From an uncultured Pseudomonadales bacterium (GTDB taxonomy: Bacteria > Pseudomonadota > Gammaproteobacteria > Pseudomonadales > Pseudohongiellaceae), in the NCBI GenBank assembly GCA_947259995.1, contig CAMYOK010000002.1, forward strand, positions 224,881 through 288,880: DNA of 64,000 nt, written 5' to 3'. The notes under the pieces are model-generated. The model saw only the letters and a program-made list of their open reading frames with translations. It searched no databases and was not told the DNA's origin. The first letter of the stretch is position 1; each line of letters opens with the position of its first letter. Below, in pieces: positions 1-64,000 of the stretch. The position numbers were made by a program, and so were the translations under genes.

Positions 1-552
1 AGACTCTTCGTCCTGGAAGCGCGCAACAATAAGGTTGGGATTGTCTAACGACAAAGAACGCGAACGGATTCTTTCACTGCGTAGCAACTGGCGAATCGTG
101 CTGACGTTGTTCTCCATACGACGCTCTAGCGCGGCATCCATGTCCACTTCCATCAAGAAATGCACGCCGCCTTGCAGGTCTAAGCCTAAGCTCATCTTGC
201 CGGCATTGATCGCCTGTAACCAACCGGGAGTAGTTGGTGCCAAATTCAAAGCAGTGAAATAACCGCCACCAAGAGTCTGTTCAATGATCGCCTTGCCACG
301 CAGTTGATCTTCGAGGTTGTTGAAGCGGACCAAGCCCGTGCGCCCGTCAACGGTGTCGCCAAAATACTCGACATCTTCGGCACGCAAAGCATCGGTAATC
401 ATACCGATGTCGAACTCCGAGATATCCTGATCTTCATGGCTAATTTGCACCGCTGGATCATCAGGGTACAAATTGGGAGCGGAATAGATCGCAGCCAACA
501 GCACCACAAAAACGACGAGCAGGTTTTTCCAAAGAGGGAATTTGTTCAGCAT
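1..552 (-). CDS. secD: Protein translocase subunit SecD, N-terminal part (5' end of the gene; continues past the left window edge)
   Basis: My own reverse-strand translation from the ATG at complement 550-552 reads MLNKFPLWKNLLVVFVVLLAAIYSAPNLYPDDPAVQI...GLDLQGGVHFLMEVDMDAALERR. This is the SecD N-terminal TM helix and periplasmic head motif. The frame stays open to base 1. It follows tgt-yajC as in the conserved tgt-yajC-secDF operon. It is absent from the ORF track because it is truncated. Confidence 0.8.
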   Translation of the reverse strand, partial: MLNKFPLWKNLLVVFVVLLAAIYSAPNLYPDDPAVQISHEDQDISEFDIGMITDALRAEDVEYFGDTVDGRTGLVRFNNLEDQLRGKAIIEQTLGGGYFTALNLAPTTPGWLQAINAGKMSLGLDLQGGVHFLMEVDMDAALERRMENNVSTIRQLLRSERIRSRSLSLDNPNLIVARFQDEES

Positions 553-601
553 CGATCTAAACTCTTGTTAAAGAGGCGCTATTCGCGCCTGAATGAAGCG
601 G

Positions 602-931
602 TTACTGAATAGATTTAATAGTGCCTTTAGGAAGCGCAGCGGCCACTGAGGCTTTTTGCATGCTCAGCTCAACGCCATCAGCTACTTGCAAAGTCACATA
701 GTCATCGGTCACTTTCGTCACTTTGCCCAGCAAACCGCCGCTAGTAAGCACTTCATCACCCTTGGCAAGGGCAGTCACCAACTCTTTATGCTCTTTTGCG
801 CGCTTTGATTGCGGACGCCAAAGGATTAGGTAGAACAGGACAAACATTCCGCCTATGAATAGAATATTGAAAGTTACACTTTGTTGCGGGGCAGCATCTT
901 GCGCATATGCGGCGCTAATGAAAAAGTCCAT
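602..931 (-). CDS. yajC: Preprotein translocase subunit YajC
   Basis: 109 aa with a single TM segment, then RPQSKRAKEHKELVTALAKGDEVLTSGGLLGKVTKV, the YajC signature. It sits between tgt and secD. Confidence 0.9.
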   Translation of the reverse strand: MDFFISAAYAQDAAPQQSVTFNILFIGGMFVLFYLILWRPQSKRAKEHKELVTALAKGDEVLTSGGLLGKVTKVTDDYVTLQVADGVELSMQKASVAAALPKGTIKSIQ

Positions 932-1014
932 GTTAGTTCTCTCTAATTGTGTGGTGTTCTATTGTGGGGCCATTTGGGGGCAATTCAAGAGTGCCGCTGG
1001 CCGTCTCTTGCGAT

Positions 1015-2145
<1,131 letters not shown>

Positions 2146-2159
2146 CTAGAAATTCGAAA

Positions 2160-3746
2160 TTAATGCTCACGAGTGGCATGGAACTCGACATCTGGCCAAC
2201 GCTCCTCCATCAATGAAAGATTGACCCGGCTCGGAGCAAGGTAAGTTAGATGTTCGCCGCCATCGATCGAAATATTGTCATACGCCTTCTTGCGGAACTC
2301 TTCTAGCTTCGCCGGATCCTTGCTCGTGACCCAGCGCGCACTGTAAACACTCACTGGTTCATAGATACAATCGACCTTGTATTCGTCTTTTAGGCGGAAG
2401 GCGACGACTTCGAATTGCAGCACCCCTACAGCACCAACAATTAAGTCATTATTCTTAAAAGGCATAAACACTTGCACCGAACCTTCCTCGGACAATTGCT
2501 TCAAGCCTTTTTGCAGCTGCTTCATTTTCAATGGGTCTTTCAGGCGTATGCGCTTGAACAGCTCTGGGGCAAAATGCGGAATACCTTTGAACTGCAAGGC
2601 CTCCCCTTCTGTAAAGGTATCACCAATCTGAATGGTCCCATGGTTATGAAAACCAAGAATGTCACCTGACACCGCCTCGATTGCTTGCTCACGCTCACCA
2701 GCCAAGAACGTCACCGCATCACTGACGCGAATCTCTTTGTTAAGCCGGGTATGCGCCACCTTCATGCCACGGTTATAACTGCCAGAGCAGACCCGTAGGA
2801 ACGCGATGCGATCCCGGTGATTCGGGTCCATATTGGCTTGGATCTTAAAGACAAAGGCAGTGAATTTTTCTTCGGTTGGCGCCACTGTTCGCGATTGCGT
2901 GTCGCGTGCCAATGGCGCTGGCGCCCACTCGACAAACTCATCTAACATTTCACGCACCCCGAAATTGCCCAGTGCCGTGCCGAAATACACTGGTGTCATG
3001 CGCCCTGCACGATACTCTTCTAGATCAAACTGATTACTCGCACCACGCACGAGTTCAATCTCCATCTGCATATCGTCAGTATAAGCACCAAGTAGCTTGC
3101 GCGCCTCAGGACTATCGAGCCCTTTTATCTGCACGTCATCAGGCAAACGATCGGCTTGCCCGTGCTGATACACATGAATAGTATCGGTATAGAGGTTATA
3201 AACTCCCTTGAACTCTTTGCCCATGCCCAAGGGCCAGTTAATCGGGGCACAGCGAATGCCTAAAACGGTCTCAATCTCATCGAGCACCTCGATAGGGTCG
3301 CGAGTATCACGGTCCAGTTTGTTCACAAAAGTGAAGATAGGTGTATCGCGTAGGCGACAGACCTCCATCAATTTGATTGTGCGAGCCTCGACCCCCTTGG
3401 CACCATCGACCACCATTAGGGCCGAATCAACAGCTGTGAGGACGCGATAAGTATCCTCGGAGAAGTCTTCGTGGCCTGGGGTATCAAGCAAGTTGACCAT
3501 GCGATCACGGTAGGGAAACTGCATTACTGACGAAGTCACCGAAATTCCGCGTTGCTGCTCCATCGCCATCCAGTCAGAAGTCGCGTGTCTATCCGATTTC
3601 TTGCCTTTTACTGTACCGGCTTTTTGAATGAGCTTGCCTAATAACAATAGCTTTTCGGTGATCGTCGTTTTACCGGCGTCGGGGTGCGAGATGATAGCAA
3701 AAGTCCTTCGCTTATTGATTTCATTGACTAAAGTGCTATTACTCAT
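2160..3746 (-). CDS. prfC: Peptide chain release factor 3 (GTPase)
   Basis: 528 aa. Has the [23 protein letters not shown]1 motif, DTPGHEDF and NKLDR, with full-length similarity to RF3. Confidence 0.95.
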
Positions 3747-4009
3747 TCCGTTTAGTTCCTACTCTGTACCTAAATTTCGTACCCATTCGAAAGTTTCCCA
3801 GTTGGGGGCCACATCGCGCGACATTCTACCGGAGAATGGGTGCGCTATAAATTGCTGCTCACTATTACTTTCGCAGTGGCGCTACAAAACTTCGCGACTC
3901 AGGCACCCGCAACACAACAAGCCCTTAAATTACAGAGTGTTACAAGCTCTCCTCGTATCCCCATCGAGTACTGATGCGTGAACTTAGCGCCTTAGAGCTG
4001 CGTAAGATA

Positions 4010-4050
4010 TTGACAACCCCTCTTATACATGTGAATTTTCATATATGAAA
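4010..4050 (+). promoter_or_regulatory. Putative ars promoter/operator: perfect TTGACA -35 hexamer (4010-4015) and a 14 bp perfect palindrome TTTCATATATGAAA (4037-4050) overlapping the arsR ATG
   Basis: Read directly from the sequence. The palindrome is its own reverse complement. ArsR/SmtB repressors bind dyad operators at their own promoters. No convincing -10 hexamer is present. Confidence 0.35.
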
Positions 4051-4383
4051 TCAATAAACCCCTGTAGATTCTATAAATGCCTAGCGGATGATACGCGTCT
4101 GAAAACTGTCTTGCTGATTTCACAGGCCACCGAGGCATGCGTATGCGACCTAATGACGGCCTTGGCTCTAGATCAACCCAAGACCTCTCGCCACCTTGCA
4201 CAATTACGCAAAGCAGGCATTGTCCAAGACGAACGCCGAGGCAAATGGGTGTACTACAAGATTCATCCCGATTTGCCACGCTGGGCAATGGACGTCATCG
4301 AGAACACCGCCCGCAACAATGGTGAATATTTTGAGGGGGCCATGAGCACCCTTAAATGCTGTCAACTAACAGATAATTGCTGA
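4045..4383 (+). CDS. arsR: ArsR/SmtB family metalloregulatory repressor
   Basis: 112 aa. Has LADDTRLKTVLLI, the metal-site-like ACVCDL motif and the wHTH segment TSRHLAQLRKAGIV. It lies directly upstream of arsH and acr3. Confidence 0.85.
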   Translation: MKSINPCRFYKCLADDTRLKTVLLISQATEACVCDLMTALALDQPKTSRHLAQLRKAGIVQDERRGKWVYYKIHPDLPRWAMDVIENTARNNGEYFEGAMSTLKCCQLTDNC

Positions 4384-4408
4384 ATCATCGCAATCTCGGA
4401 GCAACTAA

Positions 4409-5128
4409 GTGAGCATTACTGATCCCACCACTCCTAACATTGATAACACGCAGTTTGAGATCCCAAACCCTTCTCGTTTTAATGGCACACACTCGGTTCA
4501 CAAACCGAGAGTCCTCTTGCTGTATGGTTCATTGCGACAGCGCTCTTTTAGCCGTCTGGCTACCGAAGAAGCGGCAAGACTGCTCGACCTATTCGGCGCC
4601 GAAACGCGCATCTTCGACCCCCGCGGTTTGCCAGCAACAGACACCGAAGATGACACCCACCCTAAGGTCCAAGAACTGCGCGAGCTGATGCTGTGGTCAG
4701 AGGCTCAAGTCTGGTGCTCACCTGAACGTCACGGGTCCATGACGAGCATCTTTAAAAGCCAAATTGATTGGGTACCTTTAAGCCTTGGCGGGGTTCGGCC
4801 GACACAAGGCAAGGCACTGGCGATCATGCAAGTCTGTGGCGGTTCGCAATCCTTTAACACTGTGAATCAGCTGCGTATTCTTGGCCGTTGGATGCGGATG
4901 TTTACTATCCCCAATCAATCGTCGGTACCCAAGGCATTCTTAGAGTTTGACGACAAAGACCGCATGCGCGCCTCGCCATTGTACAACCGCATAGTCGACG
5001 TGATGGAAGAGCTGATGAAGTTCACCCTGCTCCTGCGTGATAATAAAGAGTATTTGGTCGACCGCTACTCCGAACGAGTCGAGTCCGCCGAGCAAGTCAG
5101 CGCGCGAGTCAATCAAGCATCATTATAG
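4409..5128 (+). CDS. arsH: Arsenical resistance protein ArsH (NADPH-dependent FMN reductase)
   Basis: 239 aa. Has [50 protein letters not shown] and [29 protein letters not shown], nearly collinear with ArsH sequences as I remember them. Confidence 0.85.
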
Positions 5129-5138
5129 AAGAGCCATC

Positions 5139-6158
5139 ATGGGATTATTTGAACGTTTGCTTTCCGTCTGGGTAGGCATAGCCATAGTGACAGGGATTAT
5201 TCTGGGCAGCATCGCGCCCGAACTATTTGCCCTAATAGCCGCCCTCGAAATCGCCCATGTTAACCTAGTCATTGCAGTGCTCATCTGGCTAATGGTGTAC
5301 CCGATGATGGTGCAAATCGACTTCACCTCCATCAAGGATGTGGGCAGAAAGCCGAAAGGCTTGATACTGACTTTGATCATCAATTGGCTGATCAAACCCT
5401 TCACCATGGCCCTGCTAGGGTGGCTTTTTTTTAAAATCATTTTTGCCGGTTGGGTTGAGCAAGGCCTCGCGACTGAATACATCGCCGGGATGATCCTCCT
5501 AGGAGTAGCCCCTTGCACCGCCATGGTGTTTGTCTGGAGCCAATTGACGAGGGGAGACGCCAACTACACCCTCGTGCAAGTCTCGATTAACGACATCATC
5601 ATGGTATTTGCCTTTGCGCCGATCTCAGGGTTTTTGCTAGGCATGGTAGAGGTCGCAGTGCCCTGGAGCACCCTGTTAATTTCCGTGATTCTGTACGTGC
5701 TTGCCCCCCTGCTCGCAGGCGCCTACACCCGCCATAAACTGATACAAGGAAAAGATGAACACAAACTCAACGCGTTTTTAGCGGCATTGAAACCGTGGTC
5801 CATTATCGGCTTATTAATCACGGTGTTATTGCTCTTCGCCCTGCAAGCAGAAACCATCATCGCCCAACCTGAAACAATCGTTTTGATCGCAATCCCATTG
5901 CTGATTCAAAGCTATGGGATATTCGCGCTGACGTACGTACTCGCTAAACGCCTCGCATTGCCCTACGCAGTTGCCGCGCCGGCCTGCATGATCGGCACGT
6001 CGAATTTTTTTGAATTAGCCGTCGCGGTTGCGATTTCGCTATTCGGGCTGCACTCAGGCGCAGCCTTAGCGACTGTGGTGGGAGTTTTAGTAGAAGTTCC
6101 GGTGATGTTATCGCTGGTGTGGTTCGTCAAGCGCAATCGCGCTAGCTTCAACGCCTAG
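5139..6158 (+). CDS. acr3: Arsenite efflux transporter, ACR3 family
   Basis: Polytopic membrane protein starting [19 protein letters not shown], a typical ACR3 N-terminus. I chose the ATG at 5139 rather than the track start at 5037, which would overlap arsH by 92 nt. Confidence 0.85.
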
Positions 6159-6180
6159 CGTAAAGACAGGGATTGTCAGA

Positions 6181-6816
6181 CTAGTGAACAGTGGCCGAAA
6201 CTGGGCGGCCAGTGGTAATCGCAAAATCCGGGTGTAGCAGATCTGCCCGCTTAACCAGCAGCAAGTCATGTCGATTCAATTTGTCGAACTCGCCTACTGA
6301 CTCTATGTCGATGTCCTCGAGTAACACACAGACGACCTCTTCACCGTCAATATCGACGACTACGCAGCGTTTGAAGCCCACTAGGGTGTTCAATGAGGCA
6401 AAGCTGCCAATATCACAATTATGAGCGGGGTAGAGACCGGTGGAGTGCTGCAGCACAGCAGAAGAGCCATAGGCCATCCCGAAGCCAGCGGCCGCCACAA
6501 CATGAATAATATCGATAATGGCTGGGTCGGTAAGATCAATACGGACGGTATCGTTGGCAATGACGCGGTTATCATCTTGCTCATGCGCGACTAGCTTCAA
6601 GAACAAGCTGATATCGTCCTGGTTCCATTCGAGCATCTCTTCGGTCTCAGCACGGCTGCTATCGGAGGCGAAGCTCACCACGCTGGTTTCAATGGTGAGA
6701 TCTTTACGATCATCTTCCGATTCGTAAGGCACAACCATTGACACTGCACAGAGCCCGTCGCCGGTCTCTGGGCTAAGTCGCCACAAAAAAGGAATATTGC
6801 CAGTTAGTTCAACCAT
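6181..6816 (-). CDS. Hypothetical acidic cytoplasmic protein (no family recognised)
   Basis: 211 aa ORF with no competing ORF. No motif that I can name. Confidence 0.45.
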   Translation of the reverse strand: MVELTGNIPFLWRLSPETGDGLCAVSMVVPYESEDDRKDLTIETSVVSFASDSSRAETEEMLEWNQDDISLFLKLVAHEQDDNRVIANDTVRIDLTDPAIIDIIHVVAAAGFGMAYGSSAVLQHSTGLYPAHNCDIGSFASLNTLVGFKRCVVVDIDGEEVVCVLLEDIDIESVGEFDKLNRHDLLLVKRADLLHPDFAITTGRPVSATVH

Positions 6817-7061
6817 TGCCTGCTACTGATTGGAGGAGTGATGATACGCCGCTACGATAGCATCAATATGCCTAGCAGATAAAGTGAAAATCCAAGGTGT
6901 CGAAATCCCGACAGCCACTTTTGGTAACAATATGACTGCAAATATGTGACTTTCCTGCCCAGCTCAACAAGGTCTTAGTGAAGCAGCTTGAAAATAGATC
7001 ATTTCACCTCTTTCGGGAGTTGACGCCTATCAAGAACTATGAAGGAAAAAAGCGTAAATTG

Positions 7062-7084
7062 TTTTCCACAGATTCTGTGGATAA
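7062..7084. promoter_or_regulatory. Inverted pair of DnaA-box-like 9-mers (TTTTCCACA, 5 nt spacer, TGTGGATAA), also readable as a 17 bp palindrome TCCACAGA-T-TCTGTGGA
   Basis: TGTGGATAA (7076-7084) is the exact reverse complement of the consensus DnaA box TTATCCACA. TTTTCCACA (7062-7070) fits TTWTNCACA. The site lies in a 585 bp AT-rich intergenic region. Confidence 0.35.
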
Positions 7085-7401
7085 GTCAGTTGATAACTTG
7101 GAAATAAACGGCGCAAACACTGAAAATCTAGCACTTAGACACAAGTTGGTTGTTTTATAACCAATTAGAATAGTCATTAAATATCAATAAGATAGTTAAC
7201 TATCGGACGTTCCAAGAGCGAAAAACACTATTTTTATAGGAGATTAGTGACAAAACGGGAATGTATGTGCATAAAAACAGGGCACAATTAAAATGTTAGA
7301 TAAAAACACTCTCTTTGTGCGCTGTTTTCATTAGGTTTTTTTGATCTATAATCCGTCTCTCATCCCTCTTGGGGAGAACCAATGTTCCGAGGTAGTGCAT
7401 T

Positions 7402-7836
7402 TTGAAATCCGTCAAACTTTCCATGCTAGCGGGGATTATAGTCTCCATAGCCCTAGTCGCCGTCGCTTACGTGATCGATCGTATGAACATTGCTCGCTCT
7501 CTAGAGTCCTTGCAAGCAACCCTCAGCAGCATTAGCCAGCCTGTGCTGCGCTTGGGCAATACAGATGCACTGCAGCAGCAACTCGACGAGGGGGCGATCG
7601 TGATCATCCCCAGCTTTGCCGTCTATGACTCAATGCTGCCACTAATTACCCTCGATGAATTCGAAGGACAGATATCCCCCCCTTCTTGGTTCTCATTTGA
7701 ACCTGCCGTCGCGCGCGTCAGCGCACGGGCAAACTTTTCGCGAGGAATCAGTGACGTCAATACTACGGCCGTCTTTAAAGACGGCCAGTGGCGTATACAG
7801 CGCTATGAAGTGGTACGGGGCCCTCTTGCGCAATAA
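7402..7836 (+). CDS. Hypothetical membrane-anchored protein
   Basis: 144 aa with an N-terminal hydrophobic helix (LAGIIVSIALVAVAYVI). It has a TTG start in the track, and the alternative ATG is at 7423. No family recognised. Confidence 0.45.
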   Translation: MKSVKLSMLAGIIVSIALVAVAYVIDRMNIARSLESLQATLSSISQPVLRLGNTDALQQQLDEGAIVIIPSFAVYDSMLPLITLDEFEGQISPPSWFSFEPAVARVSARANFSRGISDVNTTAVFKDGQWRIQRYEVVRGPLAQ

Positions 7837-7841
7837 AGGCC

Positions 7842-8165
7842 TCAGCGCAGCAATAGTCTATGCAGCAAAGGCAAAAACGTTAGCCCTAGCAATAGGGCGA
7901 CGATGAAGTCTTGGTCAATCTGCAAGCTAGCCGTTGACTCCGTAGGCAAGTTAATAAAAACACAGAGCACCGACACCAGGCTTAGCAACAAGACATTGCG
8001 CTGAATAAGCAATGTACTTACTCCTAAGGCCAAAATGGCAACTGCCAAATAATTGCTTTGCAGCCCAAGTCGCGCAACAGTTTCGTTGGCAATAGTGATG
8101 CCAATGGTCGCAAATAGGAGAAATGCAAAAATCGCATACTTGAACACGGCCAACCTCCTTAACAA
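7842..8165 (-). CDS. Small hypothetical integral membrane protein
   Basis: 107 aa with three or four hydrophobic segments. No family recognised. Confidence 0.4.
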   Translation of the reverse strand: MLRRLAVFKYAIFAFLLFATIGITIANETVARLGLQSNYLAVAILALGVSTLLIQRNVLLLSLVSVLCVFINLPTESTASLQIDQDFIVALLLGLTFLPLLHRLLLR

Positions 8166-8292
8166 GCAATTGGCTTGTCTAGAGACTATAACGGCTCAAA
8201 TATTAGAGACTGAGGGAATTTAAACAAAACTTTGAACGGCGTCATGAAATTTCAACACACAAGCCACAAAACCCGCGATACTCGTGACAACG

Positions 8293-10581
8293 CTACTCGG
8301 CAACCACTCGTAAAAGTTGTTTGTAATCGCTCAAGCCCATAAAGATCTTGTTGATGCCATCCTGCTTGAGTGTCCGCATACCGTCTCGCAACGCTTGCTG
8401 GCGCATGTCTTCTAAGTCAGCCTTGTCATAGATTAGGCTGCGCATCTCGTGAGTACCTGTCAGCAACTCATGAATGCCTGTACGCCCTTTGTAGCCTGTG
8501 CCACCACAATCATCACAGCCAACGGCCCGAAACAACTTAACCTTGTTAGTATCTACCCCCAACTCTGGGAATTGGTCGCGACCGTAACTGTCGATTAAAT
8601 GATCTAGCTCTTGCTTGCTTGGCGAGTATTCTTCCTTACAGGCGCCGCATAAAGTGCGCATTAGGCGCTGCGCTAATACCCCAAGTAGCGCATCGGAGAA
8701 ATTAACAGGATCAAGCCCTAGGTCGAGCAGACGAGTGATCGTTTCGGGCGCCGAATTGGTATGCAACGTCGACAACACCAAATGGCCTGTTAGTGAGGCC
8801 TCAATACCAATACTGGCTGTCTCATGGTCCCGCATCTCACCAATAAGGATAACATCTGGGTCTGCCCGTAAAAACGCTCGCATTGCTGTGGCAAAAGTGA
8901 AATTAATCTTCGGTAGGACTTGCACTTGCTGCAGGCCAGGCTGAGTAATCTCGACCGGGTCTTCCGCCGTCCAAATTTTTCGGTCAGGTGTATTAATATA
9001 GCCTAATACGCCGTGCAGTGTAGTAGTTTTACCTGACCCGGTTGGCCCAACCACTAACAACAAACCATGCGGATGCGCAGAGAGCTCAATGATTTTATCG
9101 TAGTTGGGGCGCGATAAATTGAGCTTAGCCAAAGGCATTGCACTGCCCGCGGCTAACAAACGTAACACCGCACTTTCACCGTTCACAGTAGGCACAGTTG
9201 CTACACGTAATTCTAGTTTCTTGCCGCGCACCTTTAACTTACATTTACCGTCTTGCGGCAAACGGCGCTCGGCAATATTGAGACGAGAAATGACTTTTAT
9301 TCGCGCGATCAGTGCAGAGGTATGTTCTTTAGGAACTTTCAACAATTCGCGGCAAATACCATCGACGCGAATACGCACAGTGCCCGAAGATTGATCTTTG
9401 CCAGGCTCAACATGAATATCGGATGCGCCAAGGCGGTCGGCCTCGGTAATGATACGGTTGACTAGTTGAATGATAGCAGAGGTGGCGGCGAGATTTTCCT
9501 CTTCAGCTTCATCTTCGCTCTCGATCTCGACGTTGCCTTGCTCTTCTAGGCGAGAGAAAACATCATCAAAACCCGCTTCGGAATCGCTACCGTCGTCATC
9601 GCGCAGATACTGCAAGATGTGTTCAGGCAGCCCTACTCGAAACGCATAGTTACGCGCGTTCAGAACGCCCTGTATTTCCATAATGCGCTGATAATCGCTT
9701 GGGTCATCGATAAGAATAACGGCTTCATTCTTATCTCCCGCTATTGGCAGCCAAAGGTTTTTGCGTAGATAACTAACGCCGATGTTCTCGAACAACTCCG
9801 CAGGCAAGGTGACCCCTTGCTCGTACTTCATATAGGGCACGCGATAATAGAATTCCAAAGACGCACCGATGGCGTCAGCATCGATGCTGAAATCCTCCAT
9901 CAAAATGCGTGAAACGGAGCCACCATACAGGCCCACTTTGTTCTGCACGTCCTCGAGTTCTTGACTGGATATTTTATTCTTTTGCACGAGGTAATCGTAA
10001 GGGCCTTGTGTGCTTTGCAATTCCGAACGGAACTGTTTGGCCAGCATCTGCGACACCATCATCGCGTGCTTGAGGTCAGTCTTACTAAACTCGCGATCAC
10101 CTTCAAAGTTAATGAGCTGCAGCACCCCAAGCAATATGCCATCTTTAATGGGCACCACAATCATCGATTTTACTGCCCACCCTTTCGCGTCGCTAAAACG
10201 ACGATCGAATTTGAGGCGCGGGTGAATATCGAGTAACTCTTGTTGGTCGAGGACATTACGAATCACTAACGCGCGTTGACTAAGAGCGACATAGCCAGCG
10301 AGCGAAGTCGGACTAAAGGGCACGCGAATCTCACTGGTATTTGTGTCTTCTGGATCGCCACCTTTAAAGCTCGCGAGAACTTCTTTGCCGTTTTGTACAC
10401 ATTGGTAAATAGTAAACAGACGCACACCGAGCAAATCCAGAAGCGATTGTTCAACTTCTTTCATGGCCTTTTTAAGATGTTTACTCTGTTTTAGACGCTG
10501 GTATACGAGCGACAAACCACGGACGAATTCGTCTTGTGCTTCGGGTTGTTTAGCGTCCATTACTTCTGCTGTTTGATTCAA
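8293..10581 (-). CDS. GspE/PulE-family secretion ATPase with an N-terminal GAF domain
   Basis: 762 aa. The N-terminal ~190 aa look like a GAF domain (LAGYVALSQRALVIRNV...VVPIKDGILLGVLQLINF). The C-terminal part has Walker A GPTGSGKTT, the Asp box, Walker B, the His box TGHLVLSTLHTN and the tetracysteine zinc motif CGACK...CDDCGGTGYKGR of GspE/PilB ATPases. Confidence 0.85.
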   Translation of the reverse strand: MNQTAEVMDAKQPEAQDEFVRGLSLVYQRLKQSKHLKKAMKEVEQSLLDLLGVRLFTIYQCVQNGKEVLASFKGGDPEDTNTSEIRVPFSPTSLAGYVALSQRALVIRNVLDQQELLDIHPRLKFDRRFSDAKGWAVKSMIVVPIKDGILLGVLQLINFEGDREFSKTDLKHAMMVSQMLAKQFRSELQSTQGPYDYLVQKNKISSQELEDVQNKVGLYGGSVSRILMEDFSIDADAIGASLEFYYRVPYMKYEQGVTLPAELFENIGVSYLRKNLWLPIAGDKNEAVILIDDPSDYQRIMEIQGVLNARNYAFRVGLPEHILQYLRDDDGSDSEAGFDDVFSRLEEQGNVEIESEDEAEEENLAATSAIIQLVNRIITEADRLGASDIHVEPGKDQSSGTVRIRVDGICRELLKVPKEHTSALIARIKVISRLNIAERRLPQDGKCKLKVRGKKLELRVATVPTVNGESAVLRLLAAGSAMPLAKLNLSRPNYDKIIELSAHPHGLLLVVGPTGSGKTTTLHGVLGYINTPDRKIWTAEDPVEITQPGLQQVQVLPKINFTFATAMRAFLRADPDVILIGEMRDHETASIGIEASLTGHLVLSTLHTNSAPETITRLLDLGLDPVNFSDALLGVLAQRLMRTLCGACKEEYSPSKQELDHLIDSYGRDQFPELGVDTNKVKLFRAVGCDDCGGTGYKGRTGIHELLTGTHEMRSLIYDKADLEDMRQQALRDGMRTLKQDGINKIFMGLSDYKQLLRVVAE

Positions 10582-10740
10582 ATTGACTCGACCGTGCTAG
10601 TATCATTGAGGTTTTCTACAGCTTTTTTGTGTTCATAAACTGCCAAGCTGGCAATGTTGATCGAAACTGCTAAGATTGCTCGCTGTTCTTAAAAACAGCC
10701 TGCGTCCCTCGACCTATGGCATCAATAGATTACGGCCTTT

Positions 10741-11583
10741 ATGAGACGGTTCACTACTTTGCCAAAACACGCCTTTTTTGCAGCCCTTTCATTATTTCTG
10801 CTTATCGCCTGCTCGCAAGTGCCTCATCAGCCCATGCCAATGCTTAGCGCAAAGCAGACCCAATGGGTCGGCGAACGTATATTTGCCAACGAGTGTAACC
10901 TGAAAATACCGTGTTTAACCAGTTGGAACGCGGGGGAGGACTTTCCCTCTCTAGGGATTGGCCATTTCATATGGTATCGCGCAGGCCAACAAGAGGCATT
11001 TGTCGAAAGCTTTCCAGCCCTTCTGGCGTTCTACGATGCTCAAGGGGTAGCCCTTCCTGCTTGGCTCGATGCTTTACCCAATCGCGATGCTCCTTGGCAA
11101 AACAAGGCCCAATTTGAAGCCGAGTTTGACTCCGAAAGGCTTACAGAACTGCGCGAGTTCCTCTATCGGACGCGTGCTATCCAGGTGCAATTCATCATAA
11201 ATCGTATGCGCGATAGCCTGCCTAGCTTACTGGCCCACACCGCGCGTCCAGATCAAATCGAAGCCCTATTCTATGCGGTGGCCAATAGCGCCGCACCTCT
11301 TGGGATGTATGCCCTGATCGATTATGTGAACTTTAAGGGGGAAGGCACAGCGAGCTCAGAGCAATACAACGGGCAAGGATGGGGCTTACTGCAGGTCTTA
11401 GAGCACCTAGCATTAAATCGCCATGATGCTGCGCTTATGCCGCAATTCGCCCAATCGGCACGCTCGGTATTGGCACAAAGAGTCGCTAATGCGCCATTGC
11501 AACGCAATGAACAACGCTGGCTAGCAGGCTGGAACAATCGCACGGCGACCTACGAAACGCCTCCAACTCCTGATGATTTATAA
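10741..11583 (+). CDS. Hypothetical lipoprotein
   Basis: 280 aa with a signal peptide and lipobox (LLIACSQ). No family recognised. Confidence 0.55.
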   Translation: MRRFTTLPKHAFFAALSLFLLIACSQVPHQPMPMLSAKQTQWVGERIFANECNLKIPCLTSWNAGEDFPSLGIGHFIWYRAGQQEAFVESFPALLAFYDAQGVALPAWLDALPNRDAPWQNKAQFEAEFDSERLTELREFLYRTRAIQVQFIINRMRDSLPSLLAHTARPDQIEALFYAVANSAAPLGMYALIDYVNFKGEGTASSEQYNGQGWGLLQVLEHLALNRHDAALMPQFAQSARSVLAQRVANAPLQRNEQRWLAGWNNRTATYETPPTPDDL

Positions 11584-11691
11584 GGTTTTTTCGCGTTTTC
11601 ATTGATTTTTGTGCCTCATCGGCCGATATTTATAACACTCCCCATGTTGCTTGGATGCTGTTTTCTGGCGGACCCATTCTTTTAATAGGAA

Positions 11692-12252
11692 TTGTCGATG
11701 AGCCAAGCCAATGCAGAAACTAGCAGCCCAGCACCGGCGCTAGTAACCGTCGAAGGCCTTAGCGCTGTGGTTAAGAGCCAAAAGAAGTTGCTCTTTGTAA
11801 GCCTAGGTTTAGCAGTATTAGCCTTACTCGCCGCGGTCGCCGTGTTTGTTCTAGCGACAGCTAATAGCTCTGCGAATGAACCGGAGATAAACCCCAATGA
11901 CGCCACTATTAGACATCTAGAGTCACTGGTAGAACGAATCCTAGTGCAAATCGAAGAACGCGAGTCAGAGGCTGCGCAGACTTACTCTGAGCTGACAGAG
12001 CTTTCTCGGCAGGTCGGCCGTATCGATGTCAATGATGAACGCAATGCCGTCATTCGCCTACAACGCCTCGCTATCAAGCAAGAGCAGGACTTCCGGACCT
12101 TTCTCAGCACACTCGAGTCGGGCCTTTATAACTTCCACATGATGATCCCTCATTCGCGCGGCTGGTGGGACGAATACAAAGCAGACTTAGATGCAGCTCT
12201 CGAACTAAGCCAGGCGCGCGAAGAATACGCGACAACTCTGCGTGACAATTGA
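11692..12252 (+). CDS. Hypothetical single-pass membrane protein with a coiled-coil region
   Basis: 186 aa with a TM helix (LLFVSLGLAVLALLAAVAVFVLA) followed by a heptad-like charged region. Confidence 0.5.
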   Translation: MSMSQANAETSSPAPALVTVEGLSAVVKSQKKLLFVSLGLAVLALLAAVAVFVLATANSSANEPEINPNDATIRHLESLVERILVQIEERESEAAQTYSELTELSRQVGRIDVNDERNAVIRLQRLAIKQEQDFRTFLSTLESGLYNFHMMIPHSRGWWDEYKADLDAALELSQAREEYATTLRDN

Positions 12253-12336
12253 ATAAGCACGCATTAAGCAGTAATCTTGGCGACTCTCAAAAGCTGCAAC
12301 TTCGCTTCCACGTCATCCAGAGCACTGCCCTAATTT

Positions 12337-13440
12337 ATGAGCTACGAAAGACCCAACATCCAACGCATGACCGGATACAGTTCTGGTGAACAACCACAAC
12401 AAAGTAAGGTTATTAAACTCAACACCAATGAGAACCCCTACCCGGCGACTCCCGCTGTAGCCAAAGCCCTTGCCGACTTTAAAGTGGAAGATTTGCGCCG
12501 CTATCCACAACCTTTTGCCAATGGGTTTAGAGAAGTGGCCGCGCGATACCATGATGTCGAAGTCGACAATATTATTCCGACCAATGGCGGCGACGAACTC
12601 ATTCGTTTGCTGATCACCACGTTCGTCAACCCTGGACAAAGCATTGCCCTGGCAGAACCGAGCTACTCGTTGTACCCAGTATTGGCAGAAATTCAGGACT
12701 GCCCAATCAAGCGTATAGACCTCAATGATGATTGGACGATGAGTGCCCAATTTCCCACCCAACTCAATGCCACTGGGGCCAAGCTCGCCTTTATCGTTAA
12801 TCCTCACGCCCCGTCTGGCTTACTCTGCAGTGTCGACGATTTGCGCCGCGTGGCAAGCGCTTTTTCAGGAGTACTGGTCATTGATGAGGCGTATATCGAT
12901 TTTGTCGACCCCGATATCGCTCACAACAGCATGGCATTGATTAATGAATTTGATAATGTCGTCATTTTACGCACGATGAGCAAAGGCTACTCACTTGCTG
13001 GGCTGCGCTTTGCCTATGGCATAGGTCCCAAGAACCTTATTGCGCCAATGCTTTATAAAACCCGCGACAGCTACAACACCGATGCCCTATCGCAAGCCCT
13101 TGCTACCGCCGCATTAGCTGACCGTGCTGCGGCGGCCGTTGGCTGGCAGAAGGTACGCGAAGAGCGCAGCCGAATGGCTGACGCGCTGAGCAACCTAGGA
13201 TTTCAATGCGCACCGAGCCAAAGTAACTTTTTATTGGCACAAGTGCCGAGCGGTGATCCGCGTTTTGAGAACAGCGAGGTACTTGCGCGGGAATGCTACC
13301 AACGCCTTAAAGACGACGGCATTCTCGTCCGTTATTTCGACCTGCCGAGATTGCGCGACAAACTGCGAATCACAATTGGTACGGCTCAAGAGAACGCAGT
13401 GCTATTGCAACACCTTGAGTCTTACTTGCGTAAGAGTTAA
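12337..13440 (+). CDS. hisC: Histidinol-phosphate aminotransferase family (class II PLP aminotransferase)
   Basis: 367 aa. Has IKLNTNENPY, NPHAPSG, IDEAY and the PLP-lysine motif TMSKGYSLAGLRFAYG, typical of HisC. It could be a paralog. Confidence 0.7.
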   Translation: MSYERPNIQRMTGYSSGEQPQQSKVIKLNTNENPYPATPAVAKALADFKVEDLRRYPQPFANGFREVAARYHDVEVDNIIPTNGGDELIRLLITTFVNPGQSIALAEPSYSLYPVLAEIQDCPIKRIDLNDDWTMSAQFPTQLNATGAKLAFIVNPHAPSGLLCSVDDLRRVASAFSGVLVIDEAYIDFVDPDIAHNSMALINEFDNVVILRTMSKGYSLAGLRFAYGIGPKNLIAPMLYKTRDSYNTDALSQALATAALADRAAAAVGWQKVREERSRMADALSNLGFQCAPSQSNFLLAQVPSGDPRFENSEVLARECYQRLKDDGILVRYFDLPRLRDKLRITIGTAQENAVLLQHLESYLRKS

Positions 13441-13452
13441 CGAGGCCCCTGC

Positions 13453-13908
13453 ATGGCCAATGACATGGAAGACGATCTTTTCCCATTAGAATCTCGGCCA
13501 CACCCGTGCCCAGAGTGTCACAAGCCTATGCGCCGAATCATCGGCAAGAAGGGGCCATTTTGGGGATGCACGGCGTTCCCTGAGTGCAAAGCGACACTTT
13601 TTGATAAAGACGGCAAGCCTTCGCAGACACCCGATGAGCGCTTTCGCTGCCCCGTATGTACCCGCAGTTTAGTCAGGGCTGAAAACAGCCAGGGCGTTTA
13701 TTGGTACTGCTTAGGTTTCGACAAAGGTTGCAAGACACGCCTCAACGACGATAATGGTGTCCCCGCAAAGGCGTTTCGTTGCACATCATGCGGCCAACTG
13801 CTGAAACGGCGTAGCGGTAAGAATGGCTACTTCTGGGGGTGTTCCCAATACCCAGAGTGCCGTCACACTTGGCCTGACAAAGACGGAGAGCCCGTGTTTA
13901 AGAAATAG
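13453..13908 (+). CDS. Stand-alone topoisomerase-type C4 zinc-finger protein (three tandem fingers)
   Basis: 151 aa with three repeats of CPxC-x(11-14)-(F/Y)W(G/Y)C-x(4-5)-C, each followed by D(D/K)(D/N)G-x-P. This is the Topo IA C-terminal zinc-ribbon pattern (YrdD-like). Confidence 0.7.
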   Translation: MANDMEDDLFPLESRPHPCPECHKPMRRIIGKKGPFWGCTAFPECKATLFDKDGKPSQTPDERFRCPVCTRSLVRAENSQGVYWYCLGFDKGCKTRLNDDNGVPAKAFRCTSCGQLLKRRSGKNGYFWGCSQYPECRHTWPDKDGEPVFKK

Positions 13909-13930
13909 ACACGGCACCAAAGATACTATC

Positions 13931-14182
13931 GTGAAATTACCCCGCTTAAAAGTTCGAAAAAATACTCGCGCCATAATTGCAGGCTTAATGATTGCCATTG
14001 CCTCGCTTTGGGCTTTAGCGATGTCCTACGATGAAGCGCGCAACAATATGTTTAGCTTTTTCCTAAGCAGTGTTGTGTTGATTGTCATTATTGTGATGTG
14101 CGCCGTCGCTGTAGTGGCGGCGCTATACGGACTGAAACGTCTGATCAAGCTAGTTCGTCACAAAGACGAACAAAACGATTGA
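13931..14182 (+). CDS. Possible small membrane protein
   Basis: GTG at 13931 within track ORF 13823-14182. It encodes two hydrophobic helices (AIIAGLMIAIASLWALA and FFLSSVVLIVIIVMCAVAVVAAL). The upstream part of the track ORF overlaps the zinc-finger gene. Confidence 0.3.
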   Translation: MKLPRLKVRKNTRAIIAGLMIAIASLWALAMSYDEARNNMFSFFLSSVVLIVIIVMCAVAVVAALYGLKRLIKLVRHKDEQND

Positions 14183-14186
14183 GTTC

Positions 14187-14678
14187 TCACAAAGGAAGTA
14201 GTCTAGAGAGGATTAACGCATCTTCTTTATCGGTAGAGCCTGGATTCGCAGGGTAGTAATTTCTACGCTCCCCTACTTGCACAAATCCCATCGCCAAATA
14301 CAGCCTAATTGCGACTTTGTTTGAAGGACGCACCTCAAGAAAACACTCCTGTGCGCCTTTCTTCGCTCCTTTATCGAGCAAGTGCCGCAGCATTCGCCTG
14401 CCATACCCCATCTGCCGAAAGTCAGGGTGGACACAGATCGTAAGCACGTGCGCTTCGCCAGCACCTGCCGACAAAACGCCATGCGCGATGATTCGATCGC
14501 GACTGGCCAATACCCAGCACTCATACCCAGCGCGAAGGCAGTCTGAGAAAATTCGTTTTGACCACGGGTTTTGCAAAGAAAGATTTTCGCTCTGAACCAC
14601 CAAATCCAAGTCACTAGCACGCATTACTCTTGGAAAAACATTCAATGATGCAGAACCACTGCAAGAAGATAAATTCAT
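14187..14678 (-). CDS. rimI: Ribosomal-protein-alanine N-acetyltransferase RimI (GNAT)
   Basis: The GNAT core is HVLTICVHPDFRQMGYGRRMLRHLL...CFLEVRPSNKVAIRLYLAMGF. The true start may be the internal Met at 14624. Confidence 0.8.
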   Translation of the reverse strand: MNLSSCSGSASLNVFPRVMRASDLDLVVQSENLSLQNPWSKRIFSDCLRAGYECWVLASRDRIIAHGVLSAGAGEAHVLTICVHPDFRQMGYGRRMLRHLLDKGAKKGAQECFLEVRPSNKVAIRLYLAMGFVQVGERRNYYPANPGSTDKEDALILSRLLPL

Positions 14679-14692
14679 ACTATATTCGCCGT

Positions 14693-15607
14693 TTAAGCAC
14701 TGTGTTCTGTGCCATTCAATGATGCTTGTAACGGCTGGAGTGTCTTCCAGGTCGAGCCTTTCCGCTCTTTAATCGTCGCTGCCATAGCTGGGTCTTGCAC
14801 AGCTTCCATAGCACTTAGGCTATGGGTCATGATGACTCGCAAGTCTAAGCGGGGGTGTTGAAAAACAGCCTCTTTACCCTCCAAGAACCCTTCGGCAAAA
14901 AGCAGGGGCGCCGACTCTTGCGCCATTACTAATAAATTTTTAACAGGGCGCAGGCGAATTCGTTTAGAGACAAAGCCTTCGAGCGTTTTCCGGGCATTGT
15001 CGGCGTCTAATTCAAGCCCAGCACCTTCGAATAGGGGCCATGTAAATACCATTGGATGAAGGTGTTGGGTTTCTACCTGTATGCCTAAGGCTTTAAGTAT
15101 TCCTGAGAGTAAAATAAGGCTCGCAGGAGACAATGAGGCTGATTTCGACCAAGGCAGTTCTGAGATCACTGCGAGATGCTCACTCACAGGAATATAAGCA
15201 AATGCGAAACGTAAGGGTGTCGCCTGCTCTGTCTGCGCCTCGGCAGGGTCAGGTTCAGCGGGCGTTTCAATACGCTTGCCTGCGGCTGGGGCGGCACTAG
15301 CCACTGGCGGCTTGAGGCTGTCTGCAAGTGCTCGTGCTTTATCGGAAACCGTTTTTTCCACTTGTGCTGCAGGTTTGGTGACGAGCGCTGCAGCAGAGGC
15401 AGCAGGGTTCGGGTTCAAGAGTTTTAACACATCTTTCGCTGTCGCACCGGCCCCTGAGGCGCTCGCCTGTGGCGACACAGGAGCCCTCAAAACACTCGCA
15501 GCATAAGCACGAGATGGCTTTGCCCCAGGCAAAGGGCGCCGTGGGAAATAGGTTTGAATCCCCATTTCCTGCAAGTACAAGCCCTTCTGTGTGTCTGTGA
15601 GCGCCAT
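14693..15607 (-). CDS. holD: Putative DNA polymerase III psi subunit (long, Pseudomonas-type HolD) with an Ala/Pro-rich low-complexity insert
   Basis: The N-terminus LYLQEMGIQTYFPRRPLPGA resembles the E. coli HolD N-terminus (LQQLGITQWSLRRP, from memory). Its position immediately upstream of rimI matches the holD-rimI operon. The central ~110 aa are A/P/S-rich. I chose the start at Met12 (15607). Confidence 0.45.
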   Translation of the reverse strand: MALTDTQKGLYLQEMGIQTYFPRRPLPGAKPSRAYAASVLRAPVSPQASASGAGATAKDVLKLLNPNPAASAAALVTKPAAQVEKTVSDKARALADSLKPPVASAAPAAGKRIETPAEPDPAEAQTEQATPLRFAFAYIPVSEHLAVISELPWSKSASLSPASLILLSGILKALGIQVETQHLHPMVFTWPLFEGAGLELDADNARKTLEGFVSKRIRLRPVKNLLVMAQESAPLLFAEGFLEGKEAVFQHPRLDLRVIMTHSLSAMEAVQDPAMAATIKERKGSTWKTLQPLQASLNGTEHSA

Positions 15608-15745
15608 TGGCAAAACCCGATAAAGAATCAATACCCGCAATTATATGCCAAAGCCATAAGAAAGGCTTCAGCTGGCAGGCACTCCGATTGTAGAAAAGCA
15701 GTAAAAGTGCTTGAATCAACTCTTCTATAAAGCCAAGGGGGATTT

Positions 15746-16732
15746 ATGAAAGCGCTTGTATGCCATAGCTATGGCACCTCAGAGAACCTCGTTCTTGAGA
15801 ACGTTGATGACCTAATTGTAGAGCCTGGAAAAGTAGTGATCGATGTCTATGCCGCATCACTTAATTTTCCCGACACATTACAAATTCAAGGAAAGTATCA
15901 ATTCCAACCACCTATGCCATTTACCCCTGGCTCAGAAATCGGCGGCATCATCAGCGCTGTTGGAGCAGGGGTTGCAGGCTTGCAGGTGGGTGACCGTGTG
16001 ATGGCCACCCCGTCTATTGGCGGCATGGCCGAACAGGTACTGGCAGCCCCTAGCGCCGTTCGTAAAATACCCGACAACATGGATTTTAAGACGGCTGCAG
16101 GCTTCGCGATGGTCTACACCACTTCTTACCATGCACTTAAGCAACGCGCGCAGCTTAAGCCCGGCGAGACACTACTTGTGCTCGGCGCTAGCGGCGGGGT
16201 AGGCATGGCAGCCGTCGAATTAGGCAAACTCATGGGAGCGCGAGTGATCGCGGCGGCAAGTAGCAATGAGAAACTCGAGTTCGTAAAACACGCCGACCCT
16301 GACGAGTTACTCAACTATAGTGACGGCGAATTAAAAGAAAAGGTGAAGGCCTTAACCGATGAGAAAGGCGCAGACATTATCTATGACCCGGTGGGTGGCG
16401 ACTTGTTTGACCAAGCCACTCGTTGCATCAACTGGAATGGCCGCATATTGATCGTGGGCTTCACAAGCGGACGCATTCCCGAGTACAAAGCCAACCTCGC
16501 ACTACTCAAGGGTGCCTCCATGGTGGGAGTTTTTCTCGGGCGCTTTCGCAAGGAGGAACCAGCGTTATACGAGGAGAATTTTGCAGAGCTATTAGACTTT
16601 TATCGCAATGGCCGGTTGCGCCCCATTGTCACGCAGACTTTTGCCATGGAGGACTACGTTGCAGCGTTCAGTGTGTTCACGGAACGCCGTGTAATGGGCA
16701 AGGTTGTCTTGGAGATTCGCAAGGAAGCCTAA
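15746..16732 (+). CDS. NADPH:quinone oxidoreductase (medium-chain dehydrogenase/reductase, zeta-crystallin type)
   Basis: 328 aa. Has the GASGGVGMAAVELGK Rossmann motif and an N-terminal GroES-like fold (FPDTLQIQGKY, PFTPGSEIGG). Confidence 0.85.
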   Translation: MKALVCHSYGTSENLVLENVDDLIVEPGKVVIDVYAASLNFPDTLQIQGKYQFQPPMPFTPGSEIGGIISAVGAGVAGLQVGDRVMATPSIGGMAEQVLAAPSAVRKIPDNMDFKTAAGFAMVYTTSYHALKQRAQLKPGETLLVLGASGGVGMAAVELGKLMGARVIAAASSNEKLEFVKHADPDELLNYSDGELKEKVKALTDEKGADIIYDPVGGDLFDQATRCINWNGRILIVGFTSGRIPEYKANLALLKGASMVGVFLGRFRKEEPALYEENFAELLDFYRNGRLRPIVTQTFAMEDYVAAFSVFTERRVMGKVVLEIRKEA

Positions 16733-16733
16733 A

Positions 16734-17816
16734 CTACTGTGATGCCCTGCTTCGATAGATGGAGGGCGTCACACTATGCAGTTCTTTGAAGGCTTTGTTG
16801 AATGACGACAAAGACGCATAGCCTACATCCAGCGCGATAGTCGAAATGGCCACCTGCCCTTCTGCGGGATCTTGCAAACGCTTTGCTGCCTCTGCAATAC
16901 GATACTGATTCAGGTATTGATTAAAATTGCGGTAGTGCAGCTTCTGATTGATAAGCCTTCGCAGGCGGTACTCTTGCATCGACACTGCCGAGGCTAACAT
17001 CCCTATAGTAAATCCCGGCTGCGCATACAGTCGTTGCTCTTCCATAACATGGTGGATTCGATCGACCAAGGGCTTGTCTTTGTCTTTCTCGCCCATTCGG
17101 CTTTTCAGCGATGGCACAGTTTGCTCAGTATCGGGCTCAATCAATTGCGTGGAGTCTCTATGCAGACGGAACGTCGCTAGATTGAACAATAGTACGAGGA
17201 CGAAAATAGTCCCGATGAACACAATATTAAGTTGACTCCCAAGGGCTGCGAAATAGCCAGAACCAACAATGATCGCCACGATAGTCCCCATTGTGGCTGT
17301 GAAGGGAACACGAAACCTTCTGCGACTTTCAACTAGGTCACCACCGCGCCCTTTCACCGCCATAAGTACCACGTGGCAGGCGAACAACAACATGACCGTT
17401 TGCGTAGAAACGTAAATCAACCAAAAACCAATATCGGTGTAAGGGCCAGTAAAACTTCCATAGGCTCTAAGCCCTATATACCCACAAATAATGATCCAAA
17501 TCGGTTTATGTATCTTGGGATTGTCGACAAATAGGTAACGCGTGATGATCCACAGCACCGCCGGCGCACTAATGGCCATCATATTAAAGGGGAACTCAAC
17601 GATCCTAGGGGCTGCATTCACCTCAGGCAACAAAGAGACAATATAGGAGATTAGACATACTGCGTAGAAAGACATCAGCCTCCCCAAAAACAGGCGGCGA
17701 TAATAACTTATATAAAACAACGCCATTAACAGCAATTGAGAAATCGCTAGAAAGCTAGTGGCGTACTGAAACAACTGCATATCCGATTCACTTTTGATTG
17801 TTTTTTTAAGCGCCAA
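16734..17816 (-). CDS. AraC-family transcriptional regulator with an N-terminal polytopic membrane domain
   Basis: 360 aa. About 220 aa with six or seven hydrophobic helices are followed by a C-terminal AraC HTH (IALDVGYASLSSFNKAFKELHSVTPSIYR). Confidence 0.8.
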   Translation of the reverse strand: MALKKTIKSESDMQLFQYATSFLAISQLLLMALFYISYYRRLFLGRLMSFYAVCLISYIVSLLPEVNAAPRIVEFPFNMMAISAPAVLWIITRYLFVDNPKIHKPIWIIICGYIGLRAYGSFTGPYTDIGFWLIYVSTQTVMLLFACHVVLMAVKGRGGDLVESRRRFRVPFTATMGTIVAIIVGSGYFAALGSQLNIVFIGTIFVLVLLFNLATFRLHRDSTQLIEPDTEQTVPSLKSRMGEKDKDKPLVDRIHHVMEEQRLYAQPGFTIGMLASAVSMQEYRLRRLINQKLHYRNFNQYLNQYRIAEAAKRLQDPAEGQVAISTIALDVGYASLSSFNKAFKELHSVTPSIYRSRASQ

Positions 17817-17987
17817 GGAAGATAGAGGAGCTCCCCTTGCATTGCAAGCGATGTCGCGATTTGTACAGGCTAAATGCTCTTATAGCAAAGATTATCTAAC
17901 AGGGGAAACACATAGGAGGAAAACTCGATTTCAAGCGTGCATCCACGCCGATTCTTGCAATCGACGTGGATGCCATCGAGCCTCTAT

Positions 17988-18950
17988 TTAAGGGGCAACA
18001 TTAACCGTGACATATTGATCATGAAATAAGCCACCATCATCAGCGCGGGCCCAAAGTATATAGGTGCCCGGCTCGTCGAAAGTCACATCCACAGAATGCA
18101 TACCGTCTACTGGTATTGGTGGTGGTGTCCAAACAGGCCCCCAGGGGGAGTTAGCCGAATTGCGCGTATCTTCCCATGGTTTGATTTGCGGAGGATCAAA
18201 ACTGACACTGCCGTCTCCTCGATAGACATTCCACGACAGGAACAAACCATTGGTTTTTCCGACTGTAACTTGTCTAGGAGGCGTCAAGACTCGCGTCAGC
18301 ATTGCCTCTTCGCTGAAATCTGAAGCAGTACGCTCTCTAGGCTTAGGCAGACCGTCGTCGGCGACATGGGCTTGCAATGTTAATTTTTGCCCCACTCTGA
18401 TATTACGAACGATTTCATCACCCACTCGATCCCCTTGCACGGTGACGATTGGTGGCACATTCGAGCGGGATTCAGGACTACTTGTGCCAGCACCAAGCGA
18501 ACCAGTCTCGGAGGCGATAACGACATTATCTACAACATAGTCGCGCTCTAGCGTGGCATAGGCGACACGCGTAACGCCGTTGGCGGTCACTGTCCAGGCA
18601 AGTTCTTTATCGCCCCAATCCGCTGGGACTTGTACTTTAAAGGTAAAACGATTACGTCTTGGCAAAAAGTGTGTCGGCTGGCCCCGGTCTTCAAGGCCCG
18701 GTGAGAAGAAGTTGTTCTCTCCCACTGGAACATCGAGTTCTTCTTCCCAGTTTTCATTATGGTAACCAAAAATAAATGAAAAAGTGCCGTCTTCGTTCTC
18801 TTGCCAACCTTCGTAGGCGGGCTCGATATACTGCCCTTTCCGGTAACTATCCTGCGCCCAAGCATTGCCCAAGCTGACGCACAACAACGCCAAGGTTGTT
18901 ACGACCTTCAATAAACCACTGCGCGTGGACCAATATCCCACAGACTGCAT
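17988..18950 (-). CDS. Secreted hypothetical protein
   Basis: Signal peptide VVTTLALLCVSLGNAWAQD from the Met at 18950. The rest appears beta-rich. No family recognised. Confidence 0.55.
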   Translation of the reverse strand: MQSVGYWSTRSGLLKVVTTLALLCVSLGNAWAQDSYRKGQYIEPAYEGWQENEDGTFSFIFGYHNENWEEELDVPVGENNFFSPGLEDRGQPTHFLPRRNRFTFKVQVPADWGDKELAWTVTANGVTRVAYATLERDYVVDNVVIASETGSLGAGTSSPESRSNVPPIVTVQGDRVGDEIVRNIRVGQKLTLQAHVADDGLPKPRERTASDFSEEAMLTRVLTPPRQVTVGKTNGLFLSWNVYRGDGSVSFDPPQIKPWEDTRNSANSPWGPVWTPPPIPVDGMHSVDVTFDEPGTYILWARADDGGLFHDQYVTVNVAP

Positions 18951-19281
18951 CTTTGGACTCCCTGAGGCGTCATTACGCCTACCGTTTATAATTATTGTTA
19001 TAGCGCGATACATCTGAGCACTGGTGCGGCGCTGAGTCTCCCACGTGGCGGAATTTTTTAACGAAATTCGAACATTTGCGGCAGTTCACTATCCGTCAGG
19101 CCGTGAAATTCTAAAATCACTGATGGAAAACGCTATTGAACTGACGCATGAACATGAAAGCGATTTCTATCGCTGCACAAGTCTCGACATCTGTCTCGAG
19201 CTCGTCCATATTTCGCACTAGAAGCCGAACCGGCCATGAATGCACAGTAACCCGAAACTTGACGTTATGCGAAGTAAATCT

Positions 19282-19761
19282 ATGAAGACCATGCTCTTAC
19301 GAATGACCCTAGCTCTAACTTTATCTCTGGTCGGCATCCAGTACGTGCAAGCTCAGCACGTGATGACGATAAACAACAACAGTGATGTAGAGCTTGAATC
19401 TAGCCCCGAAGATGATGAAGTCTTAGAGTCCTCTCCCAAAGAGCTTATGATGCGTTTCAGCACCTATGTCCGGCTCGTCAAACTGACGATGACTGACCCA
19501 GAGGAGAACTTTGTCAATATAGGTTTCATCTATAACCCTGATGTTAGTCGCGTGTTCTTCTTAGATTTGCCAGAGCTGGAGCAAAAGCCTTACTACACTG
19601 TGGAATGGGCGGCCATCGACCCCGAAAATCTAGTCGCTCGTGGCACATTTAGGTTCTCATTTGGCCCAGACGCGGCGCCCGCCTCCACACTCTTGCCAGA
19701 GGAGGAGGAGTTGGTTCCCGTTATTGTTCCCGATTATCGTTTAATCGATCAGGGGTTTTAA
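19282..19761 (+). CDS. Secreted CopC/YobA-like beta-sandwich domain protein (tentative)
   Basis: The signal peptide ends AQA-QH. The pattern P.EL.MRFS..V.L.KLTM...LDLP.L...PYYTVEWAAID...ARGTFRFSFG follows the CopC strand layout, but the usual DGH residue is absent. Confidence 0.4.
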   Translation: MKTMLLRMTLALTLSLVGIQYVQAQHVMTINNNSDVELESSPEDDEVLESSPKELMMRFSTYVRLVKLTMTDPEENFVNIGFIYNPDVSRVFFLDLPELEQKPYYTVEWAAIDPENLVARGTFRFSFGPDAAPASTLLPEEEELVPVIVPDYRLIDQGF

Positions 19762-19809
19762 GCTTTTTAGCTCGCGTGGCGAGAGCCTAGGCTTTATTTA
19801 GAACAAGCA

Positions 19810-21615
19810 ATGCGCTATCTTTCGAACGATTGCTCGATTTTTGCAAGCCCTCAGTCACGACATTCGAGTTGCACCTTCATGCTTAGCCACGACCAGATTA
19901 TGCAAGACTTGCAGGCGCTGAAGGAAATTGGCAGCCGCCTGAAAGCCCCGGAATCGCCCTTCGCGGTCTCAACATTATCGATCAATGGCATTGATACCCC
20001 GATCTTCAGCAAAGCCCCCAATAACCTATTCGAAATCTATAAACTCTGCCTAGAACAACCAGACCTCCCTTTTCTGATCTATCAGGATGAGCGCTATAGC
20101 TTCGGCGAAAGTTTTTGCTTAGCAACCAAGATGGCCGGGATTCTGCAGCATGACTTTGGCATCGAGAAAGGCGACCGCGTCGCTATTTGTTCCCGCAATA
20201 ATCCGCAGTGGTGTATCGCCTATATGGCTATCACTATGCTTGGGGCCGTCGTGGTACCCATGAACTCGTGGTGGCAAAGCAATGAGCTTCAATTCGGCCT
20301 GCAAGATAGTGGCAGCAAGCTGCTTTTCGCAGACCCAGAGCGCATTACACGATTGCATAGCGAGACCGACCGACGACAAGTACAGATTATTGCGATTGAC
20401 CCAAAGCAAGAGACTGACTACCCAAATTTTCAAGCATTGCTGAACAAGCAATCAGACGCGGTGGACTTCGACCCAGCAGCACAAAGCGTAAGCCCCGAGG
20501 ACAATGCTTCCATCATGTATACCTCAGGCTCTACGGGGCAACCAAAGGGGGTGCTCTCGACACACCGTGCCATCATTAGCGCGCTTTATTCATGGCATTT
20601 CGCCAAGGAGATGGGGGAAGAGCTAAGGCCCGAACTCAAAGCCCCAGAGGACGCTCCCCAACCGGGGGTGCTGGCCAATGTGCCTCTATTCCACGTCACG
20701 GGAAACCATGCGCAGTTCTTGCTGAGTTTTCTCTACAAACGCAAGTTTGTAATGATGTACAAATGGAATGCCGAACAAGCTCTCGCGCTCATAGAAAAAG
20801 AGCAGCTCTCTGTGCTTCATGGAGTCCCTACTATGACCTGGGAAGTCATGAACTCTCCAGATTTTGCCAAGACTGACCTGAGCACACTGCGCAGCGTTCA
20901 ATCGGGGGGTGCAGCGCGTCCTCCGGAGCATTTGGCAATGATGCAACAGCGCTTCCCAGAACAAGCTCAACCCGGCCTAGGGTATGGCTTGACTGAAACC
21001 AACGCGATAGGTGCCACGATCACTGGCAAGTTTTATTATGCCAAACCAGAAAGCACCGGCAGGCCAACGCCCCCAGTCACCAGCATCCGTATTGAGGATG
21101 AGCAGGGCAAAGTGCTCGCAAGCGGACAGATAGGCGAGATTTGCATCAAAGGCCCAACCGTCATGAAGGGCTATTGGCAAAGACCACAAGACACAGCCGA
21201 GGCTATCAAAGACGGTTGGTTCCACACCGGGGATCTTGGCTTGCTCGATGCCCATGGATTTCTAATCATCAAAGACCGCGCCAAAGATATTGTCATCCGT
21301 GGTGGCGAGAATATCGCATGCGCAGAGGTCGAGTATGCCCTGGCCGAGCACCCCAAAGTATGCGAAGCGGCAGTTTTTGGAATTCCTGACGCCCGCCTAG
21401 GGGAGCGCGTCGCTGCCGCGATTATGGTGATGCCTAGCACCTCCGTCACCCAAGACGAGCTTAATGAGTTTCTCTCCACGCGAATTGCAGGATTTAAGAT
21501 CCCGTCTTTTTATCGTATTCAGCAAGAGCAACTAGCACGTATCGCTAGCGGCAAGATCGCCAAAAAACTCATACGGGAATCCGTTATAGAATCCTTGCCC
21601 TCTCTTAGTCAGTAA
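19810..21615 (+). CDS. AMP-dependent acyl-CoA synthetase/ligase (FadD-like)
   Basis: Has the AMP-binding motif MYTSGSTGQPKGV, plus YGLTET, TGDLG and the terminal GKIAKK. The true start may be Met24 (19879). Confidence 0.85.
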   Translation: MRYLSNDCSIFASPQSRHSSCTFMLSHDQIMQDLQALKEIGSRLKAPESPFAVSTLSINGIDTPIFSKAPNNLFEIYKLCLEQPDLPFLIYQDERYSFGESFCLATKMAGILQHDFGIEKGDRVAICSRNNPQWCIAYMAITMLGAVVVPMNSWWQSNELQFGLQDSGSKLLFADPERITRLHSETDRRQVQIIAIDPKQETDYPNFQALLNKQSDAVDFDPAAQSVSPEDNASIMYTSGSTGQPKGVLSTHRAIISALYSWHFAKEMGEELRPELKAPEDAPQPGVLANVPLFHVTGNHAQFLLSFLYKRKFVMMYKWNAEQALALIEKEQLSVLHGVPTMTWEVMNSPDFAKTDLSTLRSVQSGGAARPPEHLAMMQQRFPEQAQPGLGYGLTETNAIGATITGKFYYAKPESTGRPTPPVTSIRIEDEQGKVLASGQIGEICIKGPTVMKGYWQRPQDTAEAIKDGWFHTGDLGLLDAHGFLIIKDRAKDIVIRGGENIACAEVEYALAEHPKVCEAAVFGIPDARLGERVAAAIMVMPSTSVTQDELNEFLSTRIAGFKIPSFYRIQQEQLARIASGKIAKKLIRESVIESLPSLSQ

Positions 21616-21748
21616 CCGCCGACTAACCATTGTTTTTTGTTTCCTCCCTCAGCAAAACTATGCAGCTGTCAGGGGCAGCCTTCTTGCCGCCAAATGATAA
21701 TTTCATTATAATGTGGTTATCATAACGCGGGGCAAATGAGAGGCGAGC

Positions 21749-23437
21749 ATGCTAGCGATTGTCGAAGCAAACAAAGCCGGCCTGCTTCGGCCTAAGCATT
21801 GGCTCAACAATATCATTGCCGGTGTGATAGTGGGGGTGGTCGCCCTCCCACTGGCCATGGCGTTCGCGATAGCCTCTGGTGCCAAACCTGAGCAAGGCTT
21901 ATATACCGCAATCATCGCTGGGCTATTTGTGTCGTCCTTTGGCGGAACTCGTGCACAAATAGCCGGCCCCACCGGCGCATTTGTCGTAGTACTTTCGGGA
22001 ATCACCGCGCAATATGGAATAGAAGGCCTACAGATCGCCAGTTTGATGGCGGGCTTCATTTTGCTGCTCCTAGGGCTTGCCAAGATGGGAGCGGTCATCA
22101 AATATATTCCAGAGCCGGTGATCGTCGGCTTTTCTGCCGGCATTGGCGTTACGATATGGGTTGGACAGTGGCAAGACTTTTTTGGACTGCCCGCGGTCTC
22201 TGCAGAGCACTTTCACCTTAAATTGTTACATCTACTACAAGCTTTTCCGCAACTCGATGTTGCCAGTACTCTGCTCGCCTTTCTGGCGCTTTTCCTTGTG
22301 CTATTTAGTGCCAAAATACCAAAGCTAAGCCGCCTACCAGGGCCGCTAGTGGCGTTATTGCTTGTCACCGGCCTGCAGCTAGTCTTTCAGTTCGAAGGCA
22401 TTAAGACGATCGGCAACACTTTCGGTGGGATCCCGCAGGGCTTGCCTAGTTTTTCGGTCCCTTCCATTACTTGGGGAGAGGTAATCGAGTTGATCGGCCC
22501 TGCCTTTACCATTGCCATGTTGGGTGCAATAGAGTCTCTCCTATCTGCCGTCGTCGCAGATGGAATGACCGGGTATAGACACAATTCGAATCAAGAGCTT
22601 CTGGGGCAAGGGCTGGCTAACATGGTCGCACCATTGTTTGGTGGCTTTGCAGCAACAGGAGCGATCGCGAGGACTGCCACCAATATTCGTAATGGTGGCA
22701 CCAGCCCAATAGCAGGCATTGTCCACTCCCTTACTCTGATCGCCGTTCTCCTCATACTAACTCCCTACGCGGTCCATATTCCGCTCGCCTGCCTCGCCGC
22801 TATTCTTTTTGTGGTGGCTTGGAACATGAGTGAGCCTAGACGTTTTGTGCAAATGTTACGCCGGGCACCGCGCGCAGACGTCGCCATTCTCCTAATCACT
22901 TTTTCTTTAACGGTGTTTGCCGACTTAGTCGTGGCAGTGAATATTGGCGTTATTTTAGCCACTGCGCAGTTTCTGCGCCGAATGGCTGGCAGTGTCGAAG
23001 TTCGCCATAGCGGTGCGGAAGAACTATCGCAGGAGATTGCACAACAAAGTTTTAGCGCCCCCCCGGCCAATCTCGCGGTGTTTTCGGTTGAGGGCCCTTT
23101 ATTCTTCGCAGCAGCCGAGCGTTTTGAGGAACTTTTAAAACAGACTAGACCAGAGGTGACTCAGGTGTTGATCCGGCTAAAGTGGGTACCCTTTGTCGAC
23201 ATAACGGGCTTAGAAAGTTTAGAAGCGGTAATTGAGCATCTGCAACAACGAGGCATTCATGTCATGCTCTCCGGAGCGAACGATCGCGTCAGGGGCAAGC
23301 TTGCTAAAGCGGGCATTCTTGCTTTGCTGGGCACAGCAAACCACTTCCCTACTTTTGCGCACGCCTTAGCAGCGCTCAACAATGACACTGGTGGTGAATC
23401 AGACTTCGCACAAAAAGCGCGCGCGCCTATTTCTTGA
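21749..23437 (+). CDS. SulP-family anion (sulfate/bicarbonate) transporter with a C-terminal STAS domain
   Basis: 562 aa. Has IIAGVIVGVVALPLAMAFAIASG, a polytopic core, and a C-terminal STAS-like region (FSVEGPLFFAAAERF...LKWVPFVDITGLESL). Confidence 0.9.
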   Translation: MLAIVEANKAGLLRPKHWLNNIIAGVIVGVVALPLAMAFAIASGAKPEQGLYTAIIAGLFVSSFGGTRAQIAGPTGAFVVVLSGITAQYGIEGLQIASLMAGFILLLLGLAKMGAVIKYIPEPVIVGFSAGIGVTIWVGQWQDFFGLPAVSAEHFHLKLLHLLQAFPQLDVASTLLAFLALFLVLFSAKIPKLSRLPGPLVALLLVTGLQLVFQFEGIKTIGNTFGGIPQGLPSFSVPSITWGEVIELIGPAFTIAMLGAIESLLSAVVADGMTGYRHNSNQELLGQGLANMVAPLFGGFAATGAIARTATNIRNGGTSPIAGIVHSLTLIAVLLILTPYAVHIPLACLAAILFVVAWNMSEPRRFVQMLRRAPRADVAILLITFSLTVFADLVVAVNIGVILATAQFLRRMAGSVEVRHSGAEELSQEIAQQSFSAPPANLAVFSVEGPLFFAAAERFEELLKQTRPEVTQVLIRLKWVPFVDITGLESLEAVIEHLQQRGIHVMLSGANDRVRGKLAKAGILALLGTANHFPTFAHALAALNNDTGGESDFAQKARAPIS

Positions 23438-23621
23438 TCTGCGGGTTTTTAACAACATTGCTGTCGTCGAGATAGCTGACACCATGTGCCTCTAGATATT
23501 CGCGGATCAGTTGTCTAACAACTTGCGAGGGGGTCAAATCTTGTGAAGCGCACAGCGTCTCAAAAGCCTGCTTTTTTCTTGGGTCCATTAGGACCGTAAA
23601 TCGCGCCGTCTTACTTTCCAC
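23427..23621 (-). CDS. Ribbon-helix-helix (CopG/ParD-like) DNA-binding protein
   Basis: 64 aa with a GTG start. It has an N-terminal beta strand (ARFTVLMD) followed by two helices (KKQAFETLCASQDLTPSQVVRQLIREYLEAHG), the canonical RHH layout. Its 3' end overlaps the convergent SulP gene by 11 nt. Confidence 0.65.
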   Translation of the reverse strand: MESKTARFTVLMDPRKKQAFETLCASQDLTPSQVVRQLIREYLEAHGVSYLDDSNVVKNPQIKK

Positions 23622-23643
23622 TTTTTGCCGCCTCTCTTCGAGT

Positions 23644-23667
23644 GATTATAATAATTCAATTATAATC
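23644..23667. promoter_or_regulatory. Perfect 8 bp inverted repeat GATTATAA-N8-TTATAATC between the Smr and RHH genes (putative RHH operator containing TATAAT-like hexamers)
   Basis: Read directly: gattataa taattcaa ttataatc. It lies 23-46 nt upstream of the RHH start codon. Confidence 0.4.
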
Positions 23668-23672
23668 AAATT

Positions 23673-24026
23673 CTAATGACGATTACCTCCTCTAATTGTG
23701 ACTAGGAACGCCCCTGTATTGCCGTTGTCATGATCAAAACCCATTATTTCACCACTGTGCTTTAACCAACTCAATTGGCGCATGACCTCATCTCTAATCA
23801 GCCCTCGCCCAACAATCACTCGTATGCCTTGCACATGCTCCAGTCGTGCCGCGTCTAAAACCGCACTTAATTTGGCTAAAGCCTGAGGAATGGTTTCGCG
23901 GTTATGAGCAATATCACAGCGAAAAATCGACCCATCGGTTTGCTTTGCAATTTCAGCATCACACTTGGGGCAGTTGGCGGTATTAAGGCCAACTTCCATT
24001 CCGCAATCTAAACACGTTTTTAGCAT
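23673..24026 (-). CDS. Zinc-ribbon plus Smr (small MutS-related) domain protein
   Basis: I chose the start at Met21 (24026), which is preceded by AGGAGA. The N-terminus has CLDCG...CPKCD (zinc ribbon). The C-terminus CDIAHNRETIPQALAKLSAVLDAARLEHVQGIRVIVGRG...GNTGAFLVTIR fits the Smr pattern (DLHG...A...L...II.GKG...GG.GA..V.L). Confidence 0.6.
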   Translation of the reverse strand: MLKTCLDCGMEVGLNTANCPKCDAEIAKQTDGSIFRCDIAHNRETIPQALAKLSAVLDAARLEHVQGIRVIVGRGLIRDEVMRQLSWLKHSGEIMGFDHDNGNTGAFLVTIRGGNRH

Positions 24027-24310
24027 ACTTCTCCTGCTTATAATCTTTAGCTTAACTTCGACACAAAAAATCCTTAAAAGTGTCATAAGAAAGACTTATC
24101 TTACTGCTAGCCTGCCTAGTCAATAATGGCTACACGCCAGGTAGCACAAGGCTTACAGCAAATTTTAAAAATACTTAATCAAACTATTGCTTTCTGCAAT
24201 TTTATAACGATAATTCGCATCGTACACAGCCTATTCATGCAGTTAGTAGGCCGTAGTGACACCAAGCTAGGCAACTCCGACTAAACACGATTAAACGAGA
24301 GATTAATCAA

Positions 24311-24583
24311 ATGAAAAGTCATCAGTGGGATGATATCGCCGACAATGCAAAAGACTTCTTCGATTCGGGTGCTTTTATACCAGATTCGGAGATAGAAGAG
24401 CCAAATGACAAGCGTATCCAAAAGCGTCGTTTGACCGAGATGCGTCGACGCACAGAAGAGCGACTCGATTGGAAGCGCATGTATGGCGAATTACAATTCG
24501 ACGACGACGGTAGCGAAGTCAACGTAAGACAAAGCGTTGATGTGGATGACTACGACTTCGACGACGATTTCGACGACCGCTAA
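24311..24583 (+). CDS. Small highly acidic protein with a central basic helix (hypothetical)
   Basis: 90 aa. Has a D/E-rich C-terminus (DVDDYDFDDDFDDR) and a central KRIQKRRLTEMRRRTEERLDWKR segment. It vaguely resembles PA3496-type small proteins, but I am not confident of that. Confidence 0.45.
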   Translation: MKSHQWDDIADNAKDFFDSGAFIPDSEIEEPNDKRIQKRRLTEMRRRTEERLDWKRMYGELQFDDDGSEVNVRQSVDVDDYDFDDDFDDR

Positions 24584-24605
24584 GCACGCCGTTCGTCTCT
24601 TTTAA

Positions 24606-24628
24606 AAGCCCTCGCATCCTGAGGGCTT
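24606..24628 (+). terminator. Hairpin AAGCCCTC-GCATCCT-GAGGGCTT downstream of the acidic-protein gene
   Basis: Perfect 8 bp stem with a 7 nt loop, 23 nt after the stop codon. No T-run follows, so this is a weak call. Confidence 0.3.
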
Positions 24629-24832
24629 GGCTTCCTTAACCTCTGTTTTATGCCCTTCTTAGTCTAATGCCGTTTCGGCTTAATGGAATAAATCTCTATT
24701 AGTGCAAACACTTAGCGATGGGCCTAGCAAGGAATTGAAATTTCTGTTCACCTACTTGCCGAACTAGTGTACTGTTTCGGCCTTAAACACGAGTTAGTTC
24801 TGTAATTTTTTTGTAATCCGGTTTTTTAAATC

Positions 24833-25591
24833 ATGACGTATTGTGTGGCAATCGCCGTCGATGCAGGCATGGTCTTTTGCTCAGATTCCCGCACGAATGC
24901 AGGCATAGATCAGGTTAGCACTTATAGCAAAATGTATCGCTTTGGAGTCGACGGGCAGCGCCAATTCGTCATCCTTTCGGCGGGCAATCTTGCCACTACT
25001 CAAGCGACAATCTCCCAAATAAAGCGGGACATAAAAGAGCGGGCGACCACAAGTTTATTAACGGTGGAATCCCTAGCGGATGCCGCCGATTACTTAGGTG
25101 ATGTGTCACTGGCCCAACAAGAGAAACATGCAAAGACAGGGGTTTCTTTCGAGGCCAGTTTTATCATTGGCGGTCAAATAGCTAACAGTAAGCATCGCAT
25201 CATGTTGGTCTACCCACAGGGCAACCATATCACTAGCTCTAAAGACACGCCCTATCTGCAAATTGGCGAGAGCAAGTACGGCAAACCCATTCTCGACCGC
25301 ATTCTCACCCCAGAGCTCAATCTAGACACCTGCGCACTCTGCGCCATGGTCTCGATGGACTCGACAATGCGCAGTAATTTGAGTGTCGGCCCCCCCATTG
25401 AAACTCTCGTATACCGAACTGACACCATGACCTTAATTGAGCCATTGCGCTTCGATGAGGACAGTGAGTTTTTGCGGGAATTAAAGCGTAGTTGGGATCA
25501 GCGACTCAAGGATGCATTTCGACAAATGCCCCCTTTCGCCTGGGCATCTAGTTGGGATAAATCCGCTGATGAACAAAACGGAGCTTATTAA
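24833..25591 (+). CDS. Anbu (ancestral beta-subunit) proteasome-homologue peptidase
   Basis: 252 aa. The N-terminus is MTYCVAIAVDAGMVFCSDSRTNAG, with Thr right after the initiator Met. Length and motifs match the bacterial proteasome-type protease (COG3484). The neighbouring ATP-grasp, alpha-E and transglutaminase genes fit the Anbu context. Confidence 0.85.
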   Translation: MTYCVAIAVDAGMVFCSDSRTNAGIDQVSTYSKMYRFGVDGQRQFVILSAGNLATTQATISQIKRDIKERATTSLLTVESLADAADYLGDVSLAQQEKHAKTGVSFEASFIIGGQIANSKHRIMLVYPQGNHITSSKDTPYLQIGESKYGKPILDRILTPELNLDTCALCAMVSMDSTMRSNLSVGPPIETLVYRTDTMTLIEPLRFDEDSEFLRELKRSWDQRLKDAFRQMPPFAWASSWDKSADEQNGAY

Positions 25592-26597
25592 GCGTCGTTT
25601 CTGAGAGCACAAACGGATAAGCATCTTGCAGGCCCATACTGCGATTTAACGCGTTCATCGCTACCGAAACACTATCCCAGTTCTTTAAGCACAACTCAAT
25701 ATCGGGCGCGACGTTGGGTGTTATCAGTTTCTCTTGTAATAAACCTACCTGCCAAGCCGTCTCTAAGCAGTCGACCATATGCAGGTAATGCGCCCAACAT
25801 TCGGCCCAATCTTCATGCGGGTGCATTTGCGCATAGGCACTCACTTTGTCGTTATCAGACGCGCTCGCGGGGCGCTCGTAATGCTCCTTCATCGCCTCTT
25901 CGTAGTCAGCCCGCTCATCGCCAAACAATTCTCTAAACTGCTCTATCGCTGCAGGCGTATTGACGACTTTTTCGAAATAATAATGCCCACTCTCATGGCG
26001 AAAATGCCCGAGCAATGTTCTGTATGATTCACCGAGACTCTGCCTCGCTTGCTCGCGATTTACACCATCGGCTTCTGCCAAGTTCACCGTGATCAAGCCT
26101 TCAAGGTGGCCTGTAAGCACATGCTCTTCTTCCACGTTCGGGTTTGAGCGCTGATCTTCAAGAAACGAGAAGGCAAGCCCAGACTCATTGCTCGCTTTGC
26201 TTTCAACTGGCAGCCCTAGTGCTAGCAAGGTGTAGATCAAGCGTCTTTTCGCCGCCTCCATACGCCCCCACCATTTACGCCTTTGTGAGGCACGATAACT
26301 GGCTCCTACTTTTGGCACAGTATCGTTTAGGGAACAGGCAAGACAAAAGCTGTCTTGGGAGTTCACTACCAACCAATTGCACACGTGGAAGTCGGTATCA
26401 TTGCTGCAACGGCGATAAAGATTGCCGTGATCAACATCGCGCCATTGCCCTGTGGCCTCATCCGAATCGGGGCTTGAGGGTTCTATCGCCAGAAGTTCGG
26501 CGCGCAACGGATCGTAACCCAGCAGGCGCTGGCAGGCATTACAAGTCGTGTTTTCGAAAAACAGACTTTGCCCGCATGTACACTGAAAATCTCTCAT
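25548..26597 (-). CDS. Zinc-ribbon plus putative zinc metallopeptidase (Peptidase_Mx-like, HExxH)
   Basis: 349 aa. The N-terminus is MRDFQCTCGQSLFFENTTCNACQRLLGYDP (zinc ribbon), and HESGH is present in LLGHFRHESGHYYF. It is the last gene of the three-gene minus-strand operon with the ATP-grasp and alpha-E genes. Confidence 0.75.
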   Translation of the reverse strand: MRDFQCTCGQSLFFENTTCNACQRLLGYDPLRAELLAIEPSSPDSDEATGQWRDVDHGNLYRRCSNDTDFHVCNWLVVNSQDSFCLACSLNDTVPKVGASYRASQRRKWWGRMEAAKRRLIYTLLALGLPVESKASNESGLAFSFLEDQRSNPNVEEEHVLTGHLEGLITVNLAEADGVNREQARQSLGESYRTLLGHFRHESGHYYFEKVVNTPAAIEQFRELFGDERADYEEAMKEHYERPASASDNDKVSAYAQMHPHEDWAECWAHYLHMVDCLETAWQVGLLQEKLITPNVAPDIELCLKNWDSVSVAMNALNRSMGLQDAYPFVLSETTLNKLRFVHQRIYPN

Positions 26598-26613
26598 GCA
26601 CAGTACTCGCTAA

Positions 26614-27588
26614 TCAAGCAGATTGTTGTTGCTCACTGACAACGGGGAGGAACCATGTCTCAGTAATACTGGCATGGATGTTCGCAAACTCAACTTGCAG
26701 CTCATCGATGTACTCAAGAAGGCCGCTGTCTAGCAGTTCAGCAATATTTGCGTCGTCCACTAATGCAACAGCTTCAGACACTTGCCTTAAAGCCGCCTCA
26801 TTGTTTGGCAAAAACTTCAAACAAGCTTCTAATTTGCCAAGGCAATGTCTAACGGCTCTTGGGAACTGCGAGTCTTGCAACAGGAAGGTCACTACATCTT
26901 CGCCATTGACTCGATCGAGCACATGCTGACGATACATTTGGTAAGCACTTAGGGAATGCAACACACTCATCCAAATCATATTCGCAAATGGGCGTGTTGA
27001 CTGCTCAGCCGTAGCACCAGTTTGGGTGAGGCTAGGCAATAGAGTGATAGAACCAACATCGACGATACGGGTGGTCATGTCTGCACGTTCTAAGCTGCGA
27101 GCAATACGCAAAAAATTGTAGCCACTGTTGTGACTCATGGCACCGGCTAACAGGCCAGCGATTTGCTGGCAGTGCGCAATGATGTCTTGCAGCAACTGAT
27201 GCCGAGGCCCTCGTGCCGTGGCCTTGCCCATACTCTCTTTGGTAAAGAGGTAGAGCTTATTGATCTGTTCCCAAGCTTCAGTCGGTATAATTTCACGAGT
27301 GGTTCGAGCGTTCTCACGGGCTAGCCCAAGAGAGCTGATAATCGATGAATAGTTATTCTGATCGGACAATAAAAACCTGTTCACCGAACGCTCATCAGTG
27401 TTCTGATAAGTCTTGCTGAACTCGTCTTGACTGCCTGTTATTTCAACCAGAGTATGCCAGCCTACCTTCGCTCCGCGTGGCAAGTCCAAGAGTAAATTCG
27501 AGTACACTGTCAGCAAACGCGCTGTATTCTCGGTTCGCTCTAAATAACGACCTAACCAATATATACGCTCAGCAACTCGAGATAACAT
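26614..27588 (-). CDS. Alpha-E domain protein (COG2307)
   Basis: 324 aa. The N-terminus MLSRVAERIYWLGRYLERTENTARLL is the hallmark of alpha-E domain proteins that partner circularly permuted ATP-grasp enzymes. Confidence 0.85.
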   Translation of the reverse strand: MLSRVAERIYWLGRYLERTENTARLLTVYSNLLLDLPRGAKVGWHTLVEITGSQDEFSKTYQNTDERSVNRFLLSDQNNYSSIISSLGLARENARTTREIIPTEAWEQINKLYLFTKESMGKATARGPRHQLLQDIIAHCQQIAGLLAGAMSHNSGYNFLRIARSLERADMTTRIVDVGSITLLPSLTQTGATAEQSTRPFANMIWMSVLHSLSAYQMYRQHVLDRVNGEDVVTFLLQDSQFPRAVRHCLGKLEACLKFLPNNEAALRQVSEAVALVDDANIAELLDSGLLEYIDELQVEFANIHASITETWFLPVVSEQQQSA

Positions 27589-27591
27589 GGC

Positions 27592-29040
27592 TCAGCGCTC
27601 CTCATCCGAAACGATCCAAGTGTCTTTACTTCCGCCACCTTGTGAAGAGTTCACGATATAGGAGCCCTTCACCATAGCCACGCGAGTTAAGCCGCCTGGA
27701 GTCACATAGGAGTCACGCCCCTGTAGGACAAAGGGCCGCAAATCGATGTGCCGGGGCTCTGCGCCGCGGTCGACTAATACCGGGGCGGTGGACAATGAAA
27801 TAAGTGGTTGCGCCATATAATTGCGCGGGTTGGCTTTGATTTTCTTGGCAAAGTCGGCGCGCTCTTTTTTGCTAGCTTGTGGCCCCATTAACATGCCATA
27901 GCCCCCAGATTCGTTCGCAGGCTTTACGACCAATTTGTCGAGGTTGGCCAATACATGTTGGCATTGCTTTTCATCGACACAAAGATAACTCGGGACGTTC
28001 TCTAGCAATGGCTCTTCGCCAAGATAGTATTTGATCATGGCAGGCACGTAGGTGTAGATCACTTTGTCATCGGCCACACCAGCCCCTGGAGCGTTGGCTA
28101 GCGCCACATTGCCTTTCAACCAGGCGCGCATAAGCCCTGGCACACCAAGGGCGGAATCGGGATTAAAGACTTCAGGGTCAAGGAACAAATCATCGATGCG
28201 GCGATAGATTACGTCGACTCGAGAAAGCCCATTAATGGTCCGCATGTAGACGCAATCATCCTCAACGACCAGGTCACCCCCCTCTACTAACTCGGCCCCC
28301 ATACGCTGGGCAAGAAATGAGTGTTCAAAATAGGCTGAGTTATAAATGCCAGGCGTCAATACGACCACTTCGGGATAATCTAAAGGTCTAGGCGAAATCG
28401 CCGCCAAGGTATCGAACAAATGGGAGGTGTATTCAGTGATCGGGAGAATATTGTAATTCTCAAAAAGTTCTGGAAAGACGCGTTTGGTCACTTTACGGTT
28501 TTCCAGCATATAAGACACGCCAGAGGGAACTCGTAAATTATCCTCTAAAACATAGAACTGACCATTGGTGTCCCGAATGAGATCGGTGCCACAAATATGT
28601 GCCCAGACGCCATGGCGAGGCTTCATCCCTATGCACTCTTTACGGAAATTCACCGATTTGGCTATCAACTCAGCAGGAACGACCTTGTCTTTGAGTATCT
28701 TCTGGTCATTGTAGATGTCGTCGATAAAACAGTTTAAAGCACGTAGACGTTGTTCCAGTCCTTGACTTGTCTTCTGCCATTGTGTTTCTGTGATGATTCG
28801 AGGAATAATATCAAACGGCCACTCCCGATCGATGTTGCCCGCTTCACTATAAACGGTAAACGAGATACCCATCGCCTTAATGGCGAGTTCAGCAGCTGTC
28901 TTTCGTTGTTGAAGATCATCACTTTTTAGCGAAGCGAGATAGCGAGCCAGAATTCGACCTGACTTTCGGGGGTACCCGGGCGAACTAATCAGTTCGTCAT
29001 AGAAGGCGCCGGGGTTATATGATTTCCAGTCAATTTGCAT
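27592..29040 (-). CDS. Circularly permuted type-2 ATP-grasp (amidoligase) protein (COG2308)
   Basis: 482 aa. Its stop is 3 nt from the alpha-E start. Sequence segments (NYNILPITEY..., VVKPANESGGYGMLMGP, GGLTRVA) match this family as I remember it. Confidence 0.85.
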   Translation of the reverse strand: MQIDWKSYNPGAFYDELISSPGYPRKSGRILARYLASLKSDDLQQRKTAAELAIKAMGISFTVYSEAGNIDREWPFDIIPRIITETQWQKTSQGLEQRLRALNCFIDDIYNDQKILKDKVVPAELIAKSVNFRKECIGMKPRHGVWAHICGTDLIRDTNGQFYVLEDNLRVPSGVSYMLENRKVTKRVFPELFENYNILPITEYTSHLFDTLAAISPRPLDYPEVVVLTPGIYNSAYFEHSFLAQRMGAELVEGGDLVVEDDCVYMRTINGLSRVDVIYRRIDDLFLDPEVFNPDSALGVPGLMRAWLKGNVALANAPGAGVADDKVIYTYVPAMIKYYLGEEPLLENVPSYLCVDEKQCQHVLANLDKLVVKPANESGGYGMLMGPQASKKERADFAKKIKANPRNYMAQPLISLSTAPVLVDRGAEPRHIDLRPFVLQGRDSYVTPGGLTRVAMVKGSYIVNSSQGGGSKDTWIVSDEER

Positions 29041-29059
29041 ATATGAGCAACATTACCTT

Positions 29060-32000
29060 ATGACAATTAAAGTAGCAATACACCACCAGACAACGTATCA
29101 ATTTGATCGCTTGGTGGAAATTTTGCCCCATGTTGTTCGCTTGCGTCCCGCACCACATTGTCGCACTCCTATCGATTCTTATTCGCTTAAGATCACACCA
29201 GATGAGCATTTTATTAATTGGCAGCAGGACCCGTTCTCCAATCATTTAGCTCGTTTGGTTTTTCCTGAAAAAGCCAAAGAGCTATCTATCACTGTCGAGC
29301 TAATTGCCGACATGACAGTTATCAATCCGTTCGACTTTTTTGTGGAAGATAGCGCTCAACATTTTCCCTTCAAGTACGATGCGCAACTCGCCAAAGACTT
29401 AGCTCCCTACCTAGAAGTGAAAGAGTCTGGCGCTGCCATGAAGAAATGGCTTAAGGGCGTCAATCAAACTAAGCAACCTATCGTGACCTTCCTGGTGGCC
29501 GAAAACAGCAGAACGCAACAAGCAATCAATTACGTGATTCGCATGGAGCCCGGGGTACAATCTTGCGAGACAACCCTGACAAGCACTTACGGCTCATGTC
29601 GCGACAGTGCTTGGCTGTTTGTACAAACTTTGCGGCACATGGGACTTGCGGCACGGTTTGCCTCTGGCTATTTAGTCCAACTCACGGCTGACGTGCGCTC
29701 TTTAGACGGCCCAACCGGCCCGACAGAAGACTTTACTGATTTGCATGCATGGACCGAGGTCTATATTCCCGGCGCCGGTTGGATTGGCCTTGACCCAACC
29801 TCCGGTCTATTTGCCGCCGAGGGGCATATCCCTCTTGCTTGTACTCCCGACCCAGTGAGTGCCGCCCCAATTACCGGTAGCACTGGGGTTTGTGAGGTAA
29901 AATTCCTACACGAGAATTCGGTCTCACGCATTCACGAAGACCCACGTGTCACCAAACCCTACAGCACCGAACAATGGCGCGAGATTGACGCACTTGGTCA
30001 CAAGGTCGACGAGGACTTACAAGAGCACGACGTGCGCTTAACAGTGGGCGGCGAACCCACATTCATCTCTATCGATGACATGGAAAGCGCACAGTGGAAC
30101 ACTGCCGCTTTGGGCAAAGACAAACGTCGATTAGCAGGTGAGTTATTGTTGTCGTTGAAACAACATTACGCCCCGGAAGGACTCCTGCACATAGGCCAAG
30201 GCAAATGGTACCCCGGCGAGCCATTGCCCCGCTGGGCGTTGGGCCTGTTCTGGCGCACCGATGGCAAACCACTTTGGCACAATGCCAAGCTATTCGCAGA
30301 CGAACGCACACATGGCGCAGCCAATACACGTCTCGCCGCTAACTTCATCAGCACTCTGGCCCAAAAGCTGCGTTTGAATCCGCGCTATGTAATGCCCGCA
30401 TTCGAAGACAAAGCTTTCTATCTAAAACGCGAGTCAGAATTGCCCGCTAATGTTTCCCTATGGGATAGCAAGGTCGTCGACCCACTAGAGGCCGCGCGCA
30501 TTAAAAAGATTTTCTCACAAGGTTTGGACAAAGAGAGTGGCTATGTTTTACCGCTGTCCTCCACTCGCAAAGAAGACGCAACGCATTGGCTAAGTTGTCG
30601 CTGGTTTTTCCGTAAAGAACGTCTCACTTTGATCCCAGGTGACTCGCCCGCAGGTTACAGGCTGCCTCTTGAAAGCCTACCCTGGGAAAAACCTGACACC
30701 AATGATGAAGAACACGGCATAGACCCATTTTCTGCCCGAGAAGAGTTAGCCTACCCTCTCGACTTAGAAGATGATGCTGAGGCTTTGGAAATAACCCAAG
30801 CAGAGGATGGGCGCATCTTCCATACAGCACTTTGCGTTGAAGTGCGTGACGGGCGTTTATATTTGTTCTTACCTCCGCAAACAGATCTCGAGCGTTATGT
30901 TGAGCTCATTGCAGCCATTGAAGCGACGGCGGAGAAGCTCACCTGCCCTATCATCATCGAAGGCTATGAACCGCCGAAAGACCCCCGCTTGCAAAAGTTG
31001 ATGATCACCCCTGACCCCGGCGTCATCGAGGTCAATGTGCAACCCTCGAAGAGCTGGCCAGAGTTAACCTCTCTGGCACAAACGCTCTACGAGCAAGCCC
31101 GACAGCAACGCTTGGGCACCGATAAGTTTATGCTCGATGGCCAGCACACTGGCACCGGTGGTGGCAATCATGTAACCCTCGGCGCAGCAAAGCCCGAAGA
31201 TAGCCCGTTCTTGCGGCGTCCTGATGTCCTAGCAAGCCTTATACGTTACTGGCAAAACCATCCAAGTCTTTCGTATTTGTTCTCTGGGCAATTTATAGGC
31301 CCAACGAGCCAAGCTCCCCGCGTCGATGAGGCGCGCGATGATAATCTTTACGAGCTTGAAATAGCGCTGCAGCAATTGGACAGTGAAGACACCAAGCAGG
31401 TCTGGCTTGTTGACAGAATCCTGCGCAATTTCCTAGTCGATCTCACAGGAAACACCCACCGCGCTGAGTTCTGTATCGACAAATTATATTCGCCCGACAG
31501 CGCTAGCGGGCGCCTAGGGATACTCGAGTTTCGCAATTTTGAGATGCCACCTCATTGGCAAATGAGCGCCCTGCAGGTCTTGTTGATTCGCTCTTTAGTG
31601 GCGCATTTTTGGCAGACACCCTATACACGCCCACTGATCAATTGGGGCACCGAATTACATGACAGATTTATGCTCCCGCATTTCGTCTGGGAAGACCTAG
31701 CTTGGGTCACCAAGGATCTCAATGATGCGGGCTATCCATTTGAATTAGATTGGTTTGCTCCGTTTCAAGAGTTTCGCTTCCCTTACTACGGTTCTATTCA
31801 TGCGGCGGGGATCCAGCTTGACGTGCATCGGGCTATTGAGCCATGGCATGTATTGGGCGAGGAGTCGAGCGGCCAAGGCACTGCACGCTACGTCGACTCA
31901 TCGGTCGAACGTTTGCAGATTCGCGCGCGCAATTTGACTGGCAATCGCTTTATCATCACTTGCAATGGTCGCAAAGTGCCAATGCGCAGCACAGGCACGG

Positions 32001-32332
32001 AAGGCGAGTTTGTCGGAGGTGTCCGCTATAAAGCCTGGGCACCATGGTCTGCATTGCACCCAACTATCAATGTACATTCGCCATTAGTTATCGACATCGT
32101 TGACACTCACCATAAGCGCTCCCTTGGTGGCTGCACCTACCATGTCTCACATCCTGGCGGCAGGAATTATGACACCTTCCCCGTCAATGCAAACGAGGCA
32201 GAAGCTCGACGTGTCGCGCGGTTCTGGCAACATGGCCATAGCCAAGGTGAAATGGATTTAGACCTAAGCGAACCACACAGCGCGCACCCTTATACCCTAG
32301 ACATGCGTTACAATCACCGACCTAAAAAATAG
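29060..32332 (+). CDS. Large transglutaminase-family protein (Bact_transglu_N, transglutaminase core and DUF2126 putative amidoligase region)
   Basis: 1090 aa. The N-terminus is MTIKVAIHHQTTYQFDRLVEILPHVVRLRPAPH. The transglutaminase catalytic region is GSCRDSAWLFVQTLRHMGLAARFASGY...DLHAWTEVYIPGAGWIGLDPT (Cys-His-Asp). A long C-terminal extension is typical of COG4196-type proteins. Confidence 0.85.
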   Translation: MTIKVAIHHQTTYQFDRLVEILPHVVRLRPAPHCRTPIDSYSLKITPDEHFINWQQDPFSNHLARLVFPEKAKELSITVELIADMTVINPFDFFVEDSAQHFPFKYDAQLAKDLAPYLEVKESGAAMKKWLKGVNQTKQPIVTFLVAENSRTQQAINYVIRMEPGVQSCETTLTSTYGSCRDSAWLFVQTLRHMGLAARFASGYLVQLTADVRSLDGPTGPTEDFTDLHAWTEVYIPGAGWIGLDPTSGLFAAEGHIPLACTPDPVSAAPITGSTGVCEVKFLHENSVSRIHEDPRVTKPYSTEQWREIDALGHKVDEDLQEHDVRLTVGGEPTFISIDDMESAQWNTAALGKDKRRLAGELLLSLKQHYAPEGLLHIGQGKWYPGEPLPRWALGLFWRTDGKPLWHNAKLFADERTHGAANTRLAANFISTLAQKLRLNPRYVMPAFEDKAFYLKRESELPANVSLWDSKVVDPLEAARIKKIFSQGLDKESGYVLPLSSTRKEDATHWLSCRWFFRKERLTLIPGDSPAGYRLPLESLPWEKPDTNDEEHGIDPFSAREELAYPLDLEDDAEALEITQAEDGRIFHTALCVEVRDGRLYLFLPPQTDLERYVELIAAIEATAEKLTCPIIIEGYEPPKDPRLQKLMITPDPGVIEVNVQPSKSWPELTSLAQTLYEQARQQRLGTDKFMLDGQHTGTGGGNHVTLGAAKPEDSPFLRRPDVLASLIRYWQNHPSLSYLFSGQFIGPTSQAPRVDEARDDNLYELEIALQQLDSEDTKQVWLVDRILRNFLVDLTGNTHRAEFCIDKLYSPDSASGRLGILEFRNFEMPPHWQMSALQVLLIRSLVAHFWQTPYTRPLINWGTELHDRFMLPHFVWEDLAWVTKDLNDAGYPFELDWFAPFQEFRFPYYGSIHAAGIQLDVHRAIEPWHVLGEESSGQGTARYVDSSVERLQIRARNLTGNRFIITCNGRKVPMRSTGTEGEFVGGVRYKAWAPWSALHPTINVHSPLVIDIVDTHHKRSLGGCTYHVSHPGGRNYDTFPVNANEAEARRVARFWQHGHSQGEMDLDLSEPHSAHPYTLDMRYNHRPKK

Positions 32333-32345
32333 GCTCTCTATGGGG

Positions 32346-33578
32346 CTAGGCGTACACCCTAGCCAGGAATGTCGCAAGCCCCCATAGGTAAGCTGCCGAA
32401 AGCAGCACTGCCAATATTTTCTCCAATACATTAGATTTGTATATGGACTGTTCTTTGGCGAAATTGAGATACAAAGCCATACAGAGTGCACCAGTAATAA
32501 AGCCTCCTACGTGGCTGTAGGAGTCAATGCCATCAACGAAGTACTCAACGGCTATCTGCAATCCTATTATCGCAAAAACCATCCTATTCGAACGCTGACT
32601 GACCAACCCGGGCAGATACTTCGTAAACTTCACCACGCAATACGCACCAAAAAGCCCAAAAATCCCTCCGGAGGCACCAATCACGTATTCGTGCGGGGAT
32701 AGATATAAGCTAGTGATTGATCCAACAAGAGCTGAGACAAATAGGATAATGAGAAATCGAAAGGTATCTTGAAGACGTAGAATAGGGTCTGCCATAACAG
32801 CAAACGAGAGTAAATTCGTAAGTAAATGTAATAAATTAAAATGAAGGAAGAAAGTAGAAGTCAACCTATATAAATCGGCGTTACCTTGCGTACTTTTCGT
32901 CAACGCTCCTAACTCTAAGACGGAAAAGTACTCACTTTCACTAAAGTGGTCTAGAAAAATAAGTATCCCGCTCAGAATAATAGTGAAAGAAAACTGAACC
33001 AAGTGAACTTGAAATCTATTAGTGTGTGCGACTATAACTTTCGATAAACTTACTTTCTCTTCATTTGCCTTAACCGCTCTCGAGACAATTTTTTCAAATT
33101 CCGAAAAATCATCAAAACTTTCAAACTTTTCCCTCTCTATAACACGCATACCTCCATCAAATTTACCAATCACAATGGCAAGCACTTCGCCCCTGAAACT
33201 AATTCTCTCTAGACTGAACATTTCATGAAATAGCAAAACCCTCTTCCAAAAATAAAAATATGGATACTCTATTCGATCGCCAAAAACCGTTATCCCTATC
33301 TGTACTCTCTCCATAGATTTGTAGAGAAAATAGAGCATAAGCACCACAATAAACATAGATGCGAAGTATAGATACACAACATAAAGATCACTTTGCAGCT
33401 CAGAAATCCAGCTCATATACATGACTAGAAAAACTAGTACAAACAACAGAAATATGCTTCGAATATTCTGAAATTTTACTCTCGCAGGCCTTGGAAAAAA
33501 TATTTTTCGATCTTGAAGAGAATTCGGAAACTTTTTCTCGTTTGATGATTCAAGAGCCTCTAAACTAGGATCACCCAT
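32346..33578 (-). CDS. Rhomboid-family intramembrane serine protease with a ~190 aa N-terminal extension (two TM helices plus a soluble domain)
   Basis: 410 aa. The rhomboid motifs are intact: FLHFNLLHLLTN (H..N of TM2), GASGGIFGLFGA (catalytic Ser) and SHVGGFITGA (catalytic His). The gene is markedly AT-rich compared with its flanks. Confidence 0.8.
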   Translation of the reverse strand: MGDPSLEALESSNEKKFPNSLQDRKIFFPRPARVKFQNIRSIFLLFVLVFLVMYMSWISELQSDLYVVYLYFASMFIVVLMLYFLYKSMERVQIGITVFGDRIEYPYFYFWKRVLLFHEMFSLERISFRGEVLAIVIGKFDGGMRVIEREKFESFDDFSEFEKIVSRAVKANEEKVSLSKVIVAHTNRFQVHLVQFSFTIILSGILIFLDHFSESEYFSVLELGALTKSTQGNADLYRLTSTFFLHFNLLHLLTNLLSFAVMADPILRLQDTFRFLIILFVSALVGSITSLYLSPHEYVIGASGGIFGLFGAYCVVKFTKYLPGLVSQRSNRMVFAIIGLQIAVEYFVDGIDSYSHVGGFITGALCMALYLNFAKEQSIYKSNVLEKILAVLLSAAYLWGLATFLARVYA

Positions 33579-33653
33579 GTGCTATCCCCAAGGACGAGAT
33601 AACGAACTATTGCTACGCTATCTCGCCAAATTATCAACGCACTAAAATATTTT

Positions 33654-33872
33654 TCATTCTCTCATTAGTGCCACACCGCCTGCGAGCGCAAATGCTGCCA
33701 TTGCGCCTACAGCCAGTGGCGAAACTGATACAGCCAAGCCAACACCAACAACCCCCCAAGAGGGGCCGAAAGCTGCTGACCCTATCGCCATACTCGCGGT
33801 AAAGAAGGGAATCGAATCTAACATTCGTCCACCACTCACCTCATCAATCTCAACTACGCTTAATTCACGCAT
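33654..33872 (-). CDS. Microcin/class II bacteriocin-like precursor peptide with a double-glycine leader
   Basis: 72 aa. The leader MRELSVVEIDEVSGG matches the GG-leader consensus (compare the ColV leader MRTLTLNELDSVSGG, from memory). The 57 aa core is Gly/Ala/Val-rich and hydrophobic. A strong SD (AAGGAG) lies 7 nt upstream of the ATG. It lies 75 nt upstream of the rhomboid gene on the same strand. Confidence 0.65.
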   Translation of the reverse strand: MRELSVVEIDEVSGGRMLDSIPFFTASMAIGSAAFGPSWGVVGVGLAVSVSPLAVGAMAAFALAGGVALMRE

Positions 33873-34111
33873 ACTAGTCTCCTTGAATATTGCTCAAAAT
33901 TTATTCCTTTAAATTGGTTTGCGAGCCCGCCAATGTTTAGCTGAGCCGTCTGACGTCTCAGATTGCTCAGCACAATTTAAATTTAGGACAGGAATAGGAA
34001 TCTCGCCATTAAAAACTGGCAAATTTTGCGGAGAAAAATGAGGGGTTTAGACCCGGACTTCGCGAAGGATTTGCGTCGTCCGGGAGCTAGAGCTTGGATA
34101 TTGCTTAGTTT

Positions 34112-34993
34112 TTATTCACTTCGTTGCAGGGCAGCGATGCGTTCACTCAACGGAGGATGAGACATAAACAGCTTAGAGATGCCGCTAGCACCACGATTGC
34201 TGATACCGAAGGCGACCAATTCATCGGGCATTTGCGTGGCTTGGCCTTGTTGCAATCTTTGTAGGGCGGCAATCATATTTTGCTTGCCTGCAAGAGAGGC
34301 ACCGCCAGCATCGGCACGGTATTCGCGTTGACGGCTAAACCACATCACGATGGTCGAGGCGAGGAAGCCGAGCACCAGCTCGGCAATAATGCTGGTAATC
34401 CAGAATGCCGGCCCGTGGCCCCGCTCAGTCTTGAACACTACTCTGTCTATAAAATGCCCAATCACACGCGAGAAGAAGATAACAAAAGTGTTCACGACAC
34501 CCTGAATCAGGGTTAGCGTCACCATGTCGCCGTTTGCAACATGCGTTACTTCGTGGGCTAAAACGGCCTCGGCTTCGTTCCTATTCATGCTTTGCAAGAG
34601 CCCAGAGCTAACTGCCACCAAAGACTTGTTTCGGCTCGCGCCAGTGGCAAAGGCATTGACCTGCGGTGAGTTAAAAATCGCCACTTCAGGCATGCCTATG
34701 CCAGCCTTTTGCGCCTGTGCGCGAACAGTATCCACCAGCCACTGCTCTGTAGAGTTCTTAGGCTGCGTGATCACCTGCGCACCGGTTGAGCGTTTAGCAA
34801 TCCATTTCGAAATTGCCAATGAAATAAAGGCTCCGCCAAAACCGAACACGGCAGAGAAAATCAACAGATTATTCAGATCTAAACCCGCTCCTTGTTCATC
34901 AAGGATACGTTCTACTCCCAATAGACGCAGAGTAATACTCAGCACCACAATAATGGCTAGGTTAGTCATTAAAAACAGAGCAACTCGTTTCAT
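34112..34993 (-). CDS. htpX: Membrane zinc metalloprotease HtpX
   Basis: 293 aa. Has the [11 protein letters not shown] (HExxH) motif, four TM helices, and full-length resemblance to HtpX. Confidence 0.95.
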
Positions 34994-35015
34994 TTCAATG
35001 TGTTCCTTTCAATAA

Positions 35016-36413
35016 TCATTCAATGACCTGCCCTTCACTAGGGCCGCGCGGAATCGTCTCGGCGCTATAGACCGGATCCGCCTTCGGCATATTGCGAAAC
35101 AAGCCATCAAAATGTTTTTGTACTCGGCTGATGTTGATTACTGCGATGCCACTGGAGAACCCAAACCACACATACAAGCCATTCATATTTTTAAACATCG
35201 CAGGCATATGTTGGGGGCCTTCTATCGTTCCTTCAAGGTAGTGCTGATATAAAACAGGAATATCATCTAGTGTCACCTTGCCGACAAACAACATCGGGAT
35301 CACCTCTGGCACGCCTGAGTTGATAGCACTGCGAATAAAGTTCACGTTTTCGACAAAGCCACGCAAATAGGACAGGTCCTTGGTAAATATGGAGCCGCCA
35401 TCTAGAGTGCCACCACGAAAAACTCGTTGCGTAATCTTGTAGCTTTCGTGCTCATTTAGGCCCCGTTCAATAAAGTATTGATAGACTTCGACAAAGTTTG
35501 CGCCGCGCTCTGCCATGTCGATGGCTATAACCCGATCACTGATCTTTAACGCTCTTTTGGGGTATGAGCTGAGGGTGAGTGTTTCCATAAGCACCGCCAA
35601 GCCCTCTTGGCAGGCAGTCACTCGAGGCGACCCCACACTCAGCCAAGTCGCCCAAGGCTGATTGCGTCCGTTGAGGGTGGTGCCAACATGCACCCACCCT
35701 TCATGCACCTCTAATATCTGTAGGTCAAACTCAGAAAACTCGGAGTCTTGATTGATCTTTATATAGTCGCCACCGGCCGCGGCATCGGACACGATACCGT
35801 CGCTCAACATCACTCGAATATCGCCAGGAGGAAAATACGGATTGAGTTTTTGTTGTAAGATTTCAACGGCCTGTGGCGCCGCAATGTCCTTGCCATAAGG
35901 ACGGCTGATATGTTCGGCTGACGGGAGAGAGAATAATTGACATAACTTTTCACCCAAAGTTCGGAGCGTTTTGCGATCGCCACGCATCTTGTCCGAGGCT
36001 GATCCATAGAGCTCTCTACTGAGCTTGCCAAATGCAGGGGTGCCACGACTCACTAACAAATCAATGACCACCAAATATTGATTGATTGTGTCGCGCAGAA
36101 TGCCGCCCAAACCATCGCGCCGACCTAGGCTGCGACGCACATCGTCTCGCAGCTCTTTAAAGCGCGCACGCAGTAAGTCCGGATCAAAATTGAGCGGCAT
36201 GCGCTCATAATAGTCACGATTCACTGCGGGCAGCACTTTGCCTCCCGTCGCTAAAAAGTCATGCTCAAAATGGGCTGGCCACTTAATAGCGTCAAGAATG
36301 CGAATCGGCTGTTGTAGCTCCAACAATCGATCCGAAAGCACTTTTACCTTGGCTTGATACTCTGCTTGACTCATACATCCTCTGAACGCTTGCATTAGGG
36401 CCTGAATACGCAA
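35016..36413 (-). CDS. DUF1704 / QEGLA-motif protein (flavohemoglobin expression-modulating family; MATCAP-like metallocarboxypeptidase fold)
   Basis: 465 aa. Contains the literal QEGLA motif (TACQEGLAVLMETL) and the upstream HEGWVH motif. Confidence 0.8.
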   Translation of the reverse strand: MRIQALMQAFRGCMSQAEYQAKVKVLSDRLLELQQPIRILDAIKWPAHFEHDFLATGGKVLPAVNRDYYERMPLNFDPDLLRARFKELRDDVRRSLGRRDGLGGILRDTINQYLVVIDLLVSRGTPAFGKLSRELYGSASDKMRGDRKTLRTLGEKLCQLFSLPSAEHISRPYGKDIAAPQAVEILQQKLNPYFPPGDIRVMLSDGIVSDAAAGGDYIKINQDSEFSEFDLQILEVHEGWVHVGTTLNGRNQPWATWLSVGSPRVTACQEGLAVLMETLTLSSYPKRALKISDRVIAIDMAERGANFVEVYQYFIERGLNEHESYKITQRVFRGGTLDGGSIFTKDLSYLRGFVENVNFIRSAINSGVPEVIPMLFVGKVTLDDIPVLYQHYLEGTIEGPQHMPAMFKNMNGLYVWFGFSSGIAVINISRVQKHFDGLFRNMPKADPVYSAETIPRGPSEGQVIE

Positions 36414-36608
36414 GCTTAAAACAAATCTGTGCAGTCACCTAGAAATTCCGCCGCCCAGAGCAGCCAATTAAGACCTTGAAAACTGATACTTTCTTTGAGA
36501 ATTCAGCAACAGTTCACATTGCCAAGGGTAAACTCTACGCAAAGGTGTACATCGACCCACCTCCTTGTCTACAGTAGTGTCGAGATTAGCAATACAGGAG
36601 TATTGAAG

Positions 36609-37268
36609 ATGACGGAAGGAATTAAGCTCAAGCCTTTGGCAACACTCGTCGCCACAGGGCTGCTTTTGGCAAGTTGTACCACGATTAACCCTTATACCGG
36701 CGAACAGCAGGTTAGCCGCGCCGCCCAGTATGGCGCCATTGGCTCTGTCGTTTGCGGCCTTGTCGGTGCCATAGAGAACGGGCAGCACGCGCGCAATGCT
36801 GCCGCTGGCTGCGGTGCAATTGGCGCCGGTGTTGGCGCCTACATGGATGTGCAAGAGGCGGAGTTACGCCAGGAGCTGCAAGGCACAGGTGTGCAGATAC
36901 AACGTAATGGCGATCGTCTCGACCTGATTATGCCTGGCAACATCACCTTCAACACCAATGAATATTCGCTGCGCCCGCAATTCCAACCGGTGTTGGATTC
37001 GGTCGCAACGGTATTGTACAAATACAAAGATACACGCTTACAAGTCAATGGCCATACTGACTCTACGGGCAGCGCCGACTACAACTATAATCTGTCGAAT
37101 CGCCGCGCAACGAGCGTTGCCAATTATTTGGCGGGGCAGGGTGTGGATCAGAACCGCATTATCTCGCAAGGCATGGGACCAGACCAACCAATCGCCTCTA
37201 ATGCAACGGACTCAGGGCGCGCGCAAAACCGCCGTGTAGAACTGCAAGTAATCGCAGCCCCTCAATAA
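36609..37268 (+). CDS. OmpA-family peptidoglycan-binding lipoprotein with a glycine-zipper segment
   Basis: ATG at 36609 after a CAGGAG RBS. Has a lipobox (LLLASCTT), a glycine-zipper region (GAIGSVVCGLVGA...GAIGAGVGAY) and the C-terminal OmpA_C motif (GHTDSTGSADYNYNLSNRRATSVANYL...NRRVEL). Confidence 0.85.
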   Translation: MTEGIKLKPLATLVATGLLLASCTTINPYTGEQQVSRAAQYGAIGSVVCGLVGAIENGQHARNAAAGCGAIGAGVGAYMDVQEAELRQELQGTGVQIQRNGDRLDLIMPGNITFNTNEYSLRPQFQPVLDSVATVLYKYKDTRLQVNGHTDSTGSADYNYNLSNRRATSVANYLAGQGVDQNRIISQGMGPDQPIASNATDSGRAQNRRVELQVIAAPQ

Positions 37269-37291
37269 GGCTCTTCGTTACAGGGCCTCTA

Positions 37292-38848
37292 CTAGCTAAC
37301 GTAGAGGTCCTGTTGCAGCACTCTCATGATTTCCACTTCGGCAATGCGCTGCTCTTCCACTTGCTTCACTGTAAACAGAAAGCCGCGTAACTCTAAGCGC
37401 GCGTCGACGTCGGGCAATTGGTCAAATTTGCTCATCAAAAAGCCGGCAATCGTAGAGTAGTCTTCAATATCTTCATCGAAAACACTGGTCTCTAACACGC
37501 GTGAAAGTTCGTGTAAGTCCGCATGCCCGGCCACCAACCAGGTATTGTCGTCGATCGGCTCGATGGCAGGGCTTTCATCCTCATCGGGAAACTCACCTGC
37601 AATGGCTTCGAACACGTCAATAGGAGTGATCAGCCCTTGTATCGTGCCATACTCATCGACCACCAATACGAGCTGCCCTTTAGAGCGGCGCAAGGTCTCG
37701 ATAAGAGGCAAGACGGCAATGGAGTCGGGAACAAAGATCGGCTCGCGCAGTTTGTCACCAAGCGTGATCTGTTCATTGGTCGCCAGATCATTGAGCAAGT
37801 CTTTTGCCCGAGCGATGCCCACGATATCGTCAAGGCCACCACGGCATACGGGGAAGAAACTATGCGGGGTATCGATCAACATCGCACGGATGACACTGAC
37901 ATCGTCATTTAAATTTACCCAAGACATATCCGTGCGTGGCGTCATAAGTGAGCGTACAGAGCGTTCGGCTAAAGTCAGAACACCGGTCACCATATTACGC
38001 TCTGCCACATGGAAGGCGGACAAATCTTCAGGCCCGGCGCTTTCGACTTTAGACTCGGGTTGGTCGTAGGCGCGCCCCCCTAGTAGGCTCAGCACGGCTG
38101 CGGCAGTTCGTTCGCGCAGCGGCAGGTGTTCTTCGTGTTTTTGCCGATTGGCATAAGCGACTTGATTGAAGAACTCGATGGTAATGGAGAAGCCGATCGC
38201 CGCGTACAAATACCCCTTCGGAATGTGAAACCCGAACCCTTCAGCAACAAGGCTTAGACCGATCATCAACAGGAAGCTCAAACAGAGCACTACGACTGTC
38301 GGGTGGGCATCGACAAACTGCGTTAACGGTTTAGAGGCGAGCAGCATCAAGCTCACAGAGATCACAACCGCGGTCATCATCACGTAGAGATTATCCACCA
38401 TGCCGACGGCGGTAATCACGGCATCCAAAGAAAACACCGCATCTAACACGACAATTTGCGAGACCACCAACCAGAAACCGGCGTAGACGCGGTTTTCGAT
38501 TTCGGTGCGCATGCTCCCTTCTAGACGTTCGTGCAATTCGGTCGTGGCTTTAAATAATAGAAACAAACCACCGAACAAGAGAATCAGGTCTCGACCAGAG
38601 AACTCGTGTGCAAAGAGGGAAAAAATAGGAGACGTCAGTGTGACAAGCCACGACACACCACTAAGCAAACCCAAACGCATGACGACAGCAAGCCCGAGCC
38701 CTGTGATACGAGCATGGTCGCGTTGATGTGGGGGCAGTTTATTCGCCAGGATGGCGATAAATACGAGATTATCGATGCCGAGAACGACCTCGAGAATAAT
38801 CAAGGTCAACAACGCCACCCATATAGTAGGGTCTAACAGGAATTCCAT
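37292..38848 (-). CDS. TerC-family membrane protein with a CBS pair and CorC/HlyC C-terminal domain (YoaE-like)
   Basis: 518 aa. The N-terminal TerC repeat is [16 protein letters not shown]...[17 protein letters not shown]. The C-terminal part has CBS and transporter-associated domains. Confidence 0.85.
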
Positions 38849-38881
38849 ACTTACTCTATTTCAAGCTCTGGGAGGTGGAGT

Positions 38882-40300
38882 TTAGCGAGTTTTGCTTTCG
38901 AACGGAAACAGCATCTTACGGGCGTCTACGAGCGCATCAAACTGCGCATCCTCTAATAAACCTAGCGCCGCCACTGCTTCACGCAAACTCAAATCGTGTT
39001 CATCGGCATATTTGGCTACTTTTGCCGCTTGATCATAACCGATAACAGGGCTCAGCGCTGTGACAAGCATTAACGAGCGCTCCACATAGCGAGCTAGGTT
39101 CTCTGGCTGCGGCGCTATACCGTGCAAACAGTGCTCGCGGAAGCTATTCATGGCATCGCTGAGAAGCCCGATTGATTCCAATACCGTATGAATTATCAAT
39201 GGCTTATAGACATTCAGTTGAAACTGCCCCTGACTGCCAGCCATAGAGACGGTCGTGTTATTGCCCATCACCCGCAGACACACCATTGTGAGTGCTTCTA
39301 CCTGAGTCGGGTTTACCTTGCCTGGCATGATTGAACTACCCGGTTCATTCGCTGGGATCGTGATCTCAGCCAGACCGCAACGAGGCCCACTATTCATTAG
39401 GCGAATATCACTCGCCATTTTATACAAGGCAGTACTTAGCAAATTCAAGCGCCCATGTAAGTCTACTAAGGCTTCGTGCCCCGCTAGGGCCATAAACTTA
39501 TTGTCGGCGGAAACAAACTCGCAAGTGCTTAGCGCACTGATTTGCGCGGCGACTGTCTGCGCCCAACGCGCATCCGTATTCAAGCCTGTGCCAACGGCGC
39601 TGCCGCCGATGGCGAGCTGGGCCACCCCTGCCTGGGCCTCTTGCAATTGCTTACGCACAAAACTTAGCTGCGCCTGAAAAGCGCCAAACTCCTGACCAAG
39701 AGTCACCGGCGTGGCATCCATCATATGGGTACGACCGCTCTTAACCTGCGCATCAAACTCGGCACTTTTGTGCTCCAGCATGGCAATCAAGGCCGCAAGA
39801 GATGGCATGAGTTGCGCCTTAAGCGCCTGCATTGTGGCCACGTGCATTACGGTCGGGAACACGTCATTCGAGGATTGCGCTTTATTCACATGATCGTTGG
39901 GATGCAACGGGGTATTGCTACCACGCGCGCCCCCAGCAAGTTCATTGCCACGATTGGCAATGACTTCGTTCACGTTCATATTAGTTTGCGTGCCACTGCC
40001 AGTTTGCCAAACAGACAATGGAAACTGCTCGTCGTGCTGACCAGCGCTGATCTCATCACACACCTGGACTATCAATGCCGTTTGCGTTTCGTCTAAAGCG
40101 CCAAGCGCCTTATTCGAGAGTGCAGCGGCCTTTTTTACTAATGCAAAGGCGTTGATAAATGCCGCATTGAATCGATCATCGCCTATCGCAAAATGCTGCA
40201 AGGAGCGTTGGGTCTGTGCGCCCCACAATGCCGCTCTCGGCACTTGGATCTCGCCCATGCTGTCTTTTTCGATACGAAACTGGCCCGACTCACCCATCAC
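38882..40300 (-). CDS. fumC: Class II fumarate hydratase
   Basis: 472 aa. Has EKDSMGEIQVP..LWGAQTQRS, the GSSIMPGKVNPTQ signature, and full-length similarity to FumC. Confidence 0.95.
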   Translation of the reverse strand: MMGESGQFRIEKDSMGEIQVPRAALWGAQTQRSLQHFAIGDDRFNAAFINAFALVKKAAALSNKALGALDETQTALIVQVCDEISAGQHDEQFPLSVWQTGSGTQTNMNVNEVIANRGNELAGGARGSNTPLHPNDHVNKAQSSNDVFPTVMHVATMQALKAQLMPSLAALIAMLEHKSAEFDAQVKSGRTHMMDATPVTLGQEFGAFQAQLSFVRKQLQEAQAGVAQLAIGGSAVGTGLNTDARWAQTVAAQISALSTCEFVSADNKFMALAGHEALVDLHGRLNLLSTALYKMASDIRLMNSGPRCGLAEITIPANEPGSSIMPGKVNPTQVEALTMVCLRVMGNNTTVSMAGSQGQFQLNVYKPLIIHTVLESIGLLSDAMNSFREHCLHGIAPQPENLARYVERSLMLVTALSPVIGYDQAAKVAKYADEHDLSLREAVAALGLLEDAQFDALVDARKMLFPFESKTR

Positions 40301-40309
40301 AACACCTTG

Positions 40310-43000
40310 TTATGCAAGCAGTTTATCCAACACATACGGCATGATACCGCCACGTAGATAATAGGCCAGGTCGTCCTCTGTATCGAGTCGACAAAGCACC
40401 TCGCAGCGCTGCGGCTGCTCACCCTCTCGGGAAAACTCTACATTCAGCATCTGCCCAGCTTGCAAATTTTCTAGGCCAAGAATGTTAATGGACTCAGAGC
40501 CGTTCAAGCCGAGCGTCTTGCGTGAAACGCCCTCTGGAAATTGCAATGGCAAAACGCCCATGCCGGCTAAGTTAGAACGATGGATGCGCTCATAGCTCTC
40601 AGCGATCACTGCCTTAATTCCTAGCAAGCGAGTGCCTTTAGCTGCCCAATCACGGCTTGAGCCTGTGCCATATTCTTTCCCCGCGACAATAACCAGGGGC
40701 ACCTGGCGTTCTTGATATTTCATCGCCGCATCATAGATGCTCATTTGTTCTTTCTCTGGCAAGAGTTTGGTATAGCCACCTTCCACGTCAGTGAGCATTT
40801 CGTTACGAATGCGCACATTAGCAAAGGTCCCACGCATCATCACCTCGTGATTGCCGCGTCGCGCACCGTAGGAGTTAAACGCTTTTGGCTCTATGCCATG
40901 CTGTTTCAAATAACGCCCAGCCGGCGTGCTCTTGCCGATCGCCCCTGCCGGGGAGATATGATCGGTAGTCACCGAATCGCCGAGCAGCGCCAAGACTCTA
41001 GCGCCATGGATATCACCAGCCTTGACGGCCATCTCTTTGCTGAAGAATGGCGGATTGCGGATATAGGTGGACTCATCATTCCAGTTATAGGTTTTTGACT
41101 TATCGACAGGAATCGCATTCCAATCGGGATTGCCATCAAACACCTGGCCGTAGTCGTGCGTAAACATCTCACGACTGACTTGCGCCATGGCCGCGGTGAT
41201 GTCCGCACTGCTTGGCCAGATATCTTTCAGATATACCGCCACACCTTCCTTATCGTGTCCAATCGGTTTCGTACTGATGTCGATATTCATAGTGCCCGCA
41301 AGTGCATAGGCCACAACTAAGGGGGGCGAGGCTAACCAATTGGCGCGGACCCGAGGGTGTATCCTTCCCTCGAAGTTTCTGTTGCCAGACAACACCGAGC
41401 ATACTGTTAAGCCCGCCACCTCTATTGCCTCTTCGATGTTGTCATCTAAGGGGCCAGAATTACCGATACAGGTCGTGCAACCGTAGCCGACTAAATTAAA
41501 ACCGAGGGAGTCCAAGGAGTCTTGCAAACCCGCCGCCTCTAAATAACTAGTCACAACCTTTGAACCCGGTGCTAACGAGGTCTTTACCCAAGGCTTACGC
41601 TGCAAGCCTTTGGCCAGTGCATTTTTTGCCAACAAACCCGCTGCCATCATGACGGCCGGATTGGAGGTATTTGTACAGGAGGTAATCGCTGCAATTACAA
41701 CATCGCCATCGTGCAAAGAGTAATGCTCAGAGCTGACTTCGATGGACCTGCGGATATCGCCTTCGAGTTGATCTTCAATCGCTTTAGGAATAGCGCCTAA
41801 CAAGACGCGATCTTGCGGCCGCTTAGGGCCAGCCAAACATGGCAACACCTCGTCGAGGTTCAGCGTGACTGTGCTGCTATAAGCGATCGCTTCCTTGCCG
41901 GTGCGCCACAAGCCTTGTGCTTTACAATAGGCTTCGACGAGGGCCACTGCGTTCTCATCGCGCCCAGTTAATTCGAGGTAGCGTAGTGTCTCGGCATCAA
42001 TTGCGAAAAAACTACAAGTGGCACCATATTCAGGAGACATATTGGCGATGGTAGCGCGATCCGCTAAAGATAAACTGTTCAATCCATCTCCATAGAACTC
42101 CACGAACTTTCCAACCACCCCATGCGCCCTTAGCTTTTCTGCCACCGTTAACACCAAGTCGGTGGCCGTGACCCCTTCTCGCAGCTCGCCTTCAAAACAA
42201 AAACCAACTACGTCAGGGATACGCATCGCCATGGCTTGGCCCAACATCGCCGCTTCGGCCTCAATGCCGCCAACCCCCCAGCCCAATACCCCCAAGCCAT
42301 TAATCATGGTCGTATGGCTGTCAGTGCCCACAAGTGAGTCTGGATAAGCAATCTGTCGACCGTTTTGCGTCGTAGACCATACTGCCTTTGCAAGAAACTC
42401 AAGATTGACCTGGTGGCAGATGCCGGTCCCTGGTGGCACGACTCGAAAATTAGTAAAGGCGTCCTGCCCCCAACGCAGAAATTCGTAGCGCTCGCGGTTG
42501 CGCTCCATCTCAATGAGCACATTGTCTTTATAGGCACTGCTTTGCGCATAGCGATCTACGGTCACTGAGTGGTCTATGACCAAATCGACAGGGCTTAATG
42601 GGTTAACCACGGCGGGGTCGCCGCCCTGTTCTTCGACGGCAGCTCGCATTGCAGCGAGGTCAACCACCGCGGGGACTCCAGTGAAATCTTGCATAAGAAC
42701 ACGAGCCGGCATGAAACTTATTTCATGGCTAGAGCTCTGAGTGTCACCCCATGCGAGCATTGCCTGAATGTCGGCGCGGGTAACACTGACGCCATCAAGT
42801 CGTCTTAATTGGTTTTCAAGCAAGATTTTCAAAGTAAAAGGGAGACGCTCGACACCATGCAGACCCAGCTCAGCCAGGACTTCAAGGCTATGGTAGTCAT
42901 ATTCCTGGTCTTTGACACGAAGTGTGCGCAAAGTCGCAAGCCCATCACTATTCCCGCTGCTTTGAAGCGTTTGTGGTTCTTGTTCCGGTCTTTTAGTCAT
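40310..43000 (-). CDS. acnA: Aconitate hydratase A
   Basis: 896 aa. Has the Fe-S ligands and motifs (VGTDSHTTMINGLGVLGWGVGGIEAEA, ITSCTNTSNP, GCTTCIGNSGPL), at AcnA/IRP length. Confidence 0.95.
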   Translation of the reverse strand: MTKRPEQEPQTLQSSGNSDGLATLRTLRVKDQEYDYHSLEVLAELGLHGVERLPFTLKILLENQLRRLDGVSVTRADIQAMLAWGDTQSSSHEISFMPARVLMQDFTGVPAVVDLAAMRAAVEEQGGDPAVVNPLSPVDLVIDHSVTVDRYAQSSAYKDNVLIEMERNRERYEFLRWGQDAFTNFRVVPPGTGICHQVNLEFLAKAVWSTTQNGRQIAYPDSLVGTDSHTTMINGLGVLGWGVGGIEAEAAMLGQAMAMRIPDVVGFCFEGELREGVTATDLVLTVAEKLRAHGVVGKFVEFYGDGLNSLSLADRATIANMSPEYGATCSFFAIDAETLRYLELTGRDENAVALVEAYCKAQGLWRTGKEAIAYSSTVTLNLDEVLPCLAGPKRPQDRVLLGAIPKAIEDQLEGDIRRSIEVSSEHYSLHDGDVVIAAITSCTNTSNPAVMMAAGLLAKNALAKGLQRKPWVKTSLAPGSKVVTSYLEAAGLQDSLDSLGFNLVGYGCTTCIGNSGPLDDNIEEAIEVAGLTVCSVLSGNRNFEGRIHPRVRANWLASPPLVVAYALAGTMNIDISTKPIGHDKEGVAVYLKDIWPSSADITAAMAQVSREMFTHDYGQVFDGNPDWNAIPVDKSKTYNWNDESTYIRNPPFFSKEMAVKAGDIHGARVLALLGDSVTTDHISPAGAIGKSTPAGRYLKQHGIEPKAFNSYGARRGNHEVMMRGTFANVRIRNEMLTDVEGGYTKLLPEKEQMSIYDAAMKYQERQVPLVIVAGKEYGTGSSRDWAAKGTRLLGIKAVIAESYERIHRSNLAGMGVLPLQFPEGVSRKTLGLNGSESINILGLENLQAGQMLNVEFSREGEQPQRCEVLCRLDTEDDLAYYLRGGIMPYVLDKLLA

Positions 43001-43113
43001 GATTAGACACCTTGATCAGAAAACTTTAATCGAATCGCATTCAACGAGTGTATACCGTAGCCTTGGCGAGGTGCGATAATCAAGCCGTGCAGCAATTTTT
43101 TCCTAGAAGCATT

Positions 43114-44925
43114 ATGTCAAAACCCATGTCGGTGCAATCAGTGTCAAGAGCCCTAAATCTGAAGGCTCTCCTGCCTCTTGCTTGCATAGCGACCATGCAC
43201 TCCACGTTTGCTCAAGACGCAAGACCGCTCATTCAGATTAGCGGTGCGGATGAGCGCTTGGAAGAGAATATCCGTGCCCTACTATCCGTCAATAGCGAAC
43301 GCTGCACAACTGAATTACGTCGGCTCAACCGGCTACTGCCGCAAGTGGCGCTCAATGTCGAGCGGGCCGGACAAGCCCTTGGCTACTACCGTTTAGACCA
43401 GCACAATCAGTTCACTAAATCGGAACAATGCTGGGAGCTCGATATACAAGTCATTCCTGGGGAGGCGGTGCAATTTGGCGAGATTAATATCGATATTGCT
43501 CCCGACCCCACACGGCCATTAGCGCAAAACGACCCCTTCGCGACCCTCTTAACGAGCTTGCCGGACCTGTCGGGCACCCAGCTCGATCATGGCGAGTATG
43601 AGAGCCTAAAATCGTCCCTCAGTGCGATTGCAGTAGAGAACGGGTATTTTGCGGCACGCTTCACCCGCTCGGAATTACAGGTCGATGTCGATGAGAACCG
43701 TGCAAACATCAATATCGAATTCGACCCCGGCGAGCGTTTTCGCTTTGGGGCTATTCGCATCACCCCCATTGAGGCCTTATCGCAACGCTTCATTACCCGC
43801 TTTCTGCCGTTTGCCGCCGGTGAGCCCTACTCTACGGACATGTTGATTGAGCTTCGTGAGAGCCTGAACAACAGCCAATACTTTGATGAAGTCGCCGTGA
43901 CTCCGCAACTGAATGCTTCAACGGCGGTTAGTGCCTCTGGCGTGCGAGAAGTCCCCATCAATATTGATTTAAGCATGCGCCCTCGACGCAGCTGGTCGAC
44001 CGGTATTGGCGTCACGACGGATATTGGCCCTCGTGTCACGCTCGCCCATGAGGATCGCTATTTGAATCGCTCAGGGCACCGTTTGAATAGTGACATTGCC
44101 TTGTCGCCTTTGGATCAACGCGGCAACCTCACTTACAACATCCCCTTGAGCGAGCCAAGCACAGAAAGCCTCAGCTTTTCAACAGGTTATGTTGGGCAAG
44201 ACAACGATACGTATATGGCCGACACCTTCAAGCTTGGGGTCAGCTATCGCTCCAGCGTTGACCCTTGGCTGCTAGGGGAAGATTGGTTGCAGAACATCTT
44301 CGTCAATTATCAGAAAGAGAAATCTGAGATCAATGATGTCGAAGAACAGAGCGACCTCACCATCACGGGTATCAACTGGACTAAGACAATCGCAGACGAC
44401 CCGATTTATCCCACGCAAGGGTGGCGTCTGTTTACCCAAGTCAGTGGTGCCTCAAGCGCCCTGTTTTCCGATCTGAGCTTTGTGCAGCTCTACGGCAGCG
44501 CCAAATACATTACCAGCGTCGGGACCGGCCGATTGCTTTTGCGCTCTGAGGTCGCCACCTCCATCGTCGGAGGCGTGGAGGAGCTCCCCGTCTCGATACG
44601 TTACTTTACCGGCGGGGACCAGAGTGTGCGGGGCTATAAATATGGCACGCTAGGCGCCAAGAACGATGCAGACGAAGTCATCGGTGGTAAACACTTACTA
44701 ACTGCCAGCATTGAGTATGACTTCCCTGTGCGGCCTAGTTGGCGTGGGGCGGTGTTCTATGATGCCGGCAACTCTTTTGCCGACTATACTCGCCTTTCAC
44801 TGAACAGCGGGGTCGGTTTCGGGATTCGCTGGCAATCCCCCATTGGTCCAATTCGGGCCGATATCGCGCACGCACTAGAGGATGGTGGCTTCCGCCTACA
44901 CATCACCATGGGGCCGGACCTGTGA
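43114..44925 (+). CDS. tamA: Translocation and assembly module outer-membrane subunit TamA (Omp85 family)
   Basis: Has a signal peptide from Met23 of the track ORF, POTRA-like repeats, and an Omp85 barrel ending in the RFHITMGPDL-type terminus. It overlaps tamB by 4 nt (GTGA). Confidence 0.8.
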   Translation: MSKPMSVQSVSRALNLKALLPLACIATMHSTFAQDARPLIQISGADERLEENIRALLSVNSERCTTELRRLNRLLPQVALNVERAGQALGYYRLDQHNQFTKSEQCWELDIQVIPGEAVQFGEINIDIAPDPTRPLAQNDPFATLLTSLPDLSGTQLDHGEYESLKSSLSAIAVENGYFAARFTRSELQVDVDENRANINIEFDPGERFRFGAIRITPIEALSQRFITRFLPFAAGEPYSTDMLIELRESLNNSQYFDEVAVTPQLNASTAVSASGVREVPINIDLSMRPRRSWSTGIGVTTDIGPRVTLAHEDRYLNRSGHRLNSDIALSPLDQRGNLTYNIPLSEPSTESLSFSTGYVGQDNDTYMADTFKLGVSYRSSVDPWLLGEDWLQNIFVNYQKEKSEINDVEEQSDLTITGINWTKTIADDPIYPTQGWRLFTQVSGASSALFSDLSFVQLYGSAKYITSVGTGRLLLRSEVATSIVGGVEELPVSIRYFTGGDQSVRGYKYGTLGAKNDADEVIGGKHLLTASIEYDFPVRPSWRGAVFYDAGNSFADYTRLSLNSGVGFGIRWQSPIGPIRADIAHALEDGGFRLHITMGPDL

Positions 44926-47900
44926 ATGACGTGAATACACCAACTCCAAATAGTGAAGCCCCCGTTCCAGTGGCAACCAAGCTACTGCGACTTTTCTTTG
45001 TCGGCGCGGTTGTGATTTTCATTGCTATCTTGTTAGTGCTGACCCTAGTTAGCACCATGATCAGCACCAATATTGGCTCACAATGGCTTCTCAATCAGGC
45101 CCTTACACGCATTCAAAGTGATACCCTGAGCTTAAAAATTGAAAGCAGTTTAGGGACCTTGCTCTCCGGCTTAGACCTACAAGGTGTCGAACTCAATCAA
45201 GGCGAGACCTCTGTCAGCATCGACACGCTACAAGGGCGCTGGAACCCTATGACACTGCTGCTCAATGGCGAATTTGCACTGGACCTTTTGCAGATCAAAG
45301 GCGTGCGGGCCCACATTCAAAGTGCACCAAGCCAGGATGAGCCAACAAGTTTAGGCAGTGATCCGTTCGCCGCATTCCTCCCATTGCCCATCGATCTGCG
45401 CTTCTCACGCGTGACGATAGAGGATGTGAGCGTGAACCTTGATGATGCCCAGTTTACGGCGCAGTCCTTATCCTTTAACGGGTCGCTAGTTAATAAGCGC
45501 TTACAAATAAACCGTTTACAGCTCGCCCTAGAACCCTTTCAAATCACTGCACAAGCCGAGCTCGACCTGATCGCGACTCTGCCTTTAACCAGCCGCATAA
45601 GCTGGACCTATACCGGTCCGATTGCCCAAGACTTTGAAGATGCTAGTGGCGACCTTCAACTTAACGGCAACCTCAATACGCTGCGGGTGAACCATCAGCT
45701 AAACAGGCCATTAGAACTTAATAGCATCGGTGAATTACACCTACATTTGCTTAGCGATGCAGTTGCGCCAGCCCCTAATTTCGAACTGCGCCACAACATC
45801 GTACCGCAAGTACTGGCTGCCAACTCAGTCAGTGGCAATCAACAGCTGCGCATCGGATCTGCACAGATCACGACAATTGGCGACTTTGCAGAGATCGATT
45901 TTAGTGGCGCCGCAAGAGTGTCTGTTGAAGACGCCCTTGGAAATAATATTGCCCCCGAGTTAGAGCTTGCCTGGGCTACATCTATCAATGAGCAACAGCT
46001 CACAATCACCCAGGCTTCGGTATCGACAAGCACTGGCTTTGCACAAGGCAGTGGCATGCTGCAGTGGGCAGACCCGTTGCAGATTAACTTAGAGTTAGAG
46101 GTCCAAGAGAGTGACGGTAGTGCCTACCAAGCCTTTCTTCCGGAGGGGCTCGTCCTTGGCGCTCTCAACGGCACGGCACAACTTGCGTTGGAGCAACGCA
46201 ACGATCAATTCGAGGGCAGTCTTGCAATCGCCTCATTGACTGGTGAGCTCAATAACTATCCCCTGCTGATCGATGGAGACCTGCGTTACAGTGCCCAAGG
46301 TCTAGCGGTGAACAATCTCAATGCCCGTAGTGGCAGTACACAATTAAGTGTCGATGGCATTTGGGCAGACACTATCGACTTTAGTTGGCAACTTGCGGCG
46401 AGTGAGCTGCGCACCTTGTCACCTTTACTTGCGGGCAGTATCGATGCGAGCGGTAGTGTGCAAGGCACCCCAGAGACGCCGCAAATTGATCTGACTGCGA
46501 ATGCAGAAAACCTGAATATAGCGGGCACACGAGTCGGCACATTCACTGCCCGCGGCGAGTACCTCAATAACAGCAACCGAGTGCAGTTGCGTGCCACCGG
46601 CATCGAATACAACGACAATATTAATCAGCAGATTGACGCACTGGAGATTACTGCCAACGGCTTACCGGCAGAGCACAGTTTAGCATTTACAGTGCGCTCC
46701 CCACTGGCGATCGCTCAATGGTCATTATCCGGCTCTCTGCTCACCGACGAGCCATTGCGCTGGGTCGGCAGTTTGGAGAGCGGCGAGATTGACAGTGAGC
46801 TAGGCATCTGGACACTTTCTCAAGCAGCCACTTTGACGCTTAGCCAAAATGCGGTGTCTCTCCCAGAGCAATGTTGGCAACAAGCTCCTAGCACATTATG
46901 CCTAGAGGGGAACTGGAGCAGCGATGGTACGCTCTCGGGGGCGCTAGCGTTGAATGAATACCCTTTAAGCCTGTTCAATTCGCCCTCCCTGCAAGCCGCT
47001 GACCAACGTCGCCCTGCCCCCCTGTTACCGCCTCTACCCGCAGGCAGTCGCGCCGAAGGCATGCTTAATGCGACTGTCAATGTGGCAGGACAGCTTGCTA
47101 ACGAGATAAGTGCTCTGACGGTAGATTTCACTATAGATGCGGGACAGGGTCAGATCGAAGTCGAACCGGCCCCGCCACCAATTGACGACACAGCGATTGC
47201 CGAACAGGAGATACCAGAAACCCAAACTTTTTACTGGCGTGCTGCCAACCTGACCGGCCGCCTTGAACAGAACGCATGGACTCTAAATAGTGCTCTGGAT
47301 TTTTACCAGCCAAACCTTGCGGACTCCGGCATGTCCGTGCAAGGCAATGCCGACGCCCAGCTCTTGATTAGCCCGAGCAACAACCTCGACGGCCAACTCA
47401 ACCTAGCATTCGATGATCTAAGTTGGATTGAAGCCTTTGTTCCCTCACTACAAAACACTCAGGGCCGGCTCACTGGCTTAAGCATTATATCGGGCACCAT
47501 TGAGTCACCCAGATTCGGCGGCAACCTAGCTTTGGAGGATGCCGCAGTCGATATCCCTGAGCTAGGACTAGAACTGCGCGACATCGAAAGCACTATTACC
47601 AGCGATATCAGTCAAACAATTTTCATGCAAGGACGCGCTAACTCTGGCGAGGGCAACTTACGCTTCGAAAGTGAGATACAAGCGCCATTGAGCGCCGAGA
47701 GAACCTTCAATATCAGCCTTACCGGACAAAATTTTACGCTTCTCAACGATCCGGAAGTATTACTGACCATAACGCCAGAGCTACGCCTTGAAGGCGACGC
47801 CGAAGCTGTCCATATCAGCGGTAATCTCACTCTGCCCATCGTGGATGTGCGTATCAACTCATTGCCAGAGTCTGCAGTCGATGTATCTGCCGATACCGTC

Positions 47901-48677
47901 GTCCTCGCGAGCACAGCTCGGCCGGATGTACACAATGCCGCCAATGGCAATCCGAGCCTCTTGGATGATATACAGATAAGCTCAGAGCTCACAATCACAC
48001 TCGGTGACGAAGCACGCTTCCGTGGGTTTGGCTTAGATACCGAGCTATCAGGTGCGCTTGAGATCACGCAACGAGACACAGGGGCACCGCTCACCTATGG
48101 CGAGCTGACCGTTGAAGAGGGTGTATTTCAAACTTATGGCCGCACCTTGACCATTGAGCATGGCAAGCTCTTGTTCTTCGGTAGTTTAAACAACCCTGCC
48201 CTAGACATACGCGCCGTACGCCAAGCAGAAGATGTGAAAGTTGGTGTGCAAATGAACGGCACCTTGCGCAATATTCGCAGCCAATTATTCTCCTCGCCGA
48301 CACTGCCTGACGGTGACATCATTGCCGTGATGTTAACCGGGCGCCCAATGGCAGAGGTTGGCAGTGCGCAGGATAGTAATGCTCTGATGGGAGCCATCAC
48401 AAGCCTAGGCATCAATCAGGGACAATCGCTTACCAACCAAGTCCGCAATCAACTCGGCCTCGACACCCTCGCAATCACGAGCACAGGGGACACATCGAAC
48501 AGCAGCCTGACTCTGGGTAAATACTTAACCCCTAAGCTGTTTATCCGTTACGGAGTCGGGCTGTTTGAAACAGAATCGACCCTGTCCGTCGACTACAGTA
48601 TAAGTGAGAACATCAAACTCGAAGCCAAGTCGGGCAGCACACAAAGCGTCGATATTAAATACACAATCGAGCGTTAA
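44922..48677 (+). CDS. tamB: Translocation and assembly module inner-membrane subunit TamB (DUF490 C-terminus)
   Basis: 1251 aa. Has an N-terminal TM anchor, a long beta-rich repetitive body, and a C-terminal DUF490-like region (LTLGKYLTPKLFIRYGVGLFE). It is translationally coupled to tamA. Confidence 0.8.
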   Translation: MNDVNTPTPNSEAPVPVATKLLRLFFVGAVVIFIAILLVLTLVSTMISTNIGSQWLLNQALTRIQSDTLSLKIESSLGTLLSGLDLQGVELNQGETSVSIDTLQGRWNPMTLLLNGEFALDLLQIKGVRAHIQSAPSQDEPTSLGSDPFAAFLPLPIDLRFSRVTIEDVSVNLDDAQFTAQSLSFNGSLVNKRLQINRLQLALEPFQITAQAELDLIATLPLTSRISWTYTGPIAQDFEDASGDLQLNGNLNTLRVNHQLNRPLELNSIGELHLHLLSDAVAPAPNFELRHNIVPQVLAANSVSGNQQLRIGSAQITTIGDFAEIDFSGAARVSVEDALGNNIAPELELAWATSINEQQLTITQASVSTSTGFAQGSGMLQWADPLQINLELEVQESDGSAYQAFLPEGLVLGALNGTAQLALEQRNDQFEGSLAIASLTGELNNYPLLIDGDLRYSAQGLAVNNLNARSGSTQLSVDGIWADTIDFSWQLAASELRTLSPLLAGSIDASGSVQGTPETPQIDLTANAENLNIAGTRVGTFTARGEYLNNSNRVQLRATGIEYNDNINQQIDALEITANGLPAEHSLAFTVRSPLAIAQWSLSGSLLTDEPLRWVGSLESGEIDSELGIWTLSQAATLTLSQNAVSLPEQCWQQAPSTLCLEGNWSSDGTLSGALALNEYPLSLFNSPSLQAADQRRPAPLLPPLPAGSRAEGMLNATVNVAGQLANEISALTVDFTIDAGQGQIEVEPAPPPIDDTAIAEQEIPETQTFYWRAANLTGRLEQNAWTLNSALDFYQPNLADSGMSVQGNADAQLLISPSNNLDGQLNLAFDDLSWIEAFVPSLQNTQGRLTGLSIISGTIESPRFGGNLALEDAAVDIPELGLELRDIESTITSDISQTIFMQGRANSGEGNLRFESEIQAPLSAERTFNISLTGQNFTLLNDPEVLLTITPELRLEGDAEAVHISGNLTLPIVDVRINSLPESAVDVSADTVVLASTARPDVHNAANGNPSLLDDIQISSELTITLGDEARFRGFGLDTELSGALEITQRDTGAPLTYGELTVEEGVFQTYGRTLTIEHGKLLFFGSLNNPALDIRAVRQAEDVKVGVQMNGTLRNIRSQLFSSPTLPDGDIIAVMLTGRPMAEVGSAQDSNALMGAITSLGINQGQSLTNQVRNQLGLDTLAITSTGDTSNSSLTLGKYLTPKLFIRYGVGLFETESTLSVDYSISENIKLEAKSGSTQSVDIKYTIER

Positions 48678-48687
48678 AAACTCCTGT

Positions 48688-48724
48688 TTCTCACTCTTGA
48701 AATTTATTTTCAACATCCTTATTT
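48688..48724 (+). promoter_or_regulatory. Putative sigma32 (RpoH) heat-shock promoter: TTCTCACTCTTGAA, 15 nt spacer, CCTTATTT
   Basis: Compared with the E. coli sigma32 consensus TCTCNCCCTTGAA-N13-17-CCCCATNT. The -35 element matches well and the -10 matches in 5 of 8 positions. It lies ~70 nt upstream of the Hsp20-like gene. Confidence 0.4.
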
Positions 48725-48795
48725 TTAGATTGTAAGCACGGCAACTAAGGTGCCGGCATCTCGTTATTCATTGCAATTTTTATTTATGAGGTGAT

Positions 48796-49464
48796 GTGAT
48801 GCACACAACCAAGAAAACGCTACTGGCAGCGGGGCTTATTTCTGTCTCTATAGTGGGAAGTTTATTCCTAGGCATCACACTAGGAAGCTCCGACCTACTA
48901 GATAAAGGCTCTTTTCTAGGCCAACAAAGCGCAGAAAACACTAAGCACTCCTTGTTGGAGAAGCTCGAAAAAAGTGCCGCGCAACAGGCTCAAACTCAAT
49001 CCAAGCAAACCTTTTTAAACCCACCTTTTGCCGGCTTCTCCAACTCTTTGTTGGCCGACCCCATCACGCAGATGCAGCAGATGGAAGAAGAGATGGATAG
49101 AATTTTCTCGGGTTTCACAAGCCCTGGCTTTGGCACTCGATCGAGCCTTTTTGGCAGCAGCTTTAGCTCTATGCAACAGCCACAAGTGGATGTTGAAGAA
49201 ACCGACGATGAGTTCAGAGTCGTTATCTCTATCGACGAGGGTAGCGAGTTAAATTTACAAACCGATCTTGCCGACAACAAACTTTCGATCACTGCCCAGG
49301 TACGTAAGCAAACACAGAACAACAGTAGCGGCAGTCAAATGAGTAGCTCTTTTACGAGTCAATTTTCGCGGGAGTTCATTCTAGATGAGCCGATTGATGC
49401 GACAGCAATGCAGACAGAAAAGTCTGACTCTGCTGTCACAATTCGGATTCCGAAATTATCATAA
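48796..49464 (+). CDS. Hsp20/alpha-crystallin-domain protein with an N-terminal signal/anchor sequence
   Basis: 222 aa. The N-terminal hydrophobic segment is TLLAAGLISVSIVGSLFLGITLG. The C-terminal alpha-crystallin-like domain is PQVDVEETDDEFRVVISID...FSREFILDEPIDATAMQTEKSDSAVTIRIPK. Confidence 0.65.
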   Translation: MMHTTKKTLLAAGLISVSIVGSLFLGITLGSSDLLDKGSFLGQQSAENTKHSLLEKLEKSAAQQAQTQSKQTFLNPPFAGFSNSLLADPITQMQQMEEEMDRIFSGFTSPGFGTRSSLFGSSFSSMQQPQVDVEETDDEFRVVISIDEGSELNLQTDLADNKLSITAQVRKQTQNNSSGSQMSSSFTSQFSREFILDEPIDATAMQTEKSDSAVTIRIPKLS

Positions 49465-49501
49465 AAGCTTGGGCTAGTGAGCTCTCACTAGCCCAAGGCT
49501 T

Positions 49502-51097
49502 TTAGAACTTTGAACTAAGCAACCAAACGTCGGCACGTCCCCACGCCTGTTCAAAACGCGCATCGATTACAGGGTCAGACTCGCCCTGCGCCGCCAACGC
49601 CTGTTTGATGCCAAATAAAGACCAACCATTATGAGGGTGCTCGCTCAAGTCTTCCTGATATAAGGCAATGGCTTTGTCGTACTCACCGACCTCGATATAG
49701 GCAGCTCCTAACCAATGTTTGGCGGAGAATGGATAAGGCTCTGGCTCGTCATACATAATATTATCGTATGCGTCGGTAGCCATCTCGAAAGCGGCGACAG
49801 CACTGGCCATATCTCCTGTACTCCAGGCGATCTCACCACGCAAAATTCCAACAAGAACATTCAATAAATTTTTACCGTCATGAAAGCGATAGTTATCTGT
49901 AGTGTCCTGAGCTAATTGCTCTAACTGCTCTAGGTAGTCTCGCGCGGCCATGGTGTCGCCCATTTTCAAAGCAGCATACCCTTGCGCGAAATCCCAAGAC
50001 CCACCATCGAAGTCGCTATTCTCTGGTCGATTGCTAACGGCAGCTACCTCATCGAAACGTCCAAAACGCACTAGCGTTAACACGTGATACATGGAGCTAT
50101 TCATGATTTTGTCGTAATCTTTGCCGGCTTGAATCGCTAGCGCGCCCTGACCATCCATGCTCGCTGCAAACAGTAACATCGCGAGATTATGCATTGGATA
50201 GATCGCAAAGCCTTCGCCTATGGCTGCCTTTTGATCAGAGTGCCAAGCCATAATATTGGCCCGCACAGAGTCGTTCCAACGGCCGATTTCGTTCCAAGTG
50301 TGGCTGGGCATATGATTGATATGGCTCGCCCCAGGAATTGAGTTACCGATAAACTCGGCGCACTCTTCTGCCAAGCCGGGGTTAGTCGTAGATTCGGTTG
50401 CATGTATATAGAGGTGGCACGCACCCGTGTGATGAATATCGCGTTCCAAAACGCTCGTTAAAACACCATGCAGTTTTACCACATTGGGGTCATCCAGTTC
50501 GCGAGTGCCTCGACGAGGCTCCAACAAGAATAAGGAGTCGCCATACAGCGTCACGATATCTAGATCATTTGGGTACTTCGCCGCTAGTGCTTCCATCTCT
50601 TGCGCATAGGCTCGCTCTTGATCCATCCGCCTCTCTGGCGTGAAATCATCAACATAGCGAACGGACATGGCTCGAATTAGATCGGCCTCTTTGCTACTGG
50701 CATTGCCGATCAGGTCGAGCGCGGCGCGAATTGCTGCATAGGCTCTGGGCGATTTGTCGGCACTCATCGGACCATTGAGATAGGACCCCCAGGCCCAGGC
50801 TTCGCCCCAAAAACAAATCGCGCAATCGGGGTCTAATTTCTGCGCTTCCCTAAATGAGCGTGCGGCATCCTCTGTCGTGAAGGAGTACATCATCTGAAAG
50901 CCTTGATCGAAAAACGCTTGCGCTTGCGGCACCTCTGTAGAGATTGGATAGCTGAAGTCACCAAGGGCAACACTATAAAGTGGTATTGGCGTATCGAATG
51001 AGTCTGGGTAGTCAATTTCCTGTGCTAACCCCAAATGCCCTATTGCAGACATTAGCAACACACTGACCAACTTAACCTTGCACTTCATAACCATCAC
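49502..51097 (-). CDS. Secreted TPR-repeat-like hypothetical protein
   Basis: 531 aa with a signal peptide (LVSVLLMSAIGHLGLAQE) and helical repeat character with TPR-like A/Y/G spacing. No specific family recognised. Confidence 0.55.
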   Translation of the reverse strand: MMVMKCKVKLVSVLLMSAIGHLGLAQEIDYPDSFDTPIPLYSVALGDFSYPISTEVPQAQAFFDQGFQMMYSFTTEDAARSFREAQKLDPDCAICFWGEAWAWGSYLNGPMSADKSPRAYAAIRAALDLIGNASSKEADLIRAMSVRYVDDFTPERRMDQERAYAQEMEALAAKYPNDLDIVTLYGDSLFLLEPRRGTRELDDPNVVKLHGVLTSVLERDIHHTGACHLYIHATESTTNPGLAEECAEFIGNSIPGASHINHMPSHTWNEIGRWNDSVRANIMAWHSDQKAAIGEGFAIYPMHNLAMLLFAASMDGQGALAIQAGKDYDKIMNSSMYHVLTLVRFGRFDEVAAVSNRPENSDFDGGSWDFAQGYAALKMGDTMAARDYLEQLEQLAQDTTDNYRFHDGKNLLNVLVGILRGEIAWSTGDMASAVAAFEMATDAYDNIMYDEPEPYPFSAKHWLGAAYIEVGEYDKAIALYQEDLSEHPHNGWSLFGIKQALAAQGESDPVIDARFEQAWGRADVWLLSSKF

Positions 51098-51174
51098 CCC
51101 TACTTATATTTAGTTAACAGAAGCCTAGACAAGCCAATAGGGCTTGTCTATCTAGCAATTGCAAAAAAATGATC

Positions 51175-52146
51175 CTATCGCCTTGCTTGCAACCACCAAT
51201 ACAAGGTTGTTGAGACCAGCTCTGCGCCATCTTGTTGTACAAAATGCCCGGCGTTCGGCACCGTCACGATCGTCGTATCGGCATCGATCCAGTCCCAGGT
51301 ATTATTCAGTCCATCCGAATGCAGCGCCACGTCAGCTAAGCCGTGAAAGATCAGTACTGGCATTTGCAGGCGCGGCACCGGCGGCGGAGCAGGAATCTGC
51401 TCACTTTGCTCGCGCAGCTCGGGGTAGTTCATTTTGTAATACGCTAGCATGGCATCAAAGTCTGACAACCCGAACGCCTCAACATAGCGTTTCTTGGCCT
51501 CTGGGTCTGTCACCCAACTCGCCAGCGTCTCCGGCGTCATTGCTTGTCCGAAAAAGATATCGGGGTCACTAGGAGAGCCCTGCTGGAAACGCTGCGCGTA
51601 TGCTGAGTTAGCTCTTTGCTCTGGGTTAATAGTCAATTCTCGCAATTGCCCAACAGGATGAGGCAAATTAAGAATCACCAATTTATCCACCATTTGCGGG
51701 TAATTGAAGGCGAACTGCCAAGACACCGCGCCACCCCAGTCGTGCCCAACGATAATCGCCTTTTCCTGCCCTAGGTGCGAAATGACAGCCGCTACATCAG
51801 CAATAAGCCTTGCCATAGCATATTGCTCATTCCCAGCGGGCTTATCGCTTAGGTTATAGCCCCGTTGATCGATGGCGACTACTTGATAGTCTGCCTTTAG
51901 CGCCTGCATTTGATGACGCCAGCTGTACCAAAAATCCGGAAAACCGTGGATCATCACGACTAGAGGCCCCTTACCAACACTGGCGTAGTGGATCTTAACG
52001 CCTTCGTTGTCGGCATAACCGTGCTCTACTTCTTCCCATATGTCTGCGCTTGCCATCGTCACTCCCCCCAAGCTCAAAATGATCAGCGTCACTAATAGTC
52101 TCACCCATTGCAGTGATCTCATCGCCCCTTTCCCCCGTATTTTCAT
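51175..52146 (-). CDS. Alpha/beta hydrolase (epoxide hydrolase-like), secreted
   Basis: Has [13 protein letters not shown] (the HGxP oxyanion motif of the epoxide hydrolase/haloalkane dehalogenase clade), the nucleophile elbow VGHDWGG and the C-terminal GHFVQQD. I chose the start at Met14 (52146). Confidence 0.8.
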
Positions 52147-52250
52147 AGAGGTTTCATCATAAAGAGTTTGCTCACAGCTGACCAATAATTGACGTCTTCC
52201 GTGCCTATTTACGATAAGCTTGCAGGCTCCTCATCGCACCCAAGGGACCC

Positions 52251-53447
52251 ATGATCAACGACGCACAGACCGCCATACAAAATTTCTTTCGCATGGAATC
52301 CGCAAGCGGCATTTTACTTATGTTTGCCGCCCTGCTCGCTTTGGTCTTGGCCAACTCCCCCTTATCGGTTTGGTACGATCTGCTAATCGATACGCCCGTT
52401 CAGGTTCGGGTTGGACAACTAGACGTTGCCAAACCTCTGCTGCTGTGGATTAACGACGGCCTAATGGCCTTATTCTTCTTCCTTGTAGGCTTAGAGCTCA
52501 AACGTGAGCTCATAGAGGGCGAACTATCAGATCGACGTAAAATCATTCTGCCAGGCTTTGGCGCTATTGGGGGCATGCTTTTCCCGGCGGCCATCTATCT
52601 TGCTATCAATTATGGCGATGCCGATGCCACTGCTGGATGGGCTATTCCCGCCGCCACCGATATCGCGTTTGCATTAGGGATACTCTCCCTACTCGGCTCC
52701 CGCGTTCCTGTTACGGTAAAGATATTTCTCACCTCACTCGCTATTTTCGATGACATCGGTGCGATTGTGATCATCGCGGCGTTCTATACTGCCCAAATCT
52801 CGCTGCTGTCCCTGTTGATTGCCGGTCTTTGCATCCCGGTGCTCTTTATCTTGAATCGTAAGGGAGTGACATCTCGAAGCGTCTACCGAATGATCGGCAT
52901 CATCATGTGGGTCGCCATGCTCAAATCAGGAGTCCATGCGACCTTGACCGGTGTCATCTTGGCACTGTTCGTGCCCATGCGCTGTAGCAGCGATCCCGAT
53001 GCTAGGCCATTACACGAATGGGAGCATGACCTGCATACTCTCGTCGCCTTTGTCGTACTCCCCGTCTTTGCCTTTGCCAATGCAGGCATCAGCTTACAAG
53101 GCGTTGGCGTAGAGCAACTCTTCCACGGCGTGCCCCTAGGCATTACGCTTGGTCTATTCATTGGCAAGCAAGTGGGTGTCTTTGGCATGTGCTGGTTCGC
53201 CATCAAATGCAAATGGACGGACATGCCCGAGGGGATGAATTGGACCTCACTGTATGCCACGGGCATTCTCTGCGGCATTGGTTTCACTATGAGCTTGTTT
53301 ATCGGCTCCCTTGCGTTTGAAAGCACTGGCGTGAACCTATTGTTTGACGAAAGGCTTGGTATCCTATTAGGCTCGCTGCTTTCGGGGATCTTTGGCTACC
53401 TACTTTTACGCTACAGCCTTCGCAAAGAGAGCACGGAACCGCAATAA
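52251..53447 (+). CDS. nhaA: Na+/H+ antiporter NhaA
   Basis: 398 aa. Has [21 protein letters not shown] and [11 protein letters not shown], plus the DD motif (AIFDDIGAI). Confidence 0.95.
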
Positions 53448-54040
53448 TGATCAGCAAACATCGTCTACACCGTGCTGTAGGCATCCTTCTACTCTGCCCG
53501 TTGGCGGCTTGGTCGCTTACGGGCCTAGTGTTTCTCATTCAGCCAGGTTACGGCGCAGCCTATGCAGCGCTTCGCGTAAAAACCTACCCGCTGGACACCC
53601 TCATCGAGATTCCTGCCAACCCACAGTGGCAAGAAGTTCGGCTGCTGCGTACAGTCCTAGGGACCCATCTATTAGCGAAAACTAACACGAGCAACATCCA
53701 CTTAGATGCTCTGACAAAACAAGCGTTTCCAATGCCCAGCGACGCCCAACAACGGCGCTTGATCTCCGATGCGATTTCAGACAAGGCTGAGCGTTATGGG
53801 CAGCTCACAATGCTAGATGACAGCCTTGCGACTACTAGCAGCGGCATCGAAATTCGATTGCACTGGGAGACTCTTGCGCTACAACAGTATGGCAATGATA
53901 CCCGTTGGATCGATCGCCTCTATCGCGTGCACTACTTACAGTGGACTGGCATCGGGGCCCTAGACAAAATTATCGGTGTCATCGGGCTCCTTTTACTTTT
54001 ACTAACCAGCATCACGGGCTTCAAGCTACTTAGACAATAA
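53447..54040 (+). CDS. Hypothetical two-TM membrane protein (PepSY-TM-like helices)
   Basis: 197 aa. Its start overlaps the nhaA stop (TAATG). It has N- and C-terminal TM helices with HRxxG and YRVHYLQW-type motifs reminiscent of PepSY-associated TM proteins. The call is tentative. Confidence 0.45.
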   Translation: MISKHRLHRAVGILLLCPLAAWSLTGLVFLIQPGYGAAYAALRVKTYPLDTLIEIPANPQWQEVRLLRTVLGTHLLAKTNTSNIHLDALTKQAFPMPSDAQQRRLISDAISDKAERYGQLTMLDDSLATTSSGIEIRLHWETLALQQYGNDTRWIDRLYRVHYLQWTGIGALDKIIGVIGLLLLLLTSITGFKLLRQ

Positions 54041-54083
54041 ATTGACAATATAAACGACTACGCTTTTGCACAAAACGTAGGCA

Positions 54084-54124
54084 TAAAAAAAGGCGGACTC
54101 TACAAGAGCCCGCCTTTTTATTTT
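54084..54124. terminator. Bidirectional rho-independent terminator (A-run, GGCGGACTC-TACAA-GAGCCCGCC, T-run)
   Basis: 9 bp stem with one mismatch, flanked by A8 and T-rich runs. It lies between convergent genes (53447-54040 on + and the TonB-dependent receptor on -). Confidence 0.6.
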
Positions 54125-54162
54125 GCGTTGCTGTTAGCTAGGCTAACAACGGCGCGCAGTCC

Positions 54163-57060
54163 TTACAGTTCGTAAGAAACACGTGCGTAGACCATGCGGC
54201 CAGTCGGATCATATAGAGTTGATTCCATACCGCCCAACATTGGTACTTTCTGTGGCATTCTGTCAAACAGATTGCGCGCACCAACAGTCAATGCAAACTC
54301 ACCACCTAACGCTTCGTAACCAGTGAAGTTGTACGCTGCATCTACGATTGTAGAGGCGTGCAATTCGCTAGTTGCGCGGTAGTTGCTGAATGGCAAGAAG
54401 CGCTGGAACGAGAATGGGTTCGCATCGAATACCATGTCGTCGATGTAACGAACAGTCATGTTGGCACTGTGCTGACCACGGATCCAGCTCAGGTTCATGT
54501 TCGCTTTCCACTCTGGCATTGCAGGAACCGCACCAGTGTTATCGTTCTGCAGGCCTACCGCTTCAACTACATCGCGGTCAGCAGACAATTGATACTGGTA
54601 AGACTCTACAAATGTGCCACTTAGGCCAACATTGAACATGCCTAGATCACCAATCTCGAAACGGTAATCCCACTGGATGTCGAATGCTTCAACGTACATG
54701 CTAGACGCGTTCGAATCACCAGAGATGATGCGATCGATCTGTGCAAGGTTGTTTGCGTTGCGCTGGATGCGCTTGTCAGAACGTGGATCTGCAACCCATG
54801 CAGCAACTTGCTCAAGTGTAGGCTTTTCAGTACCTGAACCAGAGCCAGTGAAGCCAGTGGCTTGCTGGAAGTTGTAGAAGTCCGTTGCCAACACGTCGTT
54901 AGTCGTAGAAGTTACGATACGATCAGTGAAGTCAGTTTCGCTGTAGTCGATAGAAAGCGTCATGCCTTCGATCAAGTCTAGCTCAAAACCAATACTCAAA
55001 GTGTCTGCTGATTCTGGTACTAGGTCTGGGTTACCGCGTGAACAGTTCGCCGTGAATGCTGCGAATGTTGTGAACGGGTCAGCGATGTTGCTCAAACCAC
55101 AAGACTCAGGCTCGTTCAACTGCGTCAATGAAGGCGCAATGAAAGAAGAACCGGCACTTGCACGTAGAGTCAAACGATCGAATGGTACGTATACCAAACC
55201 GAACTTAGGATCTGTAGAGCTCTGACCAGTTGAGTAAGCTTCGTCACGAACAGCCAATTGGAATTCTAGGTTGTCTAGAACTGGCACTGAAAGCTCTGCG
55301 AAATAAGCATCAACAGTACGGCCATCACTGAATGGACGTTCTTGCGTACCGATGAAAACGTCACCGTTTTGTGTGTGGTACGAAGGAGACGTGCTTAGAC
55401 GGTCAGAACGACGCTGGTAACCAATTGCTGCGCCGATTGTTCCGCCTGGTAGTGAGAAGCTAGGCATGATTTCGCCGTTCAATACCAAGTCGAAAGTCTG
55501 TAGCTTGTCTTCGTCATTGATGCGGTTCTGTAGGTACGTAGAGTCCGCTACAGCTTGCGTGTTCAAGTTTGAACCATCAGTAGAGATGAATGGATTGAAA
55601 CATGCTTCAGTATCATTCACTACGTCACAGTTTAGGCCTTGCTCAAGCGCATTGAAGCTAAAGTTGTTCGCTAGACTCTTATCTTGCTGGTAAGAGAACG
55701 TGTAAGTTGCGTTACCGCGCCAATCTTCTAGGAAAGGAACAGCGAAGTCTGCCTTGAATGCCTGACGAATGCCGCGGATGTACGCGTCACCGACAGTAGA
55801 GCCGTCGCTTGCAAGCTGTGAAGGTAATGTACCGTGCTTGCCCCATGGACGCCATGCACCGAAGTTAACATCTTCGTTGAATGCGATACCGGCTGGATCA
55901 AGGATTACAACGCCAGAACCGTTACGGTCTGGTACGCCATCACCATTCGCGTCTTGTGCGTACAACTGGTTGCCATTCGCATCTACCGCTGGGAATGGGT
56001 TGCCTGGCAACTCACCACGGATAGTCGGAAGGTCTGACACACGGCCACCTGGGTTAGATGGTGAGCCACGGTTGTAGTTACGACGTGAGAAATAGTTAGT
56101 CTGAGCACTGATGCTGAAATCAGGAGTGACATCATAGTCCAAGCTTAGGAATGCAGTACCAGTGTCTTGTGCAACACGGTAGTCCCAGAATTCACCGAAG
56201 TCATACCAGCATTGGCCAGCAAAAGTGAAACCATTTGGGTTTGCGCCGATTTGTGTTGGGTCTTGACGAGCGCCACCACAGCCTGGATCAGAGATAGTCT
56301 GAACATTGCCAGTTAGAACGCCGTTCTCATCACGTGTAGGGACAAGGTAACGACCTGGGTTTGGCGTAGAAGATGACGTCAAACCAGCATTCATCTGGTC
56401 TGGGCGATCACGCATTTCTAGACGGTTGTTTGTACGGAAGTCTGCAGCAGCAACGACGTTAACGCCATTCCACTCAGTACCTGCCAAGAAGCTGATAGTC
56501 GTATCGTGGTAGTCACCACGGCTATCGCCTTGCTGATAAAGTTCAACTTTCACGCCATCGTACGCTGTACGTGGTACGAAGTTTACAACGCCTGCTACCG
56601 CTTGTGAGCCGTATAGAGCCGCTGCGCCGTCAGTCACGATATCAAGACGCTGAATCGCGATTTGTGGCAAATAAGTGTTTACGTTCGTGCCGATAACACG
56701 CATGCCGTCAACCAATGTCAACGTTGCGCCTTCGCCAAGACCGCGGAGGTTAATACCAGTAGCTGTACTCGAAGCACCAGTGAAAGAGTTCTGTGTTACC
56801 GAAGAACCTTGGTTGAAACTAAGATTGGCGACAACGTCACCCATGTTAGGTGTACCTTCCGCTGCTAGATCATCAGCAGATAGCTGCGTAATTGGCGATG
56901 CAGCGCGAAAACCTTCTGTACGACGAATAAAAGAACCTGTTACAACAACTTCTTCTACTTCAGGAGCCTGCGCTAGCGCAGAACCGCTGATTTGCAGCAA
57001 GGAAATGGAAATGGCTGCACACAACAGCTTTTTCTGTGGAATTGAACTACTAAACTTCAT
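54163..57060 (-). CDS. TonB-dependent outer-membrane receptor
   Basis: 965 aa. Has a signal peptide, a TonB box/plug (EEVVVTGSFIRR...), and a C-terminal beta-barrel ending ...YARVSYEL, which lacks the usual terminal aromatic residue (Phe or Trp). Confidence 0.9.
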   Translation of the reverse strand: MKFSSSIPQKKLLCAAISISLLQISGSALAQAPEVEEVVVTGSFIRRTEGFRAASPITQLSADDLAAEGTPNMGDVVANLSFNQGSSVTQNSFTGASSTATGINLRGLGEGATLTLVDGMRVIGTNVNTYLPQIAIQRLDIVTDGAAALYGSQAVAGVVNFVPRTAYDGVKVELYQQGDSRGDYHDTTISFLAGTEWNGVNVVAAADFRTNNRLEMRDRPDQMNAGLTSSSTPNPGRYLVPTRDENGVLTGNVQTISDPGCGGARQDPTQIGANPNGFTFAGQCWYDFGEFWDYRVAQDTGTAFLSLDYDVTPDFSISAQTNYFSRRNYNRGSPSNPGGRVSDLPTIRGELPGNPFPAVDANGNQLYAQDANGDGVPDRNGSGVVILDPAGIAFNEDVNFGAWRPWGKHGTLPSQLASDGSTVGDAYIRGIRQAFKADFAVPFLEDWRGNATYTFSYQQDKSLANNFSFNALEQGLNCDVVNDTEACFNPFISTDGSNLNTQAVADSTYLQNRINDEDKLQTFDLVLNGEIMPSFSLPGGTIGAAIGYQRRSDRLSTSPSYHTQNGDVFIGTQERPFSDGRTVDAYFAELSVPVLDNLEFQLAVRDEAYSTGQSSTDPKFGLVYVPFDRLTLRASAGSSFIAPSLTQLNEPESCGLSNIADPFTTFAAFTANCSRGNPDLVPESADTLSIGFELDLIEGMTLSIDYSETDFTDRIVTSTTNDVLATDFYNFQQATGFTGSGSGTEKPTLEQVAAWVADPRSDKRIQRNANNLAQIDRIISGDSNASSMYVEAFDIQWDYRFEIGDLGMFNVGLSGTFVESYQYQLSADRDVVEAVGLQNDNTGAVPAMPEWKANMNLSWIRGQHSANMTVRYIDDMVFDANPFSFQRFLPFSNYRATSELHASTIVDAAYNFTGYEALGGEFALTVGARNLFDRMPQKVPMLGGMESTLYDPTGRMVYARVSYEL

Positions 57061-57464
57061 ATTTCGACCTCTAAAATTTTATTGTGGCCTACCCGACCTC
57101 GATCCCGCTTGCTCAATCCCTTGGCGGTGCCGGGTGGTCGTTTGATCTGATGAAGATAGGTGCCTAAACGTTATAGCTACTAGAGAATCCACTCTATACA
57201 ACGCCACACGACCGTAAGATGTGAGACGTGCCTATTATTCTTCAAATCGATTTTTACTCTCTCCCTCGACATACCCCACCCATGGGCAAGATATATCGGG
57301 CGATGAATATAACACCGAGGAAATTCATGTAAAGTATTAATTCAATTTATTGAAATTTGTTGAGGCTAAATAACTGTAATTTATAGTGACTATACTAATA
57401 GATGCATTAAAGGGGACGAGTGCCCCCTTAACGAAGGGGTATGTTGCAATTTGTAATAATTGAT

Positions 57465-58931
57465 TTAAATGCCTGATATACAAAGATATTTAAGCTCCAA
57501 ATACTCATCAATCCCGTATTTTGAGCCTTCACGCCCTAGCCCTGAGGCCTTCGTGCCCCCAAAAGGTGCCACTTCTGTGGAAATAAGTCCGGTGTTAATT
57601 CCAACCATTCCATACTCTAATGCCTCTGCTACTTGAAACACACGAGCTAAGTCTTTGGAATACAAGTAAGAAGCTAATCCAAACTCAGTATCATTGGCCA
57701 TACTGATCGCCTCCTCATCAGTTTCGAAACGCAACAGAGCAGCGACAGGGCCAAAAGTCTCTTCTTTTGTCAAAATAGCGTCTTGTGGCACATCTATAAG
57801 AATGCTGGGCTCAAAATAATTCCCACCCTTTTCATGGGTTTTGCCGCCAAGGGTCAGGCGCCCCCCTTTATCCAGCGCATCTTGAATATGTTCTTGCACC
57901 TTCTCCATGGCGTCGGCATTAATCAGAGGGCCAAGATCAACGCCTTCCTCTACACCATTGCCCACTTTTAAACGCTTAACTGCTGTGTTGAGCTTCTCTG
58001 CAAACTCGTCATAAACCCCTGATTGCACATAGAATCGATTCGCACAAACACAGGTTTGACCATTGTTTCGAAACTTGGAAACAATGGCCCCTTCTACAGC
58101 CGCGTCCACATCAGCATCATTGAATACGATGAAGGGGGCATTACCCCCTAATTCCAGAGAGACCCGCTTTACATCGTGCGAACACTGCGCCATCAACTGC
58201 CTGCCGATGTCTGTAGAGCCTGTAAATGACAGCTTGCGCACGATCGAGTTGCTCGTCAGCTCATCGCCAACTTTCTTGGCATTGCCCGTCACTACGTTTA
58301 GCACACCGGGCTCTACCCCCGCGCGCAGGGCGAGCTCTGCGAGCGCTAAAGCGGAATAAGGGGTTTGCGAGGCCGGCTTGACTACCATGGTGCAGCCTGC
58401 AGCCAATGCCGGTGCGGCCTTACGCGTCAACATTGCCGCGGGGAAATTCCAAGGGGTAATCGCCGCCGTGACACCTACCGGTTGTTTGATCACTAGAATA
58501 CGAGTGTCTTCTTGATGGCCGGGAATAGTGTCTCCATAGACACGCTTGGCCTCTTCAGAGAACCATTCAATAAACGAGGCCGCATAGGCGATCTCCCCGC
58601 GCGCCTCACTTAAAGGCTTGCCCTGCTCTAGGGTCATCAGGCGCGCCAAATCGTCCTGATTCTCCATAATCAGCTCAAACCAGCGCCGTAGAATAGCGCC
58701 GCGCTCCTTAGCGGTTTTTGCTCGCCACTTTGGTAATGCTCTCTCGGCTGATTCAATGGCGCGGCGCGCACCAGCTCCTCCCATATTAGGAACTGAGCCT
58801 AGGAGTTCGCCTGTCGCCGGATTGATAACCTCCAACACAGCATCATTGGTCGCCCGTTCCCATACCCCATCGATACAACAGCGTTGACGAAAAAGGGTTG
58901 GATCTTTGAGCTTTGGTTCGGTATTGGGCAT
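57465..58931 (-). CDS. gabD: NAD(P)-dependent succinate-semialdehyde dehydrogenase
   Basis: 488 aa. Has the aldehyde dehydrogenase motifs (ITPWNFP, LELGGNAP, the catalytic Cys in NGQTCVCANR, EETFGPV). The overall pattern matches GabD. Confidence 0.85.
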   Translation of the reverse strand: MPNTEPKLKDPTLFRQRCCIDGVWERATNDAVLEVINPATGELLGSVPNMGGAGARRAIESAERALPKWRAKTAKERGAILRRWFELIMENQDDLARLMTLEQGKPLSEARGEIAYAASFIEWFSEEAKRVYGDTIPGHQEDTRILVIKQPVGVTAAITPWNFPAAMLTRKAAPALAAGCTMVVKPASQTPYSALALAELALRAGVEPGVLNVVTGNAKKVGDELTSNSIVRKLSFTGSTDIGRQLMAQCSHDVKRVSLELGGNAPFIVFNDADVDAAVEGAIVSKFRNNGQTCVCANRFYVQSGVYDEFAEKLNTAVKRLKVGNGVEEGVDLGPLINADAMEKVQEHIQDALDKGGRLTLGGKTHEKGGNYFEPSILIDVPQDAILTKEETFGPVAALLRFETDEEAISMANDTEFGLASYLYSKDLARVFQVAEALEYGMVGINTGLISTEVAPFGGTKASGLGREGSKYGIDEYLELKYLCISGI

Positions 58932-58939
58932 AAGACTTC

Positions 58940-59485
58940 CTATTGCACTTGGCTATGGTCGACAAAACCGTCTCGATTGGGCATTTCGATAGTCGACAAA
59001 TTATTGTGAGTCAATTCAAACTCTTCACTAATGATGTCATTGAGAAAAAGTACGTAGGCCACCACCTGATAGACTTGCTGAGAACTCAAGGACTTAGGGG
59101 CTGTTGGTGGCATGGCTCGGCGTACATAATCAAACAATGTCGATGCGGAAGGCCAGTAATTGCCCACTGCCCTCACGAGCGGCTCACCGGCTGCATTGTT
59201 CTCCCCAACCAAGGCTGGGACCCCTGCCATTCCCTGACCTGACAGTCCATGGCAGCTAGCGCATTGTTGCTCATAGACTCCTCTACCTAGGAGCGCATTG
59301 CCTGCGCCCTCTGGCAAGCCTGTGCCATCGGGCATGACAATTAGATCCCAATCTTCAAGATCGGCTTCAGAGACTGGCTGGCCTAACCGTAGCGTGCCTT
59401 GCGCGGCGATGCCTGCATTGAGCATGCATAACAACAGAACAGCCAATGACCTTTTAATCACTCTGGAACGCTTATGCATAGACAT
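58940..59485 (-). CDS. sorB: Monoheme cytochrome c, sulfite dehydrogenase electron-acceptor subunit (SorB-like)
   Basis: Has a signal peptide from Met25 of the track ORF, the heme site CASCHG, and a distal Met in RRAMPP. Its start overlaps the stop of the upstream molybdoenzyme gene, indicating translational coupling. Confidence 0.65.
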   Translation of the reverse strand: MSMHKRSRVIKRSLAVLLLCMLNAGIAAQGTLRLGQPVSEADLEDWDLIVMPDGTGLPEGAGNALLGRGVYEQQCASCHGLSGQGMAGVPALVGENNAAGEPLVRAVGNYWPSASTLFDYVRRAMPPTAPKSLSSQQVYQVVAYVLFLNDIISEEFELTHNNLSTIEMPNRDGFVDHSQVQ

Positions 59486-60776
59486 TGGCAATTGCTCCTT
59501 GCGATGAAACGCTCCAACTTTGAATACCATTGAAATGATACCGGTTTGCCGCATCATACTGCGCTAGCACGGCGCTGCGGGTTGGCTGCACATTGCCGGC
59601 ACTATCCGTGGCTCGGCTTTGCAATACAGCTGGCGCGCCCTCCCATAACCAGGGCAGTCTAAAGCGCGTTAGCGCCAACGCTTGGCGTTCTTCAGCAAGC
59701 AGGGCATCTGCCCAAGTCCGGCCACTGTCAGCAGAGACTTCCACCCGCGTAATGGCCCCACTGCCAGACCAAGCCAAGCCGGTCACCTCATGCACCCCTT
59801 GGCGCCGCAGAAGCATCTGCCCCGAAGGAGACGTGATGACTGACTTCACTCCCATGGGATAAGTGAACTGCAAGGCCTTACCGTCAGCCAAGAAGTCGGT
59901 ATAGCGCGAGGTCTCGTCTCTGAAGTTAGCAGGGCCAGAAGTAAGCTTAATTTGGCTTAACCATTTCACACTCACGTTACCTTCCCAGCCCGGGACAAAT
60001 AAACGCATAGGGTAACCTTGCTCGGGGCGAATTGGCTCACCATTTTGGTAGAGCGCTATAAACACATCATCCAAGGCTTTGTGCAATGGAATGGAACGCC
60101 CCATACTCGCGCCATCGACACCAGTTGCGGCAATCCAGCTGGCGCCATCTTCGACACCAGCCTCTGCTAGCAATGTTGACAGCGGCACCCCCGTCCACTG
60201 CGCGGCCGACACCAGCCCATGCAAACTCGCTGCCGTGCCATCGCTAGCTTGGGCAGCAGTATTCGCGCCGCTATTGCCGGAACACTCCAAAAAGTAAACG
60301 CGGCTTTGTTGTGGATAGGCTAATAAATCCTCGTAAGAAAAAGACAAAGGCTGGCGTACCAGTCCATGAATCACCAATCGATGCTGTGCTGGGTCTACCT
60401 CTGGAATGCCTGCGTGATGGCGCTCAAAATGCAAACCGTTTGGAGTGATTGAGCCTTGCATTAAATGCAAAGGACTGCGCGATGCGCCGCCTCCAGGCAA
60501 CAAAGGATTGGGGGCACCGGTAAGGCGCTGCAAACCCTGCGCAAAAGTCGAAGGGTAGCCATAGCCAGACAAATCTCTGCCTGGCACCTTCGACCACGAT
60601 GGCGTGACAATTGTCGGGGCCTCAGCGGCTAGCAAGGGTTGAGCGGCAAGGCTCGCCGCACCTGCAAGCCCTAAGCCCAGCAAGTGCCTGCGATTAAGCA
60701 GCCCGTTTCCCGCTACTTGATCCAAGTTCTGGTATACGTCATCTCTGTGTTTGTCGCTCATAAGGTCTACACTCAC
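59472..60776 (-). CDS. sorA: Sulfite oxidase-family molybdopterin subunit (SorA/SoxC-type sulfite dehydrogenase) with a Tat signal
   Basis: 434 aa. Has a twin-arginine leader (NRRHLLGLGLAGAASLAA), the Moco cysteine motif (FLECSGNSG) and a C-terminal dimerisation domain. Confidence 0.75.
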   Translation of the reverse strand: MSVDLMSDKHRDDVYQNLDQVAGNGLLNRRHLLGLGLAGAASLAAQPLLAAEAPTIVTPSWSKVPGRDLSGYGYPSTFAQGLQRLTGAPNPLLPGGGASRSPLHLMQGSITPNGLHFERHHAGIPEVDPAQHRLVIHGLVRQPLSFSYEDLLAYPQQSRVYFLECSGNSGANTAAQASDGTAASLHGLVSAAQWTGVPLSTLLAEAGVEDGASWIAATGVDGASMGRSIPLHKALDDVFIALYQNGEPIRPEQGYPMRLFVPGWEGNVSVKWLSQIKLTSGPANFRDETSRYTDFLADGKALQFTYPMGVKSVITSPSGQMLLRRQGVHEVTGLAWSGSGAITRVEVSADSGRTWADALLAEERQALALTRFRLPWLWEGAPAVLQSRATDSAGNVQPTRSAVLAQYDAANRYHFNGIQSWSVSSQGAIANVYA

Positions 60777-60845
60777 ATTTGTTATATCGTTGCTTTTGCT
60801 GATAGTGTCATGGCTCGTTCCTACATCGATTGCCTGAAAGACTAA

Positions 60846-61499
60846 ATGATGAATCTAGCAAAAGCTATAGCACTAGCCCTACTCCCTGTGGCCACCGCGC
60901 AAGTCTTGGCCCAAGCGCAAATCCACGCCCCAGACAGTTGGGGTTTAGCGATATGGGAGCCGCGCAGCTTCTTAGGGACAACCGACTATCAGGTCATCAA
61001 TCTCGATAACGAGCAAGTTTTGCAGGCCGAGGCAAACGCGAGCGCGAGCGCACTCTATATAGAGCAGCGCATCGACTTGAATGCTACGCCTTTTTTGCAA
61101 TGGCGTTGGCGCACCGACGCCACGCTTGGCGTCGGCGTCAATGAAACATTAAAGTCTGGCGACGACTACGCCGCGCGCATTTATGTCGTGCGTAAAGGCG
61201 GGCTTGCATTCTGGCGCACCAAGGCATTGAACTATGTATGGGCGAGCAACCAGCCGTTAGGCTCGCGCTGGCCAAACCCATTCGCAGGCAACAACGTACA
61301 GATGCTCGCCGTGGATACTGGCACCGCGAATCTAGGGCAATGGCGCCACCATGTGCGTGATATCAAGGCTGATTGGTATGAGGCTTTTGGAGAGACAATA
61401 GAAAACCTAGATGGCATCGCCATTATGACTGACACCGATAATTCCGGTTTAGCCATTGAGGCTTGGTATGCGGATGTTGCGTTTACACGTCGACCATAA
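60846..61499 (+). CDS. DUF3047-like secreted protein
   Basis: 217 aa with a signal peptide. The DDYAARIYVV...ALNYVWAS...WPNP pattern is what I associate with DUF3047. Confidence 0.55.
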   Translation: MMNLAKAIALALLPVATAQVLAQAQIHAPDSWGLAIWEPRSFLGTTDYQVINLDNEQVLQAEANASASALYIEQRIDLNATPFLQWRWRTDATLGVGVNETLKSGDDYAARIYVVRKGGLAFWRTKALNYVWASNQPLGSRWPNPFAGNNVQMLAVDTGTANLGQWRHHVRDIKADWYEAFGETIENLDGIAIMTDTDNSGLAIEAWYADVAFTRRP

Positions 61500-61538
61500 A
61501 GCCGCAGCACTTTAATGATGATGCGGCTTTGGTCTAGC

Positions 61539-63053
61539 TTAAAGAAGATACATCGTCGCTAATAAGCCAGCGGTTGACATCGTAATCGTATATGGCAAAG
61601 CGAGCATCACCATGCGTCCGTAAGATAGGCGAATCAGCGGCGCTAAGGCTGACGTTAATAAGAACAAAAATGCCGCCTGACCATTGGGCGTTGCCACAGA
61701 TGGAATATTAGTCCCCGTATTAATCGCCACAGCGAGTAATTCGAATTGCTCGCGGCCGATGCGACCTGCCTCAAATGCCGACTGCACTTCAGTGATATAC
61801 ACAGTGGCAACAAACACGTTGTCAGACACCATCGACAGGACACCATTCGCAATATAGAACGCTGAGAGTTGCAGTGAACCCTCCATCCCCAAGACATAAT
61901 CCACCACAGGGCTAAATAGGTGCAGTTGATGGATCACCGCAACAACCGTGAAGAACACTACTAACAAAGCGGTAAACGGCAACGCTTCTTGAAACGCGTG
62001 CCCCAATCGATGCTCATCAGTAATCCCTGTGAAGGCTGTGGCCAGTACGATCACGGCAAGCCCAATGATGCCCACTTCGGCCAAGTGAAAGGCCAAACAT
62101 ATCACCAAGAAAATGGCGACAGCTGCTTGAATCCACAAGTTCAATATATCGCCCTTGGTGAGTTTTGCCGTCTGCTCATTATCGTAGCGTTGCAAAATTT
62201 CTCGCACCGTTTCTGGCAACTTAGCGCCGTACCCTGCAACACCGAACCGCTCCACCAAGAAGGTCGTTACCAGCCCTGTGGCCAAGACCACCATAGACAC
62301 CGGGGCCACACGCAGAAAAAATTCTACGAAGTCCCACTCCATGATGTGGCCAATCAATAAATTCTGGGGCTCGCCAACGATCGTACAAACACCCCCTAGC
62401 GCTGTACCGATTGCCGCATGCATCATGATATTGCGCAGGAACGCACGGAACTGTTCTAGATCCTCACGGCTGTTCTCCTGGACACTACCGTCATCGCCAA
62501 CATCGTGGTTCTCTTTGTCAAACTGAAATCCCGAGGCCACTTTGTGGTACACAGAAAAGAACCCCGACGCGACGGCAATCACCACTGCCGTCACTGTTAA
62601 TGCATCGAGGAAGGCGGACAGAACAGCCGCCAGTACGGCAAACAGCAACGACAGCACGATCTTTGATCGCACACGCAATAAAATTTTGGTGAAGCTAAAC
62701 AGCAGCATCTCCTTAAGAAAAGAAATACCAGCCACCATGAATATCAACAACAAAATGACAGGGAAATTGGTATGGGCTTCTTCATAAACGGCCTCTGTTG
62801 AGCACATGCCGATCACCACCGCTTCGAAAGCCAGAAGCCCTCCCGGCTGTAAGGGGTAACATTTCAGCGCCATCGCGAGCGTAAAGATAAACTCTGCAAT
62901 CAGCACCCAACCCGCCAGGAACGGGTCCACTGCAAAAAACAAGATCGGGTTTAGGAGCAAAAATCCGACAATCGTGCGTTTATACCAATCGGGCGAGGCG
63001 CCCAAAAAATTGTTTAACAATGTTTGACCATAAGTTGTAGTTGTAGTTGTCAT
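61539..63053 (-). CDS. nhaB: Na+/H+ antiporter NhaB (copy 1)
   Basis: 504 aa. Has [25 protein letters not shown]...[28 protein letters not shown], collinear with E. coli NhaB as I remember it. Confidence 0.9.
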
Positions 63054-63210
63054 GGCTATTCCTCAGCACTACTTTTCTAACACAGTAAAAACATCCCTCG
63101 CATTCCACGTCTTAACAGGGAAAACTCGAGATTCCCAAAATCCAACGCAAACGGAGCCAAACCGAACTCATTGCTTGAGTCCGATTTGGCTCCGAATTTT
63201 TCTACCGCAC

Positions 63211-63244
63211 TAAAAAGGGCCTGTCAGTTACACTGTACAGGCCC
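63211..63244 (-). terminator. Rho-independent terminator of nhaB copy 2 (GGGCCTGT-loop-ACAGGCCC followed by TTTTT on the minus strand)
   Basis: 8 bp GC-rich stem at 63217-63244 with a T5 run (63211-63216 region, read on the minus strand), 29 nt after the stop at 63273. Confidence 0.6.
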
Positions 63245-63272
63245 TTGGCATAAACGCTTACATACTCTTAAA

Positions 63273-64000
63273 TCAGAGGAAATAGATGGTAGCCAATAGG
63301 CCTGCAATCGACATCGTGATTGTGTATGGAAGTGCAAGTATCACCATACGTCCATAAGATAGACGAATTAGCGGAGCAATTGCAGAAGTCAGCAAGAACA
63401 AGAATGCCGCCTGACCATTTGGCGTTGCCACAGAAGGAATGTTAGTACCGGTATTAATTGCCACCGCCAACAACTCAAACTGCTCGCGTGAAATGCGACC
63501 CGCTTCGAAGGCTTGCTGAACTTCAGAAATATATACGGTCGCAACGAATACGTTGTCTGAGACCATCGAAAGAACACCGTTAGCAATGTAGAACGCAGAC
63601 AACTGCGCGTGACCTTCCATCGCCAACACAAAGTTCACAACTGGGGTGAACAAGTGCAATTCATGGATAACACCGACAATAGCGAAGAACACGACCAATA
63701 GAGCGGTAAAGGGCAGTGCCTCTTGGAAGGCGTGACCAATGCTGTGCTCGTCTGTAATGCCATTAAAGGCAGTTGCTAATACGATCACTGCAAGACCAAT
63801 GATGCCCACCTCTGCAAGGTGCAGAGCGAGACAAACGACGAGGAACACTGCTACGGCTGCTTGTACCCACATCTTCATGATGTCGGTTTTAGTCAACTTC
63901 GCGGTTTGCTCATTGTCATAGTCTTCTAGAATTGAACGCACGTTGGCAGGCAGTTCAGTACCGTAACCTACAATCTTAAACTTCTCGACTAAGATCGTAG
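63273..64000 (-). CDS. nhaB: Na+/H+ antiporter NhaB (copy 2, C-terminal ~240 codons; continues past the right window edge)
   Basis: The track ORF 63273-63941 starts at an internal GTG. My translation upstream to base 64000 stays open (…[34 protein letters not shown]) and aligns with copy 1 (…[34 protein letters not shown]). Confidence 0.85.

Follow-up and report, generated by a model that had tools for sequence, protein, structure and literature searches.

What does a rhomboid protease do beside the gene for a small peptide that looks like the precursor of an exported bacteriocin? The two genes that raise this question lie on the minus strand of the window, the whole 64-kb stretch of DNA that was analysed. 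The first (33654..33872, minus strand) encodes a class II microcin-like precursor of 72 aa, whose translation reads MRELSVVEIDEVSGGRMLDS...ALMRE. The preliminary description had recognized this ORF and its Shine-Dalgarno sequence AAGGAG (33879-33884, minus strand) correctly, but placed the latter 7 nt from the start codon; the measured distance to the ATG is 6 nt. The Shine-Dalgarno sequence is kept as AAGGAGA in 4 of 4 aligned relatives. Codons 1-15 (33828-33872, minus strand) encode the leader, MRELSVVEIDEVSGG, and the remaining 57 aa (33657-33827, minus strand) form a hydrophobic core rich in Gly, Ala and Val, which contains two hydrophobic segments as well as glycine zippers. The leader matches Motif 1 of class II microcin signals, M..R-x-[IL]-x9-G[GAS] (PMC12219008), exactly, as R2-E-L4-x9-G14-G15. 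In hhalign comparisons it aligns to the leader of microcin V (MccV), whereas the core does not. Microcin V, encoded by cvaC-cvi-cvaA-cvaB, likewise has a 15-aa double-glycine (GG) leader, and 9 of the 15 residues are identical between MRELSVVEIDEVSGG and MRTLTLNELDSVSGG of MccV; the core has no detectable homology to that of MccV. A length of 72 aa in a Gram-negative host also lies within the size range of class II microcin precursors (<=150 aa).

The profile searches proposed in the preliminary description yielded the Motif 1 fit but no Pfam or NCBIfam match above threshold for the window peptide. The Pfam family of microcin V, PF17508, did not match it, and relatives of the peptide scored 12.6-17.2 bits, below the gathering threshold of 27 bits; no NCBIfam leader model was reported to match. 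The peptide family comprises 78 clusters. The closest named relatives of the window peptide come from Gammaproteobacteria MAGs, and further family members occur in Massilia, Alteromonadaceae and Rheinheimera. Among relatives the peptide is exactly 72 aa long, its overall dN/dS is 0.18-0.28, and the leader is under very strong constraint (dN 0-0.09 against dS 0.1-2.5). Conserved length, purifying selection and the Motif 1 fit point, as first proposed, to a genuine, selected GG-leader precursor of the microcin or bacteriocin type, whose antibacterial activity is putative.

The second gene (32346-33578, minus strand) begins 75 nt past the peptide stop codon and encodes a protein of 410 aa. Its rhomboid protease core, aa 191-410 (32346..33008 with the stop codon, minus strand), matches Pfam PF01694 over residues 235-371 (E=5e-25, 88.7 bits with a cutoff at 22.6). 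The catalytic Ser303 in GASGG (codon 32670-32672, minus strand) and His356 in SHVGG (codon 32511-32513, minus strand) are invariant in 13 homologues, as are H246, H251 and N255 in TM2. The domain score, the Ser/His dyad and the TM2 motif thus place the protein in the rhomboid family (PF01694 / MEROPS S54), and the initial reading of these motifs holds. Since the catalytic Ser, His and Asn do not vary, proteolysis by the rhomboid is probably needed for its function. The core has weak Foldseek matches to GlpG/iRhom, the GlpG models TIGR04239 and NF008155 score 48.7 and 44.8 bits (cutoffs 250 and 335), and the rhombosortase model TIGR03902 scores 38.4 bits (cutoff 84).

In front of the core lies an N-terminal module, aa 1-190 (33009..33578, minus strand), made up of two TM helices, placed by hydropathy at about aa 31-61 and 65-89, and a cytoplasmic PH-like domain, aa 96-173 (33060-33293, minus strand). 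This agrees with the extension of about 190 aa, two TM helices plus a soluble domain, noted at first sight. The suggested structure prediction gave an AF2 model of the module (pLDDT 75) with TM helices at aa 33-61 and 65-89, seven strands and a C-terminal helix, and the top 50 Foldseek matches of this domain in the PDB were all PH domains (E 0.004-0.4). At the sequence level, the Pfam bPH models did not match the module at E up to 10, and a PDB sequence search returned insignificant, TM-driven matches only. By predicted architecture and fold, and by these only, the module has the YdbS-type 2TM-PH layout. It is unlike the N-terminal domain of GlpG. The module is rare (11 representatives among 1.84 billion proteins) and common to every peptide-linked rhomboid found. 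It is also the fastest-evolving part of the protein, with 37% identity to its counterpart in locus L001 as opposed to 71% for the core.

One could assume that an unrelated small ORF came to lie next to a rhomboid gene by chance. The leader motif would allow this, as Motif 1 on its own is weak evidence: 2 of the 1584 candidate small ORFs in this window match it, and about one match is expected by chance. However, the neighbourhood survey that had been suggested found homologous peptide-rhomboid pairs in at least eight lineages of Gamma- and Betaproteobacteria, in differing and unrelated surroundings. The extended rhomboid occurs in the clade of the window, in L007, L008, L014, L095/96, L099/100 and L107, and, with a remnant, in L009-L011. 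Directly upstream of each extended rhomboid found lies a homologous peptide gene or, in L009-L011, the remnant of one, and the peptide gene is absent from all 78 generic rhomboid loci. Given that the peptide is also under purifying selection, chance adjacency is effectively refuted by the co-occurrence data, and these sequence comparisons support a functional tie between the peptide and the extended rhomboid. Wider scans added few members: a scan of GTDB genomes with the rhomboid profile found mostly generic rhomboids and only L013 and L014 as true relatives, a metagenome scan with the peptide profile, a leader-only pattern, returned window-clade loci only, and plasmids gave no DNA match and, in a protein search, generic rhomboid cores only.

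The preliminary description had remarked that no peptidase-C39 ABC exporter is in sight. For this 64-kb window that is correct: two PCATs and two MFPs used as tblastn queries detected neither gene, and the remaining large ORFs contain no ABC or C39 domain according to Pfam scans. Around the pair, no exporter is present within 31-33 kb to either side in the window clade, or within 10 kb to either side in L014. For the system the statement does not hold, as a PCAT with an intact C39 motif and an MFP adjoin the pair in 5 of 8 rhomboid-linked lineages, among them the cultured Massilia eurypsychrophila (GCA_002760655.1) and M. horti (GCA_004614195.1). The order is peptide-rhomboid-MFP-PCAT in L008 and L095/96 (M. 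eurypsychrophila), and in L007 and L107 (M. horti) a divergent PCAT-MFP lies beside peptide-rhomboid. The PCATs that adjoin the pair retain the motif QTE..ECGLAC. This distribution suggests that the system as a whole depends on a PCAT. PCAT and MFP lie beside homologous peptides in L007, L008, L095/96, L099/100, L101, L093 and L107, and the same peptide family thus also occurs with a PCAT but without the rhomboid. In rhomboid-less loci (L093/94, L101 and L097) a single-TM protein of 93-95 aa takes the rhomboid's position. We compared these small proteins with the N-terminal module as possible unfused homologues, and they are not homologous to it.

If a PCAT is missing from a genome, the rhomboid might take its place. 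According to this explanation the rhomboid is a maturation protease that removes the GG leader or makes a second, activating cut, and replaces C39 where no PCAT is present; in one variant the cut follows a flip of the acidic N-tail to the periplasm, much as AarA trims TatA. The tight adjacency of the genes and the intact catalytic residues are compatible with this, the leader is invariant in the window clade and L014 although no PCAT is nearby, and 9 of the 11 family members have a GG site that obeys the rhomboid rule (P4 Val, P1 Gly, P2' Met/Phe/Ile/Val). The likeness to Providencia stuartii is real in that AarA, too, removes a short N-terminal extension from a small membrane protein at a site with a small P1 and hydrophobic P4 and P2' residues, which the GG site resembles. 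However, aarA and tatA do not form an adjacent, co-evolving pair, the peptide discussed here has a GG leader for export and is tied to PCATs, and AarA has no counterpart of the 2TM-PH module. A further parallel is rhombosortase with its GlyGly-CTERM substrates, a specialized rhomboid and a Gly-rich sorting signal near a TM segment, also traced by genomic co-occurrence. In that system the signal is a C-terminal GG followed by a TM segment and a basic tail, and the targets are many and dispersed; here the leader is an N-terminal export signal and one dedicated substrate gene is adjacent. The GlyGly-CTERM model does not match the peptide, in which G65-G66 leaves 6 residues to the C-terminus.

Several observations weigh against maturation. 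The C39 motif kept in the adjoining PCATs (5 of 8 rhomboid-linked lineages) and the export of rhomboid-less relatives elsewhere indicate that the leader can be removed without the rhomboid, and the rhomboid-less PCAT loci, with the same peptide family and leader type, indicate that the rhomboid is not an obligatory maturase. A cut by the rhomboid would free the peptide into the periplasm or membrane only, with no route across the outer membrane. In addition, L009-L011 have an intact rhomboid (P0014) beside the C-terminal half of a peptide gene that has lost its leader, i.e., the protease persists although its neighbour has decayed. This remnant, and the argument drawn from it, comes from a single lineage. 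We consider maturation an unlikely role for the rhomboid, and it is very improbable that a rhomboid that confers immunity also removes the GG leader in PCAT-less genomes like the present one. Of the roles first proposed for the rhomboid, the evidence favors immunity or degradation of an incoming toxin over maturation.

The composition and divergence of the pair bear on its origin and on its rate of change. The pair had been described as a horizontally acquired, AT-rich islet. The rhomboid gene is indeed anomalous, with a GC content of 0.35 over the N-terminal half and 0.42 over the core versus 0.51-0.52 in flanking genes, and a GC3 of 0.33/0.45 versus about 0.53. The peptide gene, with a GC content of 0.525, is not AT-rich. 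The low GC and GC3 of the rhomboid gene recur in every host, and in Massilia the module is clearly foreign. A recent insertion is rejected for the window clade, where the pair occupies the same site in L001-L006, L012, L013, L102-L103 and L105, and synonymous sites among these relatives are saturated in the flanks and in the pair. In this clade the pair has a stable position within a housekeeping region. Its proteins evolve 10-40 times faster than the flanking proteins, a difference for which the saturation of synonymous sites makes replacement of alleles indistinguishable from fast evolution. Flanking proteins are 86-99% identical (omega 0.007-0.05), whereas identity is 65% for the peptide and 55% for the rhomboid, with dN 0.39. 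Fast divergence relative to the flanks is typical of toxin-immunity pairs, and would also fit relaxed constraint.

We see about an even chance that the rhomboid is an immunity factor that cleaves the membrane-inserted peptide, with the leader removed by a PCAT. The two genes would then form the toxin and immunity core of a bacteriocin module of the class II microcin type, whose PCAT and MFP genes are unlinked or lost in this genome, and export in trans is assumed. The mature 57-aa peptide, rich in glycine zippers, would lodge in the inner membrane, entering from the periplasm, and damage that membrane. As the dedicated partner in the immunity-gene slot, the rhomboid would capture the membrane-embedded peptide laterally in its core and cut it at small-residue sites, and the fast-evolving 2TM and PH-like module probably supplies specificity or docking. 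Cleavage would protect the producer or an immune non-producer. The sequence comparisons show the anatomy of the two genes, their conservation and co-occurrence, the shared slot and the intactness of the catalytic residues, and from these we infer toxicity of the peptide, its cleavage and the immunity phenotype. The more specific version, in which the co-evolving 2TM-PH module lets the rhomboid recognize its cognate membrane-inserting microcin and the microcin is then destroyed by intramembrane proteolysis, we rate at slightly less than even. Several sites in the peptide core agree with the recognition rule of rhomboids (P4 hydrophobic, P1 small, P2' hydrophobic; PMC2941825), a fit that does not discriminate in a peptide so rich in Gly and Ala.

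The slot itself argues for immunity. Microcin immunity genes are adjacent and encode small, membrane-located products (PMC12219008), a description that fits the 93-95-aa single-TM protein found in the same position, and an orphan rhomboid beside a decayed peptide gene, as in L009-L011, is how orphan immunity genes behave. The locus resembles those of class IIa microcins in its Gram-negative host, small precursor and Gly/Ala-rich hydrophobic core. It differs in that exporter genes are missing from this window and in that the immunity slot holds a rhomboid with a 2TM-PH module, not a membrane protein of at most 216 aa, the limit for verified microcin immunity proteins (PMC12219008). Across lineages the rhomboid measures 395-452 aa, far above this size. 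This speaks against immunity, as does the lack of a nearby exporter in the window clade and L014 in view of a leader that is so tightly constrained. The four-gene order of microcin S, mcsS-mcsI-mcsA-mcsB (PMC3316575), is shared by homologous loci of the pair with an MFP and a C39-ABC gene. McsI, of the CAAX/CPBP intramembrane protease family, confers immunity to microcin S (PMC3316575) and is, by analogy, the nearest precedent for immunity through a rhomboid. As in McsI and the Abi/CPBP proteins of Gram-positive class II loci, a polytopic protein of a protease superfamily is encoded beside a GG-leader bacteriocin gene; self-immunity is established for McsI and otherwise proposed. The likeness is one of analogy only, as the folds are unrelated, the Abi/CPBP proteins are putative glutamate/metallo-type enzymes as opposed to Ser-His rhomboids, and they have no PH-like module.

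An alternative explanation for the N-terminal module is that it serves export or quality control: the 2TM-PH part would help the PCAT and MFP to hand over or chaperone the hydrophobic precursor, and the fused rhomboid would clear, from inside, precursor that is mis-inserted into the producer's membrane. Proteins with a 2TM-PH layout recur in bacteriocin clusters (PMC8657885), which is a precedent for the immunity role as well. YdbS/YdbT-type PHb2 proteins (DdE/DdF, LnqC/D, aureocin Orf7/8) combine two TM helices with a PH-like domain in a bacteriocin locus, and those of the DdE/DdF type are needed to handle a hydrophobic bacteriocin in leaderless-bacteriocin clusters; deletion of DdE/DdF blocks export of enterocin DD14 and renders the bacteriocin toxic to the cell that produces it (PMC8657885). 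Removal of orphan membrane proteins is a known activity of bacterial rhomboids (PMC7232013). Nevertheless, the PHb2 likeness is one of fold and architecture only, since no sequence similarity was detected and the module does not belong to the bPH families by sequence. The module differs from them also in being fused to a rhomboid, in Proteobacteria, and in going with a leader-bearing peptide. The pair moreover persists without a nearby exporter in the window and in L014. Self-protection from inside overlaps heavily with immunity, which makes this a variant more than a distinct alternative, and as a separate role we find it rather unlikely.

The peptide may also be no toxin at all but a signal that the cell secretes, or else a small membrane subunit, whose activity is switched by rhomboid cleavage, as in Providencia TatA/AarA signalling; the link to PCATs would then reflect export of a peptide pheromone. 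PCATs also export signalling GG-peptides (PMC7018657), the antibacterial activity of the peptide is putative, and the stable position in a housekeeping region of the window clade would suit such a role. On the other hand, no sensor kinase or regulator is linked to the pair in any locus examined. A core of 57 aa that combines two hydrophobic segments with glycine zippers typifies a membrane-active bacteriocin and not a pheromone, and this core evolves fast. Relatives, furthermore, sit in multi-bacteriocin islands together with immunity-like small TM proteins. We regard a role other than that of a toxin as quite improbable.

The non-coding DNA around the pair is conserved in part. A block 5' of the peptide gene (33885..34010, minus strand) retains long invariant runs despite the saturated synonymous sites and is a candidate promoter/operator or 5'-UTR. 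Within it RNAalifold predicts a hairpin, GCTGAGC...GCTCAGC (33940-33971), in which 3 pairs are kept by double changes among only 4 sequences. The 75-nt spacer between the genes contains a stem-loop (33593..33627, minus strand; dG -25.1 kcal/mol, z = -2.6) without a U-tract, which is kept in L001 and missing from the L004/L105 lineage; it may be an attenuator or a site of processing through which the ratio of peptide to rhomboid is set. An Rfam scan of the locus gave no match, and matches in a promoter/terminator scan did not exceed the shuffled expectation for promoters and are hence uninformative.

The pairing had been thought undescribed as a bacteriocin architecture, and our literature search found no paper that links rhomboids with bacteriocins. 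What bacterial rhomboids cleave in nature, and to what end, is still poorly characterized (PMC2941825; PMC8778405). In the present case the gene of the candidate substrate lies beside that of the protease and co-evolves with it, so that cleavage, specificity and the contribution of the PH-like module can be tested directly, also in the cultured M. eurypsychrophila and M. horti. If the rhomboid does protect against the peptide, it would represent a new, enzymatic class of microcin immunity determinant, and the first bacterial rhomboid family with its natural substrate encoded directly beside it. For genome mining it would mean that immunity genes need not be small; the rule of <=216 aa (PMC12219008) would miss the rhomboid. 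Class II microcin-type systems would then extend to marine Gammaproteobacteria and to Oxalobacteraceae.

The pair consists of two minus-strand genes, both present as the preliminary description gave them: a 72-aa peptide ORF (33654-33872), whose double-glycine (GG) leader MRELSVVEIDEVSGG is followed by a 57-aa Gly/Ala/Val-rich core, and a 410-aa, catalytically intact rhomboid ORF (32346-33578) that begins 75 nt downstream. Judged by its sequence, the protease is a true rhomboid: residues 235-371 match the Pfam Rhomboid model (E=5e-25), the catalytic set is intact (GASGG with Ser303, SHVGG with His356, and H246/H251/N255 in TM2), and its residues are invariant across 13 homologues. The protein scores far under the cutoffs of the GlpG and rhombosortase equivalog models and so belongs to neither group.

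The small ORF is a real gene, with AAGGAG 6 nt 5' of its ATG. The initial search returned eight clusters of homologues, all exactly 72 aa long and 53-68% identical, across which the leader MRELSxVExxEVSGG is almost unchanged. Between syntenic genomes the peptide has a dN/dS of 0.18-0.28 overall, and its leader a dN of 0-0.09 against a dS of 0.1-2.5. A profile search enlarges the family to 78 clusters covering cultured Massilia species, Alteromonadaceae and Rheinheimera; some Massilia members carry the UniRef label 'Bacteriocin'. The leader fits the class II microcin signal motif M..R-x-[IL]-x9-G[GAS], which derives from all ten verified members (PMC12219008); matches of Pfam MccV to the family are sub-threshold. 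Because the motif alone is weak (roughly one match per window would arise by chance), our case for the peptide is built on conservation and context. Nine of 15 leader residues are identical to those of MccV as quoted in PMC12219008, and hhalign pairs only the leaders, the MccV core query being an approximate sequence. The core thus forms a separate family, and in its sequence features the peptide qualifies as a class II microcin; that it is a non-toxic signalling peptide is improbable.

The proposed coupling of microcin and rhomboid is real and conserved. In other genomes extended rhomboids recur next to short GG/GA-leader genes, and distant homologues (25-34% identity) always have a homologous peptide gene of this kind directly upstream (loci L007; L008; L014, Ca. 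Eutrophocola salsuginis; L095/96, Massilia eurypsychrophila; L099/100; and L107, M. horti), whereas in a GTDB scan 0/78 generic rhomboid loci did. Chance adjacency of the two genes is hardly credible. The pairing was also called undescribed, and full-text literature searches indeed found no papers that connect rhomboids to microcins, to immunity against bacteriocins or to GG leaders.

The window itself contains no C39-peptidase ABC exporter (PCAT), as had been noted: tblastn over the 64 kb with two PCATs and two membrane fusion proteins (MFPs) gave only Walker-type noise, and the remaining large ORFs proved in Pfam scans to be ordinary chromosomal genes. The emphasis on PCAT-independence, however, is not supported by the comparison, since an MFP and a PCAT adjoin the pair in five of the distant lineages; the L007 and L008 PCATs, read directly, have the catalytic C39 motif QTE..ECGLAC. 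Where loci lack a PCAT, the strong constraint on the leader implies some partner that recognises it, most simply a putative PCAT elsewhere in the genome. L008 and L095/96 have the gene order peptide-rhomboid-MFP-PCAT, which matches mcsS-mcsI-mcsA-mcsB of microcin S, in which McsI provides immunity (PMC3316575).

Members of the peptide family are found in rhomboid-free loci as well. In L093/94 and L101 two tandem peptides precede a single-TM protein of 93-94 aa, and a PCAT is present too; in L097 the peptide lies between 95-aa single-TM proteins. The rhomboid therefore sits in the slot of small immunity-like membrane proteins, and the family can mature and be exported without it; a maturation role for the rhomboid is unlikely. 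In L009-L011 an intact extended rhomboid (P0014) stands beside the C-terminal half of a peptide gene (..AVGVGAAFATASLAVIAMLALTGYAGYQAFS; L009:69-335, L010:162-428, L011:3-92), upstream and without a GG leader. This is probably a decayed toxin gene beside a retained partner, the pattern expected for an orphan immunity gene.

In L099/L100 (6821-9123 and 10568-11980) the module is broken up: fragments of transposases (DDE_Tnp_1, DDE_3) lie on either side of the peptide gene, and a glutamine synthetase gene separates the rhomboid from the MFP-PCAT genes. L093 (7600-16200; Alteromonadaceae MAG GCA_004369005.1) is a large multi-peptide island with two tandem family peptides, at least five other short GG/GA-leader ORFs (e.g., MKSLNLYEIKAVSGA...), a PCAT, a radical-SAM/SPASM enzyme, an ATP-grasp and an MFP, and may be a mixed bacteriocin/RiPP locus.

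Some 190 N-terminal residues stand ahead of the rhomboid core in the window protein, and this module is found in every peptide-linked rhomboid. The two TM helices and soluble domain first described for it recur in the AlphaFold model of the module alone (pLDDT 75), which predicts a pair of TM helices followed by seven strands and a long helix in a PH-like fold. All 50 best matches in a PDB fold search were PH domains, at E values of only 0.004-0.4, and the bPH Pfam models did not match the module. Such modules are extremely rare: a phmmer search of 1.84 billion proteins turned up 11 representatives, mostly rhomboids of ~390-410 aa, the few shorter ones (117-199 aa) being fragments or possibly standalone forms. 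P0138 (174 aa) and P0139 (153 aa) match the 2TM-PH module, apparently without a rhomboid domain, and could be standalone versions or truncated gene calls. YdbS shares the 2TM-PH layout; its relatives and those of YdbT recur in bacteriocin clusters, and two of them, DdE and DdF, are required to export enterocin DD14 (PMC8657885). We regard this likeness as architectural analogy, not family membership. That the rhomboid is an export or quality-control accessory is a little less likely again than a role in maturation.

The pair had been taken for a recently acquired, AT-rich islet. Low GC holds for the rhomboid gene (0.35 in the N-terminal half and 0.42 in the core vs ~0.51 in flanking genes; GC3 0.33 and 0.45 vs ~0.53) but not for the peptide gene (0.525). 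In every lineage (window, L001, L004, L007, L008, L095/96) the rhomboid gene is richer in AT than its host, third codon positions included, and the entire module is foreign to its Massilia hosts (GC3 0.43-0.59 vs 0.85-0.88). Recent acquisition is not supported in the window's clade: the pair occupies the same site in L001-L006, L012, L013, L102-L103 and L105, between the transglutaminase/ATP-grasp/Alpha-E cluster and an htpX or MATCAP gene, and synonymous sites are saturated in pair and flanks alike, which argues for long residence. Since low GC persists nonetheless, amelioration is seemingly absent in the rhomboid gene, possibly owing to its amino-acid composition (46% F/I/L/K/N/Y/M) or to selection that keeps expression low or silenced. 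Flanking proteins share 86-99% identity with those of the window (omega 0.007-0.05), whereas the peptide is merely 65% and the rhomboid 55% identical (37% in the module, 71% in the core; dN 0.39-0.45). The pair's proteins thus evolve 10-40 times faster than their neighbours, although with saturated dS fast evolution is indistinguishable from divergent-allele replacement.

Upstream of the peptide gene, a non-coding block (33885-34010) without an Rfam match is strongly conserved among the window, L001, L004 and L105 despite the saturated synonymous sites. It includes an invariant GGCGGGCTCGCA box and a hairpin (GCTGAGC...GCTCAGC, 33940-33971) with three pairs retained through double changes in these sequences, and is possibly an operator or 5'-UTR regulatory element. 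A stable stem-loop between the two genes (33593-33627; dG -25 kcal/mol, z -2.6) may tune the peptide:rhomboid expression ratio; L001 keeps it, but in the L004/L105 lineage it is missing and the rhomboid ORF begins 18 codons earlier. In the window and L001, htpX (Peptidase_M48; 34112-34993) is the next gene upstream of the peptide gene; it is missing from the equivalent position in the L004/L005/L013 lineage (~9733-10000 in L004/L005/L006), so this junction is variable. The neighbouring conserved cluster at 24833-32332 encodes a proteasome-type subunit (PF00227, weak), a zinc-ribbon/Peptidase_Mx protein, Alpha-E, a circularly permuted ATP-grasp and a 1090-aa transglutaminase/DUF2126 protein, an arrangement that resembles the operon for peptide modification known as 'Anbu'. 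Purifying selection on its genes is very strong (omega ~0.01-0.02), with the Peptidase_Mx gene (dN 0.076) as the exception.

The reading best supported is that the peptide is a class II microcin-type toxin and the rhomboid its proteolytic immunity partner. A PCAT would cut off the leader and export the peptide, and the mature, hydrophobic, glycine-zipper-rich peptide would attack the inner membrane from the periplasm. The rhomboid active site opens toward the periplasmic leaflet, as in GlpG; the partner would trap the peptide once it has inserted and cut it at small-residue sites, with the fast-evolving 2TM-PH module a natural candidate for specificity. Several conserved peptide sites obey the rhomboid recognition rule (P4 hydrophobic, P1 small, P2' hydrophobic; PMC2941825), which is non-discriminating in such a peptide. 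The closest precedent for the rhomboid partner is immunity conferred by members of the CAAX/CPBP intramembrane protease family, such as McsI, a family that also figures in further bacteriocin literature, and the system is therefore not categorically new. The value of the finding lies in a genomically defined, putative rhomboid-substrate pair, testable in cultured Massilia, that probably represents a new enzymatic immunity mechanism.
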